Shown one piece after another: positions 1 to 64,000 of a stretch of 64,000 nt of DNA; the first letter of the stretch is position 1; each line of letters begins with the position of its first letter. A model generated the notes under the pieces. The model saw only the letters and a program-made list of their open reading frames with translations, was not told the origin of the DNA and searched no databases. This DNA is from Candidatus Caldarchaeum sp. (GTDB lineage Archaea > Thermoproteota > Nitrososphaeria_A > Caldarchaeales > Caldarchaeaceae): the NCBI GenBank assembly GCA_038885755.1, contig JAVZZH010000004.1:32001-96000 (forward strand), read 5' to 3'. Position numbers and translations under genes: made by a program.

Positions 1-796
1 AGCCGTAGCTCCCGAGCTCAAGATTCTTGCGCCTGTCAGGGAGTGGAACATGAGCAGGGATGAGGAGATAGAGTTCGCCCTAGAGCACAACCTTCCTGTC
101 AACCCCCAGAAGAGCAGGTTCAGCATCGACGAGAACCTCTGGGGCAGGTCTATAGAGGCTGCTGAGCTTGAGGACCCGTGGGCCGAGCCTCCGGAAGAGG
201 CTTTCAAGCTGGTGAAGCCGCTCAGCATGACGCCTGACAAGCCTGAAGAGATAGTGATAGGGTTCGAGGACGGCGTTCCAGTATCTCTGGACGGCAGGAG
301 GATGAACCTCGTCGACATAATCAAGACCCTAAACCAGATTGGAGGTAGTCATGGATACGGTGTTGTCGACCATGTTGAAGACAGAGTTGTTGGGCTGAAG
401 TCAAGAGAGGTCTACGAGCTTCCAGCCGCCCTCATACTCATCAACGCTCACATCGACCTCGAGAAGATGTTCCTAGGCAGGAGGATGCAGGCATTCAAAC
501 AAGTCGTGGACGCGGCGTGGGCCGACATGGTCTACGGAGGGCTTTGGGCCGACCCTCTGAGGAAGGCTCTGGACGCCTTCATAGATAGTTCACAGCTGGG
601 TGTTAACGGCGAGGTGAGGGTTAGGCTTTTCAAGGGAACGATGAGGATCACGGGTAGGAGGGGTGTGAAGCCGCTCTACTCTCGTGAGCAGATAACCTAC
701 GCCCGTGAAAGCGTCTTCGACCAGAAAGCTGGGGAAGGATTCTCAAAGCTGTGGAGTCTGGAGACCAGGCTCAACTCCCTGAGGGAGAAGCAGTAG
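1..796 (+). CDS. argG: Argininosuccinate synthase (5' end outside window)
   Basis: Motifs FSIDENLWGRSIE and EDRVVGLKSREVYE; frame is open from the window edge (APVREW upstream of the called Met); directly followed by argH. Confidence 0.95.
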   Translation, partial: AVAPELKILAPVREWNMSRDEEIEFALEHNLPVNPQKSRFSIDENLWGRSIEAAELEDPWAEPPEEAFKLVKPLSMTPDKPEEIVIGFEDGVPVSLDGRRMNLVDIIKTLNQIGGSHGYGVVDHVEDRVVGLKSREVYELPAALILINAHIDLEKMFLGRRMQAFKQVVDAAWADMVYGGLWADPLRKALDAFIDSSQLGVNGEVRVRLFKGTMRITGRRGVKPLYSREQITYARESVFDQKAGEGFSKLWSLETRLNSLREKQ

Positions 797-797
797 G

Positions 798-2231
798 ATG
801 GAAACCGCCCCACACCGGAGAGGCATATTGGAGAAACAGATGGACAGGTCAGCGGCTTCATACACTTCCTCATCCTCCTTCGACACAGCCATAGCCGACT
901 CGACGATATACGTCAACATAGCTCACATAAGGGCTTTGGAGAAGCTTGGAGTTGTGTCGAAGGATTCAGCAGAAAGAGCGGTAAGGTTTCTGTCTTCGCT
1001 CCTGAAGACTGGCGTGAAAATCCCCGGGGAGGCGGAGGACATACACATAGTCGTCGAGTCGGCTCTCTCGAACCACGTTCCCGAGGTTGGGGAGATGCTG
1101 GCTCTGGGCAAGAGCAGGAACGACGCCGTTGTCGCCGCAGTCAAGATAAAACTCAGGCAGAAGCTCTACGAGCTGGGCCTCAGCCTCCTCGAGACGACCG
1201 AAGCACTCCTGTCTAGGAGCTTAGCAGAGGCGGCCGCCGTCTTCCCCGTATACACCCATCTTCAACGAGCGGCCCCAGCCAGCTTCGGCTTCGTGCTCCA
1301 GTCCTACGCGGTTAGGCTCCTCAAAACCTACCCTTTACTGGAAACCGTTCTGGAGGAGTGTAAGGAGTCTCCCCTCGGCTCTGGACCGGTTGCAGGAACA
1401 TCAGTCCCCCTCGACAGGCAGTATGTCGCAGACCTTCTGGGATTCAGCAGGCTTAGCTTAAACGCTTTGGAGGCGACCGCCTCGAGAGATTTCCTCCTAC
1501 ACACCCTAGCATTAAGCCTCGCCGTCGCAGTGGTCCTCTCGTCGTTCGCGGAGGAGATGGTTGTCTACTCGTCTGAGGAGTTCGGGCTTCTGAGGATGCC
1601 GGAGGAGCTTTCGGCAACGAGCAGCATAATGCCGCAGAAGAGAAACCCCGTGGTGGCGGAGGTGATGAGGACCAAGGCTGCGGAGGCTCTCGCCGGCCTG
1701 ACGGCTGTGGCGGGTATTCTGGCGAGGCAGCCGAGCGGATACAACCTCGACCTCCAGCAGACAACTCCTAAGATGTGGATTGTTCTGGAGCAGGTCAGCG
1801 ATAGCCTTGAGGTTGCCCGTAAACTCGTAAACACAGTCGAGGTAGATTACAGAAGGGCGTTCGACGCTTGCCGACCTCCCACGGCGGCGGTCGAGCTGGC
1901 CAACTACCTGACGCTAAGCCACGGCATAAGCTTCAGAAAAGCACACAGCGTTGCGGGCAAGATAAGCAGGCTCATAGCCCTGAACAACCTCAACCCCGAC
2001 ACTCTGGCCGAGGCGTTCGAGGGGCTTGGCCTGAATATGAGGGTGGATGAAATAATTGCCGTCATGGAGCCTTCCCGAGCTCTCGCCAGATACTCTGCTC
2101 TAGGCTCGGCGAACCCGGACCACGTCAGGGAGGTCTCGTCCAAGCTTCTGGAAGAAACAAGGAGAATGAAGCGAGAGTTGATGGATGAGAGAGACAGGTA
2201 TGCTGAAACTCTCTCGAAGCTTCTAGCCTGA
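798..2231 (+). CDS. argH: Argininosuccinate lyase
   Basis: Fumarase/ASL signature SSIMPQKRNP, plus YTHLQRA, SRND and GYNLDLQ. Confidence 0.95.
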   Translation: METAPHRRGILEKQMDRSAASYTSSSSFDTAIADSTIYVNIAHIRALEKLGVVSKDSAERAVRFLSSLLKTGVKIPGEAEDIHIVVESALSNHVPEVGEMLALGKSRNDAVVAAVKIKLRQKLYELGLSLLETTEALLSRSLAEAAAVFPVYTHLQRAAPASFGFVLQSYAVRLLKTYPLLETVLEECKESPLGSGPVAGTSVPLDRQYVADLLGFSRLSLNALEATASRDFLLHTLALSLAVAVVLSSFAEEMVVYSSEEFGLLRMPEELSATSSIMPQKRNPVVAEVMRTKAAEALAGLTAVAGILARQPSGYNLDLQQTTPKMWIVLEQVSDSLEVARKLVNTVEVDYRRAFDACRPPTAAVELANYLTLSHGISFRKAHSVAGKISRLIALNNLNPDTLAEAFEGLGLNMRVDEIIAVMEPSRALARYSALGSANPDHVREVSSKLLEETRRMKRELMDERDRYAETLSKLLA

Positions 2232-3302
2232 ATCCATCTCCTTGACGAACTCGGAGTAGATTCTGGCCGCGGTCAGGAGGTCGTTTATGTCGATCGACTC
2301 GGCGTCTGTGTGGGCTAGCGTCGAGTCTCCGGGCCCGCATGCAGCTATGTCTTCGGTGACCGCGACTAGGGTGTTCATGTCGCTCGTCCCCGTCTTCTTC
2401 ACTATCCGAGGCTTGAGGTTGAGCTTGAGCATGGCCCTCTGCAGAGCTCTTGCCGCTTTGTTGTTGACGCTCGCGACCACGGGCTCAGTTATGTCAACGA
2501 TCTTGATTACGCAGCCGGTTGACTCGGCGAACTTGTCAAGCTTCGCCAGAATATCCTTGGAGTTGTAGGGGTGGGGGAACCTTATGTTTATGCTTCCCTC
2601 AGCTCTGTCGGGTATCCTGCTTATCCAGTCGCCGGCGTGTATCATGGTCAAAGCCGAGGTGACCTCCTCATACCTCTTACCGCCGAAATCCTGACTAACC
2701 ATCCTCCACAGGTTTAGAATCTTCTCTACTGCCGACTCGGCTATGTAGGGTGCTGAGGCATGGCCTCCCTTGGCTGAAGCCATCACTCTGACGCTTATGC
2801 TCCCCCTGTAGGATACCGCTATGCCGTAAGTTCCGGTTGGCTCGCCTACGACTATGCTGTCAGCTTTGATCTTCTCCTCGACCAGCTTCTTGGCTCCAGC
2901 ACCCATGCCCTCCTCGTCAACCAGCCCCGCCACCACCAGCCTAGAGTTTTTCAGCTTGTCCGACACCATGCTCCCAGCCATGAGCATCGCCGACAACGGG
3001 CCTTTAGCATCGACAGCGCCTCTTCCGTAAATTCTTCCTCCTGAAACCTTTACCCTGAGCTCACCGGGAACAGTGTCGACATGTCCGACGAGCATGGTGG
3101 TCTTCTCACCCTCCCCGACCATGGCGAAGTAGTTCCCCACCTCATCCCGCCATATCTTTGAGTAACCGAGGTCTCCGCAAACCCTGAACCAAGTCCTCTC
3201 CAGCCTTCTCTCCTCTCCCGGAGGCGTGTAGACCTCGAGGAGCTGGACGAGCGTCGCCACCGCCGTCTCCTTGCTTATCTCGCTTGACCTCAGCTCACCC
3301 AA
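2223..3302 (-). CDS. lysK: [LysW]-lysine/[LysW]-ornithine hydrolase (M20 peptidase)
   Basis: GHVDTVPG, GRGAVDAKG, DEE, GEP, GTSDMN and AHT motifs; located in the LysW cluster. Confidence 0.9.
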   Translation of the reverse strand: MGELRSSEISKETAVATLVQLLEVYTPPGEERRLERTWFRVCGDLGYSKIWRDEVGNYFAMVGEGEKTTMLVGHVDTVPGELRVKVSGGRIYGRGAVDAKGPLSAMLMAGSMVSDKLKNSRLVVAGLVDEEGMGAGAKKLVEEKIKADSIVVGEPTGTYGIAVSYRGSISVRVMASAKGGHASAPYIAESAVEKILNLWRMVSQDFGGKRYEEVTSALTMIHAGDWISRIPDRAEGSINIRFPHPYNSKDILAKLDKFAESTGCVIKIVDITEPVVASVNNKAARALQRAMLKLNLKPRIVKKTGTSDMNTLVAVTEDIAACGPGDSTLAHTDAESIDINDLLTAARIYSEFVKEMDSG

Positions 3303-3381
3303 CTGTAGCCGGTTCTTCGTGCTGCTGTTCGATTATAAATGTTTGGATAACTTTTTACGCTCCGGGGAACCATCATCCTGC

Positions 3382-4716
3382 ATGGAAAGAGTAAGAGTTT
3401 TGATAATGGGGGCGGCTGGACGTGACAGGGTTTAGGAGAAACCCCACGAGTTCCACAACTTCAACGTCTTCTTCAGAAACCGCCCCGAATACGAGGTTGT
3501 GGCTTTCACTGCCGCCCAGATACCGGGGATCGCCGGTAGAGTTTATCCTCCGTCGCTGGCCGGCGCTCTTTACCCGGACGGAATACCTGTGTACGACGAG
3601 GCCGACCTTCCTAAGCTGGTGGTTGACAAGAAGGTACAGTTGATCGTCTTTTCATACAGCGACGTGTCTCATCTGGAGGTCATGCACAAGGCGTCGTTGG
3701 CTGTCTCGCTTGGAGCCGACTTCATGCTTCTCGGCCCTCAGTCCACCATGCTAAAGAGCGTCAAGCCGGTCGTAGCTATCACCGGTGTCAAGACCGGAGT
3801 TGGCAAGAGCACCGTCTCTAGGTATGTGGTTAGGCTGCTCCGCCAAAGAGGATTGAGACCCGTGGTCATACGTCATCCCATGCCCTACGGCGAGCTCGAC
3901 AGGCAGGAGGTCCAGAGGTTTGAAAAGCTAGAGGACCTCGACGTGCACCGATGCTCTGTCGAGGAGAGGGAGGAGTATATTCCTCATTTAAGGGAGGGGT
4001 CTGTTGTCTACGCCGGAGTTGACTACGAGAAGGTTTTGAGGAGGGCTGAGTTGGAGGCCGACGTGATTGTCTGGGATGGCGGGAACAACGACTTCCCGTT
4101 CATAGCTCCAGACCTTCACATCACCGTGGTGGATGCGACGCGGCCGGGTCTTGAGACGGAGACCTACCCCGGTGAGGTAAACCTTCTGATGGCCGACGTA
4201 GTCGTCGTGAACAAGGCGGACAAAACTGACCCCGAGAAGCTGGAAATGCTGGTTTCAAAGGTTTCAGCCGTCAACCCTCGGGCGTTTGTGGCGAAGACCG
4301 CCTCCCGACTGCGTGTTGGGGGGAAGGTTGAAGGGTTGAGAGTTTGCGTGGTCGAGGACGGGCCCTCCATCACCCACGGCGGGTTGAGCGTGGGCGCTGC
4401 CTACCATGCGGCGGTTTCGTCCGGGGCCGAGGTTGTGAACCCCAAGCCCTACGCCAAAGGCTTGCTCAAGAAAATATACGACGACTACCCTCACATAGGG
4501 CCCGTGGTTCCGGCGGTAGGCTACAACCAAGACCAGCTCAAGGACCTCAGGGCGACGCTGGAGTCGGTGGACTGCGATGCATTCGTCAGCTCCAGCCCAG
4601 CCGACATCTCGAACCTGCTCGGCCTCAGCAAACCTGTTGTCCAAGTTTGGTACGACGCCGAGGAGGTTGGCGGTGATGTTTTAGCCCATGCTCTCGGAAG
4701 GCTTCGACTTCGCTAG
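3382..4716 (+). CDS. arcE: ArcE arginine synthetase-like protein (cDPG-synthetase-like GTPase family), two exons 3382-3426 and 3451-4716, about 436 aa after splicing
   Basis: ATG at 3382 reads MERVRVLIMGAAGRD, then a 24-nt insert, then FHNFNVFFRNRPEYEVVAFTAAQIPGI in the same frame as the 3499 ORF. Family motifs: KTGVGKS P-loop, RHPMPYG, WDGGNNDFPF, EDGPSITHGG. The ArcE function is inferred from family and context. Confidence 0.8.
3427..3450 (+). other. Probable 24-nt bulge-helix-bulge (BHB) intron in a protein-coding gene
   Basis: Outer helix TGGA(3417-20)/TCCA(3452-55); central 4-bp helix CGTG(3421-24)/CACG(3445-48); 3-nt bulges ACA(3425-27) and AGT(3449-51); inner stem GGGTTT/AAACCC; in-frame TAG at 3433-35. 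Cutting at AC^A and AG^T gives GAC-TTC (D-F). Confidence 0.9.
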
Positions 4717-5868
4717 GTATTCGACGCAGCTGTCGCCTATGACTTGGACGGCCTTCTTTATGTCGTTCTCGGTTATGAGGTATGGCGGCAGTAGACGGAG
4801 AACGGTAAGCCCCGCCTTGAACGCTATCAACCCATTCCTCTGCAGCAGTTTTATGAAGCCGCTCGGCTGCATGCGCATCTCAAGCCCTATCATCAAGCCC
4901 GACCTCCTCAGCTGTCGGAAGACCTGACGGTTCTGCTCAACGAGCCCCGCCAGCATTTCACCCAGCACAGCCCCCTTCTCAGCAGCTTGGTCAGGCACAT
5001 GCTCGTCGAGAAGAACATCCACAGCCGCCGAGACCGCTGCAAAGGCCAGCGGGTTTCCGCCGTAGGTTGACCCGTGGTCGGTCTCCTTCAGCCTCGAAGC
5101 AACCTCCTCCGTCGCAGCTACGAAGCTTGCCGGAAACCCTCCGCCGATGGCTTTAGCAGCTGTCATAAAGTCGGGCTTAACCCCCGCCTTCTGATGGGCC
5201 CAGACTAGACCGGTTCTGCCGAACCCTGACTGAACTTCGTCAACTATCAGCAGGGCCCCTACCTCTCTGCAACGTCTTTCGACGGCTTTCAGGAATTCAT
5301 CGCTGGCTGGAACTATTCCACCCTCTCCCTGAACCGGCTCGACGATCACGGCGGCGAACTCCTCGTTGAGCTTCTCCTCGACAGCCGACGGGTCGTTGTA
5401 GGGTGTGAAAACCGTTTCGAACGGGAATGGTTCGAACCCCTCTCGATACTTCGGGTTCCACGTGGCTGAAAGCGCAGCCATCGTCCTTCCGTGGAAGCTG
5501 TTGATGAAAGCCAAGACCTTCCTCCTACCCGTTATCTTCCTAGCGGCTTTCAGAGCCAGCTCAACAGCCTCGGAGCCGCTGTTCATGAAGTAGACTCTCT
5601 CCAGATGATTTGGGAGGATTTTGCCGAGCTTCTCCAAACACTCTTGCTTGACTTCTGTGTCGAAGGACGGCGGAACTGTGATATACTTCTCCATCTGCTC
5701 CCGTAGAGCCTTCACTATCCTTGGGTGTCTATGGCCTAGGAAGGCGACGCCGTATCCTGTGTAGAAGTCAAGGTACTGCCTGCCCGTGTCGTCCCAGACA
5801 TACTGCCCCTCCGCCCTGACGATTTTCAGTTCTCTCGGAGAGGCGAATGGAATAAGACGCACATTCAT
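4681..5868 (-). CDS. lysJ: [LysW]-semialdehyde transaminase (class III aminotransferase)
   Basis: NSGSEAVE, FHGRT, EPVQGEGG, DEVQSGFGRTG, AKAIGGG and HGSTYGGNP motifs. Confidence 0.92.
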   Translation of the reverse strand: MNVRLIPFASPRELKIVRAEGQYVWDDTGRQYLDFYTGYGVAFLGHRHPRIVKALREQMEKYITVPPSFDTEVKQECLEKLGKILPNHLERVYFMNSGSEAVELALKAARKITGRRKVLAFINSFHGRTMAALSATWNPKYREGFEPFPFETVFTPYNDPSAVEEKLNEEFAAVIVEPVQGEGGIVPASDEFLKAVERRCREVGALLIVDEVQSGFGRTGLVWAHQKAGVKPDFMTAAKAIGGGFPASFVAATEEVASRLKETDHGSTYGGNPLAFAAVSAAVDVLLDEHVPDQAAEKGAVLGEMLAGLVEQNRQVFRQLRRSGLMIGLEMRMQPSGFIKLLQRNGLIAFKAGLTVLRLLPPYLITENDIKKAVQVIGDSCVEYLAKSKPSESMG

Positions 5869-6710
5869 CTACGTACTACTCTCTCCGTCTCAGCAATTAT
5901 CTTACCAGCTAGGTCGTAGCCTGTGGCGAGCACCGTGTTCCTGAACTCGACGACTCCGTTGACCTCGTTCACAAGCATGCCCTTCACAGGCGACTCCATG
6001 ATGTCGACTCCTAGAACCCCTCCACCCATCGCATCACCAGCCCTTACGACAAGCTCCCGCAGCTCGTCCGAAACAGGGCAGGGCTGAGCCTTGGCGCCGA
6101 GAGCCGTGTTGGTTTTCCAGTTCTTGCTCACCCTGTAGATGGCTACCGGAACATCCCCCCAGACGTAGAAGGCTCTGATGTCTCTCTCCGGTTTGTCGAT
6201 GTGCTCTTGGATGTAGTGTATCTTCATCTGCGGGTTGTTCATGTTCTCCCTCAGGTCGAGTATGTCTGAGAGGGATTGTTCGTCGAACGCTCGGGCTATC
6301 ATCCTACCCCAGCTGCCTGACACAGGTTTCACCACCACCGGAAACCCGATCTTCTTGGCGACAGACAGGGCTGTCTCCCTCTTCAAGGCTATGGCTGTGG
6401 TGGGCGTTGGTATGTTGTTTCTGGAGAGGATGCACGTGGTTATCAGCTTGTCTGCTGCGTTGCGTAGGACGTTGAGGTTGTTGACGACGAAGCATCCAGC
6501 CCTCTCGAAGACCGCGGTAGTCGCGAGCGCCCTGTTGAAGCTCACGCATCTCTGCACTATGAAGTCGACGTCGTAGCCGTTGGCCTCGTTCAGCCAGAAC
6601 TCGCGGTCGGTTACGTGAATAGGCTGCACCGTGTGGCCTAGGGTGTTGGCTGCATGAAGCAGGGCCTTCTCCTCAAACCTAATGACGTCGTACGAAAGCC
6701 CGACCCTCAT
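5865..6710 (-). CDS. lysX: LysX/ArgX ATP-grasp LysW ligase
   Basis: RimK/LysX motifs KPVSGSWGR, YIQEHIDKPERDIR, WKTNTALG and NEVNGVVEF; directly downstream of lysW. Confidence 0.92.
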   Translation of the reverse strand: MRVGLSYDVIRFEEKALLHAANTLGHTVQPIHVTDREFWLNEANGYDVDFIVQRCVSFNRALATTAVFERAGCFVVNNLNVLRNAADKLITTCILSRNNIPTPTTAIALKRETALSVAKKIGFPVVVKPVSGSWGRMIARAFDEQSLSDILDLRENMNNPQMKIHYIQEHIDKPERDIRAFYVWGDVPVAIYRVSKNWKTNTALGAKAQPCPVSDELRELVVRAGDAMGGGVLGVDIMESPVKGMLVNEVNGVVEFRNTVLATGYDLAGKIIAETERVVRR

Positions 6711-6713
6711 CTA

Positions 6714-6890
6714 CTACTGTCCCCAGTCTTCCGCAACCTCTTCGGCGACTCTCAACGAATTTCCTCCCTTCTCGTCGGTGTAGAACTCGAGCTGAGCTCC
6801 ACATTCACCGCACTCGAAAAGCTCTCCCGGCAAGGAGTCCGACGGAACGTCAACATTACCCCCGCAGACCGGGCAGGCTATGTTGACCAC
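6714..6890 (-). CDS. lysW: LysW amino-group carrier protein (58 aa, absent from the ORF track)
   Basis: Hand translation from GTG: MVNIACPVCGGNVDVPSDSLPGELFECGECGAQLEFYTDEKGGNSLRVAEEVAEDWGQ. It has two CxxC motifs, an EDWG tail and an upstream AGGTGA RBS. Confidence 0.93.
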   Translation of the reverse strand: MVNIACPVCGGNVDVPSDSLPGELFECGECGAQLEFYTDEKGGNSLRVAEEVAEDWGQ

Positions 6891-6994
6891 GCTTGTTCAC
6901 CTTTACTTGTTTCGTAAAGCCTTAATATAAATCGTTGTGTTTAGCCGGGTTTTTTTACGTTTATCTTAAAGACATGACGGCAGTTGAAGCAGGG

Positions 6995-7801
6995 TTATTG
7001 TATCGTCGAACCAGCCACGACAGTACCTTCACCCTTGTCCGCCCTGCCGAGCGGGTCTTCGACCAAGCCCGAGCAGATGTGCGCCGTCCTTACGCCGGCA
7101 GAGACAGCGTTTACTGCCATCAACACCTTTCTGTTCATGCCCGGACCTATCTTTTCCAGCAGAGCCCTAGCCTCGTCGACGGTTAGCCGTGGAACGACTC
7201 TTCCGTCGATAATAACGCCCTCGACGTCCGTGAGGAGGTAAAGCTTCTCAGCTCTCAAGGCTGATGCAACGGCTGAAGCAGCCGAGTCGCCGTCGATGTT
7301 GAGCATCTCTCCCTCGTCGCCTAAGGCCAGCGGTGTGATTATCAGCAGGAAGTGCATGTCCAAGAGCCTCTTCAGAGACTCGGCGTCGACATGCGTGATG
7401 GCTCCGGTGTAGCCGCCGTCTACAATCCTCTTCCTCCCCCTCTCGTCGACGATGACGATCTTCTTCTTCCTCTGAGCCCTAATCAACCCAGCGTCGACTC
7501 CCGCAAGATTCAGCGTCTTCACACCTCTTCCGTTGAGGTATGCTGACATCGACTTACCCAGCTTCCCAGCCATGACCATGGCATAAACTTCGAGCTCACG
7601 CTCGTCGGTGAGCCTGCTCCTGATGCCCGAAGGCGAGGTAACTATCTTGGGCACGAGGCCCAGCTTCTCCTCGTACTCGGAGACTACGTCGCCTCCACCG
7701 TGGACGAAGACCACCCCGTCGCCCGACCTAGCCGCGACAGAGTCGAGAATTCTGTTCATGTTAGCCGTCAAAGCTCTTCCGCCGGCCTTCACGACGATCA
7801 T
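6995..7801 (-). CDS. lysZ: [LysW]-aminoadipate/glutamate kinase
   Basis: VVKAGG, VHGGG, SPSGIRSRLTD, LNIDGD and GMNRKV motifs. Confidence 0.92.
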   Translation of the reverse strand: MIVVKAGGRALTANMNRILDSVAARSGDGVVFVHGGGDVVSEYEEKLGLVPKIVTSPSGIRSRLTDERELEVYAMVMAGKLGKSMSAYLNGRGVKTLNLAGVDAGLIRAQRKKKIVIVDERGRKRIVDGGYTGAITHVDAESLKRLLDMHFLLIITPLALGDEGEMLNIDGDSAASAVASALRAEKLYLLTDVEGVIIDGRVVPRLTVDEARALLEKIGPGMNRKVLMAVNAVSAGVRTAHICSGLVEDPLGRADKGEGTVVAGSTIQ

Positions 7802-7832
7802 GGTCTTGCCTACGGGAATTCTCCTAAAAAGC

Positions 7833-8888
7833 TTAAGCTGGCCTGAGTGGGGGATGCCTCAAGCCCTCAGCCTCGTCGAAGCCGAGCATGATGTTCATGC
7901 ACTGCACCGCTTGGCCAGCGGCTCCCTTCATCAAGTTGTCTATGGCTGTGAACAGGGCTGCACGGGATATTCTCTTCTCAACCGCGAACCCCACGTCGGC
8001 AAAGTTGCTTCCTATGACGTACTTTGGGTCTGGGTACTTGAACGGAGCGCCTCTCACTATTCTGACGAAGATTTCCTTGCCGTATCTCTGTGCGTATGTC
8101 CTCCAGACCTTTGCTTCGTCGACGCCGTCGACAACCCAGACGTGGGATGTTGCGAGAGCTCCTCTCACGCTTCCGACCGCGTGCGGCACCAAGGCGAGGT
8201 TGACGCTGCGGCCGGCTATCCTTGACAGCTCTTGCTCAACTTCGGCAACGTGCCTGTGGCCCTCGGCTTCGTAAGGCCTCATGACGTTTGCCCTCTCTGG
8301 GTGGTGCGTTCCAAGGGAGGGCTTGATTCCCGCCTCGCTGCTGCCCACCTTGACGTCTATCGCTATGTGGTCGAGGTTTATCAGACGTGCTTCGACAGCT
8401 GGAAGCAGCGACAGCAGGGCGGCGGTCGAGTTGCATCCGGGGCAGGCGACGAGGCTGGAGCTTTTTATCTTCTCCCTGTATATCTCCGGAAGGCCGTAAA
8501 CGGCTTTCTCGAGGAGCTCGGGATGTGGGTGCTCCGTCTGATACCAATACCGGTAGTCCTCGGGGTTTTTGAGCCTGAAGTCGGCGCTCAGGTCGACAAC
8601 CTTCAGGCCGCGCTCGAGCAGCAACGGTGTAAGTGTAGATGAGACGCCGTGAGGCGTGTTGACGAACACAACCTCGCACTTCCTCGCTGCTTCCTCAACA
8701 GAAACTTCTGAAAACTTCAGACCCGTGTAGAAACCTCTCAGGTTCGGGTGAATTGCTGTCAGAGGCTTGCCTGCATACTCTCTCGAGGTCACGTAGACGA
8801 CCTCTACCTTGGAGTGTGTCGCCAAGATCCTCAGCAACTCGCCTCCCGTGTAGCCGGAGCCTCCTATCACTCCAACCCCGACCGACAT
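7833..8888 (-). CDS. lysY: [LysW]-aminoadipyl/glutamyl-phosphate reductase (ArgC family)
   Basis: GGSGYTGGE, DLSADFRL, YGLPE, PGCNSTA and DNLMKGAAGQAVQ motifs. Confidence 0.93.
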   Translation of the reverse strand: MSVGVGVIGGSGYTGGELLRILATHSKVEVVYVTSREYAGKPLTAIHPNLRGFYTGLKFSEVSVEEAARKCEVVFVNTPHGVSSTLTPLLLERGLKVVDLSADFRLKNPEDYRYWYQTEHPHPELLEKAVYGLPEIYREKIKSSSLVACPGCNSTAALLSLLPAVEARLINLDHIAIDVKVGSSEAGIKPSLGTHHPERANVMRPYEAEGHRHVAEVEQELSRIAGRSVNLALVPHAVGSVRGALATSHVWVVDGVDEAKVWRTYAQRYGKEIFVRIVRGAPFKYPDPKYVIGSNFADVGFAVEKRISRAALFTAIDNLMKGAAGQAVQCMNIMLGFDEAEGLRHPPLRPA

Positions 8889-8964
8889 GCGTTGCGTAGT
8901 CGCGAGGTCTAAGCTTTAACCATTATGTAAAGCCTATAACAAGCCCTTACATCAGTTATGGCCG

Positions 8965-9396
8965 ATGTCCACGTCCGTCGATGACATCGACAGAGCGATC
9001 ATCGACATTCTGAAGAGGGATTCCCGGACAAACTTCACCGACATAGCTAAGAAGCTCAACCTATCGGAGGGAGCTGTCCGTAGACGAGTCAAGAACCTCG
9101 TCGACAGAGGTGTGATAAAGGCTTTCACGCTAGAGCTCGCTAGGGAATACTCCGTGATGGCCGTCACGTTTGTTTCTGTGTCGCCGGCGGTCCCCACGCC
9201 CGAGGTGGCTGACAAGCTTGTGAAAATAAACGGCGTCGAGGAGGTTTACGAGATAACTGGAACCGTGGACGTCATGGCGTTGATATCGGTTCCTTCGATG
9301 AACGACTTGAACAAGGTCATCGAGGACATTAGAAACGTCAACGGCGTGTCGGAGACGAACACTTCGATAGTTCTACGTGTTTTGAGGAAGCCTTAA
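8965..9396 (+). CDS. lysM: Lrp/AsnC-family regulator, LysM-like
   Basis: HTH IAKKLNLSEGAVRRRVKNL plus RAM domain with YEITG; divergent from lysY. Confidence 0.8.
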   Translation: MSTSVDDIDRAIIDILKRDSRTNFTDIAKKLNLSEGAVRRRVKNLVDRGVIKAFTLELAREYSVMAVTFVSVSPAVPTPEVADKLVKINGVEEVYEITGTVDVMALISVPSMNDLNKVIEDIRNVNGVSETNTSIVLRVLRKP

Positions 9397-9866
9397 TCGA
9401 TTACCTTGGCCCTGCTCAGCACGAGGAGAAGCTCGTCATACTTGCTGTCGACGTCGTTCACAGCCGACTCCGGAACATCCAAGTTGACTGGAATTCTATG
9501 CTTCCAGTAGTAGCCGTTTTCGGTGTTAAGCCTAGTGAACAAGCCTGTGGCCGCCGGCGGCATTCGGTAGTTGTGCTTGTTCAAGATGAATTCGACGAAA
9601 CATATTCGGTAGGCCTTTTCATGAATGTCGCCGTAGAAGGTGTTGAAGTAGACGTGGAGAGGGGCGTCCCTTGAATACGTCTCCCAAGTCGTGAAGCTTG
9701 TGTAGACGGGTATCCAGCCTTCATCCCGCAAGACTTTGTCCTCAAGAGAGACCGGTCTTTTCCAGCCTGAAACCATGAATCCACGCGACTCGAGCGTAGG
9801 AATGACGTACCTGTGTAGCACACCCTGCCTCATCAGCTCTATCTTCTCCCTCATCGTTAACGTCAT
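9393..9866 (-). CDS. Hypothetical protein
   Basis: 157-aa ORF with upstream GGAGG RBS; no family recognised. Confidence 0.6.
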   Translation of the reverse strand: MTLTMREKIELMRQGVLHRYVIPTLESRGFMVSGWKRPVSLEDKVLRDEGWIPVYTSFTTWETYSRDAPLHVYFNTFYGDIHEKAYRICFVEFILNKHNYRMPPAATGLFTRLNTENGYYWKHRIPVNLDVPESAVNDVDSKYDELLLVLSRAKVID

Positions 9867-9931
9867 CGGCCAACCTCCTGCCTAGGACCGGTTCATGCAT
9901 TTTGGCTTGTTTCAAGCGCTTATAAGCTTGT

Positions 9932-10741
9932 TCAAGGCCTTGCCCTGCTGAAGAGCTCGGCCAGGCCTCGGAACCTCGAGACGTCCTGAGCCGAGGTGTC
10001 GAGACGCATCGGCGAGACAGATATTGCTTTCTCGACGAACAAGGTGTAAACGTCGGTGTCGGGCTCGAACTCCGACTCGGGTATAAGCTTGCCGTGCAGC
10101 CAGTAATACGGTCGGCGCTGCGGGTCCTGCCTCTCGTCGACCATCTCCCGATACCTTATCCTCCCCGCCCTCGTGATCTTCACGGGAGTCTGGTGATTTA
10201 CTTCGGGTGGGAAGTTCACGCTCAGGTAATCGACGTCATCGGGCATGCCGTTCGTGAGAAGCCATTCAACAATCGGTCCAGCCCTTCCTGCTGCTTGACG
10301 CATGGCTTTCCTGAACCATCCGAAGCTCACAGGCTCCTCCTCCTTGTATGCGAGTGAGAAAGCCGCTGCTGGAACGCCTAGCAGTGCGGCTCTCACCGCT
10401 GCGGCGACTGTTCCGCTGCCGTAGACAGCCTGCAGCGAGACGTTGTTTCCCTCGTTTATTCCAGAGACAACCAAGTCAGGCAGCTTTCCTGCGAAAAGTC
10501 TGTTGACCGCTAGGATTACGCAGTCTGACGGGGTTCCTGAGCAGGCGTAGGCTGTTGTTCCGTGTATCGAGACCCTCTTCATCCTCAAAGGCTTGTGAAG
10601 CGTGATGCTCATTCCTGTAGCGCTCCGGGCGGACTCGGGAGCCACTACGACGACCTCGCCAAACTCTTTCAAAACATCGTACAGAGCCCACAAGCCCGGC
10701 CTCGTTATCCCGTCGTCGTTGGTCAGCAGTATTCTCTTCAA
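9932..10741 (-). CDS. surE: 5'/3'-nucleotidase SurE
   Basis: ILLTNDDG, GTPSDCV, SGINEGNN and SGTVAAA motifs. Confidence 0.93.
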   Translation of the reverse strand: MKRILLTNDDGITRPGLWALYDVLKEFGEVVVVAPESARSATGMSITLHKPLRMKRVSIHGTTAYACSGTPSDCVILAVNRLFAGKLPDLVVSGINEGNNVSLQAVYGSGTVAAAVRAALLGVPAAAFSLAYKEEEPVSFGWFRKAMRQAAGRAGPIVEWLLTNGMPDDVDYLSVNFPPEVNHQTPVKITRAGRIRYREMVDERQDPQRRPYYWLHGKLIPESEFEPDTDVYTLFVEKAISVSPMRLDTSAQDVSRFRGLAELFSRARP

Positions 10742-10744
10742 AGG

Positions 10745-11347
10745 CTAATCCTTTCTCAGAATCATTTTAGCTATCTCGTTGCGCAGCGAAGGCTTCAACC
10801 TTTCAAGCCTAGCTTCCAAAGTGTTGTCGTAGACCACTTTGCCGTCGGCTGACTTGGCTAAAACACCGCCCGCGGTGTTTATCGGTTTATCTGAGACGTG
10901 GACCGGAAACCTGTACTGGTGTCTGCTCAGTATCCTCTTCAACATGTTGATGCCCATCTCGTTTGAGTAAACCGTCATCTCCCTCCCCACCAGCTCCACC
11001 GCCTCGTCTAGAAGTTTCTTCAGCTCCGGCTCGAAAGAATCTTCAGACGCCATTCGACGAAGCTTGTTAAACACGGATTCAAAGATCTTCGAAACTTCCT
11101 CCTCGACCGCAGCTATAGCCATGTTCTTGGCCTGTATCTCAGCCGTGCTGATTATCCGCTGCCTTGAAGCATCCCGAAGGGCTTGCCCAGCTTCCTTCAG
11201 AGAAGCCAGCTCTCTAGAGACTTCGACGGCAGCCCTCTCCAGAACCTTCTCCGCCTCCCGCTCAGCCTCTTCAAGCATTTTCTCCGCGTTCTGCAGGGTC
11301 TCCTGAACGACTTCGGCGACTATTTTCTCAAGGGATGCGGCAGACAA
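10745..11347 (-). CDS. atpE: A/V-type ATP synthase subunit E
   Basis: Coiled-coil N-terminus; C-terminal GGVLAKSADGKVVYDNTLEARLE; next to subunit F. Confidence 0.85.
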   Translation of the reverse strand: MSAASLEKIVAEVVQETLQNAEKMLEEAEREAEKVLERAAVEVSRELASLKEAGQALRDASRQRIISTAEIQAKNMAIAAVEEEVSKIFESVFNKLRRMASEDSFEPELKKLLDEAVELVGREMTVYSNEMGINMLKRILSRHQYRFPVHVSDKPINTAGGVLAKSADGKVVYDNTLEARLERLKPSLRNEIAKMILRKD

Positions 11348-11383
11348 TTCGTTGGGATGTTCTAAAGCCTCCTAAAAAACATG

Positions 11384-11680
11384 CTAAACCCCTAGGACGC
11401 TTCTCAACAATGCTCTGTAGTCTATTTTCTTGGGCTGCCCGACCGGTGGAGCGAGCTCGTAGACTAGGGGCGTGGGCTTGCGTGCCCTGAGCTCGTTGAG
11501 CTCGTCTCGGAACTTTTCTGAAATGTCTTCGGACACGATTACGAGTCCCACGTCTTGCTGCTGCATGAGGTTCTTGATGAGCTGGAATGCTTCCTCGGGG
11601 GATTTGACGACCATGCCTTCTGCACCCGCAAGCCTGAACCCGTTGACGAACATGGGGCCGCCGACCGCCACAACCCTCAA
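11384..11680 (-). CDS. atpF: A/V-type ATP synthase subunit F
   Basis: VVAVGG-x-FVNGFRLAG, DVGLVIVSE and a RSVLGV tail. Confidence 0.85.
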   Translation of the reverse strand: MRVVAVGGPMFVNGFRLAGAEGMVVKSPEEAFQLIKNLMQQQDVGLVIVSEDISEKFRDELNELRARKPTPLVYELAPPVGQPKKIDYRALLRSVLGV

Positions 11681-11719
11681 ACCAGCTCACCGCTCCCGAC
11701 ACAGTTCCGGCATTTAACG

Positions 11720-12877
11720 TTAAATGAACAGCTCCACCAAGTCGCCGTCGCTGAGAACGTGGCCGGGGCCGACCTGCTGTCCTTGAATCCTGACCGAAGA
11801 ACCCCAAACCTTTGCGTACTTGAGGTTCTTGGCGAAGTCCTTGTGGATTAGGAGGGCCAGCTCTCCCACGGTCGTCCCACGACCCACGACTATCGGCCTC
11901 CTGTTCACAACTCCGTCCTTCTGAGTATAAACCCTCACGAGTTCGAGTGCTGAGTAAACAACTTTTCTGAACTCCTCGTATGCCTCTGGTTTGGTGTTCA
12001 TGACCTCTACGTAGGGCAGGTTCATCTCCCCAGCCCTGCGTCGAAGCTCCTGCAGGTCTTTATGGTCTGCGAGGTCTGCTCTGCCGGCCACCACAACCGC
12101 CTTCTTGAAGGACGCCGGCCTAATGATTTGGTCGATAACGTCCTCGACGCCGGCTTCTCCGTGTATCTTGACAACCGCGTTCCTGACGCCTATGCGGCTC
12201 AGAGCTTCCCGTAGGCTTTCATGCGTCCCGTGGAACTTTCCGAAAACTACGAGCCTCAAGCCCCCGCTGTCCTTCTTCTCAACCTCAACCTCGAACATCT
12301 TACTTCCAAGGAAGATACCTGAAGCGTTGAGCTTCCTGACGAGAGCGTCTAGCTGCTCAGCCGGTCTCGACCCACAGTCTACGGTGAGGGCTATCAGGTC
12401 TGCGTTCCTCGCCACGGCCAGGCTTCTAGATGTGAAGGGGGTCTCGTCGAGGCTGGAGGTTATTACAGCGGGCAGCTCGACGAGCTGGATCCCCACGTCT
12501 TCGACGTACATCATGCTTGGCACGGGCTTTGTAGTGGTAAGTTCGTAAGCCCCCAGCTCTGGCCTCGCGTTGGTTAGGAAGTGGAGCAGGGTCGACTTGC
12601 CGGAGTTAGACGACCCGAGCAGGACAACAGTCGCCGCTCCCTCCTTCCTCACCGTGAAAACATCCTGGCGCGAGACCTTGGTAGACTTCTTCCTCTCGAG
12701 CTCTCTCCTGAGCTTTGCTAGAGTTGTCTTGAGCTGGGCCCTCATCTTCTCCGTGCCCTTGTGGTCGGGGATGAGCGGCAGGGCCTCCTCCAAGGCCTTT
12801 ATCTTCTCCTCCACAGTCTTGGCTTCATGGTATTTGGCGAGCTTGGCCTGCGCCTCGGCTGGGAGGTTGGTGGGCAT
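11720..12877 (-). CDS. DRG/Obg-family GTP-binding protein with TGS domain
   Basis: MPTNLPAEA N-terminus, GSSNSGKST P-loop, and C-terminal TGS domain (IHKDFAKNLKYAKVWG, VGPGHVLSDGD). Confidence 0.88.
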   Translation of the reverse strand: MPTNLPAEAQAKLAKYHEAKTVEEKIKALEEALPLIPDHKGTEKMRAQLKTTLAKLRRELERKKSTKVSRQDVFTVRKEGAATVVLLGSSNSGKSTLLHFLTNARPELGAYELTTTKPVPSMMYVEDVGIQLVELPAVITSSLDETPFTSRSLAVARNADLIALTVDCGSRPAEQLDALVRKLNASGIFLGSKMFEVEVEKKDSGGLRLVVFGKFHGTHESLREALSRIGVRNAVVKIHGEAGVEDVIDQIIRPASFKKAVVVAGRADLADHKDLQELRRRAGEMNLPYVEVMNTKPEAYEEFRKVVYSALELVRVYTQKDGVVNRRPIVVGRGTTVGELALLIHKDFAKNLKYAKVWGSSVRIQGQQVGPGHVLSDGDLVELFI

Positions 12878-12909
12878 TCCTCTCTAACAACACCAAGGGG
12901 GAATAAATC

Positions 12910-13449
12910 TTAAACGTAGTTGAGCAGGATGTAGACAAAAACACCTAAAGCCAGGCTTGTGCTCCAGAGCCGGACAGCCCATCGGCCGACCTTTCTGTGC
13001 CATGTTTTCCCGACCTGTCCCACTGGAAGAAACCCGCCCGTTAGAATGTTGTACAACACCAGGGGGACTGAAATTATCGAGAGGCCTAGGTGAACAGCCA
13101 GAGACGGCAGGTAGATGAAGTCTCTTATAAGCTCTGGACCCGTGAAATGCTTGACGCCGCCGAAGAACAGCCTAGAGACATACATCAGCAAGAAGCCTGT
13201 TATCAAGATGAACGAAGTCAGCATCAAGGCCTTGTGCCGACCTATTTTCCTCTTCTTTATGGCGTCGAAGCCGCCGATCAACGTGAAAAGTGCTGCGGAG
13301 TTGACTGCGGCTATGGCGTGAGGAAGCATTTCAACGATGGTGGGAGGCTGCTCGGGTACGGTTCGCGGTGCCAGCAGGAGGTACGCTAGGACGGTGTAGG
13401 CGGCTAGGGTGATCAACAGCGTTAGGATGGAGTGGATGCGCGTCTTCAT
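12910..13449 (-). CDS. DUF420-like membrane protein
   Basis: HKALML, LAVHLGLS and HRKVGRW histidine motifs in a multi-TM protein. Confidence 0.75.
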   Translation of the reverse strand: MKTRIHSILTLLITLAAYTVLAYLLLAPRTVPEQPPTIVEMLPHAIAAVNSAALFTLIGGFDAIKKRKIGRHKALMLTSFILITGFLLMYVSRLFFGGVKHFTGPELIRDFIYLPSLAVHLGLSIISVPLVLYNILTGGFLPVGQVGKTWHRKVGRWAVRLWSTSLALGVFVYILLNYV

Positions 13450-13504
13450 CGCAGGAATCCGATAGAATCACAATTTAATTCTCCCTCAACCACTTGGTAC
13501 CGGG

Positions 13505-15376
13505 TTGAAGAGTCTTTACAACGAGGCTAGGGAGTTGTTGAACAGAGCCGGCGTCGATGCGAGGCTGGAGTTTCCCAAGCTGAAGGGCTACGGAGACCTG
13601 TCCACGGCTGTGGCTTTTGACTTGAGCAAGCGGATGGGCGGAGACCCGTTTGAGAGGGCTAGGATGATTGCTGAGAAGCTGGATGTTTCAGGTGCTAAGT
13701 ACATCGAACGTGTCGAGGCTGTGAGACCCGGGTATGTTAATTTCTACGCACGCTGGGATGCTTTAGCCGAGGAGGTGGTCCGGGAGGCTGTCGAGGCGGG
13801 CCCGAGATACGGGCAGGTCGATGTAGGCCGGGGTGTCTACGTGCTGGTGGAGCATACAAGCGTCAACCCGAACAAAGCCCTCCACATAGGCCACGCCAGG
13901 AACACCTGCTTGGGCGACAGCCTCGCGAGACTCCTCGCCAAGACAGGACACAGAGTAGCGGTGGCCAACTACGTCGACGACAGCGGAGCACAGATGGCCG
14001 ACCTCCTCCTAGCCTTTACCAAACTAGGCTACAGCCTCCAGCCTCCCCATGGAGTCAAGTTCGACGACTACTGCGGCAGAGTTTACACCGAGGTCAGCCG
14101 CAGATTAGCTGAGGAAACCGGCTTGGAGGCTGAGAAACGATCGATTTCAGCAGCCTTGGAGGACGCTGAGTCCGAATACTACAAGCTCAACAGAAAAATC
14201 GTTGAAGAGGTGCTGAAGAACCAGCTAAAGACATGCCAGAGGCTCGGAGCACGCTACGACGTGCTCAACCGTGAAAGCGACGTAATATCTTTCGACCTGT
14301 GGAGCGAGACCTTCGAAAAACTGCGGAAGAGCGGTGTTGTCTACCGGTGCGAAGAGGGAGCTAAGAAGGGATGCTGGATGATTAGCCTGTCCGACCACCC
14401 GACGCTGAGCAGAGAGGGCGACGAAGTTCTGGTCAAGAGCGACGGCACAACCACCTACGTTGCGAGAGACATAGCGTACGCGGCGTGGAAGCTCGGCGCT
14501 GTGTCGAAGGACTTCAGGTACAGCAGGTGGGGGGAGAACAGCGACGGCTCGCCAGTATACATCACGGACGTGAACGGGCGTGAAGCCGTTGGGTTCGGCG
14601 GCGCTATGCTGACCATCAACGTCGTGGACGCACGTCAGAAACGGCCTCAGGAAGTCGTGAAGCATGCTCTCAGCAAGCTGGGTGTGGACCCGGCCAAATA
14701 CATACACTACGCCTACGAGGTTGTTTCGCTAAGCCGTTCAGATGCAGCACGGCTCCAAGTCGATGTGCAAAACCAGCAGTTCGTTCACATGAGCGGGAGG
14801 AGCGGTGTCTACATAAACGCCGACCCCTTGCTCGACTACATATTGGATAAAGCCGTGGAGGGTGCTTTGAGAAGGCATCCCGAATGGACCCCTGAGAAGG
14901 CGCGGAGCGTGGGTGAGAAGATAGCTGTGGCGGCGTTGAGATATTTCCTGGTGAGGTCAGACCCGGACAAGATGATTGTCTTCGACAGCGACCAAGCATC
15001 GGACATAGAGGGAGACACAGGACCCTACATCCAGTACTCTTACGCGAGAGCCACGAGGATACTCGAGAAGGCCGACACAAAGCCCGAGCCCAGAGCCTAC
15101 GGCCCCGTATTGGAGGAGCCGGAGAAAGACCTCGTCAGGTCCATCGGCCTCCTACCCTTCGTCCTAGAGGATGCTGTCAGAATCCTTTCGGTCAAGAGAG
15201 TGGCTGGTTATCTGAGGGAGCTGGCTGTCTCGTTCAACAACTTCTACGAAAAATGCCCGGTCCTGACGTCCAGCACCGCGGTGAAAGCCTTCAGGCTAGC
15301 TTTGGTTGATGCATTCAGGTCGGCTTTAGCCTCAGCCGCATGGGTTGTGGGAATACCGCTGGTGGATGAGATGTAG
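13505..15376 (+). CDS. argS: Arginine--tRNA ligase
   Basis: EHTSVNPNKALHIGHARN, KSDGTTTY, MSGR and GDTGPYIQYSYAR motifs. Confidence 0.95.
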   Translation: MKSLYNEARELLNRAGVDARLEFPKLKGYGDLSTAVAFDLSKRMGGDPFERARMIAEKLDVSGAKYIERVEAVRPGYVNFYARWDALAEEVVREAVEAGPRYGQVDVGRGVYVLVEHTSVNPNKALHIGHARNTCLGDSLARLLAKTGHRVAVANYVDDSGAQMADLLLAFTKLGYSLQPPHGVKFDDYCGRVYTEVSRRLAEETGLEAEKRSISAALEDAESEYYKLNRKIVEEVLKNQLKTCQRLGARYDVLNRESDVISFDLWSETFEKLRKSGVVYRCEEGAKKGCWMISLSDHPTLSREGDEVLVKSDGTTTYVARDIAYAAWKLGAVSKDFRYSRWGENSDGSPVYITDVNGREAVGFGGAMLTINVVDARQKRPQEVVKHALSKLGVDPAKYIHYAYEVVSLSRSDAARLQVDVQNQQFVHMSGRSGVYINADPLLDYILDKAVEGALRRHPEWTPEKARSVGEKIAVAALRYFLVRSDPDKMIVFDSDQASDIEGDTGPYIQYSYARATRILEKADTKPEPRAYGPVLEEPEKDLVRSIGLLPFVLEDAVRILSVKRVAGYLRELAVSFNNFYEKCPVLTSSTAVKAFRLALVDAFRSALASAAWVVGIPLVDEM

Positions 15377-15425
15377 GAATGCCGGCTCGAAAGTATATAT
15401 GTGGGTTCGGACGGGCTCATCGTCC

Positions 15426-16121
15426 GTGAGGTACGAGATAAGGAACAGGCCTGCTTACTCTATGCTGGAGGTTGAGTTGCTGCCCGGGGAGGCGATCGAG
15501 GCGGAGGCGGGAGCGATGACTTACATGACGCCGAACATCCGAGTCTCGACACGGATGAGGCAGGAGAGCTTCCTGACCACTCTAGGCCTGAAGATTCTCG
15601 GCGGCCAGTCTTTCTTCGTCAACGAGTACACGGCGGTCAACACCGCCGGAAAGCTAGCCCTAGTCTCAGCCCCGCTCGGAGACATGGCTCATCTCACGGT
15701 CTCCCCCGACTCGGGCTACATCATCCAAAAGTCATCCTACGTCGCCTCAAGCCCAACAGTCGACCTAGACATAAAGTGGCAGGGCTTCACGAGAGGGTTG
15801 TTCGGCCAAGGATTATTCATGATTAGAGTATCGGGACATGGCGACCTTTTCATCAACACCTTCGGAGCTCTGGAGAAGATCTCCCTCAAGCCGGGTGAAG
15901 AGCTGCTTGTCGACAACTTTCACCTAGCGGCTTTCTCGGACAGCTGCACATACGAAGTTAGAAAGTTCGGCGGGCTCAAGTCTACTATTCTGGGCGGCGA
16001 GGGTCTTGTGGTGGCGGTGAAAGGACCCGGAGACGTCTATGTCCAGACCAAGAACCCGGCAGAGTTCGCTGAATGGCTGTGGACTCTCCTGGACCCCTAC
16101 GTAAGGTCCCGAGCCCGATGA
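15426..16121 (+). CDS. AIM24/TIGR00266 family protein
   Basis: AEAGAM, GGQSFFVN, GQGLF, GGEGLV and GPGDVYVQT motifs; likely GTG start at 15426. Confidence 0.85.
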   Translation: MRYEIRNRPAYSMLEVELLPGEAIEAEAGAMTYMTPNIRVSTRMRQESFLTTLGLKILGGQSFFVNEYTAVNTAGKLALVSAPLGDMAHLTVSPDSGYIIQKSSYVASSPTVDLDIKWQGFTRGLFGQGLFMIRVSGHGDLFINTFGALEKISLKPGEELLVDNFHLAAFSDSCTYEVRKFGGLKSTILGGEGLVVAVKGPGDVYVQTKNPAEFAEWLWTLLDPYVRSRAR

Positions 16122-16122
16122 T

Positions 16123-17505
16123 TTAGAGAAGGTCGATCGATTGACCCGTTCTCGGAACGATGACCTCTATCTCCTCGCCGCGGAGAAGCTCGACAAACAT
16201 CTCTGGCGACTCGGTGTGGATGGGCACGACCCTGCGTGGACTAACCCGCATGACGAGGTCCAGAATGTCGGGGCCTGAAGCATGCCCCGATGAATGTATG
16301 TGATGCATCTCAAGCCCGAGAAGCTCAACCCAGTTCCTTATCTTGTCCATTTCGATTATCTGCTCCTCTGAATGCGGCTCGCTTGTTGAGAGGATGAAGG
16401 GAGACTTGGGCGGCGGCCTCAAACCAGCTAGGTCGATTATGTCCCCGGCCTTGCTTAGCACCAGAATGTATTTAGACGGGTTCTGCTTCACGTCCTCCTC
16501 CCTCACCGTCGGCGCAGCGTTGGTTATGGCCTTCATCCACTTGGGGTAGTCGGATGCCGAGTAAGTGCCCGTGCCCCTCCTCTCAAGGTATACAACCATC
16601 CGACCCTCGGCTATCAAGGGGACGTCGATCCTTAGTTTCCCGCTTCCGAGGTTTTTCAATGTTTGAGCGTGATGCATCGATATGGCTGGAATACGGTCGT
16701 TCTCCTCCGCAACCCTGAGGACTGTGTTGAGCCGGTCGAAGTCCATCATGCCGACGACGACGGCGGCAAGCTTGTCTTCAGACCTTTTCATAACAACGTT
16801 CATTTCACGCCTTACATCCTCCTCGGACATGTTTGTAACCTCCTCTATTCTCGTTCCCTCCACGATGAGAGTCTCCACCCCCATCCGCCTGCATTCCCTG
16901 ATGAAGTCATCCGTCATGTCTCGCCGCGGGCCATGCATCCTCAAGTCTCCGGTGTAGGCCACGGCTCCTCCCCCGCCCTCGACGATCAAGCCGTAAGCCG
17001 CCGGTATTGAGTGGTCGACGTGGACTGGATGTATCCTCATCCCGGCGACTTCAAAGACATCACCGGTCCTGAAGGTGTTTATCGTCCTAGTAGCCTCGTC
17101 GTCGAGTAGACTCTCGTCCCTAGCCTGTCTCACCTCTTCACGTGCTTCAACCAGCACCTTAGCCCCCTCGCCCATGTACACGGGTATGTCGGGCCTGAGC
17201 AGGCCGACGTGGCCGTAGTGGTCGATGTGTGCGTGCGAGACGACGACCGCCTCGACGAACGGTTCATCATCACGCAGATGGCTCGGAGTTGTTTCTTCCA
17301 CATACAAGCCTTTGATGGCTGGAACAACGCCCGTCAAAACATAATCCTCCACTAACGCAAAGCTCCGGGGCCTGAGAAACATGCTGAAGTAGTTGTTCCG
17401 GGCGGTAAAGTCCACGCCGAAGTCGAGAAAGACACGGCCCTCCTCCTCCAGCAGTATCTTGTTCCCGCCTATCCTGCCCGCTCCCCCGTAGACCGTTGCC
17501 CTCAA
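16123..17505 (-). CDS. Metallo-beta-lactamase fold hydrolase, RNase J-related
   Basis: IGGNKI, SHAHIDH, VDHSIP, YTGDLR, HSSGHA and VPIHTE motifs. Confidence 0.85.
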   Translation of the reverse strand: MRATVYGGAGRIGGNKILLEEEGRVFLDFGVDFTARNNYFSMFLRPRSFALVEDYVLTGVVPAIKGLYVEETTPSHLRDDEPFVEAVVVSHAHIDHYGHVGLLRPDIPVYMGEGAKVLVEAREEVRQARDESLLDDEATRTINTFRTGDVFEVAGMRIHPVHVDHSIPAAYGLIVEGGGGAVAYTGDLRMHGPRRDMTDDFIRECRRMGVETLIVEGTRIEEVTNMSEEDVRREMNVVMKRSEDKLAAVVVGMMDFDRLNTVLRVAEENDRIPAISMHHAQTLKNLGSGKLRIDVPLIAEGRMVVYLERRGTGTYSASDYPKWMKAITNAAPTVREEDVKQNPSKYILVLSKAGDIIDLAGLRPPPKSPFILSTSEPHSEEQIIEMDKIRNWVELLGLEMHHIHSSGHASGPDILDLVMRVSPRRVVPIHTESPEMFVELLRGEEIEVIVPRTGQSIDLL

Positions 17506-17693
17506 CCTAGGTTTTTCAGCAGTCTGTGGTGTTTATGCTTTACCTCTCGCGTTCTTGAGCACCGCCACAGGGACGAGCCGCCTGCGAATCCTCTGCACCA
17601 TGCGGCTGGGGTTTTGCGCTGGAGAGGGAGGATGCTGGCCATCCTGATAGGTTTGGTATGCTTTAAATAACGGCGTTATAAAGGCCCGGCGGT

Positions 17694-18473
17694 ATGGAGC
17701 TGGAGATAGTCGACCTTCACGCCAGCGTCGAGGGGAAGCAGATACTCAAAGGCGTCAACCTCAAGGTTAGGGAGGGTGAGATACACAGCCTGATGGGGCC
17801 GAACGGCTCCGGCAAAAGCACGCTAGCCGCAGTCATAATGGGCCATCCCAAGTACACCGTCGACAGCGGCGACATCCTCCTCGACGGCGAGAGCATAGTT
17901 GGCATGTCTCCCGACGAAAGAGCTAGGAGAGGATTGTTCCTAGCCTTCCAGTATCCTGTGGAGATATCAGGAGTGACTCTGGCTAACTTTCTGCGTAGAG
18001 CCTACATCAACCTCAAGTATGGGGGAGACGGCGAGAAGGCGAAGGACAAAGTCAGCTTGGCTGAATTCCAGAGGCTGTTGAAGGAGAAGATCGAGATGCT
18101 AAAGCTCGACCCCTCGATAGGGCGGAGATACCTTAACGAAGGTTTTTCGGGGGGTGAGAAGAAGCGCTGCGAGGTTCTTCAGATGGCTATTCTCTCTCCA
18201 AGGATAGCGGTTCTCGACGAGACCGACTCAGGGCTTGACATCGACGGCGTCAAGATCGTTGCGGAGGGTGTTAGGACGATATCACGTCAGTCCGGCATGG
18301 GTGCCTTGGTTATAACCCACTACCTGCGGATACTCAACTACCTCAGGCCCGACGTCGTCCACATAATGTACGGAGGCCGGGTTGTTGAGACTGGAGGATA
18401 TGAGCTTGCTCAGCTGCTCGAGGAGAAAGGATACAGCGTCATCGAGCAGAAGTACGGAGCTTCTACCGGCTGA
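17694..18473 (+). CDS. sufC: Fe-S cluster assembly ATPase SufC
   Basis: GPNGSGKST, GLFLAFQYP, NEGFSGGEKKR, LDETDSGLDID and ITHY motifs. Confidence 0.95.
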   Translation: MELEIVDLHASVEGKQILKGVNLKVREGEIHSLMGPNGSGKSTLAAVIMGHPKYTVDSGDILLDGESIVGMSPDERARRGLFLAFQYPVEISGVTLANFLRRAYINLKYGGDGEKAKDKVSLAEFQRLLKEKIEMLKLDPSIGRRYLNEGFSGGEKKRCEVLQMAILSPRIAVLDETDSGLDIDGVKIVAEGVRTISRQSGMGALVITHYLRILNYLRPDVVHIMYGGRVVETGGYELAQLLEEKGYSVIEQKYGASTG

Positions 18474-19194
18474 CGGGTGTGATTTCCAGCCTCGACCTGA
18501 CGGCTTTGAAGACCGGTATTGCGACAGCCGACCCGACTACAACTTGACCTATGTTGAGAGGTATCTCGGCGACGGGGACGATGTCGGGCAGCAGGCCTAT
18601 AGCGGCTGCGAGAGACTCGTAGAGGAAGTAGCCGAGCACCATCACGAGCCCTGCCGCCAGCAGGGAGATCACGAGCCAAGCCTCCGCTTCCTTCTTCCTG
18701 AAGACGTAGTAAGCTGGTACGGCTGAGCCGAGAAGAGCGAGCACAACCCATGTAGACGGCATGACCAGCAGCTCGAACGTCTGGCCCGGGTAGACAACTA
18801 TCTCAACCGCGCCGCTCATCAAGTAAACCCCCACCATCACGAGGATTATGAAGTAAAGCCCGACGACCATGGCCGACAGAACAGCCGCCTGCGGCACCGC
18901 CAGCCTCCTCAACCTCCTGTAGAGGATTGCTGCAACAGCTCCCTCAGCCGCCTTTATCACCAGAGTCCCCGGTGCGAAGGCTTGGTATCCGAGAAAAATG
19001 TCTGCAAGGGCTGAGCCAACTCCTCCGGCGAAAGCTCCCACGAACGGGCCTCCCAGCAGGGCGGACAGGTAGACCATGGTCTCGCCGAGGTTGAAGTATC
19101 CCCGGGTCAGAGGGAAGTATATGCTTAGCACCATGGTTGCAGCCGCCACGAGTGCCGTGAACACAACCGTCATGGAAACGGCTCGGGCGTCCAT
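18463..19194 (-). CDS. ECF transporter S component
   Basis: GYFNLGE, GGVGSALAD and APGTLVIK motifs in a hydrophobic protein. Confidence 0.82.
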   Translation of the reverse strand: MDARAVSMTVVFTALVAAATMVLSIYFPLTRGYFNLGETMVYLSALLGGPFVGAFAGGVGSALADIFLGYQAFAPGTLVIKAAEGAVAAILYRRLRRLAVPQAAVLSAMVVGLYFIILVMVGVYLMSGAVEIVVYPGQTFELLVMPSTWVVLALLGSAVPAYYVFRKKEAEAWLVISLLAAGLVMVLGYFLYESLAAAIGLLPDIVPVAEIPLNIGQVVVGSAVAIPVFKAVRSRLEITPVSR

Positions 19195-19230
19195 GTTCGG
19201 TAAGATTCTGATGCTCTTTGATAAACTTTT

Positions 19231-19770
19231 TCAACCCAGCAATCCTGAGAGTTTAAAGGGTTTTCTGTCCAGCTTTGCCTGCTTCAGCCTCTCAGCCACC
19301 CTGCTGGAGTCTAACCCACCGAACTCTACGCGCGCCCTCGCCAACTCGTCGCCAGCCCGTTTAATTATCGAGTCGAAGCCTTTCGTGTCCCCTTTCTGCA
19401 AGTGGACGAAAGCCGCGGCCGTGAGAATCAGGCCGTGAAGAAAAACCTTGACAACACCTTCAGACGACCTCCACAAGGACTCGAGAGCTTCATGAGCCTC
19501 CCAGAACCTCTCCATGTCAAAAAGCCTGACAGCACGACTGAAGCAGGCCTCCGGGCTCTCGGAGACGTCAACACCCGTCGGAACGACTTCCAGCACGTCA
19601 AAATCCTCGAGCTTAGGCGGGTGGTCGGAGAACACGTCGAACTCGATGTGCTTGGTTCCCACCCTAACGTCTACGACGTTGTATCCTTTAGAGCGGAGCG
19701 TATGAATCAACCCCGGTCTGTCTAGGGGGGACTGCCCCGTGTTGGCGGCCAGAACTATGTACCGTCTCAT
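19231..19770 (-). CDS. DUF309 domain protein
   Basis: FWEAHEALESLW and GLILTAAAFVH motifs. Confidence 0.8.
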   Translation of the reverse strand: MRRYIVLAANTGQSPLDRPGLIHTLRSKGYNVVDVRVGTKHIEFDVFSDHPPKLEDFDVLEVVPTGVDVSESPEACFSRAVRLFDMERFWEAHEALESLWRSSEGVVKVFLHGLILTAAAFVHLQKGDTKGFDSIIKRAGDELARARVEFGGLDSSRVAERLKQAKLDRKPFKLSGLLG

Positions 19771-20078
19771 GGAGTCGTGGCTTCGACAACCCAGTCGAGG
19801 TATGTCTTGTGAACATCCGTCGGCGTGATCTCAACTATCTCAGGAACCCTGTATGGATGCTCAGCCAGAATCGTCTCTTTCAGCAGCTGAGACTTCTGCC
19901 TGCTCGTCTTGATCACCAACAACACCTCGGAGTCGACGTTTACCTTGTTATCCCACCAGTAGATGGACTCGGTTTGGACGACGTTAATGCAGGCAGCGAG
20001 CCTCCTCTCAACCAGACTCCTGCACCAACCTTCAAAATCCCCGCTCCTCGGATATGTGACTAGAAGAACGACCATCAT
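19767..20078 (-). CDS. cutA: Divalent-cation tolerance protein CutA
   Basis: LVERRLAACIN, SIYWW, HPYRVPEI and YLDWV motifs. Confidence 0.92.
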   Translation of the reverse strand: MMVVLLVTYPRSGDFEGWCRSLVERRLAACINVVQTESIYWWDNKVNVDSEVLLVIKTSRQKSQLLKETILAEHPYRVPEIVEITPTDVHKTYLDWVVEATTP

Positions 20079-20126
20079 GGTCCGTCAAAGGACGGCGTGA
20101 GATTAAAATTCTTCTAAAACACGTAA

Positions 20127-22049
20127 ATGGCGAAGATGCTACCGTATGCTCCGTGGTTAGCTTGGACGATACCGCTCGTCGGAAGCCTGTTTGTTCCTCT
20201 TGTTTTCAAGGCCGGTAAGCGTGCGGGGGAGGCTTACGCAGTAGCCGTCTCCTTCGCCGCAGCAGCCTTCAGCATATCGATGATCCCGGATGTTTACGGG
20301 TTAGGGAACAAGGGATTGGTCGTAAAAGTGCCTTGGATACCTCTGGGGAGCGACCGGTTCATAGAAGCCAGCCTGCTGTTAGACCCGTTGAGCGTAATGA
20401 TGGCCAGCATAGCCACGGGCATAGGCTCTCTAATAGTCCTCTACAGCGTAGGGTACATGAGCCGTGAAGAAGCCCTACCGAGATACTACTTCTTCATGCT
20501 GTTCTTCATCGGAGGCATGACTCTCCTCGTCCTATCCGAGAACCTCCTGATGCTATACATCGGCTGGGAGATAGTTGGTCTCTGCAGCTATGCGTTAATC
20601 GGCTTCTACAACAAACGCCCTGAAGCCAACCACGCTGGAATCAAGGCTTTCGTGACGACAAGGGTCGGAGACGCCTCCATGCTCGTCGGCATAGTCATCC
20701 TTTTCGCCATGTTCGGAACTTTCAGCTTCACCGGGCTGGAGAAAGCCATGCACAGCTCGATTGAAACAGGCGTGGTCTCCGCGTCGGGTTTGATTCTCCC
20801 TCTCCTGCTGATATTCGGCGGAGCCGTGGGCAAGTCAGCCCAGTTCCCGCTGCACGTCTGGCTGCCCGACGCCATGGAGGGCCCAACACCCGTCTCAGCC
20901 CTGATCCACGCAGCCACCATGGTGAAGGCCGGCGTCTACCTCGTTGCTAGAATGATTTTGACCGTCGTGCCGTTCGAAGCCTTCCCGCCATCCATGCTGG
21001 CTGACTGGTACCTGTCGATAGCGCTGGTCGCAGGGTTCACAAGCTTCTTTGCCGCAACGATGGGGCTTGTCTCCCCCGACATCAAGAGAGTGATAGCGTA
21101 CTCCACCATAAGCCAGCTGGCGTTGATGCTGGCCGCCCTCGGCATGGCTTCGGAGTTGGGGCTGTTCGGCGGTATTTTCCACCTCCTGAGCCACAGCATC
21201 TTCAAGGCCCTCCTCTTCCTAGCCGCCGGAGCCGTCATCCACGCCGTTCACACAAACAACCTCGACGAGATGGGAGGGCTGCGGACCAAGATGCCGATAA
21301 CCTTCTGGACCTCAGCCGTCGGCGTCCTCTCCCTAGCCGGCGTCCCGCTTTTCAGCGGTTTCTGGAGCAAAGACCTCGTCATCGAGTCTTCGCTCCAAGC
21401 CGGCAACATGCTGGTCTTCCTGCTCATCACCGGCGCATCAATCCTCACAGTCGCCTACAGCTTACGATGGCTGTACAAGGTCTTCCTCGCACCCCCAACC
21501 CATCACACGGAGCACGCCCACGAAGCACCTCCGGTGATGACCATCCCCCTCATACTACTTGCAGCAGCATCCGTCGCAGTCGGCTTAACAGGCCCATTCT
21601 TCGAGGAAGAACTCCACCACTACCTAGGCTTGCATGGGAAGTTCTCGACGAGCCTAGCTACTTACGCAGCCTCCGCAGTAATACTGGCCACAGGCGGTGT
21701 GCTTGGCTACGTCTTCTACCTCGGAAAGTTGAAGAACCCCGGAGAAGTAAGGTCTTCAGGCTTAGGGGCCAAGCTTCACACCCTGCTAATCAATAGATAC
21801 TACGTGGATGCCTTCTACTACAAGGTGTTCGTGAACGGGTTGGAGAAGACTGGAGGACTTTTGCTGAGGTTCGTAGAGCTGAAGATAATCGACGGGTTCA
21901 ACTACGCACTCACGAGGGCGACGGTTGCGTTCGTGCAGCTGTTCAGGAACATACAGACCGGTGAAAGCAACGTAAACATCAGCGGGCTACTGATAGGCAT
22001 GATTTTGCTGATAATCATCTTGCTCCGTTTCTTGTTCGGCCTCGGCTGA
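20127..22049 (+). CDS. nuoL: NADH-quinone oxidoreductase subunit L
   Basis: GKSAQFPLHVWLPDAMEGPTPVSALIHAATMV, AYSTISQL and GFWSKD motifs. Confidence 0.92.
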   Translation: MAKMLPYAPWLAWTIPLVGSLFVPLVFKAGKRAGEAYAVAVSFAAAAFSISMIPDVYGLGNKGLVVKVPWIPLGSDRFIEASLLLDPLSVMMASIATGIGSLIVLYSVGYMSREEALPRYYFFMLFFIGGMTLLVLSENLLMLYIGWEIVGLCSYALIGFYNKRPEANHAGIKAFVTTRVGDASMLVGIVILFAMFGTFSFTGLEKAMHSSIETGVVSASGLILPLLLIFGGAVGKSAQFPLHVWLPDAMEGPTPVSALIHAATMVKAGVYLVARMILTVVPFEAFPPSMLADWYLSIALVAGFTSFFAATMGLVSPDIKRVIAYSTISQLALMLAALGMASELGLFGGIFHLLSHSIFKALLFLAAGAVIHAVHTNNLDEMGGLRTKMPITFWTSAVGVLSLAGVPLFSGFWSKDLVIESSLQAGNMLVFLLITGASILTVAYSLRWLYKVFLAPPTHHTEHAHEAPPVMTIPLILLAAASVAVGLTGPFFEEELHHYLGLHGKFSTSLATYAASAVILATGGVLGYVFYLGKLKNPGEVRSSGLGAKLHTLLINRYYVDAFYYKVFVNGLEKTGGLLLRFVELKIIDGFNYALTRATVAFVQLFRNIQTGESNVNISGLLIGMILLIIILLRFLFGLG

Positions 22050-23385
22050 CAACCGAAAGCCTGAACACACACTTCCCCCCACCAGACTCCACACACTCAA
22101 CTTCCTTGCAGGCAACATTTTCATTCAGAGCAACCGCTCCAGCACCACTCACGAGATTAGAGACGACCTGTTCGCAGCCAAGGCCTCCGACTCGGCAAAA
22201 CCCGCAACCCCTCAGCTCAACAACCCATTCATCCTTGCCGGCCTTCCTGACCTTGACCCGCCCGTCGGAAGCCGTTGAAAACAACATAGCCAAAACTTTC
22301 TCCCAGCTCATGTGCCTTCCATTACTCAGCAGGCAGAACACGAAAAGCCTTGAGTAGAGCTCCTGAAGATAAGCGGCGAGACGGCTCAAATCAACCTCAA
22401 CACCTGCACGCTGTTTCAGGAAGCGGCTCAAGTCGTTCAAGGTCTCCACCGACTCCTGCAAGGAGAAAAACCTCAGTCTCCTGCCAGCCTTAGCCCAAAC
22501 AAAGTCGATGGCTGAATCATCACCAGCCGGTCTCTCTAGCTTCAGCAAACCCTCGTCAACCCATGAGGCTATCTTCCACATGACGTTGTCCACCATGTCG
22601 GGAAAAACCCTCTTAACCCAAGAGACTCTTAAACCATCAACCGCCTTCGCCAGAAAATAATCGCTGATTACCTCCAGCTCCGTCGGGTCTCTCTTCAGAG
22701 CTATCATCAAATCGTTCTCAGCCTCGATTCTCTCCTGGAGAGCTCTGGCTGAATTACTTGCATCAGGAACTTTCTTCGGAGCGTTTATGACAACGTCGCC
22801 GTTGACCAAGGAGTATTTTATTGGCTTCAGGTGGTATTCTTCCCTCGCTATCCGGATTGGTGTGAAGTATTTCTGAAGAGTGTTCCCCTCCCTTGAAACA
22901 GACAGGTCAATGGCCCCGTCGACGACGGCCATGAGCTTTCTCTCGAAAACCTCGAAGGTGTTTCTGGGCAGCAGCAAAAACTCTACATGGTTGTGTTTCT
23001 TCACCTCCGCCTGCCAGAAATTCAAGAGCTTTAAGACCTGCTCGGAGTCATACCTGACGAGGAGCTCGGGCAGGTAGGAGTGAACGATTATGCGTGGCGG
23101 GAGCTGTCTTCTCAGGGTGTTTATAGTGATCGAGAGCTCTTGAAGGTTGTCAAGGCTTACCGCCAGCCTCTCGACATCGCCTGACAAAGTCTGGCGGGGT
23201 GAGACCAGCTCGAGCAAGCTCCGCCTGTCAAAAAGCCTTAAGAGAAACTCCCTCGACTCGCTGAAGGTCTCATCCCGCACAAGAACGGTCTGTCCCGCGG
23301 TAATCCTCACTACTTCGTCGAAGAAAGGGTTTCTCGAGCGTTGTTGAGGAGGCTGTTCAGCTGCCTCGTTGCCTGTCTCACCCAT
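22015..23385 (-). CDS. Probable inactive KaiC/RecA-like domain fused to a C-terminal V4R domain
   Basis: N-terminal VDGAIDLS segment without a Walker A motif; C-terminal CGFC..C..G..EVEC..GGGKCVF V4R pattern. Confidence 0.6.
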   Translation of the reverse strand: MGETGNEAAEQPPQQRSRNPFFDEVVRITAGQTVLVRDETFSESREFLLRLFDRRSLLELVSPRQTLSGDVERLAVSLDNLQELSITINTLRRQLPPRIIVHSYLPELLVRYDSEQVLKLLNFWQAEVKKHNHVEFLLLPRNTFEVFERKLMAVVDGAIDLSVSREGNTLQKYFTPIRIAREEYHLKPIKYSLVNGDVVINAPKKVPDASNSARALQERIEAENDLMIALKRDPTELEVISDYFLAKAVDGLRVSWVKRVFPDMVDNVMWKIASWVDEGLLKLERPAGDDSAIDFVWAKAGRRLRFFSLQESVETLNDLSRFLKQRAGVEVDLSRLAAYLQELYSRLFVFCLLSNGRHMSWEKVLAMLFSTASDGRVKVRKAGKDEWVVELRGCGFCRVGGLGCEQVVSNLVSGAGAVALNENVACKEVECVESGGGKCVFRLSVVSRGRTRNGAR

Positions 23386-23554
23386 TTTGATGTTTTATAT
23401 GACGTAATCGTATAAAAGGTTTCTTGATGCTGTTCAAGCATGTGCATTCATGGCCTCTTTCGGCCTCAGTATTTAAACAAAGGAAAGGTTTAAGTAGTAT
23501 TATGGGCAATCAAAACAAAAAACTTTTCTTCAACCGTGAAACCTAAGAAACGAA

Positions 23555-23704
23555 ATGATAGGAATCATAAACGAAGTAAGAACCTTGGCGACGATCCGGC
23601 CGTCGAAATACACGCTGATAGCCTTGGCGGTCCTCGGCACGGTCCTGGCCCTACAGCTCATCCTAGGAGTTCATGCAGGCAGGCCGATAGATTCGTCCCA
23701 CTAG
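23555..23704 (+). CDS. Small 49-aa signal-peptide-like or membrane peptide (absent from the ORF track)
   Basis: MIGIINEVRTLATIRPSKYTLIALAVLGTVLALQLILGVHAGRPIDSSH; AT-rich promoter-like region upstream and T-tract downstream. Confidence 0.55.
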   Translation: MIGIINEVRTLATIRPSKYTLIALAVLGTVLALQLILGVHAGRPIDSSH

Positions 23705-23711
23705 ACCAACT

Positions 23712-23742
23712 ATCTCTTCTTTTTTATCCCCCATCCCTTTTT
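23712..23742 (+). terminator. Pyrimidine/T-tract, probable archaeal terminator
   Basis: TCTCTTCTTTTTTAT...CCCTTTTT directly after the small ORF, between convergent genes. Confidence 0.4.
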
Positions 23743-24742
23743 ATGTCGTTTTGATGAGGTTTTCCAGCTGCTCTAAGTAGGGTTTGATGCTGGCCCATCC
23801 CTTCTCTCCGTAATGCTCGGTTGGTATTGTGAATGTGAAAACCTCATCAGGAAATATCGGGTATGAAGGTTGGCTGACCTCAAGCTCGGCGTGGACGGGC
23901 ACGTGCAGCCTCGTGATCGTTCCTTGCTTCTTCATCCATACTGCGTGCAGATAGTCCTCAAACCCCTCAACCCCTCGTTCGACGGAGTTCACCAGAACAT
24001 ACCGGACGTTGTCAAACTTCGTCCTCCGAGTAGGCAGGTATCCCGTGATGAGCCGCCCCCCCTCGATGTGCCTCTCCCTGTGGTAGCTGACCAGTTGAGG
24101 AGATATTCCATGCATCTCCGATATCCTATTCATCTTCCTCGTTGGCTCGAGCTCAAGCTCCTCGATTATCAAAAGGTCCGTCTTGTCGAATTTAACCCGT
24201 CGTCTGTTCATCGACAACGGGATTCTCGGAATCTCTACCTCGACTTTTCTGCTCCAAGAGTCCAGCTTGAAGTCGTAGAGCTTGACCCATTCAGGCTTGT
24301 AGTATCCATCCACCACCTCGTCGTAGGCGTAGTTTTCAAGAACATCCGCGTCTTGAAGCGTTTGAAGAATTTTTCGATAGTTTTGGCTTTCCTCTGAAGG
24401 GGGAACAACCTCAAGAAAGTATTCACGTTGTTTGACTAGGGTAGCTCTGTAAACCACGTACAGACCTTCAAGCCATTTTAGGAAGTTCACTTGCTTAGAA
24501 AGATTTAGCCGGTTGCTGAAACGTATGAAAGCTATGTGCGGCGAAAGCCCTAACGCGCTGTAGTCTACAACGGGATGGAACCTGAAGCCGGATTCGTGGA
24601 ACTTGTTCAAATAGTATCGACATGTCTCGACGGGCATGTCGAGCTCGTAGGCTATTCTTGGTATCCGTGTTGGGCCGTAGGTCATGGCCGCTGCTATGAC
24701 GGATGTGAAAGCCCACCGTGGAGGGGCTGATGACAGTTTCAT
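23741..24742 (-). CDS. Tandem Lrp/AsnC-like HTH regulator
   Basis: Two HTH-like units (RIAYELDMPVETCRYY and FDKTDLLII...ISPQLVSYH) and a VDYSALGL linker. Confidence 0.65.
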   Translation of the reverse strand: MKLSSAPPRWAFTSVIAAAMTYGPTRIPRIAYELDMPVETCRYYLNKFHESGFRFHPVVDYSALGLSPHIAFIRFSNRLNLSKQVNFLKWLEGLYVVYRATLVKQREYFLEVVPPSEESQNYRKILQTLQDADVLENYAYDEVVDGYYKPEWVKLYDFKLDSWSRKVEVEIPRIPLSMNRRRVKFDKTDLLIIEELELEPTRKMNRISEMHGISPQLVSYHRERHIEGGRLITGYLPTRRTKFDNVRYVLVNSVERGVEGFEDYLHAVWMKKQGTITRLHVPVHAELEVSQPSYPIFPDEVFTFTIPTEHYGEKGWASIKPYLEQLENLIKTT

Positions 24743-24847
24743 GAATTAAGTAACATGGTTTAACTGTATTTATGTTTTCTCAAAACTTTTTAACGGATCA
24801 TGCGGGCCGACGAATCATTATATTGTCGTTTTTAAAGGCCAGATACG

Positions 24848-26338
24848 ATGCTGCCGGGAGAAGCACTAGACATTCCTCTGCTGTCGCTCGCTGTAATCCT
24901 TCCGCTCGTCATGACGCCTGCGACGTTTCTGGCTGGGCGTGTCGGCTCATGGAGGGCCGCTTCGGTTTTGTGCAACTCTGTCCTCTTAGTTCCTCTGCTG
25001 GTACTGCTGTACTTAACCCCCCGAGTCTTCCAAGGAGCTGTCTTCCACGAGGAGTATCAGTGGGTGCCTGCCCTCGGGCTGACCGTCGGCTTCGTCCTCG
25101 ACAGCCTAAGCTATCCATTCGCAGTCCTCATATCTCTTGTAGGCTTTCTGGCGGGCGTCTACTCAACAAAGTACATGGAGAGGGAGCACGACCTCACCTC
25201 CTACTTCACTCTACTCCTGCTTTTCGTAGGCGGTATGGTTGGAGTCGTGCTGGTGACAAACCTGTTCCTTTTCTACGTTTTCTGGGAGCTGATGCTGATA
25301 CCTTCATATGCCCTGATAGCTTACTGGGGGACTGGAAACCCTAGGCTCATAGGCTTCAAGTATTTCATATTCACTCACGCCGGGGCATTGACCATGCTGG
25401 TGGGGATCGCGTGGCTTGCAGCTCTCTTCGGCAACATGAACATATTCGAGCTCAGCAGCCTCGCGGGCGAGCAGCCCGCATCGCTCAGACCTGTCCTAAC
25501 CACGATAGCGTTGTTGATATTCGTGGGGGCCGCCGTCAAGATGGCAGTATTCCCCTTCCACACATGGCTTCCAGACGCCCACGCGGAAGCGCCGACGCCC
25601 ATCAGCGTCCTGCTTAGCGGAGTGATGATTAAGACAGGAGTCTACGCCATGGCAAGGCTTTTGCTAGGAGTGCTTCCGTTCACAGTCGCCGACCTCCAGA
25701 TACCCATAGCCGGGCTGGCGGTCGTCAGCATGATTTGGGGAGGTGTGATGGCTCTCGTCCAGACGGACGTCAAAAGGCTTCTGGCTTACAGCAGCATCAG
25801 CCAAGTCGGCTACATAGTCTTCGGCCTAGCGTCTGGCAGTACCGCAGGAATCCAAGGAGGTTTGTTCCACGTTCTCAACCACGGTTTCGCGAAAAGCCTC
25901 CTCTTCATGGGGGCGGGTGTCCTCATACATGAGCTGGGCGAGAGGGACATCCGGAGGCTGGGTGGACTGGCTTCCCAGATGCCGATTACTGCGATGGCGA
26001 TGCTTCTGGGAGGGCTTTCCATCGCCGGCACGCCGCCGCTGGGCGGGTTCATGAGCGAGTGGATGATCTTCTCCGGGGGAGTCGAGGCGGGCTGGACATG
26101 GCTCGTGGCTGTCGCGGTCTTCGCTACTGCCATCACAGCGGGATACTATTTGCGAATGTTCAGGGCGGTTTTCTTCGGCGAGCGCGTGGCAAAGGCGACT
26201 GACCCTGGACCGACCATGCTAGGCTCCATGACCCCCTTGATAGTTCTAGTCGTCGTTCTGGGTTTCTACGCAACGTCGCTCATCTCGGTTATTGGGACGT
26301 CGGCGTCGGAGCTATCACTTTCCATCTTGGGAAGCTAG
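24848..26338 (+). CDS. nuoM: NADH-quinone oxidoreductase subunit M
   Basis: FYVFWELMLIP, VKMAVFPFHTWLPDAHAEAPTPIS, AYSSISQ and HGFAKS motifs. Confidence 0.88.
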   Translation: MLPGEALDIPLLSLAVILPLVMTPATFLAGRVGSWRAASVLCNSVLLVPLLVLLYLTPRVFQGAVFHEEYQWVPALGLTVGFVLDSLSYPFAVLISLVGFLAGVYSTKYMEREHDLTSYFTLLLLFVGGMVGVVLVTNLFLFYVFWELMLIPSYALIAYWGTGNPRLIGFKYFIFTHAGALTMLVGIAWLAALFGNMNIFELSSLAGEQPASLRPVLTTIALLIFVGAAVKMAVFPFHTWLPDAHAEAPTPISVLLSGVMIKTGVYAMARLLLGVLPFTVADLQIPIAGLAVVSMIWGGVMALVQTDVKRLLAYSSISQVGYIVFGLASGSTAGIQGGLFHVLNHGFAKSLLFMGAGVLIHELGERDIRRLGGLASQMPITAMAMLLGGLSIAGTPPLGGFMSEWMIFSGGVEAGWTWLVAVAVFATAITAGYYLRMFRAVFFGERVAKATDPGPTMLGSMTPLIVLVVVLGFYATSLISVIGTSASELSLSILGS

Positions 26339-27082
26339 TTTTTCCAGCACTTCCCTTACTTTTGAAGCAAGCTCGACTGCCAGAACGTCTCTCGTCTCCG
26401 GCTTGGCCACCAACACGTCTAGCTCGGCCTCGACTTGGGAGGGGCCTCTGCTTTTGACGCTGAATATGGGTGGAAAACGCTGGTCTAGATGAGCTTTGTA
26501 TTTGTAGGCCGCCTTCAGCACCTCTGCCTCTGTTTTTGGGAGGCTTAACTTGGCGGGCACCAGCACGGGAATGGTGATACGCTGTGAGGCCAGCGACGTC
26601 CTGTTGGTGGAGACTCTTTTGATGAACATGGAGTTTGGAACAGTTATCACAGACCCGTCGCCGCTGAGCAGCACCGTGGCCACTTGGTTGATCTCTATCA
26701 CCTTGCCTCTAAACCCTGCTACTTCTACGTCGTCGCCCTTCTTGACAGGTATGTATGTTCCGATAAAATATCTAGAGACGAAGCTCGTCAAAAGGTCTCT
26801 TGTAGCGACTACAACAGCTATTCCAGCCAAAGCCATCAGCAGAAGAAGTATGTCGAGGTTGAGCCCAAGCTGGTTTACTGCGAGCAGGATTCCTACCAGC
26901 CACACAGAGATGGAGATCCAGTGAATCGTCTGGTCAACAGCCAAGGGTGGAGCTGCTTTCAACGTCCTACGCAGTATCGTGCCCAGCAAGCGTACGATGA
27001 TGAACACCACCAGCAATATGCCTGCTACTACGGCTAGCTTAGTGATAATAACCGTGAGGTCCATCGTTTCGAGAAAGTTCAT
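26315..27082 (-). CDS. mscS: Small-conductance mechanosensitive channel
   Basis: Three TM segments followed by KKGDDVEV-G-GKVIEI and ITVPNS. Confidence 0.82.
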   Translation of the reverse strand: MNFLETMDLTVIITKLAVVAGILLVVFIIVRLLGTILRRTLKAAPPLAVDQTIHWISISVWLVGILLAVNQLGLNLDILLLLMALAGIAVVVATRDLLTSFVSRYFIGTYIPVKKGDDVEVAGFRGKVIEINQVATVLLSGDGSVITVPNSMFIKRVSTNRTSLASQRITIPVLVPAKLSLPKTEAEVLKAAYKYKAHLDQRFPPIFSVKSRGPSQVEAELDVLVAKPETRDVLAVELASKVREVLEKLASQDGK

Positions 27083-28444
27083 TCACTCACCCCCTTGAAG
27101 AATAATTCTCAGCACGTCCATCTCCTCCCTCAAGCCACGCTCTATGCTGCACAACGCAACGGCCTCACCTGCCTTCGCACCCATCTCCAGCCTTGTCTTT
27201 TCATCGTTCAACAATTTGACCATCGCCTCCTCCACCTGCTCAAGGTTGTCAGGGTTGACGAGGAGCCCTGTTGACCCGTGCTCAACCAGCTCCGCTATCC
27301 CAGCGTGAACGCTCACGATTGACGGCTTCCTGTAGAGCCAGCTTTCAGCCACAACAAGCCCGAACCCCTCAGCCCTAGAAGGCAGAATCGTCAAATCACA
27401 TCTCTCGTAAACGCAGCCCAGCTCCTCTCGGCTTACATGCCCCGTGAAGACAACGTTTTCGGAGACCCCAAGCTTTTCCACCAGCTCGTTAAGCTCCTGC
27501 CTCCATTGGTCAGCCTTCGACAAGCCGAGGCCCTGCCTTGAGCTTGAGAAACTTCCGTTCCCCACAATCAGAAGCTTGACATTCGGTATGCGTCTAACCA
27601 CTCTGGCAAGCGCTTTCACAGCCACGTCATGTCCCTTCAAGGGGTCGAGCCTAGCTACAAGCGCGACAACAAGGTCGTCTTCTTTTATCGAGAACCTGTC
27701 GCAAAAATCGGAGACTTTCTGACGGCTTGGCACTACGTACTCCTCGAAGTCTATGTAGGGGTACACGTGAAAGACTTTCCCACCGTAGCCTATTTTCTCA
27801 AGAGACTTGAGGTAGGTTTTACAGCTGACGATGACAGCGTCGTATGCGTCGAAGTATTTCTTGAGAAATGGAGCCCATTTCGGGGATATTACTCTCTCGT
27901 CGAAAGGTATGTGCCAGCGGAAGACTTTTGGCTTTAGGGTTTCCAGCATGGAGCCCGTGGGAAGCTGCTGGAAATCATGTATGTAGAACAGGTCGAAGTC
28001 ATGCTGGTTGTCAAGCTTCATCAACGTTTCGCTGCAAACCCTGTTGTAGAGATTGTAGTACGCGTAGTCTTCATACCATGCAACGTCAACCAGAGACCTC
28101 GGCTCATCCTTCTGGACGCCGTGAAAAATCCTCCAGAGAAGCTCTTTGACGACGCCGTAGCTCTTGAGATGAGACTCCTCCACCCTAACGTTCCACAGCT
28201 CAATCCCGTTTATCCTGATTCTCTCAGGGCCTCTTGGGTTGAGGGAAACCCAGCAGGCTTCCTCTAACACCCCGTTCCTAAACATCCGCAAGAGAAGAGG
28301 ATAAACCATCCTCGTCACCCCGCCCGGGGAGAAGACATATTCGACGCTCTCCTTCATCACAGAAACGTCTAAGATGTTCTGCGAGACAGGTGTGTCCCCG
28401 ACCAGACGGATGAGAGGGGTCTGCGTGCAGACGGCTAACCGCAT
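27083..28444 (-). CDS. GT4 glycosyltransferase (trehalose synthase TreT-like)
   Basis: SPGGV, YIHDFQQ, RWHIP, ARLDPLKG and EGFGLVVAES motifs. Confidence 0.8.
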   Translation of the reverse strand: MRLAVCTQTPLIRLVGDTPVSQNILDVSVMKESVEYVFSPGGVTRMVYPLLLRMFRNGVLEEACWVSLNPRGPERIRINGIELWNVRVEESHLKSYGVVKELLWRIFHGVQKDEPRSLVDVAWYEDYAYYNLYNRVCSETLMKLDNQHDFDLFYIHDFQQLPTGSMLETLKPKVFRWHIPFDERVISPKWAPFLKKYFDAYDAVIVSCKTYLKSLEKIGYGGKVFHVYPYIDFEEYVVPSRQKVSDFCDRFSIKEDDLVVALVARLDPLKGHDVAVKALARVVRRIPNVKLLIVGNGSFSSSRQGLGLSKADQWRQELNELVEKLGVSENVVFTGHVSREELGCVYERCDLTILPSRAEGFGLVVAESWLYRKPSIVSVHAGIAELVEHGSTGLLVNPDNLEQVEEAMVKLLNDEKTRLEMGAKAGEAVALCSIERGLREEMDVLRIILQGGE

Positions 28445-28478
28445 TATGCCATAGTTTCGTGCATGAGGTATAAATGTG

Positions 28479-29165
28479 TTAGTGAGGGGCGGCGGTTTTT
28501 CTCTGTAGTTTAGAGGTTTCGATTTTTTCCGAAAGCTCTGGAAAGTTCTCTCTGAGGTACAGCCTTACGAGGTAAAGCGCTGCTGCAAGCCCTAAAACAC
28601 CCAACGCCAGCATGGACCAGCGTGGGTAGAAGAGAGACTCGGTAAGGAACATCGATATGGCGACCCAGAGAGCAGGAGACAGGAGGAAGAACAGGGCAAC
28701 CACTGCCTTGGTGATCATCATCTTGTCGGCGAGCAAACGAGCTATGGACGAGGATAAGCCGTCTGAAAACTCGAGCTGAGCCACCAAGTCGGGCGACAAG
28801 TTGTAGAACACTTTACCGACACTCTCGAAAAGCTGCGGGTTCGTCGCAGCGAAGAAGTCGGGTCGCAGCCAGGCCTTCCTAACACCCTCCTTAGTGGATA
28901 GGTATACGTTGTCTCCCTCAACCATCATCAACAATCCCCGCCTCTTGGCGAACTTCTCAACCCTCTCAATCACTTCTTTATTCAGTTGAAGCACCGGGTT
29001 TTTGAAAGCCATGCCCAGCAACGGCGGGTCGGAGGGTATATACTTGTTGACGACGAACACGCCGTCCCTGAATTCAGGCATCTTCTCCTGAATCAAGGCC
29101 TCGGGAGTGTTCTTACCAAGCTGCTCCTCAACGTGTTTGTATGCCTTGACGAACGCCTCCGACAT
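28479..29165 (-). CDS. Hypothetical membrane protein
   Basis: 228-aa ORF with two C-terminal TM segments. Confidence 0.6.
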   Translation of the reverse strand: MSEAFVKAYKHVEEQLGKNTPEALIQEKMPEFRDGVFVVNKYIPSDPPLLGMAFKNPVLQLNKEVIERVEKFAKRRGLLMMVEGDNVYLSTKEGVRKAWLRPDFFAATNPQLFESVGKVFYNLSPDLVAQLEFSDGLSSSIARLLADKMMITKAVVALFFLLSPALWVAISMFLTESLFYPRWSMLALGVLGLAAALYLVRLYLRENFPELSEKIETSKLQRKTAAPH

Positions 29166-29191
29166 ACTTTGTTAGACATCCCTACGTCTAT

Positions 29192-30220
29192 TTATGCATG
29201 AGCCGCCCCGCTCTCTTCTTCAAGCAGGAAGCATGCAGCCTCCCAGCCATATCCATGTCTGTAGGCAGGCGGTTCGGAGACATCGCACTTCCCCCTGATG
29301 AAGTAAGGGCATCTTGGATGGAACCTACAGCCAGAGGGAGGGGAGACTAGGCTCGGAGGCTCGCCCGTAATTACTTTCCTGAAGCTCAGCCTGTTGCGTG
29401 GGTTGGGGTCTGGAATAGCCTCGATCAGAGACTGTGTGTAAGGGTGTCGGGGGTTTGACAGAACTTCTTTCGTATCACCTACTTCAACGAACTTACCTGC
29501 ATACATCACCGCTATCCTGTCAGAGAAATACTTGGCAGTGGCCATGTCGTGTGTGATGTACAGAATGGTAAGCCCGTACTTCTTCTGCAGCTCCCGAAGC
29601 AGTAAAAGTATCTCGACTCTTATGGATGCGTCGAGCATCGTCACCGGCTCGTCGGCTACTATGAATTCTGGGTTGGAAATTATCGCACGGGCTATTGCGG
29701 CTCTCTGCCTCTGGCCTCCGCTGAGCATGTGGGGGTACTTTGAGGCGAAAACCTCTGGAGGATTGAGCTTGACTTCGCTGAGCGCTCTATAAACCCGTTC
29801 ACGCCGCTGTTCTCTCGTCCCGATTTTGTTGACCACCAGAGGCTCCTCCACAGCTCTGTGTATGGTGAATCCGGGGTTGAGGCTTGAGTAGGGGTCTTGA
29901 AAGACCATTCCCATCCTCCGCCTAAGTCGTTTGAGCTCCTGCTCCTTCAGCTCAGCTATGTTTACGCCGTCGAAGATTATTCTCCCGGACGTGGGCTTGA
30001 CAAGCCCCATGACAGCTCTACCGAAAGTAGTTTTTCCGGAGCCGCTTTCTCCCACCAAGGCGATAATCTCCCCCCTTCTAATCGTCAGGCTCACCCCATC
30101 AACCGCCTTTACGACCGCGGAGGCGGAGAACATCTTCTTGACCGGGAAATAGACACTCAACCCTTCCACTGAGATGAGGACTTTTTCATCCGTCAATTCC
30201 TTTCCTCCAAAAGCCAGCAC
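29192..30220 (-). CDS. oppF: Oligopeptide ABC transporter ATP-binding subunit
   Basis: GESGSGKT, LSGGQRQR, DEP and PSGCRFHPRCP motifs. Confidence 0.9.
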   Translation of the reverse strand: MLAFGGKELTDEKVLISVEGLSVYFPVKKMFSASAVVKAVDGVSLTIRRGEIIALVGESGSGKTTFGRAVMGLVKPTSGRIIFDGVNIAELKEQELKRLRRRMGMVFQDPYSSLNPGFTIHRAVEEPLVVNKIGTREQRRERVYRALSEVKLNPPEVFASKYPHMLSGGQRQRAAIARAIISNPEFIVADEPVTMLDASIRVEILLLLRELQKKYGLTILYITHDMATAKYFSDRIAVMYAGKFVEVGDTKEVLSNPRHPYTQSLIEAIPDPNPRNRLSFRKVITGEPPSLVSPPSGCRFHPRCPYFIRGKCDVSEPPAYRHGYGWEAACFLLEEESGAAHA

Positions 30221-31191
30221 ATGGCTTGATGGTTCTCATCCGCCTTGTTCATCGGTGGTTGCTCAACGTCGCACTTACCTTTTACAGCTAGTGGGCATCG
30301 TGGATGGAAGCTGCAGCCCGTAGGCAGGTTGATGAGGTCTGGAGGAGCTCCCGGTATGAAGGTAGGAGGCCTGTCCTCTCTGATGGTTGGAACACTCTCC
30401 AGCAAGAGCTTTGTGTAGGGATGTTTTGAACTCAGGTATACAGACTCCGCCGGACCTAGCTCAACAACCTTCCCAGCATACATCACCGCAACCTTGTCGG
30501 CCAGCTCGCTCGCAAGCCCGAGGTCGTGAGTGATGAAAACATACGTAAAGTCTTGCTCAAGCTTGAGTTTTTTGAGAAGGTTCATTATGTTTGCCTGAGT
30601 TATGACGTCTAGGGCGGAAGTCGGCTCGTCGAGGATGATCAGCCGAGGCTTCGACACGATAGACATCGCTATCAAAACTCTCTGCTTCATGCCGCCGCTC
30701 AGCTCGTGAGGGTAGCGTTTTCCAACCTCTGGGTTGAGACCAACGAGCTTAAGAGCCCTTATCGCCTCCGAAACGGCTTCCTGCTTGCTGTAATTCATGT
30801 TGATTATAAGAGGCTCGGCTATCTGGTTTTCGACTTTCATCACCGGGTTGAGAGAGTTCATGGCGCCCTGAAAAACCATGGAAATCCCCCCAACCCTAAC
30901 TCTTCTTCGAAAATCTTCCTCGCCTAGCTTCATGATGTCGACGCCGTTGAAGAAAACAGAGCCCTTGTATGCCGCCACGTTTCGTGGGAGTATTCTTACA
31001 ATCGCCGAGGCTGTCGAAGACTTGCCTGACCCGCTCTCACCCACTACGGCTAAGGTCTCGCCCTTCCTGACGCTGAAGCTGACATGGTTGACTGCTTTAA
31101 CAACACCCCTTAGAGTGGAGTAGTGAAGAACCAGGTCCTCCACCCTCAAAACTTCGGAATCGCCCAACCCGTTCAACCTCCCCGAAACCAT
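30193..31191 (-). CDS. oppD: Oligopeptide ABC transporter ATP-binding subunit (true start may be a few codons later)
   Basis: GESGSGKS, LSGGMKQR, DEPTSALD and GCSFHPRCP motifs. Confidence 0.9.
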   Translation of the reverse strand: MVSGRLNGLGDSEVLRVEDLVLHYSTLRGVVKAVNHVSFSVRKGETLAVVGESGSGKSSTASAIVRILPRNVAAYKGSVFFNGVDIMKLGEEDFRRRVRVGGISMVFQGAMNSLNPVMKVENQIAEPLIINMNYSKQEAVSEAIRALKLVGLNPEVGKRYPHELSGGMKQRVLIAMSIVSKPRLIILDEPTSALDVITQANIMNLLKKLKLEQDFTYVFITHDLGLASELADKVAVMYAGKVVELGPAESVYLSSKHPYTKLLLESVPTIREDRPPTFIPGAPPDLINLPTGCSFHPRCPLAVKGKCDVEQPPMNKADENHQAMCWLLEERN

Positions 31192-31391
31192 CCAAGAACT
31201 CCGTGCAGACCTATTATGGTGCCGGTGAGCGACAGCGTGTATATGACTAGGGTCAGTGTTATGTCTCGTTCAACGACGCCGAGAACCATCATGAGAGACG
31301 CAGCGAAGCCTGTGAAAAGAAGCATAAAACCAGCGAGAACCTCGTAAACCTCTCGGCTGCCGACAAGCTTCCTTCCGGGTTTTGTGCTCAT
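31173..31391 (-). CDS. Small two-TM protein inside the opp operon
   Basis: 72 aa with two hydrophobic helices; ATGA overlap with the oppC stop. Confidence 0.6.
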   Translation of the reverse strand: MSTKPGRKLVGSREVYEVLAGFMLLFTGFAASLMMVLGVVERDITLTLVIYTLSLTGTIIGLHGVLGWFRGG

Positions 31392-32779
31392 GTTTCTTTC
31401 AGCCGCGGGTTGAATATCTTGTCGAGGGCGAACCCTATGAGGGCGAAGCTCACCGAAGTGGCTGCAAGCAAGGCCGACGGTATGAGAACCCAGTAGTACT
31501 GCCCCTTGAACAGGGCGCCGAAGTAGAAGGCGTCTTGGATGACCTTACCCCACGTTGGAGTTATCGGGTCGCCTATTCCAAGTATGGCTATAGCGGCCTC
31601 GAGGAAGACGAAATCAGCAGCCGACAGAACTATGGCGGGGATCATGGTGGGTAGGACTCGCGGTATCAGGTGGAGGAAGAGGATGCGGAGGTCTCCTGCT
31701 CCGTATGACCGTGCAGCCTCGATGTAGGGTGATTCCCGTAGCTGCATGAAAAGAGCTCGGTAGTTTTTGACCCCGGGGCCGAAGGAGCTTAGAAGGATGA
31801 CTATCACGAGGATAATCCAGATGTTCACCCTGTAAAGAGTGGAGACCATTATCAGCACTGGGAGGAATGGAAGTACGAGAAAGATCTCCGTTATCCGCTG
31901 CATCAAAGTGTCGACGGGCCCGCGGAACCAAGCGCTCACGGCGCCTATGCTCATCTGGATCAGGGCTATCGATGTGGCTGCAGAGACTCCGAACAGTAAG
32001 GCGATGGGCGTTCCCCAGAGCAAGGCGATGCCTATGTCCCTTCTGAGGTGGTCGGTTCCAGCCCATCCATAAACCTTACCGTAAACCACAAGCTTTGCAT
32101 CAAAGTCGGAGTCAGCCTCGAACAGTATACCCTCGATCAAAAGCCTGTACTCACCCTTAAGAACCCGAGCTGTGTCAATTCCAAGGATGGTTTCGTCAAG
32201 AACTCCCAACAGAATCGTGGTTGTCGGAACCGTTGTGGGAGGTTTCCTGCCCAGCCTTGATTCAAGCAGCTGGTTCAGCTCGGTCGACAGAGCTGTGTCG
32301 GCTGAAACGTAGAACCTATCTTCTCTTGCGATGGTTGTTTTTCTCAACTGCAGCTCTGTACCGTCGGGCTTGACCCAAGTTATGGTAAGCTGAGGCTGGG
32401 AGACCCGGTAGGTGGAGGTGAAGAAGAGGTTTATCTCGCTGGGGAAGTCGTCGAATCCATAGTAAAACCTAATCTCGACCCTAGTTATCTTTATGTTTTC
32501 ACCAGCTCTCGCCGACACCTTGACCACTCCAGGCTTCGGAGAAGCTGTGTCGAAGACTTGCGTTGTGGGGAGGCTCTCTTTCCTGAAGAAGGCAGCCCAT
32601 GATGGCAGGGCGTTGCGTGGGTTGTCCAGCCAAGTCTGCTCACCCGCCCTCCAAAGCCTGGCAGCCTCGTCGAACGGAATTGTTATGACGGTGTAGATCG
32701 AAACAACCACGAGCGAGGATAATATCCCCACACCTACGAGGGAGGACTTGTACCGGAGAAGTGGTCTGAGCCTGCTCAT
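31388..32779 (-). CDS. oppC: Oligopeptide ABC transporter permease
   Basis: GTDHLRRD, YIEAARSYGA (EAA motif) and TWG motifs. Confidence 0.9.
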   Translation of the reverse strand: MSRLRPLLRYKSSLVGVGILSSLVVVSIYTVITIPFDEAARLWRAGEQTWLDNPRNALPSWAAFFRKESLPTTQVFDTASPKPGVVKVSARAGENIKITRVEIRFYYGFDDFPSEINLFFTSTYRVSQPQLTITWVKPDGTELQLRKTTIAREDRFYVSADTALSTELNQLLESRLGRKPPTTVPTTTILLGVLDETILGIDTARVLKGEYRLLIEGILFEADSDFDAKLVVYGKVYGWAGTDHLRRDIGIALLWGTPIALLFGVSAATSIALIQMSIGAVSAWFRGPVDTLMQRITEIFLVLPFLPVLIMVSTLYRVNIWIILVIVILLSSFGPGVKNYRALFMQLRESPYIEAARSYGAGDLRILFLHLIPRVLPTMIPAIVLSAADFVFLEAAIAILGIGDPITPTWGKVIQDAFYFGALFKGQYYWVLIPSALLAATSVSFALIGFALDKIFNPRLKET

Positions 32780-33846
32780 CTCGCCATCATTCCAACCCTT
32801 ACCCTAGGGTCGAGAACTGCGTACACCATGTCTAGGACGAAGACCGTTATCGCCAGCAAGTATGCGTAGATGACGACGAGCCCGACCAGCACGGGTGTGT
32901 CGAAGGCGACCGAGGCGACGTAGAAGAGGCTTCCGACGCCCGGCCAGTTGAAGACGGTTTCAGTTATTATCGCCCCTGTCCAAGAGCCGAGGAGGGTTAG
33001 GGAGAGGTCGGTTATGATCGGAGGAAGGGTGGGTCTTAGGATGTAGCGTCGCCTGATGAGCGGCTCTGGGATACCCCTGGCCCGCGCCACCTCGACGTAG
33101 TCCTCGCTCGAGAACATCAGGAAGAAAGTTCTCCTTGTGTACGCGTTTATGAAGAAGTAGGCTGTGAGCCAAGACAGAACTGGAAGAATCATGTGTCGAA
33201 GCACGCTCAAGGCGTATGCAAACCGGTCTGTTGGTGGAGGGATGTCGACCATTCCTCCATACGGAAGTATTCTCAAGATTGATGCGAATACGAGTATGAG
33301 GAAGAGTCCGTAGAACCAGCCGGGCAGGGAGGACAGGGGCGTGAGCAGGCTGACTATTCTGTCGACACGGCTGCCGTATCTTCTGCTGAGAAAGAGACCG
33401 GTGAAAAGCCCTAGGAAGAACAGTATCAGCTGAGTAGTTGTGAAAAGCAGGACGGTGTTGGGAAGCCTCTCCATTATTATAACCCTGACGCTTCTAGAAC
33501 CGCTGTCGCTGGATATGAACAAAGCTCTCCCAAGCTCGAGGGTCAGTGCATCTCTGAGGTAGTTGAGGCTTCTAACGAAGAACGGCTCGTCGAAGCCGAG
33601 CCTCCTCAGTTCATTCTGGTAAATCTCCTCAATCAGGTTCCTTACCTGAGTCTCGTTCAACCCCCTGTAAGCTGGGTTCTGCCTTACCTGCTGCGATACT
33701 GAGAACAGTACCTCGCCCTTGATGATTTCGTCGACGTATCCCCCCATGTTCGCTATGTATATAGTGATGTATACCGCTGCAACCACCGTCAGAGCTAGGA
33801 CCAGAGCCCTCTTGCCGAGAAAAACGATGGAGGAGGAGAACTTCAT
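32776..33846 (-). CDS. oppB: Oligopeptide ABC transporter permease
   Basis: ERLPNT, YVEVARARG, ETVFNWPGVG and LDPRVR motifs. Confidence 0.9.
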   Translation of the reverse strand: MKFSSSIVFLGKRALVLALTVVAAVYITIYIANMGGYVDEIIKGEVLFSVSQQVRQNPAYRGLNETQVRNLIEEIYQNELRRLGFDEPFFVRSLNYLRDALTLELGRALFISSDSGSRSVRVIIMERLPNTVLLFTTTQLILFFLGLFTGLFLSRRYGSRVDRIVSLLTPLSSLPGWFYGLFLILVFASILRILPYGGMVDIPPPTDRFAYALSVLRHMILPVLSWLTAYFFINAYTRRTFFLMFSSEDYVEVARARGIPEPLIRRRYILRPTLPPIITDLSLTLLGSWTGAIITETVFNWPGVGSLFYVASVAFDTPVLVGLVVIYAYLLAITVFVLDMVYAVLDPRVRVGMMAR

Positions 33847-33876
33847 TTCACAGAATTAGAAAATTGTTGGGTGTTT

Positions 33877-36549
33877 TTACTTCTTTCTCACGATGTTCAA
33901 CCCTATCCCTGCTAGCGATAGAACGACTGCCAGAACAGCCAGCCCCAGAACGAGGTTCACAGTACCTTGGAGGCCTTCAACACCCGACGTTGCTCGGTTG
34001 ACGCTGTTTGAAAGCGACCGGACCTGTGAGTCGAGGCTTGAGATCTTTGCATCTAGGTCTGCTCTAGCTTTAGCTATCTCGCTAAGGATGCCCTCCTTGA
34101 AGCTAAGCACGTTCAGGGTGGCGGCAACGGCGACAGGTATGCCTACTCTCTTGGACACGACTATCACCTCGATGCTCGCCGACCCTGTCGGCATCTTGTA
34201 AGTCTCCTCAGGTTTCAGCACTACTCTCCATCTTCCGCCGCCAACAGGTTCAGCGAACCCAACCGACGTTCCAGCTGGGCTCGTCAGAAGATACTTCACG
34301 TAGGCTATGTCTTCATCTTTGTAAGGCTGTCCTTTGAAGGTTATGGAGATGGGCACCTCCGCCGGGAAACCCGTCTCAACAGTCGGCGTCGCCAGAATCC
34401 TGACCTCGGGTATCATCGGTTCGGCGAAGACAGCCCATTTCGTCGGAGGGTCGGGGAACTCTCTGAAAGCTTTCAGGACAATTATTCTCGCCGTCGTGTC
34501 CACTCTATCGAGGTAGAAGGGCCCGTTGCCGACGAGGAAGTGGCCTTTAGAGTCAACCCACCTTTTGAGATTGTTGTACCTCTGTATTGCTTCTTGCCGC
34601 GTCAAATATTGTCCAAGAACGTTTTCATATGGTATGAACCCTTGTTGGATCGCTATGTTCAGGTATTTCTTGAGGACATCTATTGACGGGCCTGCCATGA
34701 AGCTGGTCCACTCTACTTTCAGCTGGTCGGCTTTGTCTGCTGAAAAGGCGAGCTCTCCGTTTTCTTCAGCCAACCACGCTACGGCAACGGTGTGCCATGG
34801 TCCAGGGCCATAGGCATAGTCCGTGAAGAAGGCTGAGGCGGCAGAGTTGACGTTCCATTCTGCATCAAGAAAGGCTACGTCTGAATAGTATTCTATAACA
34901 AGCGGGTCTTTGTTGACTATTTTGAAGCCCTTAAACGTCGCTCTGAATTCTTTGAAGATGGGCACGTACGACTCGTCGTAGACAGGGCTCTTAGGGTCGG
35001 CTCTGTCAAACGTAAGGATGTAGCTGAATACTATGTCGGCTAGGGACATAGTGCTTCCGTCGTGGAACTTTCTCTTAAAAAGGTCGTCTTCAAAATACAC
35101 AACGGTTTTGGTATTAGCCGTTGTACCGGGTGGTGCGTAGATTATCTCTTGTTTTTCAGCATCCCATCCATACCAAGCGTCCTCAGGTACTTTTATTTCC
35201 GGAACAAACCGGAGGTCGACATAGTCGAGCGTTGCAGTGATCGGCGTCCCGTCCAAGGCATACACCTCGGCCTTCTTAATACGCTGCGGTAGGTAAAGAC
35301 CTGTGTAGGGGTCTGGTATAACTGCTGGGTCGGACGTAGCCTTATAAACCATACTGTCATACACCCAGTTACTGCCGGCTACTGGGTTCACCGGATCAAC
35401 CAAAAGGTCTGATGATGCGATTTTGACCGAGCCGCCAACTTTGTCAACATACTTTAATGTATAGGGCCACAGCCTAGCACCTGAATATCCCCCAGCTAGG
35501 TCATAGGTAAGTTGTACATCTTTCCTAGCAGGCCATGGAGCAGTTTGGTGGATAAGCCATACTCTGACGGAGTCTTTCATAGAAAGAGTTAACGCTTTTT
35601 TCATGAGCTCGTTCCTTTCCTCTATGCTTTTGTATTCGCGGTTCAACAGTTTGGCAGACACACGGTCGAATTCCGGGTCTGGCTTGTAAGCCTGCCATAA
35701 GGGAAACGGCCGCCCTCGCGGTGTGTAAAAGACTCCAAAGTTATCCCCTTCATCCCTAGAGACTGATTCTGTTAACCAGCCGCCTGTGTAGAGGTGCCAT
35801 TTGCCGTCGGCAGGATTACCACGAATCCATATAGGTGACGCCTCTCCGCCGGTCTTGTACTGCCGGTCCACTGTGAAACCAATCTTCTCCAGCTGCGAGG
35901 AGATGTAGTCTCCTATCTGACGTCTCTGGTCTTCAACCCTTATAAGGAAAATCAGCACGACGGGCTCTCCTTCGTAGTACCATTTTCCATCACGAAGCTG
36001 GGCGCCCAGCTTTGTCATCTCTTCCCCGATAATGGTCCTAGCCTTGTCCAAGTTGTAGGCATACTCTTTCTCTATGGCTCTCAGGAGGTCAGCATACCTG
36101 CCGTAGTCCGGGAATGAAGGCGACAGAGCGGTGTACCTCGGAACTCCAAGCCCACCCATTATCTCGTTAGCGATGTAGCTCCTGTCTACAAGATAGTTTA
36201 TGGCTTCCCTTATTCGAGGCACTGAGAACGGGTTTAGCTTACCTGTGGCTGGAAACTCAGGCCCAACGGGGTTGAATGTCAGCTCGTAGTAGAGTCCATA
36301 AGACATGACATACGTGAGTTCAGGCGACGTCCTAACAGTCCTGAAAAGCGCTGGATCTCGTAGGTCCCTGAAGTAAACCTGCATCTCGTTCTTGACCAGC
36401 ATGTCAACCGCCTTCGCCTGGTCCTGCTCCACGAAGAAAACAACCTCATCCACCCATGGACCTGTCTGCTGAACCTGCGCCGACAAAGCCGGCAGCAGCA
36501 ACGAAAGCATCAAAAAAACGGTTGCCGTATGGCTAACCAGCTTTTCCAT
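33877..36549 (-). CDS. oppA: Peptide ABC transporter substrate-binding protein (family 5), archaeal long form
   Basis: N-terminal signal peptide, NPFSVPRIREAINYLVDR, FHDG and NGPFYL motifs, then a C-terminal coiled coil and TM anchor. Confidence 0.87.
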   Translation of the reverse strand: MEKLVSHTATVFLMLSLLLPALSAQVQQTGPWVDEVVFFVEQDQAKAVDMLVKNEMQVYFRDLRDPALFRTVRTSPELTYVMSYGLYYELTFNPVGPEFPATGKLNPFSVPRIREAINYLVDRSYIANEIMGGLGVPRYTALSPSFPDYGRYADLLRAIEKEYAYNLDKARTIIGEEMTKLGAQLRDGKWYYEGEPVVLIFLIRVEDQRRQIGDYISSQLEKIGFTVDRQYKTGGEASPIWIRGNPADGKWHLYTGGWLTESVSRDEGDNFGVFYTPRGRPFPLWQAYKPDPEFDRVSAKLLNREYKSIEERNELMKKALTLSMKDSVRVWLIHQTAPWPARKDVQLTYDLAGGYSGARLWPYTLKYVDKVGGSVKIASSDLLVDPVNPVAGSNWVYDSMVYKATSDPAVIPDPYTGLYLPQRIKKAEVYALDGTPITATLDYVDLRFVPEIKVPEDAWYGWDAEKQEIIYAPPGTTANTKTVVYFEDDLFKRKFHDGSTMSLADIVFSYILTFDRADPKSPVYDESYVPIFKEFRATFKGFKIVNKDPLVIEYYSDVAFLDAEWNVNSAASAFFTDYAYGPGPWHTVAVAWLAEENGELAFSADKADQLKVEWTSFMAGPSIDVLKKYLNIAIQQGFIPYENVLGQYLTRQEAIQRYNNLKRWVDSKGHFLVGNGPFYLDRVDTTARIIVLKAFREFPDPPTKWAVFAEPMIPEVRILATPTVETGFPAEVPISITFKGQPYKDEDIAYVKYLLTSPAGTSVGFAEPVGGGRWRVVLKPEETYKMPTGSASIEVIVVSKRVGIPVAVAATLNVLSFKEGILSEIAKARADLDAKISSLDSQVRSLSNSVNRATSGVEGLQGTVNLVLGLAVLAVVLSLAGIGLNIVRKK

Positions 36550-36639
36550 GCCTTTATTAAGACACATAGCTTTATAAATCTATCCCGAAAAAATCATGGC
36601 AAAACAACACTAAATAAAGCAACTACGAAAAATCATACA

Positions 36640-36716
36640 GCCCAGGTGGTATAGCCAGGTTAGCATCGCCGGCTGTCGCCCGGCGGACCCGGGTTCAAAT
36701 CCCGGCCTGGGCGCCA
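36640..36716 (+). tRNA. tRNA-Asp(GTC), intronless, CCA encoded
   Basis: Acceptor stem GCCCAGG/CCTGGGC, anticodon arm GCCGG-CTGTCGC-CCGGC, T-arm CCGGG-TTCAAAT-CCCGG, ending GCCA. Confidence 0.95.
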
Positions 36717-37276
36717 CTAATTCTCAGCTTGATCAAGCCCTTCGTCAGGGAGTGGTCTAGAATCTTTACGCCGTATTCTTCCAGGATTCCCTTCACGGCT
36801 TCGAAGACGCATTGCGTCGACTCGACTCTTCCTCCCACCCCTATGACCGCTACCTCGTAGATGCCCTTTGACGTGTATTTGACGTCGAGCTTCTTGAGCG
36901 GGAAGAACCTGCTGACGATGCCCGCGAGCTGCAGGAGGTCCTCTACGGTCTCTGCGTAGACTTTGAGGTATTTCCCCAAGTCTTGGCCGAGCTGTTTGAA
37001 TTTTTTGAGAAGGCTTTCACGGTCTCTCGAGTAGAGGTCGGCGATGAGGCTGTCCATGAAGTCGGATGGAAGCACTACGGCGTCTATGTCTCTGAGAACC
37101 CAGTAGGATTTTATCAAATTTTTGACATCCTGTATGTCGAGGTTTTCCCTGAGAAGGTCTATCGACATTTTGAGCAGCTGGTTGGTAAGCGAGTAGAGCG
37201 TCATGCGCTTCTCCTCGGCTACTCGGGAAAGGGCTTCAGCGATTTCAGCGTCGACCGCCAGAGAAGCTCTAACCAT
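36695..37276 (-). CDS. Hypothetical protein with a ribbon-helix-helix-like N-terminus
   Basis: SLAVDAEIAEALSRVAEEKRMTLYSL resembles an RHH domain; 193 aa. Confidence 0.6.
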   Translation of the reverse strand: MVRASLAVDAEIAEALSRVAEEKRMTLYSLTNQLLKMSIDLLRENLDIQDVKNLIKSYWVLRDIDAVVLPSDFMDSLIADLYSRDRESLLKKFKQLGQDLGKYLKVYAETVEDLLQLAGIVSRFFPLKKLDVKYTSKGIYEVAVIGVGGRVESTQCVFEAVKGILEEYGVKILDHSLTKGLIKLRISGAQAGI

Positions 37277-37313
37277 GACTACGGTCTTTCACCAAGTTTA
37301 TTAAACCTAGCTT

Positions 37314-38558
37314 TCACAACCTAAACCCTCTCATCGACTTCTCAAAGGTGATCTCCTCGAACCGCAGGCCTAGCTGCTTGCCATATCTGTAGGACTCGAG
37401 TATCTCCTCCTTCGTCGGATAACGAGACATCTCAACGTATCTTTTGTCGAACCGTGGGTCTGATGGGTTGCAGTAGCAGTCGGGATGGTACTGGTCCATG
37501 ATGTTCACAGGGGTTAGGGGCATGTTTTCAGCGATCCACTTCAGAACGGGTTTGGTGCAGCAGTTGACGTGCCCAGGCATGATCAAATGTCTTATGACCA
37601 CGTCCTCGCCCCAGCTGTACAGAAGCTTGTGGTTCTCGGCGACGGTCTCGAAATACCACGGCGTCCGGGAAAGCCATACGGCGCAGCGGTCGTTCCCAAA
37701 CTTGAAGTCGGGAAGCCATATGTCCACCAGCTCGTGAAGTATGTCCATGGTTTCTCGGCTCATATACATGTTGGAGTTCCAGAGAATTGGGGTGTTGAAC
37801 TCGCCCTCGTATGAGGCGTTGCGGACGTCCATGGTGTATGGATAGTATATGTCAGCCTTCGCCTCTAACGCCTTTTCCTCCACGTGGTTGAAGAACCTAA
37901 GCAGCCCTATCGCTTCGACGATAGTGTGGAGGTGGATGGTCGGCTCGCCCCCAACCAAGTTGATGTTATGACAGCCCTCCATACGCAGCTGCCACATGGC
38001 CCAGGCGAGCATGTGGGGCGTGAAGACTATTCCATTATCTTTGTCGTGAGAGATGTCAGCGTTCTGGCAGAAGACACATCTCTGGTTGCATGATGTGAAG
38101 AAGATTGTCCCCGACCCCTTCGTGCCACGTATCGGGAGTTCTTCTCCACGGTGGTGGAAGTAGCTGGAGACGCGGGATGTCTCGCCCAGCTGGCATGTCC
38201 CAAGCTTCTTGGACGCTGTTCTGTCGACTCTACAGTTCCATCGGCAGAAGTTGCAGTGGCGGAGCATCTTCTTGACGAGAGCCACCTTGAGGTCCATGAA
38301 GCTAGGCCTCTCCGTTATAAGTTCTTTCAGACCGAGGCTTCCATCCCTCACAGCCCTGAAGACCTTGCTGAATTCGTCGGCTTTCTTCCTGTGAAGGCTC
38401 CACATCTCCTCCTCGCTCAGGCTGCTCAAATCCTCTCCGACGGGTATCCGTCTACAGATAAGGTACTTGGCAGGCTTGAGGTTGTTCGCTACCGCATAGT
38501 ACCAGTCGAGCCTTCCCTTTATCTCCGGCGAACGCCACGTCTCCAAGCTAGCGAACAA
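37314..38558 (-). CDS. Radical SAM protein, PflX-like
   Basis: SGTIFFTSCNQRCVFCQN (CxxxCxxC), GGEPT, DFKFGN, RHLIMPGH and NIMDQYHP motifs. Confidence 0.88.
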   Translation of the reverse strand: MFASLETWRSPEIKGRLDWYYAVANNLKPAKYLICRRIPVGEDLSSLSEEEMWSLHRKKADEFSKVFRAVRDGSLGLKELITERPSFMDLKVALVKKMLRHCNFCRWNCRVDRTASKKLGTCQLGETSRVSSYFHHRGEELPIRGTKGSGTIFFTSCNQRCVFCQNADISHDKDNGIVFTPHMLAWAMWQLRMEGCHNINLVGGEPTIHLHTIVEAIGLLRFFNHVEEKALEAKADIYYPYTMDVRNASYEGEFNTPILWNSNMYMSRETMDILHELVDIWLPDFKFGNDRCAVWLSRTPWYFETVAENHKLLYSWGEDVVIRHLIMPGHVNCCTKPVLKWIAENMPLTPVNIMDQYHPDCYCNPSDPRFDKRYVEMSRYPTKEEILESYRYGKQLGLRFEEITFEKSMRGFRL

Positions 38559-38592
38559 GACTTGCCCTACGACATTAAGAGCGGTGCTTACG

Positions 38593-38616
38593 TAAAAGCC
38601 TTGCTTTAGGCTTTTA
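38593..38616. promoter_or_regulatory. 9-bp inverted repeat between divergent genes (back-to-back TATA-like elements or an operator)
   Basis: TAAAAGCCT-tgcttt-AGGCTTTTA. Confidence 0.45.
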
Positions 38617-38641
38617 TGAAGGGTTGTTGAGTTAGACGTCT

Positions 38642-39661
38642 GTGTACAGGGTCAGCGTCATCCATGGGGATGGGATCGGGCCCCATGTCGTCGGGAAGGC
38701 CGTCGAGCTCGTAGGCTGGCTGGGTGATGTTTACGGGTTCAGCGTCGAGTTCGTCGAAGCGCCCGCGGGGGACAAGGTGTTTGAGGAGTATGGTGAGGCT
38801 TTACCTAGGAGCTCCTACGAGAAAATCAGGTCCAGCGATGCATGCCTCAAAGGCCCGGTGGGAGAGACCGCCCGGGACGTTATCGTCTACCTTCGGCAGA
38901 AGCTAGACCTCTACGCCAACTTGAGGCCCTTCAAGAACATTCCGGGAGTTCCTAGTAAGTGGTCTGGCGTGGACCTTCTTATCGTGAGGGAAAACACTGA
39001 AGACGTTTACAAGTCTGTCGAGGACTTGGGTGCTGATTACGCCGTCGCCCTGCTTGTTATAACCCGTAGGGCTGCGGAGAGGATAGCACGCCTTGCGGTG
39101 GAGATGGCGTTGTCTAGGCGGCGGAAGTTGACGGTTGTCCACAAAGCCAACGTGGTGAGAGCTTACCAGTTCTTCAGGAACGTCTGCATGGAGGTCGCGT
39201 CGAAAAACGAAGGCCTGCAAGTAAACGAGATGTACGTCGACAACGCGGCCTACCAGCTGATCGTAAACCCACAGTCTTTCGACGTCCTTCTAACGCCGAA
39301 CATGTTTGGAGACATTCTGAGCGACGAAGCCGCTGGAGTAGTCGGCACGATAGGCATAGCTGGGTCGGCAAACATCGGCGACTCTTTTGGGCTGTTCGAG
39401 CCTGTTCACGGCTCAGCGCCGGGGCTTGACCCTGAGTACGCAAACCCCACGGCACAGCTTCTGGCGGCGAAGATGATGCTCGAGTGGCTGGGTAAGAAGA
39501 ACGGCGACAGAAGAGTTGCGGAAGCAGCTCACGCGTTGGAAAAAGGTCTTGAAGAGACACTCGCCGACGGAGTTTTGTTGACGCCCGACCTAGGCGGTAG
39601 AGCAAAGTGCGGTGAGTTTGTCGACGCCGTGAGGAAGAAGATATCGAGTCGTATGAAGTGA
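38642..39661 (+). CDS. Isocitrate/isopropylmalate/homoisocitrate dehydrogenase family protein
   Basis: GDGIG, RENTED, HKANV, NMFGDILSD and FEPVHGSAP motifs; substrate cannot be determined. Confidence 0.9.
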   Translation: MYRVSVIHGDGIGPHVVGKAVELVGWLGDVYGFSVEFVEAPAGDKVFEEYGEALPRSSYEKIRSSDACLKGPVGETARDVIVYLRQKLDLYANLRPFKNIPGVPSKWSGVDLLIVRENTEDVYKSVEDLGADYAVALLVITRRAAERIARLAVEMALSRRRKLTVVHKANVVRAYQFFRNVCMEVASKNEGLQVNEMYVDNAAYQLIVNPQSFDVLLTPNMFGDILSDEAAGVVGTIGIAGSANIGDSFGLFEPVHGSAPGLDPEYANPTAQLLAAKMMLEWLGKKNGDRRVAEAAHALEKGLEETLADGVLLTPDLGGRAKCGEFVDAVRKKISSRMK

Positions 39662-40644
39662 TGAGGGTGCTTTCGGGGGTTTTTAAAGCTCCGTCAAGCT
39701 CCGCCAACGTAGGCCCCGGCTACGATGTTTTCTCCATAGCTCTTGAAAAACCATGCCTCGTCGTGGAGTTGAGGGTTGACGAGGGGGAAGAGGTTGTCGT
39801 GAAGGCAAAAGGCAAATATGCCTCGGAGATTTCAACCAATCCCGAAACCAACTCAGGCGCCAGGGCTGCGGCAGCGCTTTTGGCTAGCAGGAAGTTGAGG
39901 AGAAGAGTCGAGATAACCTACCATGCTGAAATTCCTCCGAGGAAGGGTTTGGGCTCGAGCGGGGCTGAGGCGGCGGCTACCGTCTACGGGTTGAACAAGC
40001 TGCTGAAGCTAGGGATGACGGCCAGCCAGCTCGTCGAAGCAGGGGCTTCGGCTGAGCCGGGAATGCATCCCGACAACGTCGCAGCCTCAACGATGGGAGG
40101 GTTCGTGGCCTGTCTCCGAGACGATGACGGCTTCACCGTCTTCCGGGTCGACCCTCCACCAGACCTAGCCATGATGGTGCTGGTTCCTGACGTGGAAAAA
40201 ACATCAACCGCCGACGCCAGAAAAGCCGTCCCCGAGTCTGTAAAAACCATGACGCATGTCCAGCTGACCGCCCGGGCTGCAGTAGCAGCACTAGCTCTGT
40301 GCAAATCCGACCTAGACACTTTCTTCAAAGCCATCTGCCTAGACCCGTTCGTCGAATACTCCAGAGCTGACGCAGGGGTTTACGGCAAGGGTGTCGACGG
40401 GCGGAAGCTTATGGAGGAGAAGCGACGGCTGTTGAGGAAGTATAACGTTGCGGAGACCATTAGCGGAGCAGGGCCATCTAGGGTTCTGTTCTACAAGTTG
40501 TCGGAGAACAACCAGCCCCTCGGTCAAAGACCTGTCGACGGAGCCGTGGCGGAGATCGTCGAAACGCTTGAGAGGAACGGCTACAAACTGCTGGAATCCT
40601 TCGACACAAGGCCAAACACTTCTGGATGCATACAAACACTCTAA
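39658..40644 (+). CDS. thrB: Homoserine kinase
   Basis: SSANVGPGYD, GLGSSGA, HPDNVAA and ISGAGPS motifs. Confidence 0.88.
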   Translation: MMRVLSGVFKAPSSSANVGPGYDVFSIALEKPCLVVELRVDEGEEVVVKAKGKYASEISTNPETNSGARAAAALLASRKLRRRVEITYHAEIPPRKGLGSSGAEAAATVYGLNKLLKLGMTASQLVEAGASAEPGMHPDNVAASTMGGFVACLRDDDGFTVFRVDPPPDLAMMVLVPDVEKTSTADARKAVPESVKTMTHVQLTARAAVAALALCKSDLDTFFKAICLDPFVEYSRADAGVYGKGVDGRKLMEEKRRLLRKYNVAETISGAGPSRVLFYKLSENNQPLGQRPVDGAVAEIVETLERNGYKLLESFDTRPNTSGCIQTL

Positions 40645-40666
40645 ATAACACTGTTCAAGACTAAGC

Positions 40667-41557
40667 ATGATGGATGCTGATTACAGGCGTTTCGTCGACA
40701 ACGAATACAAGGATTACAGGGTTTACAGCACGCTGGCAAGCGTCGAGAAAAACGGACAGCGGAAAGAAACCCTGCAGAAGCTGGCCGACGTCGAGAAGAG
40801 ACATTTCAGCTTCTGGCTCCAGCACACCCCCGCCTACAAGCCTTCAACCTCTAGAGTGTTTCTCAACTTCGTGGTTCTGTGCAGGCTTTTGCTAGGCGTC
40901 ACGTTTGTCGTAAAAGCCCTAGAGGGGCATGAGAAAAAGACTCTCGAGGAGTACAGGCTGATGGTTTCGAGGCTTGAAAATAACAGCGTTGAGAAACAGG
41001 CTATCGAGAAGATCATCAACGAGGAGGTGGAGGTTGAGAGGGAGCTCGTAGGCCACATAGACGAGGCTGTGGCGAAGTATCTCGGGTTCATGATGCTCGG
41101 AGTGGCTGATGCGATAATCGAGCTGACGGGCGTGCAGACAGGGTTTCTGGGCGTCTCCAGCTCCACGGTTGTCGCAGGAATCGCGGGGCTCATAGTTGGA
41201 TGCGCCGCCGCCGTTTCCATGGGAGCAGCCTCCTATCTCCAGGCAAGGCAGGGTGTCTCCGAAAACCCTGTGATTTCAGGAATCGTGACAGGCGGGATCT
41301 ACATGATGACTGTGGTCGCACTAGTGTTCCCCTACTTCATACTCAGAGACATGCTCTACGCATTCATGCTGTCAATCGTATCGGCCACAATCCTAACAGC
41401 CTTCTTCACCTACTTCTCGACTATCCTTCAGGAAAAGAGTTTCTCGACGGAGTTTTTGATAAACATCTCAATCCTAGCAGCTGTGGCGGCTGGAACATAT
41501 CTTCTCGGCAGAGCCTTGGGGGAGCTGTTTGGAGTCGACGTCCTTCCAGTGGCTTAG
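40667..41557 (+). CDS. Rubrerythrin-like/VIT1-CCC1 iron transporter fusion
   Basis: N-terminal E..EKRH ferritin-like domain; LGVADAIIE and AVSMGAASYL VIT1 motifs. Confidence 0.8.
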   Translation: MMDADYRRFVDNEYKDYRVYSTLASVEKNGQRKETLQKLADVEKRHFSFWLQHTPAYKPSTSRVFLNFVVLCRLLLGVTFVVKALEGHEKKTLEEYRLMVSRLENNSVEKQAIEKIINEEVEVERELVGHIDEAVAKYLGFMMLGVADAIIELTGVQTGFLGVSSSTVVAGIAGLIVGCAAAVSMGAASYLQARQGVSENPVISGIVTGGIYMMTVVALVFPYFILRDMLYAFMLSIVSATILTAFFTYFSTILQEKSFSTEFLINISILAAVAAGTYLLGRALGELFGVDVLPVA

Positions 41558-42687
41558 GCTTCTTCAAGAAGTTCGAGTATCTTGGGGAAGACGTTGACGT
41601 TTGTGATGACTACGTCTGCGCCGTTTTCTAGGAAAAAGTCGGCGGTGTCGTGAGACTGCCCGTAGACGCCTGCGAAGAGGATGTTGGCAGATCTCTCTCT
41701 CGCTTTCCTAAACATCACATAGTCTTCGACGCTGTTGCCGACGTAGACGACTTCTCCATCCACGCCGAGACTCTGTAGAGCCTGAAGAAGCGACCAAGGG
41801 CTGGGCTTTTCGTAGAGCTGTCTACCAGAGGGGTCTGCGGCTACATGGTCTCCGATGAACACGCAGGCTTTCTTGTCGAAGAAATCCGCCAAATCGCCGA
41901 GAGTTCTCCAAGTCTCCCACGAACCCCGGCCTGTGCTCATTCCGAGGACTATTCCACGTCTGCGCAGTCTCTCTAGGGTCGACCGCTCGACGAGAAGCTT
42001 CTCGTTCTTGAGCTTTCCCTCAAACGAGAAGAAAGGCCCAGACCCTCGAACCGTGTTGACGTTCTCCGACCCGAAGAAAACTTCGTCGAAAACGGTTGTC
42101 AAAAGGCTTTTTCCATATCTCTCTGGATAGTTGAGGACTTTCTTCAAGGCCTCGACTGCTGGAGACTTAATTCCCAAGGCCGACTCAACCTCGGACAGAG
42201 ATGCTGCTGTGCCCTCTAGGGCTGAAATTTTTTCACCCAACTCGAGCATCAAAGCCGAGACTTCCGCGCTCGAGCCTGTATGCTTGTATGTTTTCATGGC
42301 CTCAGCCAGCTCTACCAAACTAAGATTTCTCAGGCTCTCCAGTCTCTCGGCTAGACTGTAGCCCGATTTTTCATCCATCTTCTTCACAGCCCATTCAACT
42401 ATCAAGGCCAAGGTGTCGCAGTCGTTGTTGAAGCTTCCAACGGCTCTCACCCTGTATATCGTCTCCGAAGGTATGTCAGAGCTGTTGAACGACATCCCGG
42501 TCAGGAAGCCGAGAAGGGCCGCAGCCGCATCCTTGACGGCTTCGTCGTAGGAGGACTTCTCGTCTATCAGGACTCCGTCGCAGTCAAACACAGCGCCGGT
42601 TATAGACGGAAGCCTCTCCATGGAGCCGTATCTCACGTAGGAGACGCCGCCCGACCTTAGCTCGAGATACTCCCTAGCATCCTTCAT
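41554..42687 (-). CDS. HAD-family hydrolase
   Basis: FDCDGVL, STGR, KPSP and YVGNSVED motifs. Confidence 0.78.
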   Translation of the reverse strand: MKDAREYLELRSGGVSYVRYGSMERLPSITGAVFDCDGVLIDEKSSYDEAVKDAAAALLGFLTGMSFNSSDIPSETIYRVRAVGSFNNDCDTLALIVEWAVKKMDEKSGYSLAERLESLRNLSLVELAEAMKTYKHTGSSAEVSALMLELGEKISALEGTAASLSEVESALGIKSPAVEALKKVLNYPERYGKSLLTTVFDEVFFGSENVNTVRGSGPFFSFEGKLKNEKLLVERSTLERLRRRGIVLGMSTGRGSWETWRTLGDLADFFDKKACVFIGDHVAADPSGRQLYEKPSPWSLLQALQSLGVDGEVVYVGNSVEDYVMFRKARERSANILFAGVYGQSHDTADFFLENGADVVITNVNVFPKILELLEEA

Positions 42688-42770
42688 ACCGGGTCTATGG
42701 TTTGGAATGTTTGGTTTTAAGGCTGACCTGCTTCAAAGCTTTTATACCGAGTTGGAGGCTGGCTGCAGAG

Positions 42771-43133
42771 ATGATGCCTAGGCACGTAAAGTGGGATGAA
42801 GTGGCTTGGGAGAAAGTCAGGAGCGATGTTTGGAGGCGCGTGGTTTTTGGAGAGAAGATGACTGTTGCACAGATGCGTCTTCTGAAGGGCGCTGGGGTAG
42901 TCATGCATAGGCATCACAACGAGCAGGTGTCCTACGTTTTGGATGGCAGGGTTAAGTTTGTTTTCGAAGGCGGTTTTGAGAGAGTTGTCGAGGCCGGCGG
43001 CGTTATGGTCATACCCTCCAACGTGGAGCATGCCGCAGAAGCCCTTGAAGACAGCCTCGTCGTCGACGTGTTCGCACCACCTCGAGACGACTGGCTCAGG
43101 GGTGAAGACGCCTACCTCAAGAAGTCGGCTTGA
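42771..43133 (+). CDS. Cupin domain protein
   Basis: HRHHNEQ, IPSNVEH and DVFAPPRDDW motifs; likely start at ATG 42771. Confidence 0.85.
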   Translation: MMPRHVKWDEVAWEKVRSDVWRRVVFGEKMTVAQMRLLKGAGVVMHRHHNEQVSYVLDGRVKFVFEGGFERVVEAGGVMVIPSNVEHAAEALEDSLVVDVFAPPRDDWLRGEDAYLKKSA

Positions 43134-43464
43134 GAATCCATTCGCTCATAAGCCTCCAGTGCCACTCGTCAGACTCTTCTATCAGCTCGAACTCCTCTGT
43201 AAGCATGGCTAGCTTAACCGCTACCACGTGGTAGCACATGGGTTTTTCGTGGCTCATCACACGGAAGAAAAAGTCTTCGCAGGAGCAGTAGCCAACAGCT
43301 GGCAGGACCAGATAGTCTCTTGTTTTCCCGACAACAACCCAGCGGAGCCGGTTGCTCGGCTTGAACAGATACTTCTTGACTTTTTTCGCCTTGACGCATT
43401 CATACGCTTCTTCGAACAGCCTAGGATACTCTGCCTGTATCCTCGTAAGCTCTTCACTCATCAC
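43117..43464 (-). CDS. SWIM zinc-finger protein
   Basis: YCSCEDF...CYH (CxC-xn-CxH pattern). Confidence 0.8.
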   Translation of the reverse strand: MMSEELTRIQAEYPRLFEEAYECVKAKKVKKYLFKPSNRLRWVVVGKTRDYLVLPAVGYCSCEDFFFRVMSHEKPMCYHVVAVKLAMLTEEFELIEESDEWHWRLMSEWILKPTS

Positions 43465-44255
43465 AGCACCTTCCTCAGCTCTCCAAGCCTTCCGAGCACC
43501 TTGCCGTCTAAGGTTATGACCTCAGCCATGTCCACGTCGAACACCCCTGAGTGGAGCAGCGGCCCCCTGACGAGACGAGAAGGACCCAAGTCGTTCACGG
43601 ACCTGCCTTGAAGGAAGGGGTTGAAGCTAGGCATTATCAGCAGCGACAACTCCCCCCTGACATCCCGATCATGTATACCGTACAACGCCCTGAGTAAAGA
43701 CTTCCTAGAGGCTCTCAGCCTAAGCCATACCCTCAGCCTAGCACCTCCGTCCCCAGACCCCACTCTAAGAACTGGATGTAGGTGGCCGGCGATGACTAGT
43801 CTGGCTTTGACTAATTTCTCGTCAGGCTTGACGTGCCCGTGAGTGATGGCGAGCCTCTCCTCCGGTATGTATATGCCACGGGTGGGAAGTATTTCAGCCA
43901 GCCCCTTCAAGACCTGCACTAGACGGCCGTCGTGGTTGCCTGGAATTATCATAACCCGCTCCACATGCTTGTTCAGCTCCGCGAGAAACATCGGCAGAAT
44001 TCTGGACTCCAGCTCAGAGGGCCCTAGAATGTTGTGCTTCAGGTCGCCGGCCACTATGACTTGGTCGGCCTTGGTCTTCTCAACGATTTCTTTCAACTCG
44101 TCCAGCAGCCTGCCGCTGTGAGACGGAATCCTCACACCCTTCAGCCGTAGATCCATCTCGAACCCGAGATGGAGGTCAGCCACGACGATTGCTCTTTTAG
44201 GTTTCTCCACCAGAAGAGCGGGATGGCCTTCAACAATCATCAACTCTATCCTCAC
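43461..44255 (-). CDS. Metallophosphoesterase (ICC-like, COG1407 type)
   Basis: ADLHLG, GDLKH, GNHDG, THGH, GHLHP and MPSFN motifs. Confidence 0.85.
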   Translation of the reverse strand: MRIELMIVEGHPALLVEKPKRAIVVADLHLGFEMDLRLKGVRIPSHSGRLLDELKEIVEKTKADQVIVAGDLKHNILGPSELESRILPMFLAELNKHVERVMIIPGNHDGRLVQVLKGLAEILPTRGIYIPEERLAITHGHVKPDEKLVKARLVIAGHLHPVLRVGSGDGGARLRVWLRLRASRKSLLRALYGIHDRDVRGELSLLIMPSFNPFLQGRSVNDLGPSRLVRGPLLHSGVFDVDMAEVITLDGKVLGRLGELRKVL

Positions 44256-44256
44256 G

Positions 44257-45351
44257 CTACTTCTTAGAGACCTCGGCGAGCTTCTCAGGAAGATAGTCGG
44301 TAACTATGTACTCGAGCCCGTACCGGCTCAGCGACTCCAGCTCGGCCTTCCGCTGCATCTTCCTGAACATGCTTATTTCACGCTTCCACGGGTCTTGGAC
44401 ATAGCGTGGGTCTTTCTCAAGCTCCGACACCCTCCGGATGTCTTCGTCGTTGAACTTCATTGAGGGAAGCTTGTACTTTGTTATGTCGCTAGCCCATAAC
44501 CCCGCCCATACTCCGTCAGGGACGTTAAGCTCTCTCACATGTGCGGATAGGGCTGAGCCGAAGACGATGACGCTTGCGATGTGCATGCCCCAAGGGTCTG
44601 CGTCGCTGAAGATGTAAACAGGCAGGTTTAGCTCTTGGTTGAGGCGTCTGATGAACTTCCTCGTGGCCCTCGGAGCCTGACCCGCCGTGTGAACCACGAT
44701 GGCTTTATACTTTTGCGGGACGTTTTCCTCGAGGAACCGCTGGTATATGGCGCCTTTCTCGACGACGAAAACTTGCTCAGCCTGGCACCTCACTATCCTG
44801 GCTGTTGTCATGGCGGGCCCGATCATAGCGCCGTCGGGAATGGTCCTCAAATCGAGAGTCCGCCCCTCGTATCCTGGAACCGTGTACTCAATCACCAGAG
44901 GTCCGAATATGCTTGACCTCTCCTCCGGGTAGATGTTGAAGTCCTCTCTCACGGCCCCGACTAGCGTTTCCAGCTCCGTGACGGCTTCGTCGCTCTCCTG
45001 CTGGTCTTCGAAGTCGACGTCGTAGCCGAGTGCGTTGTAGAAAGCATCCCTCAGCGTGCTCGTCTTCTTCGACACGATGAGCTGGGAGGCGAACATTATC
45101 ATCCAGCACAGCTGGGCGAGAGGCCTTAGATGCTTGATGTTCCTAGCGGTTCGGACAGACTTCCGCGGCCCTAGGACGTACTGCCTCAGGGTTGGGCTGT
45201 ACTCTATGTTGGACGTGGAGCGGGCTGGGATCTCAAAGCTGGGAAACTCTCCAGCTTCAACGGTCTTGACCACAGACCTGGCCAGCGACCTGATACGCTC
45301 CAGAACCCCGGCCTGAGCCTCTTGCGGCGCCCTCTTTGGTTTCTGTTTCAC
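44257..45351 (-). CDS. top6A: DNA topoisomerase VI subunit A (Spo11 family)
   Basis: STLRDAFY (catalytic Tyr), VVEK, DADPWG (Toprim) and KAELE motifs. Confidence 0.93.
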   Translation of the reverse strand: MKQKPKRAPQEAQAGVLERIRSLARSVVKTVEAGEFPSFEIPARSTSNIEYSPTLRQYVLGPRKSVRTARNIKHLRPLAQLCWMIMFASQLIVSKKTSTLRDAFYNALGYDVDFEDQQESDEAVTELETLVGAVREDFNIYPEERSSIFGPLVIEYTVPGYEGRTLDLRTIPDGAMIGPAMTTARIVRCQAEQVFVVEKGAIYQRFLEENVPQKYKAIVVHTAGQAPRATRKFIRRLNQELNLPVYIFSDADPWGMHIASVIVFGSALSAHVRELNVPDGVWAGLWASDITKYKLPSMKFNDEDIRRVSELEKDPRYVQDPWKREISMFRKMQRKAELESLSRYGLEYIVTDYLPEKLAEVSKK

Positions 45352-45384
45352 CGTCTTGATTCTGTATGGGAAGCTCTTATAGAT

Positions 45385-46845
45385 TCACGCGGTTATTTGG
45401 TTTGAGATCAGAAAGGCTGCGTCAAGGAATGGAGTCGGGTAGACGCCTATGACGATGGCTGCTGCTGCGAGGACAAGCAGGGGAGCTGTCATGCTTGCCC
45501 CGACAGGGTTTAGCTTATCGAGGGTGGGAGACGGGTTCTTCAAGAATATGGACTGGACTAGCCTTACGTAGTAGGCCACGCCGACGAGTATGTTGACGAC
45601 CATGATGGCTGCGAGGACGGCGTATGTCTGTCCCGCGGAGAGGGCTGCGGTGATGATGGTGAACTCGCTCCAGAAGACGTTTAGCCCCGGAATTCCAGCC
45701 AAGGCGAACGCTCCCACGGCGAAGCATGTCGACGCCAAGGGTAGTTTCTTGCCTATCCCGGCCAAGCTGTCTATGCTTCTTGTGGCGGCGGCGTGGATGA
45801 ACACTCCCGCAGCCAAGAAGAGCAAGGCTTTGACGACTGCGTGGTTGAGTATGTGGAACAGGCCTCCGGCCACGCCGGCTACGTTTGCCACGCTAAGCCC
45901 GAAGACGATGTACCCTATGTGGGCTATGGAGCTGAAGGCCAGCAGCCGTTTTATGTCCTCCTGCATCAAGGCCAGAAGGTTTCCAACAGTCATGGTGATG
46001 ACGGCGAAAACAGCCAAGCCAAGGCTCCAGTCATACACCGTCGGCGGGAAGACGCCGAGTATGAGCCTGAGCATGGCGTAGACGCCGGTTTTTATCACAA
46101 CCCCTGACAGCATCGCCGATATCGAGCTGGGTGCGGCGGGGTGGGCGTCGGGGAGCCATGAATGGAACGGAGCCATGGCTGCGTTGACTCCGAAGCCCGT
46201 GACGAGGAAAACTATCGCTATGTAGCTCCACGCCTCGCCTGCTGCAGCAGCCGTCCCAAGCACCTCAGCCAGCCTGCTTATCTCGAGCGTGCCGGCCAGT
46301 CCGTAAAGCAGAGACATGCCGAAGAGAATCGCCGAAGCTCCTGCAGCGCTGATGATCAGGTACTTGAGAGAGGCCTCGACAGCTTCCCAGGAACGATACC
46401 TGAAGGCGACCAGAAGATACGAAGCGATAGACATCATCTCCCAGAAGATGAAGAAGGTGAAGAGGTCGCCTGCGAAAACGACTCCAACCATTCCCGTGAC
46501 CAGTGCTATGAGCAGAGGGTAGAACTCGGGTTTCCTCTCCTCGATGTAGCCTATGGAGAAAAGGCTGGCTAGGAGTCCGACGGCTATGAATATCAGGGAT
46601 AGGAATGAGGATAGGGAGTCGACGTAGATGGCTGACGAGTAAGGCCCCAGAGAGATGCTGAGGACTCCTCCCGCGAAGACTGTCTGTGCTTGAAAGTATG
46701 CGACGATGAAGCTGAGGGCGAAGGCTGCGAAGCTGTAGGCGTCTATGATGAAGGATGCCTTCAGACGTCTGGAGGCTAGGGAGAAGAGCGGAGAAAACAC
46801 CGTGAAAATAATCAGGATGTTTAAGGTCGGGGTGAAGTTCACCAT
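45385..46845 (-). CDS. Proton-translocating antiporter-like subunit (NuoN/MrpD family)
   Basis: FWEMMSIASY, EASLKY, PFHSWLPDAHPAAPS and LAFSSIAHIG motifs; likely start at ATG 46845. Confidence 0.85.
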   Translation of the reverse strand: MVNFTPTLNILIIFTVFSPLFSLASRRLKASFIIDAYSFAAFALSFIVAYFQAQTVFAGGVLSISLGPYSSAIYVDSLSSFLSLIFIAVGLLASLFSIGYIEERKPEFYPLLIALVTGMVGVVFAGDLFTFFIFWEMMSIASYLLVAFRYRSWEAVEASLKYLIISAAGASAILFGMSLLYGLAGTLEISRLAEVLGTAAAAGEAWSYIAIVFLVTGFGVNAAMAPFHSWLPDAHPAAPSSISAMLSGVVIKTGVYAMLRLILGVFPPTVYDWSLGLAVFAVITMTVGNLLALMQEDIKRLLAFSSIAHIGYIVFGLSVANVAGVAGGLFHILNHAVVKALLFLAAGVFIHAAATRSIDSLAGIGKKLPLASTCFAVGAFALAGIPGLNVFWSEFTIITAALSAGQTYAVLAAIMVVNILVGVAYYVRLVQSIFLKNPSPTLDKLNPVGASMTAPLLVLAAAAIVIGVYPTPFLDAAFLISNQITA

Positions 46846-46883
46846 CGTCCTCGCCAAGATGGTTTTTAAGCAGCTTTTTAGTT

Positions 46884-49800
46884 TTAGGAGCAGCCCGTCG
46901 TGGCTCCGCAGTTGACGCAGACGTAGCAGGTTCCGCTTCGAGCCATTATGCTGCCGCATTCAGGGCATGGAGGAGCGTCCGGGGCAGGTGCTTTCACGGC
47001 TGAAACTTTCTCAGCAGAGGCCTTAGGCTCGACGTCGTCGCCGTCCACCAAACCAATCTCTTGACGCTGATCCTCTGGCAGAAACTTCAGCGCAAGCCAT
47101 CTGAAAACGTAGTCTACAACAGACTTGGCGAACCTGATCTTAGGGTTGTCGGTGAAGCCTGAAGGCTCAAACCTAGTGTGGATGAACTTGTCAACCAACA
47201 CCTTCAGGGGAACGCCGTACTGAAGAGCTATTGAGGTGACTATCGAGAAGGAGTCCATGAGCCCCGCCAGAGTGCTTCCCTCCTTCGCCATCTTGATGAA
47301 GACTTCTCCGGGAGTTCCGTCCTCGTAGAGGCCAACAGTTATGTAGCCCTCCTGCTCGCCTATCCTGAACTTGTGAGTTACAGCTGTTCTCTCCGAAGGC
47401 AGTCTTCTTCTGACCGGCTTGGGGACGCTCTCTTCCTTGGCGGGTGTTTTCGCTGTAAGGGGCTGGGACAGCTTGCTTCCGTCGCGGTAGATGGATATGC
47501 ATTTCAACCCCAACCGCCACGCGTCCATGTACACCGAGGCAACGTCTTCCGGCGTCGCATCGTTCGGCATGTTGACTGTCTTGCTTATAGCTCCGCTGAG
47601 GAACGGCTGGACTGCAGCCATCATGAGCAGATGAGCTCTGTAGTGGATGTACCTTCTCCCCTTCTTGCCTGAAGGCACGGCACAGTCGAAAACAGCGTAG
47701 TGCTCCTGTTTTAGATGAGGCGCTCCTTCGACGGTCATGGCTCCGCAGACAACTTCTTCAGAGGTGTTTATCTCTTCGTCTGAGAAGCCTAGGTGTTTGA
47801 GCAGGTTGAAGGAAGGGTCTTTGTATGCTTGTTCGGGCACGCCGAGCCTCCTCATGGTCTCAACCCCGAGCACCCACGGGTTCAGCACGTCTTTGAGGCT
47901 TGTGGCTGACGGCAGGAGCTGTTCGACTTTCTGTATCTCGGCTTCTGTAAGGCCACGTGCCTTGAGCGATTGGGCGTTCACGGGCTGAGGCCCGTAAAGC
48001 GTGTTCGTCCCCACGACGTACTGTATGATGTCCTGTATCTGCCGAGATGTGTAGCCCAGCTTTCTGAGCGCAGGCTCGAGAGACCTGTTGACAAGCTTGA
48101 AGTACCCTCCTCCGACAAGCTTCTTCAACTTCACGATCGAGAAGTCAGGCTCGATGCCCAGCGTATCGCAGTCCATCAACAGCCCGATAGTTCCAGTCGG
48201 AGCAATCAAGGTCGCTTGAGCGTTCCGGACGCCGTATTTTTCACACAACTCCACCGCCCTGTCCCATGACCTTCGAGCTGCTTCCAGTATGTAAGAGTCG
48301 CAGAGCTCGAGCGGCGGCAGGTAGGGCTTGACCTCGAGACCCTCGTACTCCTCAGGCCTGCAGCAGTATATTGCTCTCCTGTGGTTGTTCAGAACCCTCA
48401 GAACATGACGTTTGTTCTTCTCATACTCGGCGAACGGGCCCTTTACTCTGGCAATTTCCGAGGAGGTCGCGTAGACTTCAGCCGTCATCAAAGCCGTCAA
48501 CGCAGCAGCCACAGCACGGCCTCTGTCGCTGTCGTACGGAAGACCCATACGCATCAAAAGCCCGCCTAGGTTTGCGTACCCTAGGCCCAAGCTCCTCGTC
48601 CTGTAGCTCATCTCAGCTATCTCCTTGCTTGGGTACTGGGCCATGGCGACAGTTATCTCGAGGACTATGGTCCAGAGCCTGATGGCGTGTTTGAACGCGT
48701 CTATCAGGAAGACACCTTTCTCCTCATCGTAGAACTTGACTATGTTGAGAGAGGCGAGGTTGCAGGCGGTGTTGTCCAGAAAGTTGAACTCTGAGCATGG
48801 GTTTGTGGCGTTTATCCTACCCGTCTCTGGACAAGTGTTCCACTCGTTGATCGTTGTGTCGAACTGAAGACCCGGGTCGGCGCAAGCCCATGCAGCCCGT
48901 GCGATCTTGTCCCAAAGATACCTCGCCTTAACACGCTTCACCACTCTTCCGTCGGTCCTCCAAACAAGCTCCCAGTCGCCATCGCTCAAAACCCTTCTCA
49001 TGAACTCGTTCGTCACCCTGACAGAGTTGTTGGAATTCTGTCCCGAGACAGTCTGGTACGCCTCACCCTCAAAGTCAGGCGAGTAGCCGGCAGCTACAAG
49101 CGCCGCAACTTTCTGCTCCTCCTTCATCTTCCAGTCGATAAAATCCTCAATCTCGGGATGGTCTACGTTGAGCACAACCATCTTTGCGGCTCTCCTAGTC
49201 GTCCCGCCGGACTTTATGGAGCCGGCCACGGCGTCGCCCACCTTCAAAAACGACATAACGCCGCTCGAAACACCGCCTCCCGACAAAGGCTCCCCCTTCG
49301 CACGGAGCACGGAGTAGTTGCATCCTTCACCACTTCCATACTTGTAGATGCGGGCCTGCTTGACCCATGTGTCCATGATTCCTCCAGGGTTGACGAGGTC
49401 GTCTTTAATCGACAGGATGAAGCATGCATGAGCCTGTGGATGAGTGTAGGCGTCGGTTGAAGGAACAACTCCAACTTTCTCGTCGTAGTAGTAGTGTCCC
49501 TGGGCGGGGCCTGTTATTCCGTAGGCCGACTGTAGCCCCGTGTTGAACCACTGCGGCGAGTTGGGTGAAGCTATCTGAGCGATGAGCATGTATTCTATTT
49601 CGTCCTGAAATGCCTGAGCATCCTCGAAAGTTGCGAAGTAGCCCAGCTTCTCACCCCACTGCCTCCAGCAGCCAGCAAGACGTCTAACAACCTGCTTGAG
49701 GGACCTCTCCGGGCCTAGTAATGGTTTTCCATCCCTGTCGAGGATCAGGTTTCCGTTCTCGTCATACTGCGGCACGCCTGTCTTGCGGAAATACTTCTGC

Positions 49801-50012
49801 GCAAGAATGTCGGTGGCCACCTGCGACCAGAAGCTGGGAACTTCAACGTCCTTCATCTCGAATATCACGTTGCCGGCTAGATCCTTGATCTGGGATGTTC
49901 GTCTCTCCCACCTGAAGTAGGAAAAGACATCCCTTCCGTCGGTGTAGAACCTGCTTACACGGAGACCCTCCGCCCTATCGGGTTGAGTTCTTGATTGCTC
50001 GGCAACAGTCAT
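46884..50012 (-). CDS. nrdJ: Vitamin B12-dependent (class II) ribonucleotide reductase
   Basis: SPNSPQWFN, ACFI, TNPCSE, APTGTI, GAISKTVN and YRDGSK motifs, TSCPD-like domain and C-terminal CPECG...CVNCGATTGCS; no intein seen. Confidence 0.93.
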   Translation of the reverse strand: MTVAEQSRTQPDRAEGLRVSRFYTDGRDVFSYFRWERRTSQIKDLAGNVIFEMKDVEVPSFWSQVATDILAQKYFRKTGVPQYDENGNLILDRDGKPLLGPERSLKQVVRRLAGCWRQWGEKLGYFATFEDAQAFQDEIEYMLIAQIASPNSPQWFNTGLQSAYGITGPAQGHYYYDEKVGVVPSTDAYTHPQAHACFILSIKDDLVNPGGIMDTWVKQARIYKYGSGEGCNYSVLRAKGEPLSGGGVSSGVMSFLKVGDAVAGSIKSGGTTRRAAKMVVLNVDHPEIEDFIDWKMKEEQKVAALVAAGYSPDFEGEAYQTVSGQNSNNSVRVTNEFMRRVLSDGDWELVWRTDGRVVKRVKARYLWDKIARAAWACADPGLQFDTTINEWNTCPETGRINATNPCSEFNFLDNTACNLASLNIVKFYDEEKGVFLIDAFKHAIRLWTIVLEITVAMAQYPSKEIAEMSYRTRSLGLGYANLGGLLMRMGLPYDSDRGRAVAAALTALMTAEVYATSSEIARVKGPFAEYEKNKRHVLRVLNNHRRAIYCCRPEEYEGLEVKPYLPPLELCDSYILEAARRSWDRAVELCEKYGVRNAQATLIAPTGTIGLLMDCDTLGIEPDFSIVKLKKLVGGGYFKLVNRSLEPALRKLGYTSRQIQDIIQYVVGTNTLYGPQPVNAQSLKARGLTEAEIQKVEQLLPSATSLKDVLNPWVLGVETMRRLGVPEQAYKDPSFNLLKHLGFSDEEINTSEEVVCGAMTVEGAPHLKQEHYAVFDCAVPSGKKGRRYIHYRAHLLMMAAVQPFLSGAISKTVNMPNDATPEDVASVYMDAWRLGLKCISIYRDGSKLSQPLTAKTPAKEESVPKPVRRRLPSERTAVTHKFRIGEQEGYITVGLYEDGTPGEVFIKMAKEGSTLAGLMDSFSIVTSIALQYGVPLKVLVDKFIHTRFEPSGFTDNPKIRFAKSVVDYVFRWLALKFLPEDQRQEIGLVDGDDVEPKASAEKVSAVKAPAPDAPPCPECGSIMARSGTCYVCVNCGATTGCS

Positions 50013-50101
50013 GCTGATACGTGGAAGCTGGAGACGATATAAAATTTTACCTCTTGTCTAGGGTGGAATGAATAAACAACTTAAAAGCATGCATCGTTTG
50101 T

Positions 50102-51193
50102 TCAACGAGTGACCTCTTGGGCCTTGACGAATTCGTACAACCTCTTCGCCTTCGGGTCTGTCTCGAACCATTTTCTCACAGGGGTCAACAACTCGTCCAA
50201 GGAGCGAGCGACCGCGTTCTTGAGGTCGAGAGGATGAAGCGAGCCGTTGACGAAGTCCCGGGCGAGCTGGCTGTAGTCAACGTACTCAACGTCTCCGCCG
50301 AACTTGGCGGGCCTCTCGACCATCATCTTCTTCTTTAAAGGAAAGATCACATACCTGCAGTACTCTAGAACAGGGTTGCCTTGAACCTGTTTGGGCGGGC
50401 AGTAGGCGTTGTGGATCTTTTGCTTGATCGTCTCGTAGTCGTCGTGGACGTAGATGCTCGACTCGGGAATGCTTTTACTCATCTTGGAGCTTATCTGGAC
50501 GTCGAGGGCTTCCTCCTCCTCCATGCCCATAGGGCCCGTGGGACCGGCCAACCCCATCAGCATGTGGTGGTGGACTGCAACAGGTTTCCAAAGCCCGAGC
50601 TTCGGACCTATCTCCCTAGCTAGGATGTTGGCCCTTCGTTGGTCGAGGCCAAGCTGGCATATCTTCGCACCTAGGGTGAATATGTCGGCGACCTGCATGC
50701 CCGGGTACAGGAGCTGAGCTGCTTCCTGGAGCTCTCCCTCTCTCCTGCCCATTATGGGGAGGCAGCGGAGCACCCTCCTAAGCGTCGTGCTCTTCAAAAC
50801 CTCTATGACGAGCTTCCAGTAATCCCTGTCAGCCGTCAGGTCGCTAGCCCATACTATGTCCACCTTACCGACGTCGACGCCCGAGGCCTTCCAGACTTCG
50901 ACAAAATACTCTCCGACCAGCCGAATCTTCTCCAAGTCGCCGCCCATCTTCTTGTTTATAGCTGCGTGCCAGTCTGCCAGCAGTAGCTTGAACCTGCATC
51001 CCGCTTCGAGCATGTCTCTCAGCTTGACGACCCTGAGCAGGGCGAAAGGTATGTGGGCGAGGCCGCTTGGCTCGAACCCGTCGTACGCGACGGGGCTTGA
51101 TTCGGTTTCGAGCAGGCTTCTGAGCTCGTCTGGAGTAAGCACTTCCTCGGTCGGAGGCCGCATTATCAGCTCCATCCTAGTCTCTAAATCCAT
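50102..51193 (-). CDS. tyrS: Tyrosine--tRNA ligase
   Basis: YDGFEPSG, LADWHA, YPGMQVADI, GLDQR, KMSKS and LHPLDLK motifs; likely start at ATG 51193, not the extended 51580. Confidence 0.93.
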   Translation of the reverse strand: MDLETRMELIMRPPTEEVLTPDELRSLLETESSPVAYDGFEPSGLAHIPFALLRVVKLRDMLEAGCRFKLLLADWHAAINKKMGGDLEKIRLVGEYFVEVWKASGVDVGKVDIVWASDLTADRDYWKLVIEVLKSTTLRRVLRCLPIMGRREGELQEAAQLLYPGMQVADIFTLGAKICQLGLDQRRANILAREIGPKLGLWKPVAVHHHMLMGLAGPTGPMGMEEEEALDVQISSKMSKSIPESSIYVHDDYETIKQKIHNAYCPPKQVQGNPVLEYCRYVIFPLKKKMMVERPAKFGGDVEYVDYSQLARDFVNGSLHPLDLKNAVARSLDELLTPVRKWFETDPKAKRLYEFVKAQEVTR

Positions 51194-51271
51194 CGTATTT
51201 TCACCAGCCGTGTCAGGTAATAAACGATGCTCCGCAATATGCTCATTAAGCGCTTTTGAAAGACATACTGC

Positions 51272-53329
51272 ATGCGCAAGCCCAACAGGCTGGCCAACGA
51301 GCAGAGCCCCTACCTTCTCCAGCACGCCTACAACCCCGTCGACTGGTATCCTTGGGGAGGCGAGGCTTTCGAGAAGGCTAGGGCGGAGAACAAGCTGATT
51401 TTCCTGAGCATAGGGTATTCCTCTTGCCACTGGTGCCATGTGATGGAGCGGGAATCTTTCGAGGATAAGCAGATAGCTGAACTTCTGAACACTTACTACG
51501 TTCCGGTGAAGGTTGACAGAGAGGAGAGGCCTGACGTAGACGAGCTGTACATGAAGGCTGTGATGCTGATGACCGGCCACGGTGGATGGCCGTTGACCGT
51601 TATCCTCACGCCCGACCTGAAGCCGGTGTTCGGAGGAACTTACTTCCCTCCAAGAAGAAGAGGAGGTTTGAGAGGGTTGGATGAAATCCTCAGGGCATTA
51701 GCCGATCTTTGGAAGAGAAGCCCGGATGAGCTCAGGAAGGCCGCTGAGCAGACTTCCACCATCCTGAAAAGCCTCTACATGGTTGAGCCTGCCGACCAAG
51801 AGCCGGAGTACAGCGTCGTGGTCCAAGCGTTCGACACTTTAGTGAACTCCTACGACGAGGTCTACGGAGGTTTCGGGACAGCGCCCAAGTTCCCCATGCC
51901 TCTCTACATCGAGTTCCTTCATGCCTACTACGCTGTCGAAAGGGAGGCGCTGGCTCTCAAAATGGCTTCCCACACCCTCGAGAGGATGGCTAGGGGAGGT
52001 GTTTACGACCAGCTTGCTGGAGGGTTTTTCCGCTACTCAACCGACCGCATATGGCTTGTTCCGCACTTCGAGAAGATGCTTTACGACAACGCACTGCTAG
52101 CCCGGGCGTATCTCCAGAACTACCAGCTTACGGGCAACGAGTTTATGCGAAGAGTCGCGGTCTCGACGCTCGACTGGATGCTGGACGAGCTCTCATCTCC
52201 AGAAGGCGGGTTTTACTCAGCCGTCGACGCCGACAGCCCCGAGGGGGAGGGCGCTTACTACGTCTGGCGGAAGTCGGAGGTCGAGCAGGCTTTGGAAGGC
52301 AGGGACGTCGAGATAGCGTTGAAAGCCTTCGGCGTGGCTGAGAACGGAAACTTTGAGGAGGGAAAATCTATCCTGACCTTTGTCAAGGACTTGGAGACGC
52401 TTTCTAAGGAGCTGAACATCGGAGTCGAGGAGCTGAAGAACAGGATCGAGCAGGTGCGTGAATTGCTTCTCGACGCGAGGAGGCGGAGGCCGAGGCCTGC
52501 GGTCGACGACAAGATAATAACCTCTTGGAACGGGTTGGCTGTTTCATGCTACAGCCATGCCTACCAAGCGCTTGGAGAGCAGCGCTACCTCGAAGCAGCG
52601 GCCAAGACCGCCGACTTCGTGCTGGACAGGCTTTACAGCAACGGTGTTCTTCACAGAGTTTACAGACAGAGAACCGGAGCGGAGGGTTTCTTGGAGGACT
52701 ACGCCTTCATGGCGAACGGCTTGGTTGACCTTTTCCAAACAACCTTTGAGACAAAATACTTGGAGGCTGCAGTCAACCTAGCCGACAAGATGACGGAGCT
52801 CTTCTGGGACGACGACAAGGGAGGATTCTTCTACGCTGTCGAGGACGTGGCGAATGTCTCGAGAATCAAGGAGGCTTACGACGGGGTAATTCCTTCAGGC
52901 AACTCCATGGCTGCGTGGCTACTGATACGACTGTTCGAGCTGACAGGCCGGTCTCATTACATCGAGAGAGCGGGCAGGGTTTTCAAAGCCTTTTCAGACC
53001 AGCTCAACAACCATCCAACCGAGCACGTCTTCATGCTGCAGGCGCTTGCAGCCTACCGCAAGCCGAGGACGGAGATAGTGGTGGCGTGCGGCCGTAGAGA
53101 AGAGGCTGAACCATTCCTCAAGCATCTTCACAGGAACTACCATCCATTCAAGACGGTTGTAGTCGTGGGTGACTGGAACAGGCTGAAGCTTTCGGAGCTT
53201 TCAACCCTCACGGCTGACAAACAGCCTTTAGACGGACAGCCAGCGGCCTACGTATGCGAGAACTACTCGTGCAGGCTGCCTGTGAAAGAACCGAGCGAGC
53301 TTCCCAAGCTTGTTGGGTGGGTTCGGTGA
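51272..53329 (+). CDS. Thioredoxin-domain protein, YyaL/SSP411 family
   Basis: [28 protein letters not shown] and [11 protein letters not shown] motifs. Confidence 0.92.
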
Positions 53330-54474
53330 ACGGGCCTGCTCGAAAGATACTGCTGCTAACATGGATATCATGGTTCTGGAGCCACGGCACCCGCGTGGGA
53401 ATACCAGCCATAACACCTTTCATAAGGCAGCGGCTGGGGATCTCTACAGCTGAAGCCGCAGCCATGCCCGGGCTGCTGAACCTAGGCTTTTACCTATTCG
53501 CCTTCCTCTCGGGGAAGCTGGCTACTAGGATAGGGTCGAGGAACGGCGTTGTCTACGCGTCTCTAGGCTCGGGCGTTGTGCTGGCGGCGTCCTCCCTAGC
53601 GGAGAACGTCTACGTCATGTATGCGGGGCTGTTTGCCACCGGCATGCTACTCTCGATGCATCTGCCCTCCGCCATCCCTTGGCTGGGAAGGCTCTTCAAA
53701 GGACCTAGACAAGGCCTCATCATCGGCGTCCACGAGTCAGCCGCCCCCACTGGACAAACCCTAGGCCCCCTGATACTCGCCTTCCTCATCTCATCGACCG
53801 CGTTCTCCGCCTCTCTCCTCGCATGGGCTTTAGTGCCCGTGCTGGCGGGGCTTTCCCTGATGTTTTTCAGGGAAGGAGGCCGTGAAACCCACGTGGCGGA
53901 AGGCGGGCTCCGATCGTCGGCGAAACCTAAGATTGTTCCGCTGACAGTGTTGACCACGGCGAACCTTGTGGGGAACTTGGGAGTTGTCGCGATAGTGCCT
54001 CTTCATCTAGTCGATACGTTTGGCCTAGACAAGGGGTTCGTCGCCTCGGTAGTAGGCGCTAGCCGCCTATTGGGAGTGTTCGGCCAGCCGCTGGGCGGTC
54101 ATCTCCACGACCGGTTTGGTTTTCTCGGAGTCGCCGCAGCCCTCTCGACGATAAACCTCGTGTCCAACGCTTACCTGATGCTGGCCCCCTACAGCGAGTT
54201 TTACGCCGCCGTGATGGTCGTCCAAGCAGCCTCTACAGCTATGTACTTCCCCCTCGTCTACAGCCATCTCGTCAGAAACTTCGGCCCAGCAGCCTCCACA
54301 ACACTAGGCAAGATGTTCACTGTTGCAGGCATCGTCGGCCCAACCTCAGCTCCTTTCATAGCCGGGTTTATCGCTGACAGGATGGGCTACTCGGCTGCGC
54401 TAGCCTATCCCACAGGTCTGGCGGCTGCAGGCGTTGCCTCGCTGTTCTTCCTCAGGCGTGGAGGTAAGATTTAA
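53326..54474 (+). CDS. MFS transporter
   Basis: About 12 hydrophobic segments, GKLATRIG and GHLHDRFG motif-A-like loops; GTG start overlaps the upstream stop. Confidence 0.82.
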
Positions 54475-54507
54475 TATTATAAAGCTCGGGGTTTATCAAG
54501 GCTGTGC

Positions 54508-55641
54508 ATGGTTGTCCTGAAGCTACCGGATGTTGGTGAAGGAATAGCCGAGGGCGAGGTCGTCAGGTTCTTGGTTAAGGAAGGCGACATGGTTGAGAAG
54601 TATCAGCCTCTAGTCGAAGTGATGACGGTCAAAGTCAACATAGAGATTCCGTCGCCAGTTAAGGGAAAGGTGGTAAGGTTTCTCGCCAGCCCCGGGCAGG
54701 TGTTGAAGGTAGGCGACCCTTTCATCGAGATACAGTCGGATGAGGCTGTGGAGGAAGCTCCGGTGAAGGAGGAGCCGGCGCCGAAGACGTTGGCTCAGCA
54801 GCCTGTTCAGAAAACAGGCGTTTTAGCTACTCCGGCGGTCAAGAAGCTTGCGAGGGATTTGGGCGTTGACATCTCTTCAGTGGCCGGAACAGGGCCGGGA
54901 GGTAGAATAACCGAGGAGGATGTTAGGAGGGCGGCTTCTGCGGCTGAAACGAGAATACCGATCAAGGGGTTGAGACGCATGATAGCTGAGCGGCTGGTCA
55001 CCGCTAGGTCTAGGACTGCTTTGGTGACTGTTTTCGAGGTGGTTGACGCCGGGGAGCTTGTGAAGCTTAGGGATGAGCTGCGCAGAGACCCTAGAGCTAG
55101 AGACTTGAAGATAACTTACATGCCGTTGATCATGAAGGCTATCGTTGAGACTGTGCGCAAATATCCGATGATGAACGGATGGATAGACGACGAGAGGAAC
55201 GAAATTGTCGTCTCAAGAAGTGTCAACATAGGTTTTGCCGTTGACACGGCTGAGGGTCTATTGGTTCCCAACGTGAAGAACGTCGAGTCGAAGGACGTGT
55301 GGACTCTCGCCAAGGAGGTTGAGGAGCTTGCGGAGAAGGCTAGGGCTGGACGGCTTACGCTGGACGAGATCAGGGGTGGGACGATCAGCGTCTCCAACTA
55401 CGGTTCTCTCGGCTCGCTTTCAGGAACGCCGTTGATAAACTATCCCGAGATAGCTGTCGTGGGCGTTGGCAGGATTGAGAAAAGACCAGTAGTCCGGAAC
55501 GACGCCGTGGTTGTGGGAGAGGTGCTTGAGCTGGCCACGACGATAGACCACAGAGCTGTCGACGGCGGAACTATGAGCGGTTTCGTGCTAGAGCTCAAGC
55601 GAAACCTAGAGAACATCAAGCAGGTTATAGGCCGATTTTGA
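54508..55641 (+). CDS. Dihydrolipoamide acyltransferase (E2) of a 2-oxoacid dehydrogenase
   Basis: Lipoyl domain LPDVGEGIAEGE, E3-binding ATPAVKKLAR...GTGPGGRI, and catalytic DHRAVDG. Confidence 0.92.
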   Translation: MVVLKLPDVGEGIAEGEVVRFLVKEGDMVEKYQPLVEVMTVKVNIEIPSPVKGKVVRFLASPGQVLKVGDPFIEIQSDEAVEEAPVKEEPAPKTLAQQPVQKTGVLATPAVKKLARDLGVDISSVAGTGPGGRITEEDVRRAASAAETRIPIKGLRRMIAERLVTARSRTALVTVFEVVDAGELVKLRDELRRDPRARDLKITYMPLIMKAIVETVRKYPMMNGWIDDERNEIVVSRSVNIGFAVDTAEGLLVPNVKNVESKDVWTLAKEVEELAEKARAGRLTLDEIRGGTISVSNYGSLGSLSGTPLINYPEIAVVGVGRIEKRPVVRNDAVVVGEVLELATTIDHRAVDGGTMSGFVLELKRNLENIKQVIGRF

Positions 55642-56261
55642 AGAGCTTGGCTGAAGCGGGGTTTATGGTCGGTGTCTGGGTAGAAACGATAGTCTCCACC
55701 TATTCGATTGACGGCATGCCGCACGCGGCTGCGATGGGCTGCACGACAACCGACGGCTCATCAATCCTGCTCAAGCCCTTCAAAGACACCAAGACATACA
55801 ACAACTTGGTGAGCAGGAGGAGCTTGGTAGTAAACGTATGCCACGACCCTGTTGTCTTCTACAAAGCTGTCTTCGACCAAGGCTTGACGTTCGGAATGGC
55901 TAGGCGTGTCAACGCTCCTAGGGTTTTGGAGGCATCGGCCTGGGTTGAGGCCGTCGTCTCGGAGCTAAAAGAATTCCCGGGGCCTAGGGCTGAGGCCCTG
56001 TGCAGCGTCATAGACGTCGACTTGGTTTTTGAGAAGCCACGGCCTTACAGCAGAGCTGAGCATGCTTTGATGGAGGCCTTGATCCACTTCACCAGAGTCA
56101 GGGCCTTCGCAGGAACCGAGAGACACGGCGAGGCAGAGGTTCTGCTCGAGAGAATCAAGTACTACGAGGATCTAGTCAAACGCGTTTCCTCCAACCAGTT
56201 TCATCTAAGCATGATTGAGAAGATCGTCGGCGAAGCGTCTAGGCTGGTTGAGCGTTCTTGA
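55638..56261 (+). CDS. DUF447-like protein (split-barrel, FMN-binding fold)
   Basis: ETIVST, PHAAAMG, TKTYNNL and EALIHFTR segments; adjacent to the RFAP synthase. Confidence 0.72.
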   Translation: MKSLAEAGFMVGVWVETIVSTYSIDGMPHAAAMGCTTTDGSSILLKPFKDTKTYNNLVSRRSLVVNVCHDPVVFYKAVFDQGLTFGMARRVNAPRVLEASAWVEAVVSELKEFPGPRAEALCSVIDVDLVFEKPRPYSRAEHALMEALIHFTRVRAFAGTERHGEAEVLLERIKYYEDLVKRVSSNQFHLSMIEKIVGEASRLVERS

Positions 56262-57193
56262 TCGTGGAGGTCAAGTCTCCGGCTAGGCTTCACCTTGGTT
56301 TGACGGAGCTCGGTGGTCATTTTGGGCGGATGTACGGCGGAGTGGGTGTTGGAGTTGAGCCACCTTCGTGCCGTGTGAGAGTAGAGAGCTGGGATTGGTT
56401 TGACGTCGAAGGGCATGAACAGTACTACGTCAAGAACCTAGCTTCTAAGCTTGAAAAAATCCTCGGCAGGAAACTCGCTGGGAGGATAAGCGTCCTCGAG
56501 ACTATTCCAGCCCACGTCGGCCTAGGCTCACGTACCCAGCTAGCGCTCTGCGTGGCTACAGCCCTATGCAAAGCCAACGGCTTGAACCCCTCAACGCGAG
56601 TGCTTGCGGAGGCCCTCGGCCGTGGAAGCGTTTCCGGAGTCGGGGTGGCGGTGTTCGAAAACGGCGGGTTTGTGGTCGACATGCCCAAGCGAATCAATTC
56701 GGGACGTGTTTCAGGCTATCTAAGGATGAGCTTCCCCGGCGACTGGGCGTTTGCTGTAGCATACCCCTTACATGACAAGGGCCCTTCCGACGAGCAGGAG
56801 GCCGAGCTGTTCAGCCGTCTCCCCGCCATGCCTGAAGAAAAATGCGCCTCGCTGTCGCACCTAGTGTTGGGTAAGCTGCTGCCAGCCTTGGCCGACAAAG
56901 ACGCTGTAGAATTCGGAGAGGCGTTGACAGAGCTGCAGAAAATCGTCGGCTCATACTTTTCACAGGTTCAGGGAGGGGTGTATAAGCGTCCCGAGCCTCT
57001 GAAGATTCTGGAGAATTGTGGAGCTCTGGGCTTGGGCCAGAGCTCTTGGGGCCCGGCTGTCTACGGGTTCTTCAGCTCCTTTCAAGACGCTGAGGAAGCG
57101 GTTTCTAGGACACGTGAACAGCTCGGCGACGGATGGGTGGTCTTCGCCACGAGGGCAAACAACAAGGGCGCTCAAACTTCAGTCCTGCCTTAG
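56258..57193 (+). CDS. Beta-ribofuranosylaminobenzene 5'-phosphate synthase family (GHMP kinase fold)
   Basis: PARLHLG, HVGLGSRTQ, GRGSVSGVG, GGFVVD and GQSSWGP motifs. Confidence 0.85.
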   Translation: MIVEVKSPARLHLGLTELGGHFGRMYGGVGVGVEPPSCRVRVESWDWFDVEGHEQYYVKNLASKLEKILGRKLAGRISVLETIPAHVGLGSRTQLALCVATALCKANGLNPSTRVLAEALGRGSVSGVGVAVFENGGFVVDMPKRINSGRVSGYLRMSFPGDWAFAVAYPLHDKGPSDEQEAELFSRLPAMPEEKCASLSHLVLGKLLPALADKDAVEFGEALTELQKIVGSYFSQVQGGVYKRPEPLKILENCGALGLGQSSWGPAVYGFFSSFQDAEEAVSRTREQLGDGWVVFATRANNKGAQTSVLP

Positions 57194-58285
57194 CTGTTTT
57201 ATGATGTTTCCGACCTCGAAGCCGGGCAGTTTGACGTGGTCGAGGACGGTTCCAGAACATTTCCGTAGCTCGAGAGTCTCAACCAGCTCAGCGTACCTTC
57301 CGCCCCCCAGCCCGTCGGCGACCAAAGCAGCACCCATAGCAACGTCCTTAGCCCGTCTCGCAAATTCATAGACAGGCCGGCGAGCCTTGAGGCCTAGCCT
57401 GCGGTCTATAGCTTGGATGATATCCTCCCTCAGCTCGGGCACTCTGGATAGCCTACCCGTCAAAACAACCTCGTAGGGCTTCGAGTCCATCACCGACGAC
57501 AAGCCTGCCACAGCCTTGACAACTCCCTCCACAAAACTTCTCCACCCATCTCTGAAGACCGAGCCGCGCCCCTGAACGAAATCCTCGATGGATACAGAAG
57601 AGCCGTAAGCCGTGTAGGAAGCGCCTCCCGTGAAAAGAATTTTTTTGCTGACCTCGCCCAAGAGATAAGCCAGCTCCCCGTCCATCCCTCCGTGAGACAG
57701 GTAGCCCGGCCCGGGGAAACACGTTCCCCCGAACCCGTCGACGATCCTGCCGTTCTCCACGGCGACCGCAGCGTTGTAGCCGTAGCCCAGCTCGACGCAG
57801 ACAAGCCTAGTGTCCCCGTACTTGATCCCCAGCCTTCTGGACTGGTCCCAAACGGCGTAGGCCGCTGAGCAGGTCTTGTCAGCCGTGCCCATGTCGATTC
57901 TGTTCGTCTTGCGGTGTTCTGGTACTGAGGACAGCTGAACGACTCCGGGCACCATGTACGCGTTTATGCCCTCTTCCTTCATCATCCTCAGCAGTCGTCT
58001 AACACCGCTGAGCACAGATATCCCCGAGTCCGTCCTCTTCTCGAGCGTCGTCAGAGCCAAGTCATCGTTGGATAGCTCGGCCACTTTCTTCAACGGAAGG
58101 CCGTATCCCGAGGGCCCTGCCACGACGTCGGGCATGGCTCGTTTAATCACTTGGATGATTTTACCGGTCTCCTCGGCGACGAGCTTCGACGGAAATGTCT
58201 CGTCTAAAACAACCCTGTCCACGTCATCCTCGATGCAGCAGAAGTCGAAGTTCCCTGTCCCCGGGTCTATTCCCAGAGCACGCAT
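57179..58285 (-). CDS. DUF1464-like protein (ASKHA fold)
   Basis: GIDPGT, GPSGYG, NRIDMGTADK, IVDGFGG and DGELAY motifs. Confidence 0.78.
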   Translation of the reverse strand: MRALGIDPGTGNFDFCCIEDDVDRVVLDETFPSKLVAEETGKIIQVIKRAMPDVVAGPSGYGLPLKKVAELSNDDLALTTLEKRTDSGISVLSGVRRLLRMMKEEGINAYMVPGVVQLSSVPEHRKTNRIDMGTADKTCSAAYAVWDQSRRLGIKYGDTRLVCVELGYGYNAAVAVENGRIVDGFGGTCFPGPGYLSHGGMDGELAYLLGEVSKKILFTGGASYTAYGSSVSIEDFVQGRGSVFRDGWRSFVEGVVKAVAGLSSVMDSKPYEVVLTGRLSRVPELREDIIQAIDRRLGLKARRPVYEFARRAKDVAMGAALVADGLGGGRYAELVETLELRKCSGTVLDHVKLPGFEVGNIIKQLRQD

Positions 58286-58298
58286 AAGAACCAGCCTG

Positions 58299-59357
58299 TC
58301 AGACAGACTTGACCAAGAGCCTCGTAATAGCAGACGGATCCACGACGCCTTCCTCGATGTTCTTGGCTATCGTCGACAGGTTCCTCACCTCAACCTCCTT
58401 CAACACCAGAAAGGCTATCAAAACAGACTGCTGGAAAGGCGTCTTGTAGAAGCTCTCGACAGCGTAACTGATCTTTGCATTTCTCGCACTTTCCTCGATT
58501 GACAACGCCGTCTTGTAAGGCTCGTCCTCGACGCTGACCTTTCGCAAGTAATCCATCAAAGGAATCTGCTGAAACGCAGCCTTGACGTCATCTGCCGTCA
58601 AAAGGTTCTCCACATGGCTCATCTTCAGGTTAATCGTCTGCGAGGGGAGAAACTCTCTAGCCTGTGGTACTGTAAGCCTCCAGCCTCTAGACCTCAAAGC
58701 CGTGGTCAGGGCGTATGTGTCTACATCCATCGAGACGAAAGGCCTTAGGTATTTGCGGGCGCTTCTCGGAGTTTTCTTGAACGCCTTGAGCAGCCCTTCA
58801 ACGTACATCTTGTCAAAGACAGCGTCTATGGCTGAAAAATCCCTCCTGCTTTCCCAGACCGCTACGGCTGAAGAGACTAGGGAGGATAGCTCGGTCTTGA
58901 CGAGCTCGTTCACGGCCTCAGCGATGTCCTTGGCGGATGTAGCCTTGAGGGCCCTGTCCCTGATGGCGAGGAGCGTTTCAGGATACAGGTCGACGGATTT
59001 GAGCACTTCATCCACAGGTTTGTTCATGGCTTTTCCTTTGAGGATGCTCTTGATGTTGAAGTAGACGTACCTCATGAAATACTGCTTCAGGAGATGGGGC
59101 TTGGGCGCGGTCTGCGTAAATCCGTAATGGACGTAAACTAAGTGTCTCCACAGGGATTTCTCTACTTCTAATGCTGTGAAGGGTTTTTGGAGCTGGGCTA
59201 GGAACGGGGCGTACGGCGATGTTCTGAGCCTATCCACAAAGTCTGTCAGAGACCTCGAGTCGGCCAGCTCCTCCAACACGGCGTAAGGCATAAGCAGCGA
59301 CCTTAGCGCATAAGCCTTGGCCACCGCATACACAGGGTCGCCTTCAAGCCTCACCAA
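58299..59357 (-). CDS. atpC: A/V-type ATP synthase subunit C
   Basis: YAVAKAYALRSLL, NIKSILKGK and KEVEVRNLSTI segments. Confidence 0.82.
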   Translation of the reverse strand: MVRLEGDPVYAVAKAYALRSLLMPYAVLEELADSRSLTDFVDRLRTSPYAPFLAQLQKPFTALEVEKSLWRHLVYVHYGFTQTAPKPHLLKQYFMRYVYFNIKSILKGKAMNKPVDEVLKSVDLYPETLLAIRDRALKATSAKDIAEAVNELVKTELSSLVSSAVAVWESRRDFSAIDAVFDKMYVEGLLKAFKKTPRSARKYLRPFVSMDVDTYALTTALRSRGWRLTVPQAREFLPSQTINLKMSHVENLLTADDVKAAFQQIPLMDYLRKVSVEDEPYKTALSIEESARNAKISYAVESFYKTPFQQSVLIAFLVLKEVEVRNLSTIAKNIEEGVVDPSAITRLLVKSV

Positions 59358-59382
59358 GGCGGTTAAACTCCATGAAGCTGGT

Positions 59383-59718
59383 CTATAACGTTATCCTGCC
59401 CGATAGGATAGACCTCAGAACCAGTTCCTCAGCCTTCTGCCTCAGCTCCTCCGCTCTTCTCCTCACACGGCCAGCCTCCGAAGACCCTCTGGCGATGATC
59501 TCCCTCGCTATCTCCTCAGACCTCTTGACCTCTTCAGAGAGAAGACTATCTTCCCTTGCTCTAGCCTCCTCCAGAAGCTTTGTCTTGAGCTTCTCAGCCT
59601 CCCTCGCCGCCGTCTCCAAAAGCTCCCTCCTGTAAGCGATTGCGGATTCCTGAAGCTCGTCCAGCTTCTCCTCGACCTTCTTCAAGAGCTCGACGACTTC
59701 CTCAACCTTGGTGGCCAC
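59383..59718 (-). CDS. Probable A/V-type ATP synthase subunit H/G
   Basis: 111-aa E/K/R-rich coiled coil directly upstream of subunit C. Confidence 0.6.
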   Translation of the reverse strand: MATKVEEVVELLKKVEEKLDELQESAIAYRRELLETAAREAEKLKTKLLEEARAREDSLLSEEVKRSEEIAREIIARGSSEAGRVRRRAEELRQKAEELVLRSILSGRITL

Positions 59719-59778
59719 GACGTAGTTTTTGAACGGTTGATTATAACCTTATTTCGGACAGGCGGTGAAGTCCTGCGG

Positions 59779-60063
59779 ATGACCGAGCTGGCCGATAGAG
59801 TGGTCGAGAGTTTGAAGAGGCTCAGAGACCCCGTCTCCGGAGCTCCGGCCATATTTCTAGAATCGTCGGTGGAGGTGAGAGACCTAGGCGGCGGAGTTGT
59901 GTTGATTCTGTACGTCTGCAGAGACCCTTACTCGCCCAACGTCTTAACGTATGCCGAGGCTGCGAAGACGCTGGCAAGCAGATGTGAGGGGGTTAGGAAA
60001 GTCATCGTAGAGGTTAGGAACCACGTTCTGGCGGATTTCATCAACTTGAGGCTCAGCACATAA
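59779..60063 (+). CDS. DUF59/SufT-like protein
   Basis: LKRLRDPVSG, PYSP and VEVRNH segments resemble the Fe-S assembly DUF59 fold. Confidence 0.55.
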   Translation: MTELADRVVESLKRLRDPVSGAPAIFLESSVEVRDLGGGVVLILYVCRDPYSPNVLTYAEAAKTLASRCEGVRKVIVEVRNHVLADFINLRLST

Positions 60064-60108
60064 CTCGCCGCCTTCAACATATTTAAACCAGCGTTGACCG
60101 GGTTAGGC

Positions 60109-61302
60109 ATGGCGGCTAACCCAAACCTGTTCGGCGATAGAACAATACTGATGATACCGGGGCCCTCCGAGCTCCATCCCGAGGTGATGAAAGTTCTAGC
60201 CACTCCGATAGTGGCCCACTACGGCCCCGACTGGGCTCCTGTCTACGAGGACGCCGTCAAGCTTGCCGCATCGATCTTCAAGACAAAGGCTGAAGTGTTC
60301 ATGATGCCTGCACCGGGGACGGTGGCGCTCGAGACCGGAGTGGCGAGTTTGCTCGAGCCGGGGGAGAAGGCGGTGGCGGTCGTCAACGGATATTTCGGGC
60401 AGAGGCTTGCCGAGGTCGCCGAGCTTGTGGGTGCGGATGTTGTCAGAGTATCGGCTGAGGAAGGAAGCGTCGTAGCGCCGAATAAACTAGACGAGGTTCT
60501 AAAGGCTCACCGAGATGCCAAGGCCGTCCTAGCCGTCCAAAACGAGACTTCGACAGGCGTTGTCAACCCCGTTAAGGAATATTCGAAGATAGCCGTTGAA
60601 AGGGGTTGTCTTTTCCTGCTTGACGCAATATCTTCGTACGGAGGTGTGGAGCTTGATTTCGACGGTTGGGGTCTCGACTACTGCGTCGGCTACGCTAACA
60701 AATGTCTGGGAAGCATACCGGGAACGGTGCCCGTGGCGGTCAGCGAAAAGGCTTGGGAAGCCTTCCGGAAGAGGAAGACAAAGCCACGTTCATTCTTCAC
60801 AAACCTAGGCGTTTGGAGGTACTACATGGACCAGTGGAAGGGCATAGGCCATCCATACCCGACGACGATAAGCCCCCACGCTGTCCTATGCTTCAGAGCC
60901 GCTGCAAAGGCGGCGCTCGACGAGGGGCTTGACGAAAGATACAGGCGTCACATCCGAGTTGGAGCCGCCTTCAGGAAAGCGATCAGGGCTATGGGGCTGG
61001 AGACTTTGCCGGCGGAGGACGTCGCCTCGCCCACAGTGACGGCTGTGGCGCTGCCGAGCGCAGTATGGAAGGATAGTGGAAAGATAAACCAGATAATGCT
61101 GAGGAAGCACAGAATAATGATAGGAGCCGGCATCTCTTCCCTGAGCGGCAAGATTATACGAGTCGGCCACATGTGCGTCACAGCCAGCTCCAGGTACATC
61201 ATCCCGACGCTCGCAGCCTTGAGGGATACGTTCAAAGAGCTGGGCATCAGCCTGAACGACGGAACAAACGTCTTCGCCGAGGAGATATCGGGGAGGGCTT
61301 AG
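60109..61302 (+). CDS. Class V aminotransferase (alanine-glyoxylate/serine-pyruvate family)
   Basis: MIPGPS, NETSTGV, DAISSYG, NKCLG and RVGHM motifs. Confidence 0.9.
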   Translation: MAANPNLFGDRTILMIPGPSELHPEVMKVLATPIVAHYGPDWAPVYEDAVKLAASIFKTKAEVFMMPAPGTVALETGVASLLEPGEKAVAVVNGYFGQRLAEVAELVGADVVRVSAEEGSVVAPNKLDEVLKAHRDAKAVLAVQNETSTGVVNPVKEYSKIAVERGCLFLLDAISSYGGVELDFDGWGLDYCVGYANKCLGSIPGTVPVAVSEKAWEAFRKRKTKPRSFFTNLGVWRYYMDQWKGIGHPYPTTISPHAVLCFRAAAKAALDEGLDERYRRHIRVGAAFRKAIRAMGLETLPAEDVASPTVTAVALPSAVWKDSGKINQIMLRKHRIMIGAGISSLSGKIIRVGHMCVTASSRYIIPTLAALRDTFKELGISLNDGTNVFAEEISGRA

Positions 61303-61673
61303 CGTCTCCTCTGAATGTAGGACGCTACTGTTATGGCTGCTTGAGAGGCCAGCAGCCCGTCGTAGGCCCAGAGGCTGAACAGGTAGGCTGCGAACTCGGC
61401 GTAGGTCGTGCCGAACTCCGGCGCGGTGAGTATGTCGCCTAGAAAAACAGCAAGCTTCCCAACACCCCAGAAGACCCCTACGTTGGCCGTCCTCCTCCAC
61501 GCAGCGAGAGCAGCTGCTAGAAGGACGGCGTCTAGGAACGTGAACACCATCAAACCGTATGCATGGCTTGGAGCGACGGTCCACAGCTCGGCATCGGTGA
61601 GCAGCAGAACCAAGCTGAACAGGATCGAGGATGATAGAGCAAGGACGACGTATACGTATCTCACCGCACTCAC
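61299..61673 (-). CDS. Hypothetical membrane protein
   Basis: 124 aa with about four TM segments; GTG start overlaps the cupredoxin stop. Confidence 0.6.
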   Translation of the reverse strand: MSAVRYVYVVLALSSSILFSLVLLLTDAELWTVAPSHAYGLMVFTFLDAVLLAAALAAWRRTANVGVFWGVGKLAVFLGDILTAPEFGTTYAEFAAYLFSLWAYDGLLASQAAITVASYIQRRR

Positions 61674-62149
61674 TTCTGAAGAATCTCAATAACTCCCTCC
61701 TGACCTCTGTCCCTGTGGCTGGGCCCCGCTATCGGAGCCACACTGCAGTAGTATTTGAAGGTCCCCGGAAACGAAGCCGTGAACTCGATGACCTGCACCT
61801 GCCCCCTCCTCAGTCTTTCAGACTTGACGTTGTAGGGTGATGGGCTTTTGTCGTCTAGGACGAAGTCGTGCACCACCGGGCCCGAGCCGTTGCCCACTAG
61901 CGTCAGCCGTATAAGGTCGCCGACGAATGCTCTGATGGTGGGCCCTCCACGGGAGGCGTTGTATCCGTAGTCGTTGAGGTAAAGCGTCAGCTCCACAACC
62001 CTAGGCACTACCGTCGCCGTGGTAGTCTTCGTGACGTCCGGAGCCGTTTGCCGAGTAGGCTCAGTGCCGGTCATGATCAGGAATGCACCAAGGCCAGCTG
62101 AAACAGCGACAGCGATCACCGCCATGACAAGTTTGGACCGCATGGGCAT
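61670..62149 (-). CDS. Membrane-anchored cupredoxin (blue copper protein)
   Basis: N-terminal TM segment, T-rich linker, VHDF and YYCSV...SHRDRGQEG. Confidence 0.82.
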   Translation of the reverse strand: MPMRSKLVMAVIAVAVSAGLGAFLIMTGTEPTRQTAPDVTKTTTATVVPRVVELTLYLNDYGYNASRGGPTIRAFVGDLIRLTLVGNGSGPVVHDFVLDDKSPSPYNVKSERLRRGQVQVIEFTASFPGTFKYYCSVAPIAGPSHRDRGQEGVIEILQK

Positions 62150-62218
62150 CTAAAGCCACCAAGCCATGATTAATTACTTTTTTCCAAAGTATATTTAGAG
62201 GCTTATCGTTTGGTTGTC

Positions 62219-62860
62219 ATGCCCATCCTCAACGAAAACGACCGCAGGGCGGTTAGGAGCAAGCTCAGCGGCATGTCTTCGGAAGTTGTCATGAGGGTTT
62301 TCACTCAGGAGTTTGAATGCCAGTACTGCAGGGATTTGAGGGAGCTGGCGGAGGAGCTGACGGGCCTTGCCAACGGAAAGATAAAGCTTGAGGTCTATGA
62401 TTTTGAGAAGGATAAGCAGGCAGCTGAAAAATGGCGGGTGGACAAGATCCCCGCTCTCCTTCTTCACGGGGAGAAGGAGTTCGGCGTCAGGTATTTCGGC
62501 CTACCGGCTGGGTATGAGTTCGCAGCCCTTCTGGAGGATTTGAACGACGTCAGCAGGGGGAAGTCGAGGCTCTCTCCCTCTACAGTCGAGAAACTGAAGA
62601 AAATAAACAGCCCAGTGCACATACAGGTCTTCGTGACCCCTACGTGTCCCTACTGCCCGAGAGCTGTCAGGACAGCTCACCAGATGGCTTTGGAGAACAC
62701 GCTCATCACCGCGGACATGGTTGAAGCCATAGAGTTCCCCCACTTGGCCAACAAGTACGACGTGATGGCTGTCCCTAAGGTTGTGATCAACGACAGGGTG
62801 ATGTTTGAAGGAGCTCTGCCGGAGCCGCATTTTCTTGATCATGTTCTGATGGCGGTTTAA
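62219..62860 (+). CDS. Protein disulfide oxidoreductase (glutaredoxin-like, two CxxC motifs)
   Basis: CQYC and CPYC motifs, GLPAGYEF and MAVPKVVIN. Confidence 0.9.
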   Translation: MPILNENDRRAVRSKLSGMSSEVVMRVFTQEFECQYCRDLRELAEELTGLANGKIKLEVYDFEKDKQAAEKWRVDKIPALLLHGEKEFGVRYFGLPAGYEFAALLEDLNDVSRGKSRLSPSTVEKLKKINSPVHIQVFVTPTCPYCPRAVRTAHQMALENTLITADMVEAIEFPHLANKYDVMAVPKVVINDRVMFEGALPEPHFLDHVLMAV

Positions 62861-62894
62861 GCCCTAAATCGTTAAAAATAGGCTTCGACTCTGA

Positions 62895-63815
62895 ATGGGC
62901 GGTTTGAAGGCTGTTTGGATGGATGGAGAGCTTGTTCCGTGGGAGCAGGCCAAGATACACGTCTCCGTCAACGCCCTACACTACGGCTCAGCGGTCTTCG
63001 AGGGAATCAGGGGATACTATCACGACAACGAGGTTTACGTTTTCAGGCTGAGGGAGCATGTCAAGAGGCTTGTCGACTCTGCTAAAATCATAATGCTGAA
63101 CAACCCCTTCACAGTCGAACAGCTGGAGCAAGCGGTCATCCGAACAGTCAGGGAAAACGGCTTCAAGTCAAACATCTACATAAGACCTGTCATCTACGCT
63201 GGCGAGAACCTGATGTCTCTAAACGCTTTCGACCTTCCTGTCCACGCGTTTGTGTTAGTCTTTCAGTTTGAGAAATTCTTCTCGAAGCCGGGTCTGAAAG
63301 TATGCGTCTCCTCCTGGCGGAGGCTACCAGACACCTCGATGCCGCCTAGAGCGAAGGCTTCCGCCAACTACCTCAACTCGATCCTAGCCTCCACCGAAGC
63401 CAAGAAAGCAGGCTACGACGAAGCTATTCTCCTCGACCAGTCAGGATACGTCAGCGAGGGAGCTGGTGAGAATGTTTTCCTAGTCAAGGACGGGGTCGTC
63501 CACACGCCTGCGAAGAGTTCAGCGATCCTAGAGGGCATAACCAGGGACTCGGTCATTACTCTGGCCGGCGACATGGGCTACAAGGTCGTGGAGAGAGCCA
63601 TCACTAGGACGGAGCTCTACACCGCCGACGAGATTTTCTTCACGGGAACAGCTGTGGAGATTCTACCGGTGCTGGAGGTTGACGGCCGAACCATCGGGGA
63701 CGGCTCTCCCGGACCCGTCACCAAGCAGCTGATGGAGAAATACTTCAGGACCGTGAGAGGGCTGGAGCCTCAGTACCGTGGATGGCTTACCCCGGTGTAC
63801 GGCAGAGGGCAGTGA
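62895..63815 (+). CDS. ilvE: Branched-chain amino acid aminotransferase
   Basis: LHYGSAVFEGIR, AKASANY, EGAGENVF, LEGITR and TGTAVE motifs. Confidence 0.93.
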   Translation: MGGLKAVWMDGELVPWEQAKIHVSVNALHYGSAVFEGIRGYYHDNEVYVFRLREHVKRLVDSAKIIMLNNPFTVEQLEQAVIRTVRENGFKSNIYIRPVIYAGENLMSLNAFDLPVHAFVLVFQFEKFFSKPGLKVCVSSWRRLPDTSMPPRAKASANYLNSILASTEAKKAGYDEAILLDQSGYVSEGAGENVFLVKDGVVHTPAKSSAILEGITRDSVITLAGDMGYKVVERAITRTELYTADEIFFTGTAVEILPVLEVDGRTIGDGSPGPVTKQLMEKYFRTVRGLEPQYRGWLTPVYGRGQ

Positions 63816-63821
63816 TTGCTT

Positions 63822-64000
63822 ATGGTGTCGTGCCGGGTTTGCGGTGAATCGGTTGCCTACGTCCTTCTAAGAATGGAGATAGCTAGGTGTTCTAAGGGCC
63901 ATGAGTTAGGGACGTGGGTTGCGTGCGGCAACGACAAGGAAAGCCATGTCTACTTGAGGACGGGTGAATCTCCCTGCCCCGTCTGCGGCGTAAACACGTA
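63822..64000 (+). CDS. Zinc-ribbon protein, 3' end outside window
   Basis: Hand translation MVSCRVCGESVAYVLLRMEIARCSKGHELGTWVACGNDKESHVYLRTGESPCPVCGVNT, with CxxC, CxxxH and CxxC motifs. Confidence 0.6.
   Translation, partial: MVSCRVCGESVAYVLLRMEIARCSKGHELGTWVACGNDKESHVYLRTGESPCPVCGVNT

What the first reader, a model, noticed from the sequence alone, without database searches (positions are those of the whole stretch)
3417..3455. Canonical bulge-helix-bulge intron with an in-frame stop inside a metabolic protein-coding gene
Seen in the sequence: the family motif GAAGRD-FHNFN is split by exactly 24 nt (3427-3450, AGGGTTTAGGAGAAACCCCACGAG) containing an in-frame TAG. The junctions form a strict BHB: outer helix TGGA/TCCA, central 4-bp helix CGTG/CACG, two 3-nt bulges (ACA, AGT) and an inner GGGTTT/AAACCC stem. 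Cutting after the second base of each bulge, which is the EndA rule, joins GAC to TTC and restores the motif with no base gained or lost. Established: EndA and RtcB splice BHB introns in archaeal tRNA and rRNA, while mRNA introns are rare, cbf5 being the classic case. Inference: this is a spliced mRNA intron in an amino-acid metabolism gene. Gene callers miss it and truncate the protein to the 3499 start.
Basis: partly seen in the sequence, partly recalled or inferred. Interest (0 to 1): 0.95.

Follow-up and report, generated by a model that had tools for sequence, protein, structure and literature searches.

The report
tRNA-type mini-intron in arginine synthetase gene
A 24-base intron of the kind archaea cut out of tRNAs interrupts the start of an arginine-metabolism gene in this hot-spring archaeon and its relatives, and RNA from a sister species shows it removed exactly as predicted, which adds a rare and well-supported case of messenger-RNA splicing in archaea.

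Summary
Window 3427-3450 is a 24-nt insert with an in-frame TAG. It splits the conserved N-terminal motif GAAGRD|FHNFN and sits in a strict bulge-helix-bulge (BHB) fold. The gene is a homologue of ArcE arginine synthetase, so 'amino-acid metabolism gene' is right.

BHB-like motifs alone are common in this genome: 4426 hits against about 3450 in shuffles. The other evidence carries the case:
- 22 loci from at least four lineages have a 21-37-nt insert at the same codon boundary.
- All 22 can form the BHB in the same register.
- None of the 22 can be translated through.
- Base pairs covary, and one compensating change involves a synonymous Arg codon in the exon.
- The short first exon is conserved as coding sequence.
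- The genome has two EndA-domain genes and RtcB.
- One metatranscriptome contig, matching a sister species whose DNA carries the insert, lacks exactly these bases.

Verdict: a real EndA/RtcB-spliced mRNA intron, confidence about 0.9. It is a new member of a known kind (cbf5, HVO_1309). Earlier notes of this scan describe similar mini-introns on other DNA; I did not check them. Splicing in the window's own organism and enzymatic cleavage remain unshown.

The parts
3350..3358 (+). TATA-box-like element (ACTTTTTAC) about 25 nt upstream of the ATG; suggests a leaderless or short-leader transcript that includes exon 1
   Evidence: Inference only. A T-rich TTTTTAC / TTTTAA / TTTAAA element lies at a similar distance in the Caldarchaeum loci printed. 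The RNA contig begins at 3386, but a contig cannot show a transcript start.
3382..3426 (+). Exon 1: 15 codons, MERVRVLIMGAAGRD, ending with GAC (Asp)
   Evidence: The peptide is conserved in all 22 insert-bearing loci. It aligns with the N-termini of intronless homologues.
3417..3420 (+). Outer helix, 5' strand (TGGA, exon 1)
   Evidence: At least 3 bp in 21 of 22 loci. Three of the four pairs never vary, so they say nothing for or against the structure.
3421..3424 (+). Central 4-bp helix, 5' strand (CGTG, exon 1; includes the Arg codon)
   Evidence: The helix is CGTG/CACG in most loci and CGCG/CGCG in others (compensatory). 100% of cells are paired in alignment A1.
3425..3427 (+). 5' bulge ACA; predicted cut between 3426 and 3427
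   Evidence: Geometry. The junction seen in the RNA contig agrees.
3427..3450 (+). BHB intron, 24 nt, with in-frame TAG at 3433-3435; inner stem 3428-3433 / 3439-3444, loop 3434-3438
   Evidence: Left out of RNA contig record 4 of run X1. Unique in the window and in the genome. No Rfam family matches.
3445..3448 (+). Central helix, 3' strand (CACG, intron)
3449..3451 (+). 3' bulge AGT; predicted cut between 3450 and 3451
3452..3455 (+). Outer helix, 3' strand (TCCA, exon 2)
3451..4716 (+). Exon 2: FHNFN... to stop TAG 4714-4716 (421 codons); ArcE-type arginine synthetase homologue
   Evidence: It is 52-58% identical to intronless homologues of Thermococcus, Korarchaeum, Coprothermobacter and others. 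Family identity.
3499..3501 (+). GTG that an ORF listing takes as the start (405-aa ORF); in fact the conserved internal Val of ...EVVAFTAAQ...
   Evidence: One search lists ORF 3499..4716.

Best explanation
Window 3427-3450 is a bulge-helix-bulge intron in the pre-mRNA of an arcE (arginine synthetase) homologue.

The transcript starts upstream of, or at, the ATG at 3382 (inferred). In the RNA, exon-1 bases 3417-3424 pair with exon-2 bases 3452-3455 (outer helix) and with intron bases 3445-3448 (central 4-bp helix). The intron's own hairpin forms the inner helix. This leaves two 3-nt bulges on opposite strands (shown by the sequence and by covariation).

The heterotetramer-type splicing endonuclease EndA cuts after the second base of each bulge, that is after 3426 and after 3450. 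RtcB joins the exons (inferred from established tRNA and cbf5 splicing; both genes are present). The join GAC|TTC restores GAAGRD-FHNFN and a 436-codon reading frame. The matching ligated junction is seen in one RNA-library contig from a sister species.

Unspliced RNA would give only a 17-residue peptide. The intron probably leaves as a small circle (inferred, not tested).
For: 1. Anatomy: strict hBHBh' fold.
2. Removal restores the family motif. Intronless homologues read IMGAAGRDFHNFN without a break.
3. All 22 distinct loci with an insert at this codon boundary can form the central helix with two 3-nt bulges in the same register. The insert length is not a multiple of 3 in 10 of 22. 21 of 22 have an in-frame stop, and the remaining one is frameshifted. 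None can be read through.
4. Covariation on 15 Caldarchaeales loci: 95.1% of cells paired against 88.8% in shuffles (0 of 500 shuffles reach it); covariation score 0.306 against 0.161 (0 of 500); slid controls 32-57%. RNAalifold predicts the same BHB on its own, with 5 pairs that keep pairing through changes on both sides. One of these is in the central helix, where a synonymous exon change CGT to CGC is matched by A to G in the intron.
5. Exon codons are co-adapted. Insert loci have GGA in 20 of 22, CGY in 22 of 22 and TTC in 22 of 22. Intronless motif hits have GGA in 63 of 168, CGY in 53 of 168 and TTC in 104 of 168, and the joint context in 4 of 168.
6. The exon-1 peptide is conserved in all 22 loci.
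7. RNA: in metatranscriptome run X1, one 247-nt contig (depth 12.6) covers 3386-3653 with exactly 24 nt left out at 3427. All 10 of its listed exon-2 differences, and 3417 T>G, equal the bases of sister genome G002, whose DNA carries a 23-nt insert.
8. Machinery: two PF01974 EndA-domain frames of about 200 aa, and RtcB. Heterotetrameric EndA and BHB tRNA introns are reported for Caldiarchaeum subterraneum (PMC3082918, passages).
Against: - The RNA evidence is a single assembled contig in one run, from a relative about 94% identical, not from the window's organism. Contigs cannot show the spliced-to-unspliced ratio. An intronless DNA allele in that sample is not formally excluded. Run X2 gave nothing at this place.
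- BHB-like motifs are frequent by chance. The 66-nt fold is no more stable than shuffles.
- The minimum-energy fold of short segments recovers the central helix in only 13 of 22 loci.
- Two of the five measures do not beat the shuffles: pairs with a change on both sides, 5 against 3.5 (76 of 500 shuffles reach it); further pair types, 10 against 9.7 (280 of 500).
- Three of the four outer-helix pairs never vary, and they lie in codons of a conserved motif.
- An internal control on this genome's tRNA introns was not informative.
- There are no cleavage, ligation or protein data.
Confidence: 0.9

Rival explanations
1. The real product is the N-terminally shortened protein that starts at GTG 3499, as gene callers annotate. 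The upstream 3382-3498 is then a leader, with a hairpin that may regulate translation, or a decaying remnant.
For: ORF 3499..4716 exists. Many database relatives are annotated that way.
Against: The 3499 GTG is the conserved internal Val of EVVAFTAAQ in all homologues. Exon 1 and residues FHNFNVFFR... are conserved as coding sequence in all 22 insert loci. That would not be expected of a leader. The RNA contig carries the joined form.
Confidence: 0.03
2. EndA cuts the BHB but the halves are not joined. Cleavage then serves to destroy or down-regulate the mRNA, as in tRNA-endonuclease-initiated decay in yeast.
For: EndA-type enzymes can start mRNA decay in yeast (PMC10485636, passages). No ligation assay exists here.
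Against: Removal restores the frame and the motif exactly in 22 of 22 loci, although insert lengths range from 21 to 37 nt. A decay signal needs no such precision. A ligated form is seen in RNA.
Confidence: 0.03
3. Ribosomes bypass the insert during translation (a programmed hop as in phage T4 gene 60) and the RNA is never spliced.
For: A stop codon and a hairpin follow the Asp codon. This resembles the gene 60 gap (recalled knowledge).
Against: A landing codon that matches the take-off Asp codon (GAY just before TTC) is present in only 5 of 22 loci. The others end in GAG, GAA, GCA or GTA (read). The RNA contig lacks the insert. The covariation fits the BHB, including the 3' strand of the central helix.
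Confidence: 0.02
4. The gene is a pseudogene, or the insert is an assembly artefact.
For: An in-frame stop lies 17 codons into the gene.
Against: The insert is present in 13 of 13 genomes of the genus and 2 of 2 of a sister genus. It is also in 3 genomes of another family, 1 further genome record and 3 metagenome contigs. The rest of the gene is one open 421-codon frame, 92-94% identical to close relatives.
Confidence: 0.01

Closest known systems
BHB intron in the cbf5 (pseudouridine synthase) pre-mRNA of Desulfurococcales and Sulfolobales (Watanabe 2002; Yoshinari 2006; Yokobori 2009, PMC2738675: abstract and Background read)
   Same: A protein-coding gene split by a short intron at a BHB. 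It is cut by EndA of the hetero-oligomeric type. It shows lineage-specific presence and absence. Gene prediction is misled.
   Different: The gene (arcE, a metabolic enzyme) and the lineage (Caldarchaeales and others) differ. The BHB here is strict, whereas the cbf5 motif is described as relaxed (PMC10485636, passage). The intron is only 21-37 nt and lies 15 codons into the gene. cbf5 of this genome is one open frame without an intron.
HVO_1309 mRNA of Haloferax volcanii, an EndA substrate (Schwarz 2020, PMC7714728, seen only as a search listing and abstract; described in PMC10485636, passage)
   Same: An archaeal mRNA with a BHB cut by EndA. The spliced RNA is reported as the major product.
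   Different: It is from a euryarchaeon with a homodimer-type enzyme and concerns an unrelated gene. I did not read where the BHB lies in that mRNA.
BHB introns of tRNA genes in Caldiarchaeum subterraneum (Nunoura 2011, PMC3082918, passages; Sugahara 2012, PMC3293823, abstract listing and a term search that found nothing on mRNA)
   Same: Same lineage and the same presumed enzymes. The introns are short and occur at varied positions.
   Different: The substrate here is an mRNA. Half of the motif is made of codons that are also under protein selection.
HAC1/XBP1 unconventional mRNA splicing by IRE1 and RtcB (recalled; mentioned in PMC13149111, passage)
   Same: It works alike. A short intron is removed from a coding region by a protein endonuclease acting at a paired stem-loop structure. 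A tRNA-type ligase then joins the ends, and this changes the reading frame that is translated.
   Different: The endonuclease and the structure recognised differ. That system is eukaryotic and stress-regulated. There is no evidence of regulation here.

Membership tests
Archaeal BHB (EndA/RtcB-spliced) intron | Two 3-nt bulges on opposite strands, separated by a 4-bp helix | tested here: met
   Met in 22 of 22 insert-bearing loci: 20 with four Watson-Crick pairs and 2 with one G-U.
Archaeal BHB (EndA/RtcB-spliced) intron | Flanking helices: outer (exon with exon) and inner (within the intron) | tested here: met
   The inner region folds as an end-to-end hairpin in 22 of 22 loci. The outer helix has at least 3 bp in 21 of 22; L167 has a mismatch next to the central helix.
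Archaeal BHB (EndA/RtcB-spliced) intron | Cutting after the second bulge base on each side gives a functional, continuous product | tested here: met
   The join GAC|TTC restores GAAGRD-FHNFN in frame. The position of the scissile phosphate, before the third bulged nucleotide, agrees with PMC12397907 (passages).
Archaeal BHB (EndA/RtcB-spliced) intron | Structure kept in evolution through compensatory changes | tested here: met
   Five pairs keep pairing through changes on both sides. The covariation score and percent paired exceed 500 of 500 shuffles and all slid controls. The two count-based measures do not exceed the shuffles.
Archaeal BHB (EndA/RtcB-spliced) intron | Host encodes the splicing endonuclease and the RtcB ligase | tested here: met
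   Two PF01974 matches above cut-off (C1:360431-360682, C3:170865-171119) and two RtcB matches. I did not assign alpha and beta subunits.
Archaeal BHB (EndA/RtcB-spliced) intron | Mature RNA lacks the intron at exactly the predicted junction | tested here: met
   One contig of RNA run X1 lacks 3427-3450. Its variants match sister genome G002, whose DNA has the insert. It is a single contig from a sister species. Splicing is not shown for the window's own organism.
Archaeal BHB (EndA/RtcB-spliced) intron | Cleavage by purified EndA; circular intron product | not testable with these tools
   This needs a bench assay, or raw reads with back-splice junctions.
ArcE arginine synthetase (TK2200 family; PMC11032458) | Full-length homology to the family described as TK2200 homologues ('putative GTPase', weakly similar to cDPG synthase) | tested here: inconclusive
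   The protein is 52-58% identical over nearly its full length to homologues in the taxa the paper names: Thermococcus, Korarchaeum, Coprothermobacter, Caldisericum, Bipolaricaulota. It is only distantly similar to solved cDPG synthetases (E 1e-14 to 1e-10, partial). I could not compare it with TK2200 itself, because no tool gave me that sequence.
ArcE arginine synthetase (TK2200 family; PMC11032458) | Association with arcB (ornithine carbamoyltransferase) and arcC (carbamate kinase); complements a missing arcA | tested here: met
   19 of 110 family loci have OTC and/or CK within 1.5-kb flanks. This genome has OTC and arcC above cut-off, and no arcA was found in an 86.5%-complete assembly.
ArcE arginine synthetase (TK2200 family; PMC11032458) | Catalyses citrulline + ATP + NH3 <-> arginine + ADP + Pi | not testable with these tools
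   Enzyme assay needed.
cbf5-type pre-mRNA intron | Intron lies in the cbf5 gene | tested here: not met
   The gene is different. cbf5 of this genome is a single 306-aa open frame.
Programmed translational bypass (T4 gene 60 type) | Matching take-off and landing codons that flank the gap | tested here: not met
   The last triplet of the insert is an Asp codon in 5 of 22 loci only (read).

The most novel reading that the evidence does not exclude
The GRD|FHNFN codon boundary of arcE may be a recurrent landing site for BHB mini-introns, or the home of a very old one.

Inserts of unrelated sequence (21-37 nt, in loci of 33-58% G+C) sit at exactly this boundary in at least four gene-tree lineages. 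The data reject a single clade of intron-bearing genes (AU p 1.3e-8). No homing-endonuclease gene lies beside the intron in this window: the only long ORFs next to the gene are lysK and lysJ.

The exon codons themselves (GGA-CGY-GAY|TTC-CA) supply the outer helix and half of the central helix. A short hairpin with a matching tail would therefore suffice to make a spliceable intron. That would mean tRNA-type introns enter protein genes repeatedly wherever the codons happen to offer half a BHB. It would also tie expression of an ATP-yielding arginine enzyme to the tRNA-splicing machinery.
Probability: 0.35. Interest if true: 0.85.

Novelty: new member of a known kind. Interest (0 to 1): 0.8.

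Why it matters
Published cases of protein-gene splicing by the archaeal tRNA endonuclease are few. A 2023 review counts 'at least two archaeal genes', cbf5 and HVO_1309, and expects more (PMC10485636, passage).

This case adds several things:
- a metabolic enzyme gene in a new lineage (Caldarchaeales, formerly Aigarchaeota);
- a textbook-strict BHB;
- covariation that reaches into synonymous codon choice;
- a spliced junction seen in environmental RNA.

It also shows a systematic annotation error. The arcE genes of this clade are deposited as truncated proteins, or with false starts inside the intron. That distorts surveys of the newly described arginine synthetase pathway.

The patchy presence of the intron at one codon boundary in distant lineages makes gain, loss and possible transfer of such introns directly testable.

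Tried and rejected
1. Genome-wide search for further mRNA introns in this assembly.
- A loose BHB scan with an ORF-joining filter gave 505, then 48, candidates.
- I inspected 15 of them. Their downstream frames are Arg/Ser/Pro-rich junk frames or gene junctions.
- A second scan used a codon-usage score. It first lost the true case because of the way I chose the start codon.
- After correction it gave 13 candidates. Only C4:35427-35450, which is this finding, is convincing. One other candidate is the normal start of a mevalonate-kinase-like gene.
- The scan is crude and not exhaustive.

2. Internal control with this genome's tRNA introns. ARAGORN predicts 12 intron-bearing tRNAs of 45. Its intron borders are not BHB-aware, and my strict scanner matched almost none of them. 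No conclusion.

3. Fold stability of the 66-nt segment is not distinguishable from shuffles.

4. Rfam gave no match in 3200-3700.

5. The intron sequence is not repeated in the window or the genome, so it is not a dispersed repeat.

6. RNA run X2 has no informative contig at the junction.

7. I first judged 'amino-acid metabolism' unsupported, because the lysK/lysJ neighbourhood is confined to genera g1 and g3. I reversed this after the ArcE lead.

8. Pfam and NCBIfam gave only weak partial matches (cobW, MeaB, LpxK). They do not name the family.

9. Pattern matches in G046, G182 and G299 are intronless or spurious.

10. Literature searches found no paper on a BHB intron in this gene family or in an Aigarchaeota mRNA. 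Supplementary lists of EndA substrates or of arcE homologues could hold relevant entries that I could not see.
Full report
**Observation.** An ATG at 3382 opens 15 codons (MERVRVLIMGAAGRD). Then come 24 bases (3427-3450) with an in-frame TAG at 3433-3435. Then comes FHNFNVFFR... in the same frame, down to a stop at 4714-4716.

The bases around the insert form a strict bulge-helix-bulge (BHB):
- outer helix 3417-3420 with 3452-3455;
- central 4-bp helix 3421-3424 with 3445-3448;
- 3-nt bulges 3425-3427 and 3449-3451;
- inner stem 3428-3433 with 3439-3444.

RNAfold returns this structure as the minimum-energy fold of 3405-3470. The energy is no better than that of shuffled sequence (z -0.22). 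A loose BHB scan of the whole 1.33-Mb assembly finds 4426 such motifs against 3341-3518 in three shuffles. The shape alone proves nothing. The case rests on the evidence below.

**The gene.** Exon 2 has thousands of homologues. More distant ones, about 437 aa, begin M..VVIMGAAGRDFHNFN without a break. The closest ones, named Candidatus Caldarchaeum in their records, are deposited either truncated to the (V)AFTAAQ position that corresponds to 3499 or with a start inside the insert. A protein alignment shows the window's read-through product with an eight-residue insertion in the motif.

Pfam and NCBIfam give only weak partial matches. Solved cyclic 2,3-diphosphoglycerate synthetases match only distantly.

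Michimori et al. 2024 (PMC11032458; abstract and passages read) show that TK2200 of Thermococcus kodakarensis is an arginine synthetase. It had been annotated as hypothetical, with homologues called 'putative GTPase' and weakly similar to cDPG synthase. The reaction is citrulline + ATP + NH3 <-> arginine + ADP + Pi. They list homologues in Thermococcales, Korarchaeum, Coprothermobacter, Caldisericum and Bipolaricaulis. These are the taxa of my 52-58%-identical homologues.

I tested the context:
- 19 of 110 family loci have an ornithine carbamoyltransferase and/or carbamate kinase gene within 1.5 kb.
- This genome has OTC and arcC above the curated cut-offs. No arcA was found; the assembly is 86.5% complete.
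- In the window the gene lies between argH and lysK on one side and lysJ and lysX on the other.
- That neighbourhood is confined to the intron-bearing genera g1 and g3.

I could not compare the protein with TK2200 itself. I therefore call it an ArcE homologue, very probably an orthologue.

**Comparative evidence.** Among 41 related genomes, 27 hold the gene.
- All 13 genomes of the window's genus (g1, own included) and both of genus g3 carry an insert between GRD and FHNFN.
- Genera g2 (a record names it Candidatus Pelearchaeum), g6, g8, g9 and g10 have the motif uninterrupted.
- A pattern search confirmed this in 76 genomes of the class: g1 13 of 13, g3 2 of 2, and one further match that is intronless.
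- In a 401-genome sample of the phylum it added three genomes of another family, f17, with 29-nt inserts.
- Of the best 80 genome-record loci, 3 carry an insert, 76 are uninterrupted and 1 lies at a contig edge. Two of the three are the same contigs as before; the third is L117, 'archaeon isolate SMAG_U8146'.
- Of the best 80 metagenome loci, 3 carry an insert (L155, L167, L190) and 77 are uninterrupted.

That makes 22 distinct insert-bearing loci:
- Inserts are 21-37 nt long.
- The central helix and both 3-nt bulges can form in the same register in 22 of 22 (20 fully Watson-Crick, 2 with one G-U).
- The inner part folds as an end-to-end hairpin in 22 of 22.
- The outer helix has at least 3 bp in 21 of 22.
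- The length is not a multiple of three in 10 of 22.
- 21 of 22 have an in-frame stop, and the remaining one shifts the frame.

None can be translated through. Yet the 10-20-residue first exon is conserved as coding sequence in all 22.

**Covariation.** On the MAFFT alignment of the 15 Caldarchaeales loci:
- 95.1% of cells are paired against 88.8% in shuffles (0 of 500 shuffles reach it).
- The covariation score is 0.306 against 0.161 (0 of 500).
- Sliding the partners by 1-3 columns drops pairing to 32-57%.
- Two count measures do not beat the shuffles: pairs with changes on both sides, 5 against 3.5 (76 of 500); further pair types (280 of 500).

RNAalifold predicts the same BHB independently. 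One compensatory pair lies in the central helix. Where the exon's Arg codon is CGC instead of CGT, the intron has G instead of A opposite it. Codon choice in the exons follows the structure:
- Insert loci have GGA in 20 of 22, CGY in 22 of 22 and TTC in 22 of 22.
- Intronless motif hits have GGA in 63 of 168, CGY in 53 of 168 and TTC in 104 of 168.
- The joint context occurs in 4 of 168 intronless hits.

These loci are related to one another, so the counts are descriptive.

**RNA.** Laid on 3000-5000, run X1 has one contig (247 nt, depth 12.6) that covers 3386-3653 with exactly 24 nt left out at 3427. The placement is unambiguous, because the bases that flank the gap differ.

The contig is about 94% identical to the window. 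All 10 of its listed exon-2 differences, and 3417 T>G, are the bases of sister genome G002. The DNA of G002 has a 23-nt BHB insert at this place. G002 differs from the window at 13 positions of 3451-3653. With 3417 that makes 14, the number of 'other letters' of the contig.

I read this as the spliced transcript of the sister species. The caveats are these: it is one assembled contig, not raw reads; an RNA library can hold DNA; and an intronless allele in that community is not excluded. Run X2 was uninformative.

**Machinery.** The genome has two separate EndA-domain frames of about 200 aa and two RtcB matches. This agrees with the heterotetrameric endonuclease and the BHB tRNA introns reported for Caldiarchaeum subterraneum (PMC3082918, passages) and for Aigarchaeota in general (PMC5829648, passages). 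ARAGORN predicts introns in 12 of 45 tRNA genes. cbf5 has no intron here.

**Distribution in evolution.**
- On a 102-row gene tree the intron needs 3 changes.
- On a 184-row tree it needs 6, of which at least 4 are forced by well-supported branches.
- On a 51-row set an AU test rejects one clade of intron-bearing genes (p 1.3e-8). That set held 19 of the 22 intron rows, leaving out the near-duplicates L002, L005 and L008, and 32 intronless rows that I chose as nearest neighbours and representatives.

The intron loci span 33-58% G+C. The inserts share little beyond what the helices require. The alternatives are repeated gain at one site, an old intron with many losses, or transfer. I cannot decide between them.

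**Mechanism and rivals.** The best explanation, at about 0.9, is EndA cleavage after the second base of each bulge and RtcB ligation. This gives GAC|TTC and a 436-codon arcE message. The position of the scissile phosphate, before the third bulged nucleotide, agrees with PMC12397907 (passages).

Rivals:
- A truncated protein from 3499 is contradicted by the conservation of exon 1 and by the RNA contig.
- Cleavage for decay only is contradicted by exact frame restoration in 22 of 22 loci and by the ligated contig.
- Translational bypass is contradicted because a matching landing codon occurs in only 5 of 22 loci, and by the RNA contig.
- A pseudogene or assembly artefact is contradicted by 22 independent loci.

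**Known and new.** Published mRNA substrates that EndA splices are cbf5 in Desulfurococcales and Sulfolobales (PMC2738675) and HVO_1309 in Haloferax (PMC10485636, passage). My searches found nothing on this gene family or on Aigarchaeota mRNAs. Supplements were closed.

Earlier notes of this scan describe BHB mini-introns in other protein genes: Asgard cobO, iolM and fwdB; DPANN rtcB and proteasome; and an archaeal virus. Those are unchecked AI notes on other DNA. They show that the kind recurs in this scan. Several of those cases travel with homing-endonuclease genes. In this window the only long ORFs next to the gene are lysK and lysJ.

My crude scans found no second convincing spliced mRNA in this assembly.

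I rate this a new member of a known kind, with unusually complete in-silico support.

Noticed in passing
window 798-2231 (+), 2223-3302 (-), 4681-5868 (-), 5865-6710 (-): arcE sits inside an arginine/lysine biosynthesis cluster. The genes are argH (TIGR00838 above cut-off), the LysK-type N-acetyl-lysine deacetylase / [LysW]-lysine hydrolase, a LysJ/ArgD transaminase and LysX (TIGR02144 above cut-off). The lysK-arcE-lysJ arrangement is found only in the intron-bearing genera g1 and g3.
   Followed up: partly
G000 contig C1:5771-11553 (outside the window): A carbamate kinase gene (arcC, above cut-off, 9622-10554) lies beside an OTC-like gene (10576-11553, minus strand). A second OTC-like gene is at 5771-6781. 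A bona fide OTC is at C3:63223-64128. No arcA was found. Together with arcE this would make a complete arginine synthetase pathway.
   Followed up: partly
L069-L071 (family f17), L117, L155, L167, L190: BHB inserts of 21-37 nt sit at the identical GRD|FHNFN codon boundary of arcE in lineages far from the window's genus. These include an AT-rich contig (33% G+C). The organisms behind f17, L167 and L190 are not named in my data.
   Followed up: partly
G000 C1:604806-606143 (-) and C8:19634-20941 (+): Two full-length RtcB matches. The second runs to the end of contig C8. I did not check whether they are paralogues or one region assembled twice.
   Followed up: no
G000 C1:64758-65602 (-), C8:5231-6048 (-), C1:532705-533041 (+): ARAGORN calls tRNAs with introns of 753, 726 and 246 nt, among them a 'tRNA-SeC'. 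These may be real long introns or false calls.
   Followed up: no
database proteins P0003-P0017: The arcE genes of Caldarchaeum genomes are deposited as N-terminally truncated proteins of 403-409 aa, or with false starts inside the intron (MSLKRLRE..., MKKLRE..., MKSHE...). This is a systematic annotation error caused by the intron.
   Followed up: yes
G000 C1:531380-531676 (-): cbf5, the classic intron-bearing archaeal mRNA, is a single 306-aa open frame here, without an intron.
   Followed up: yes
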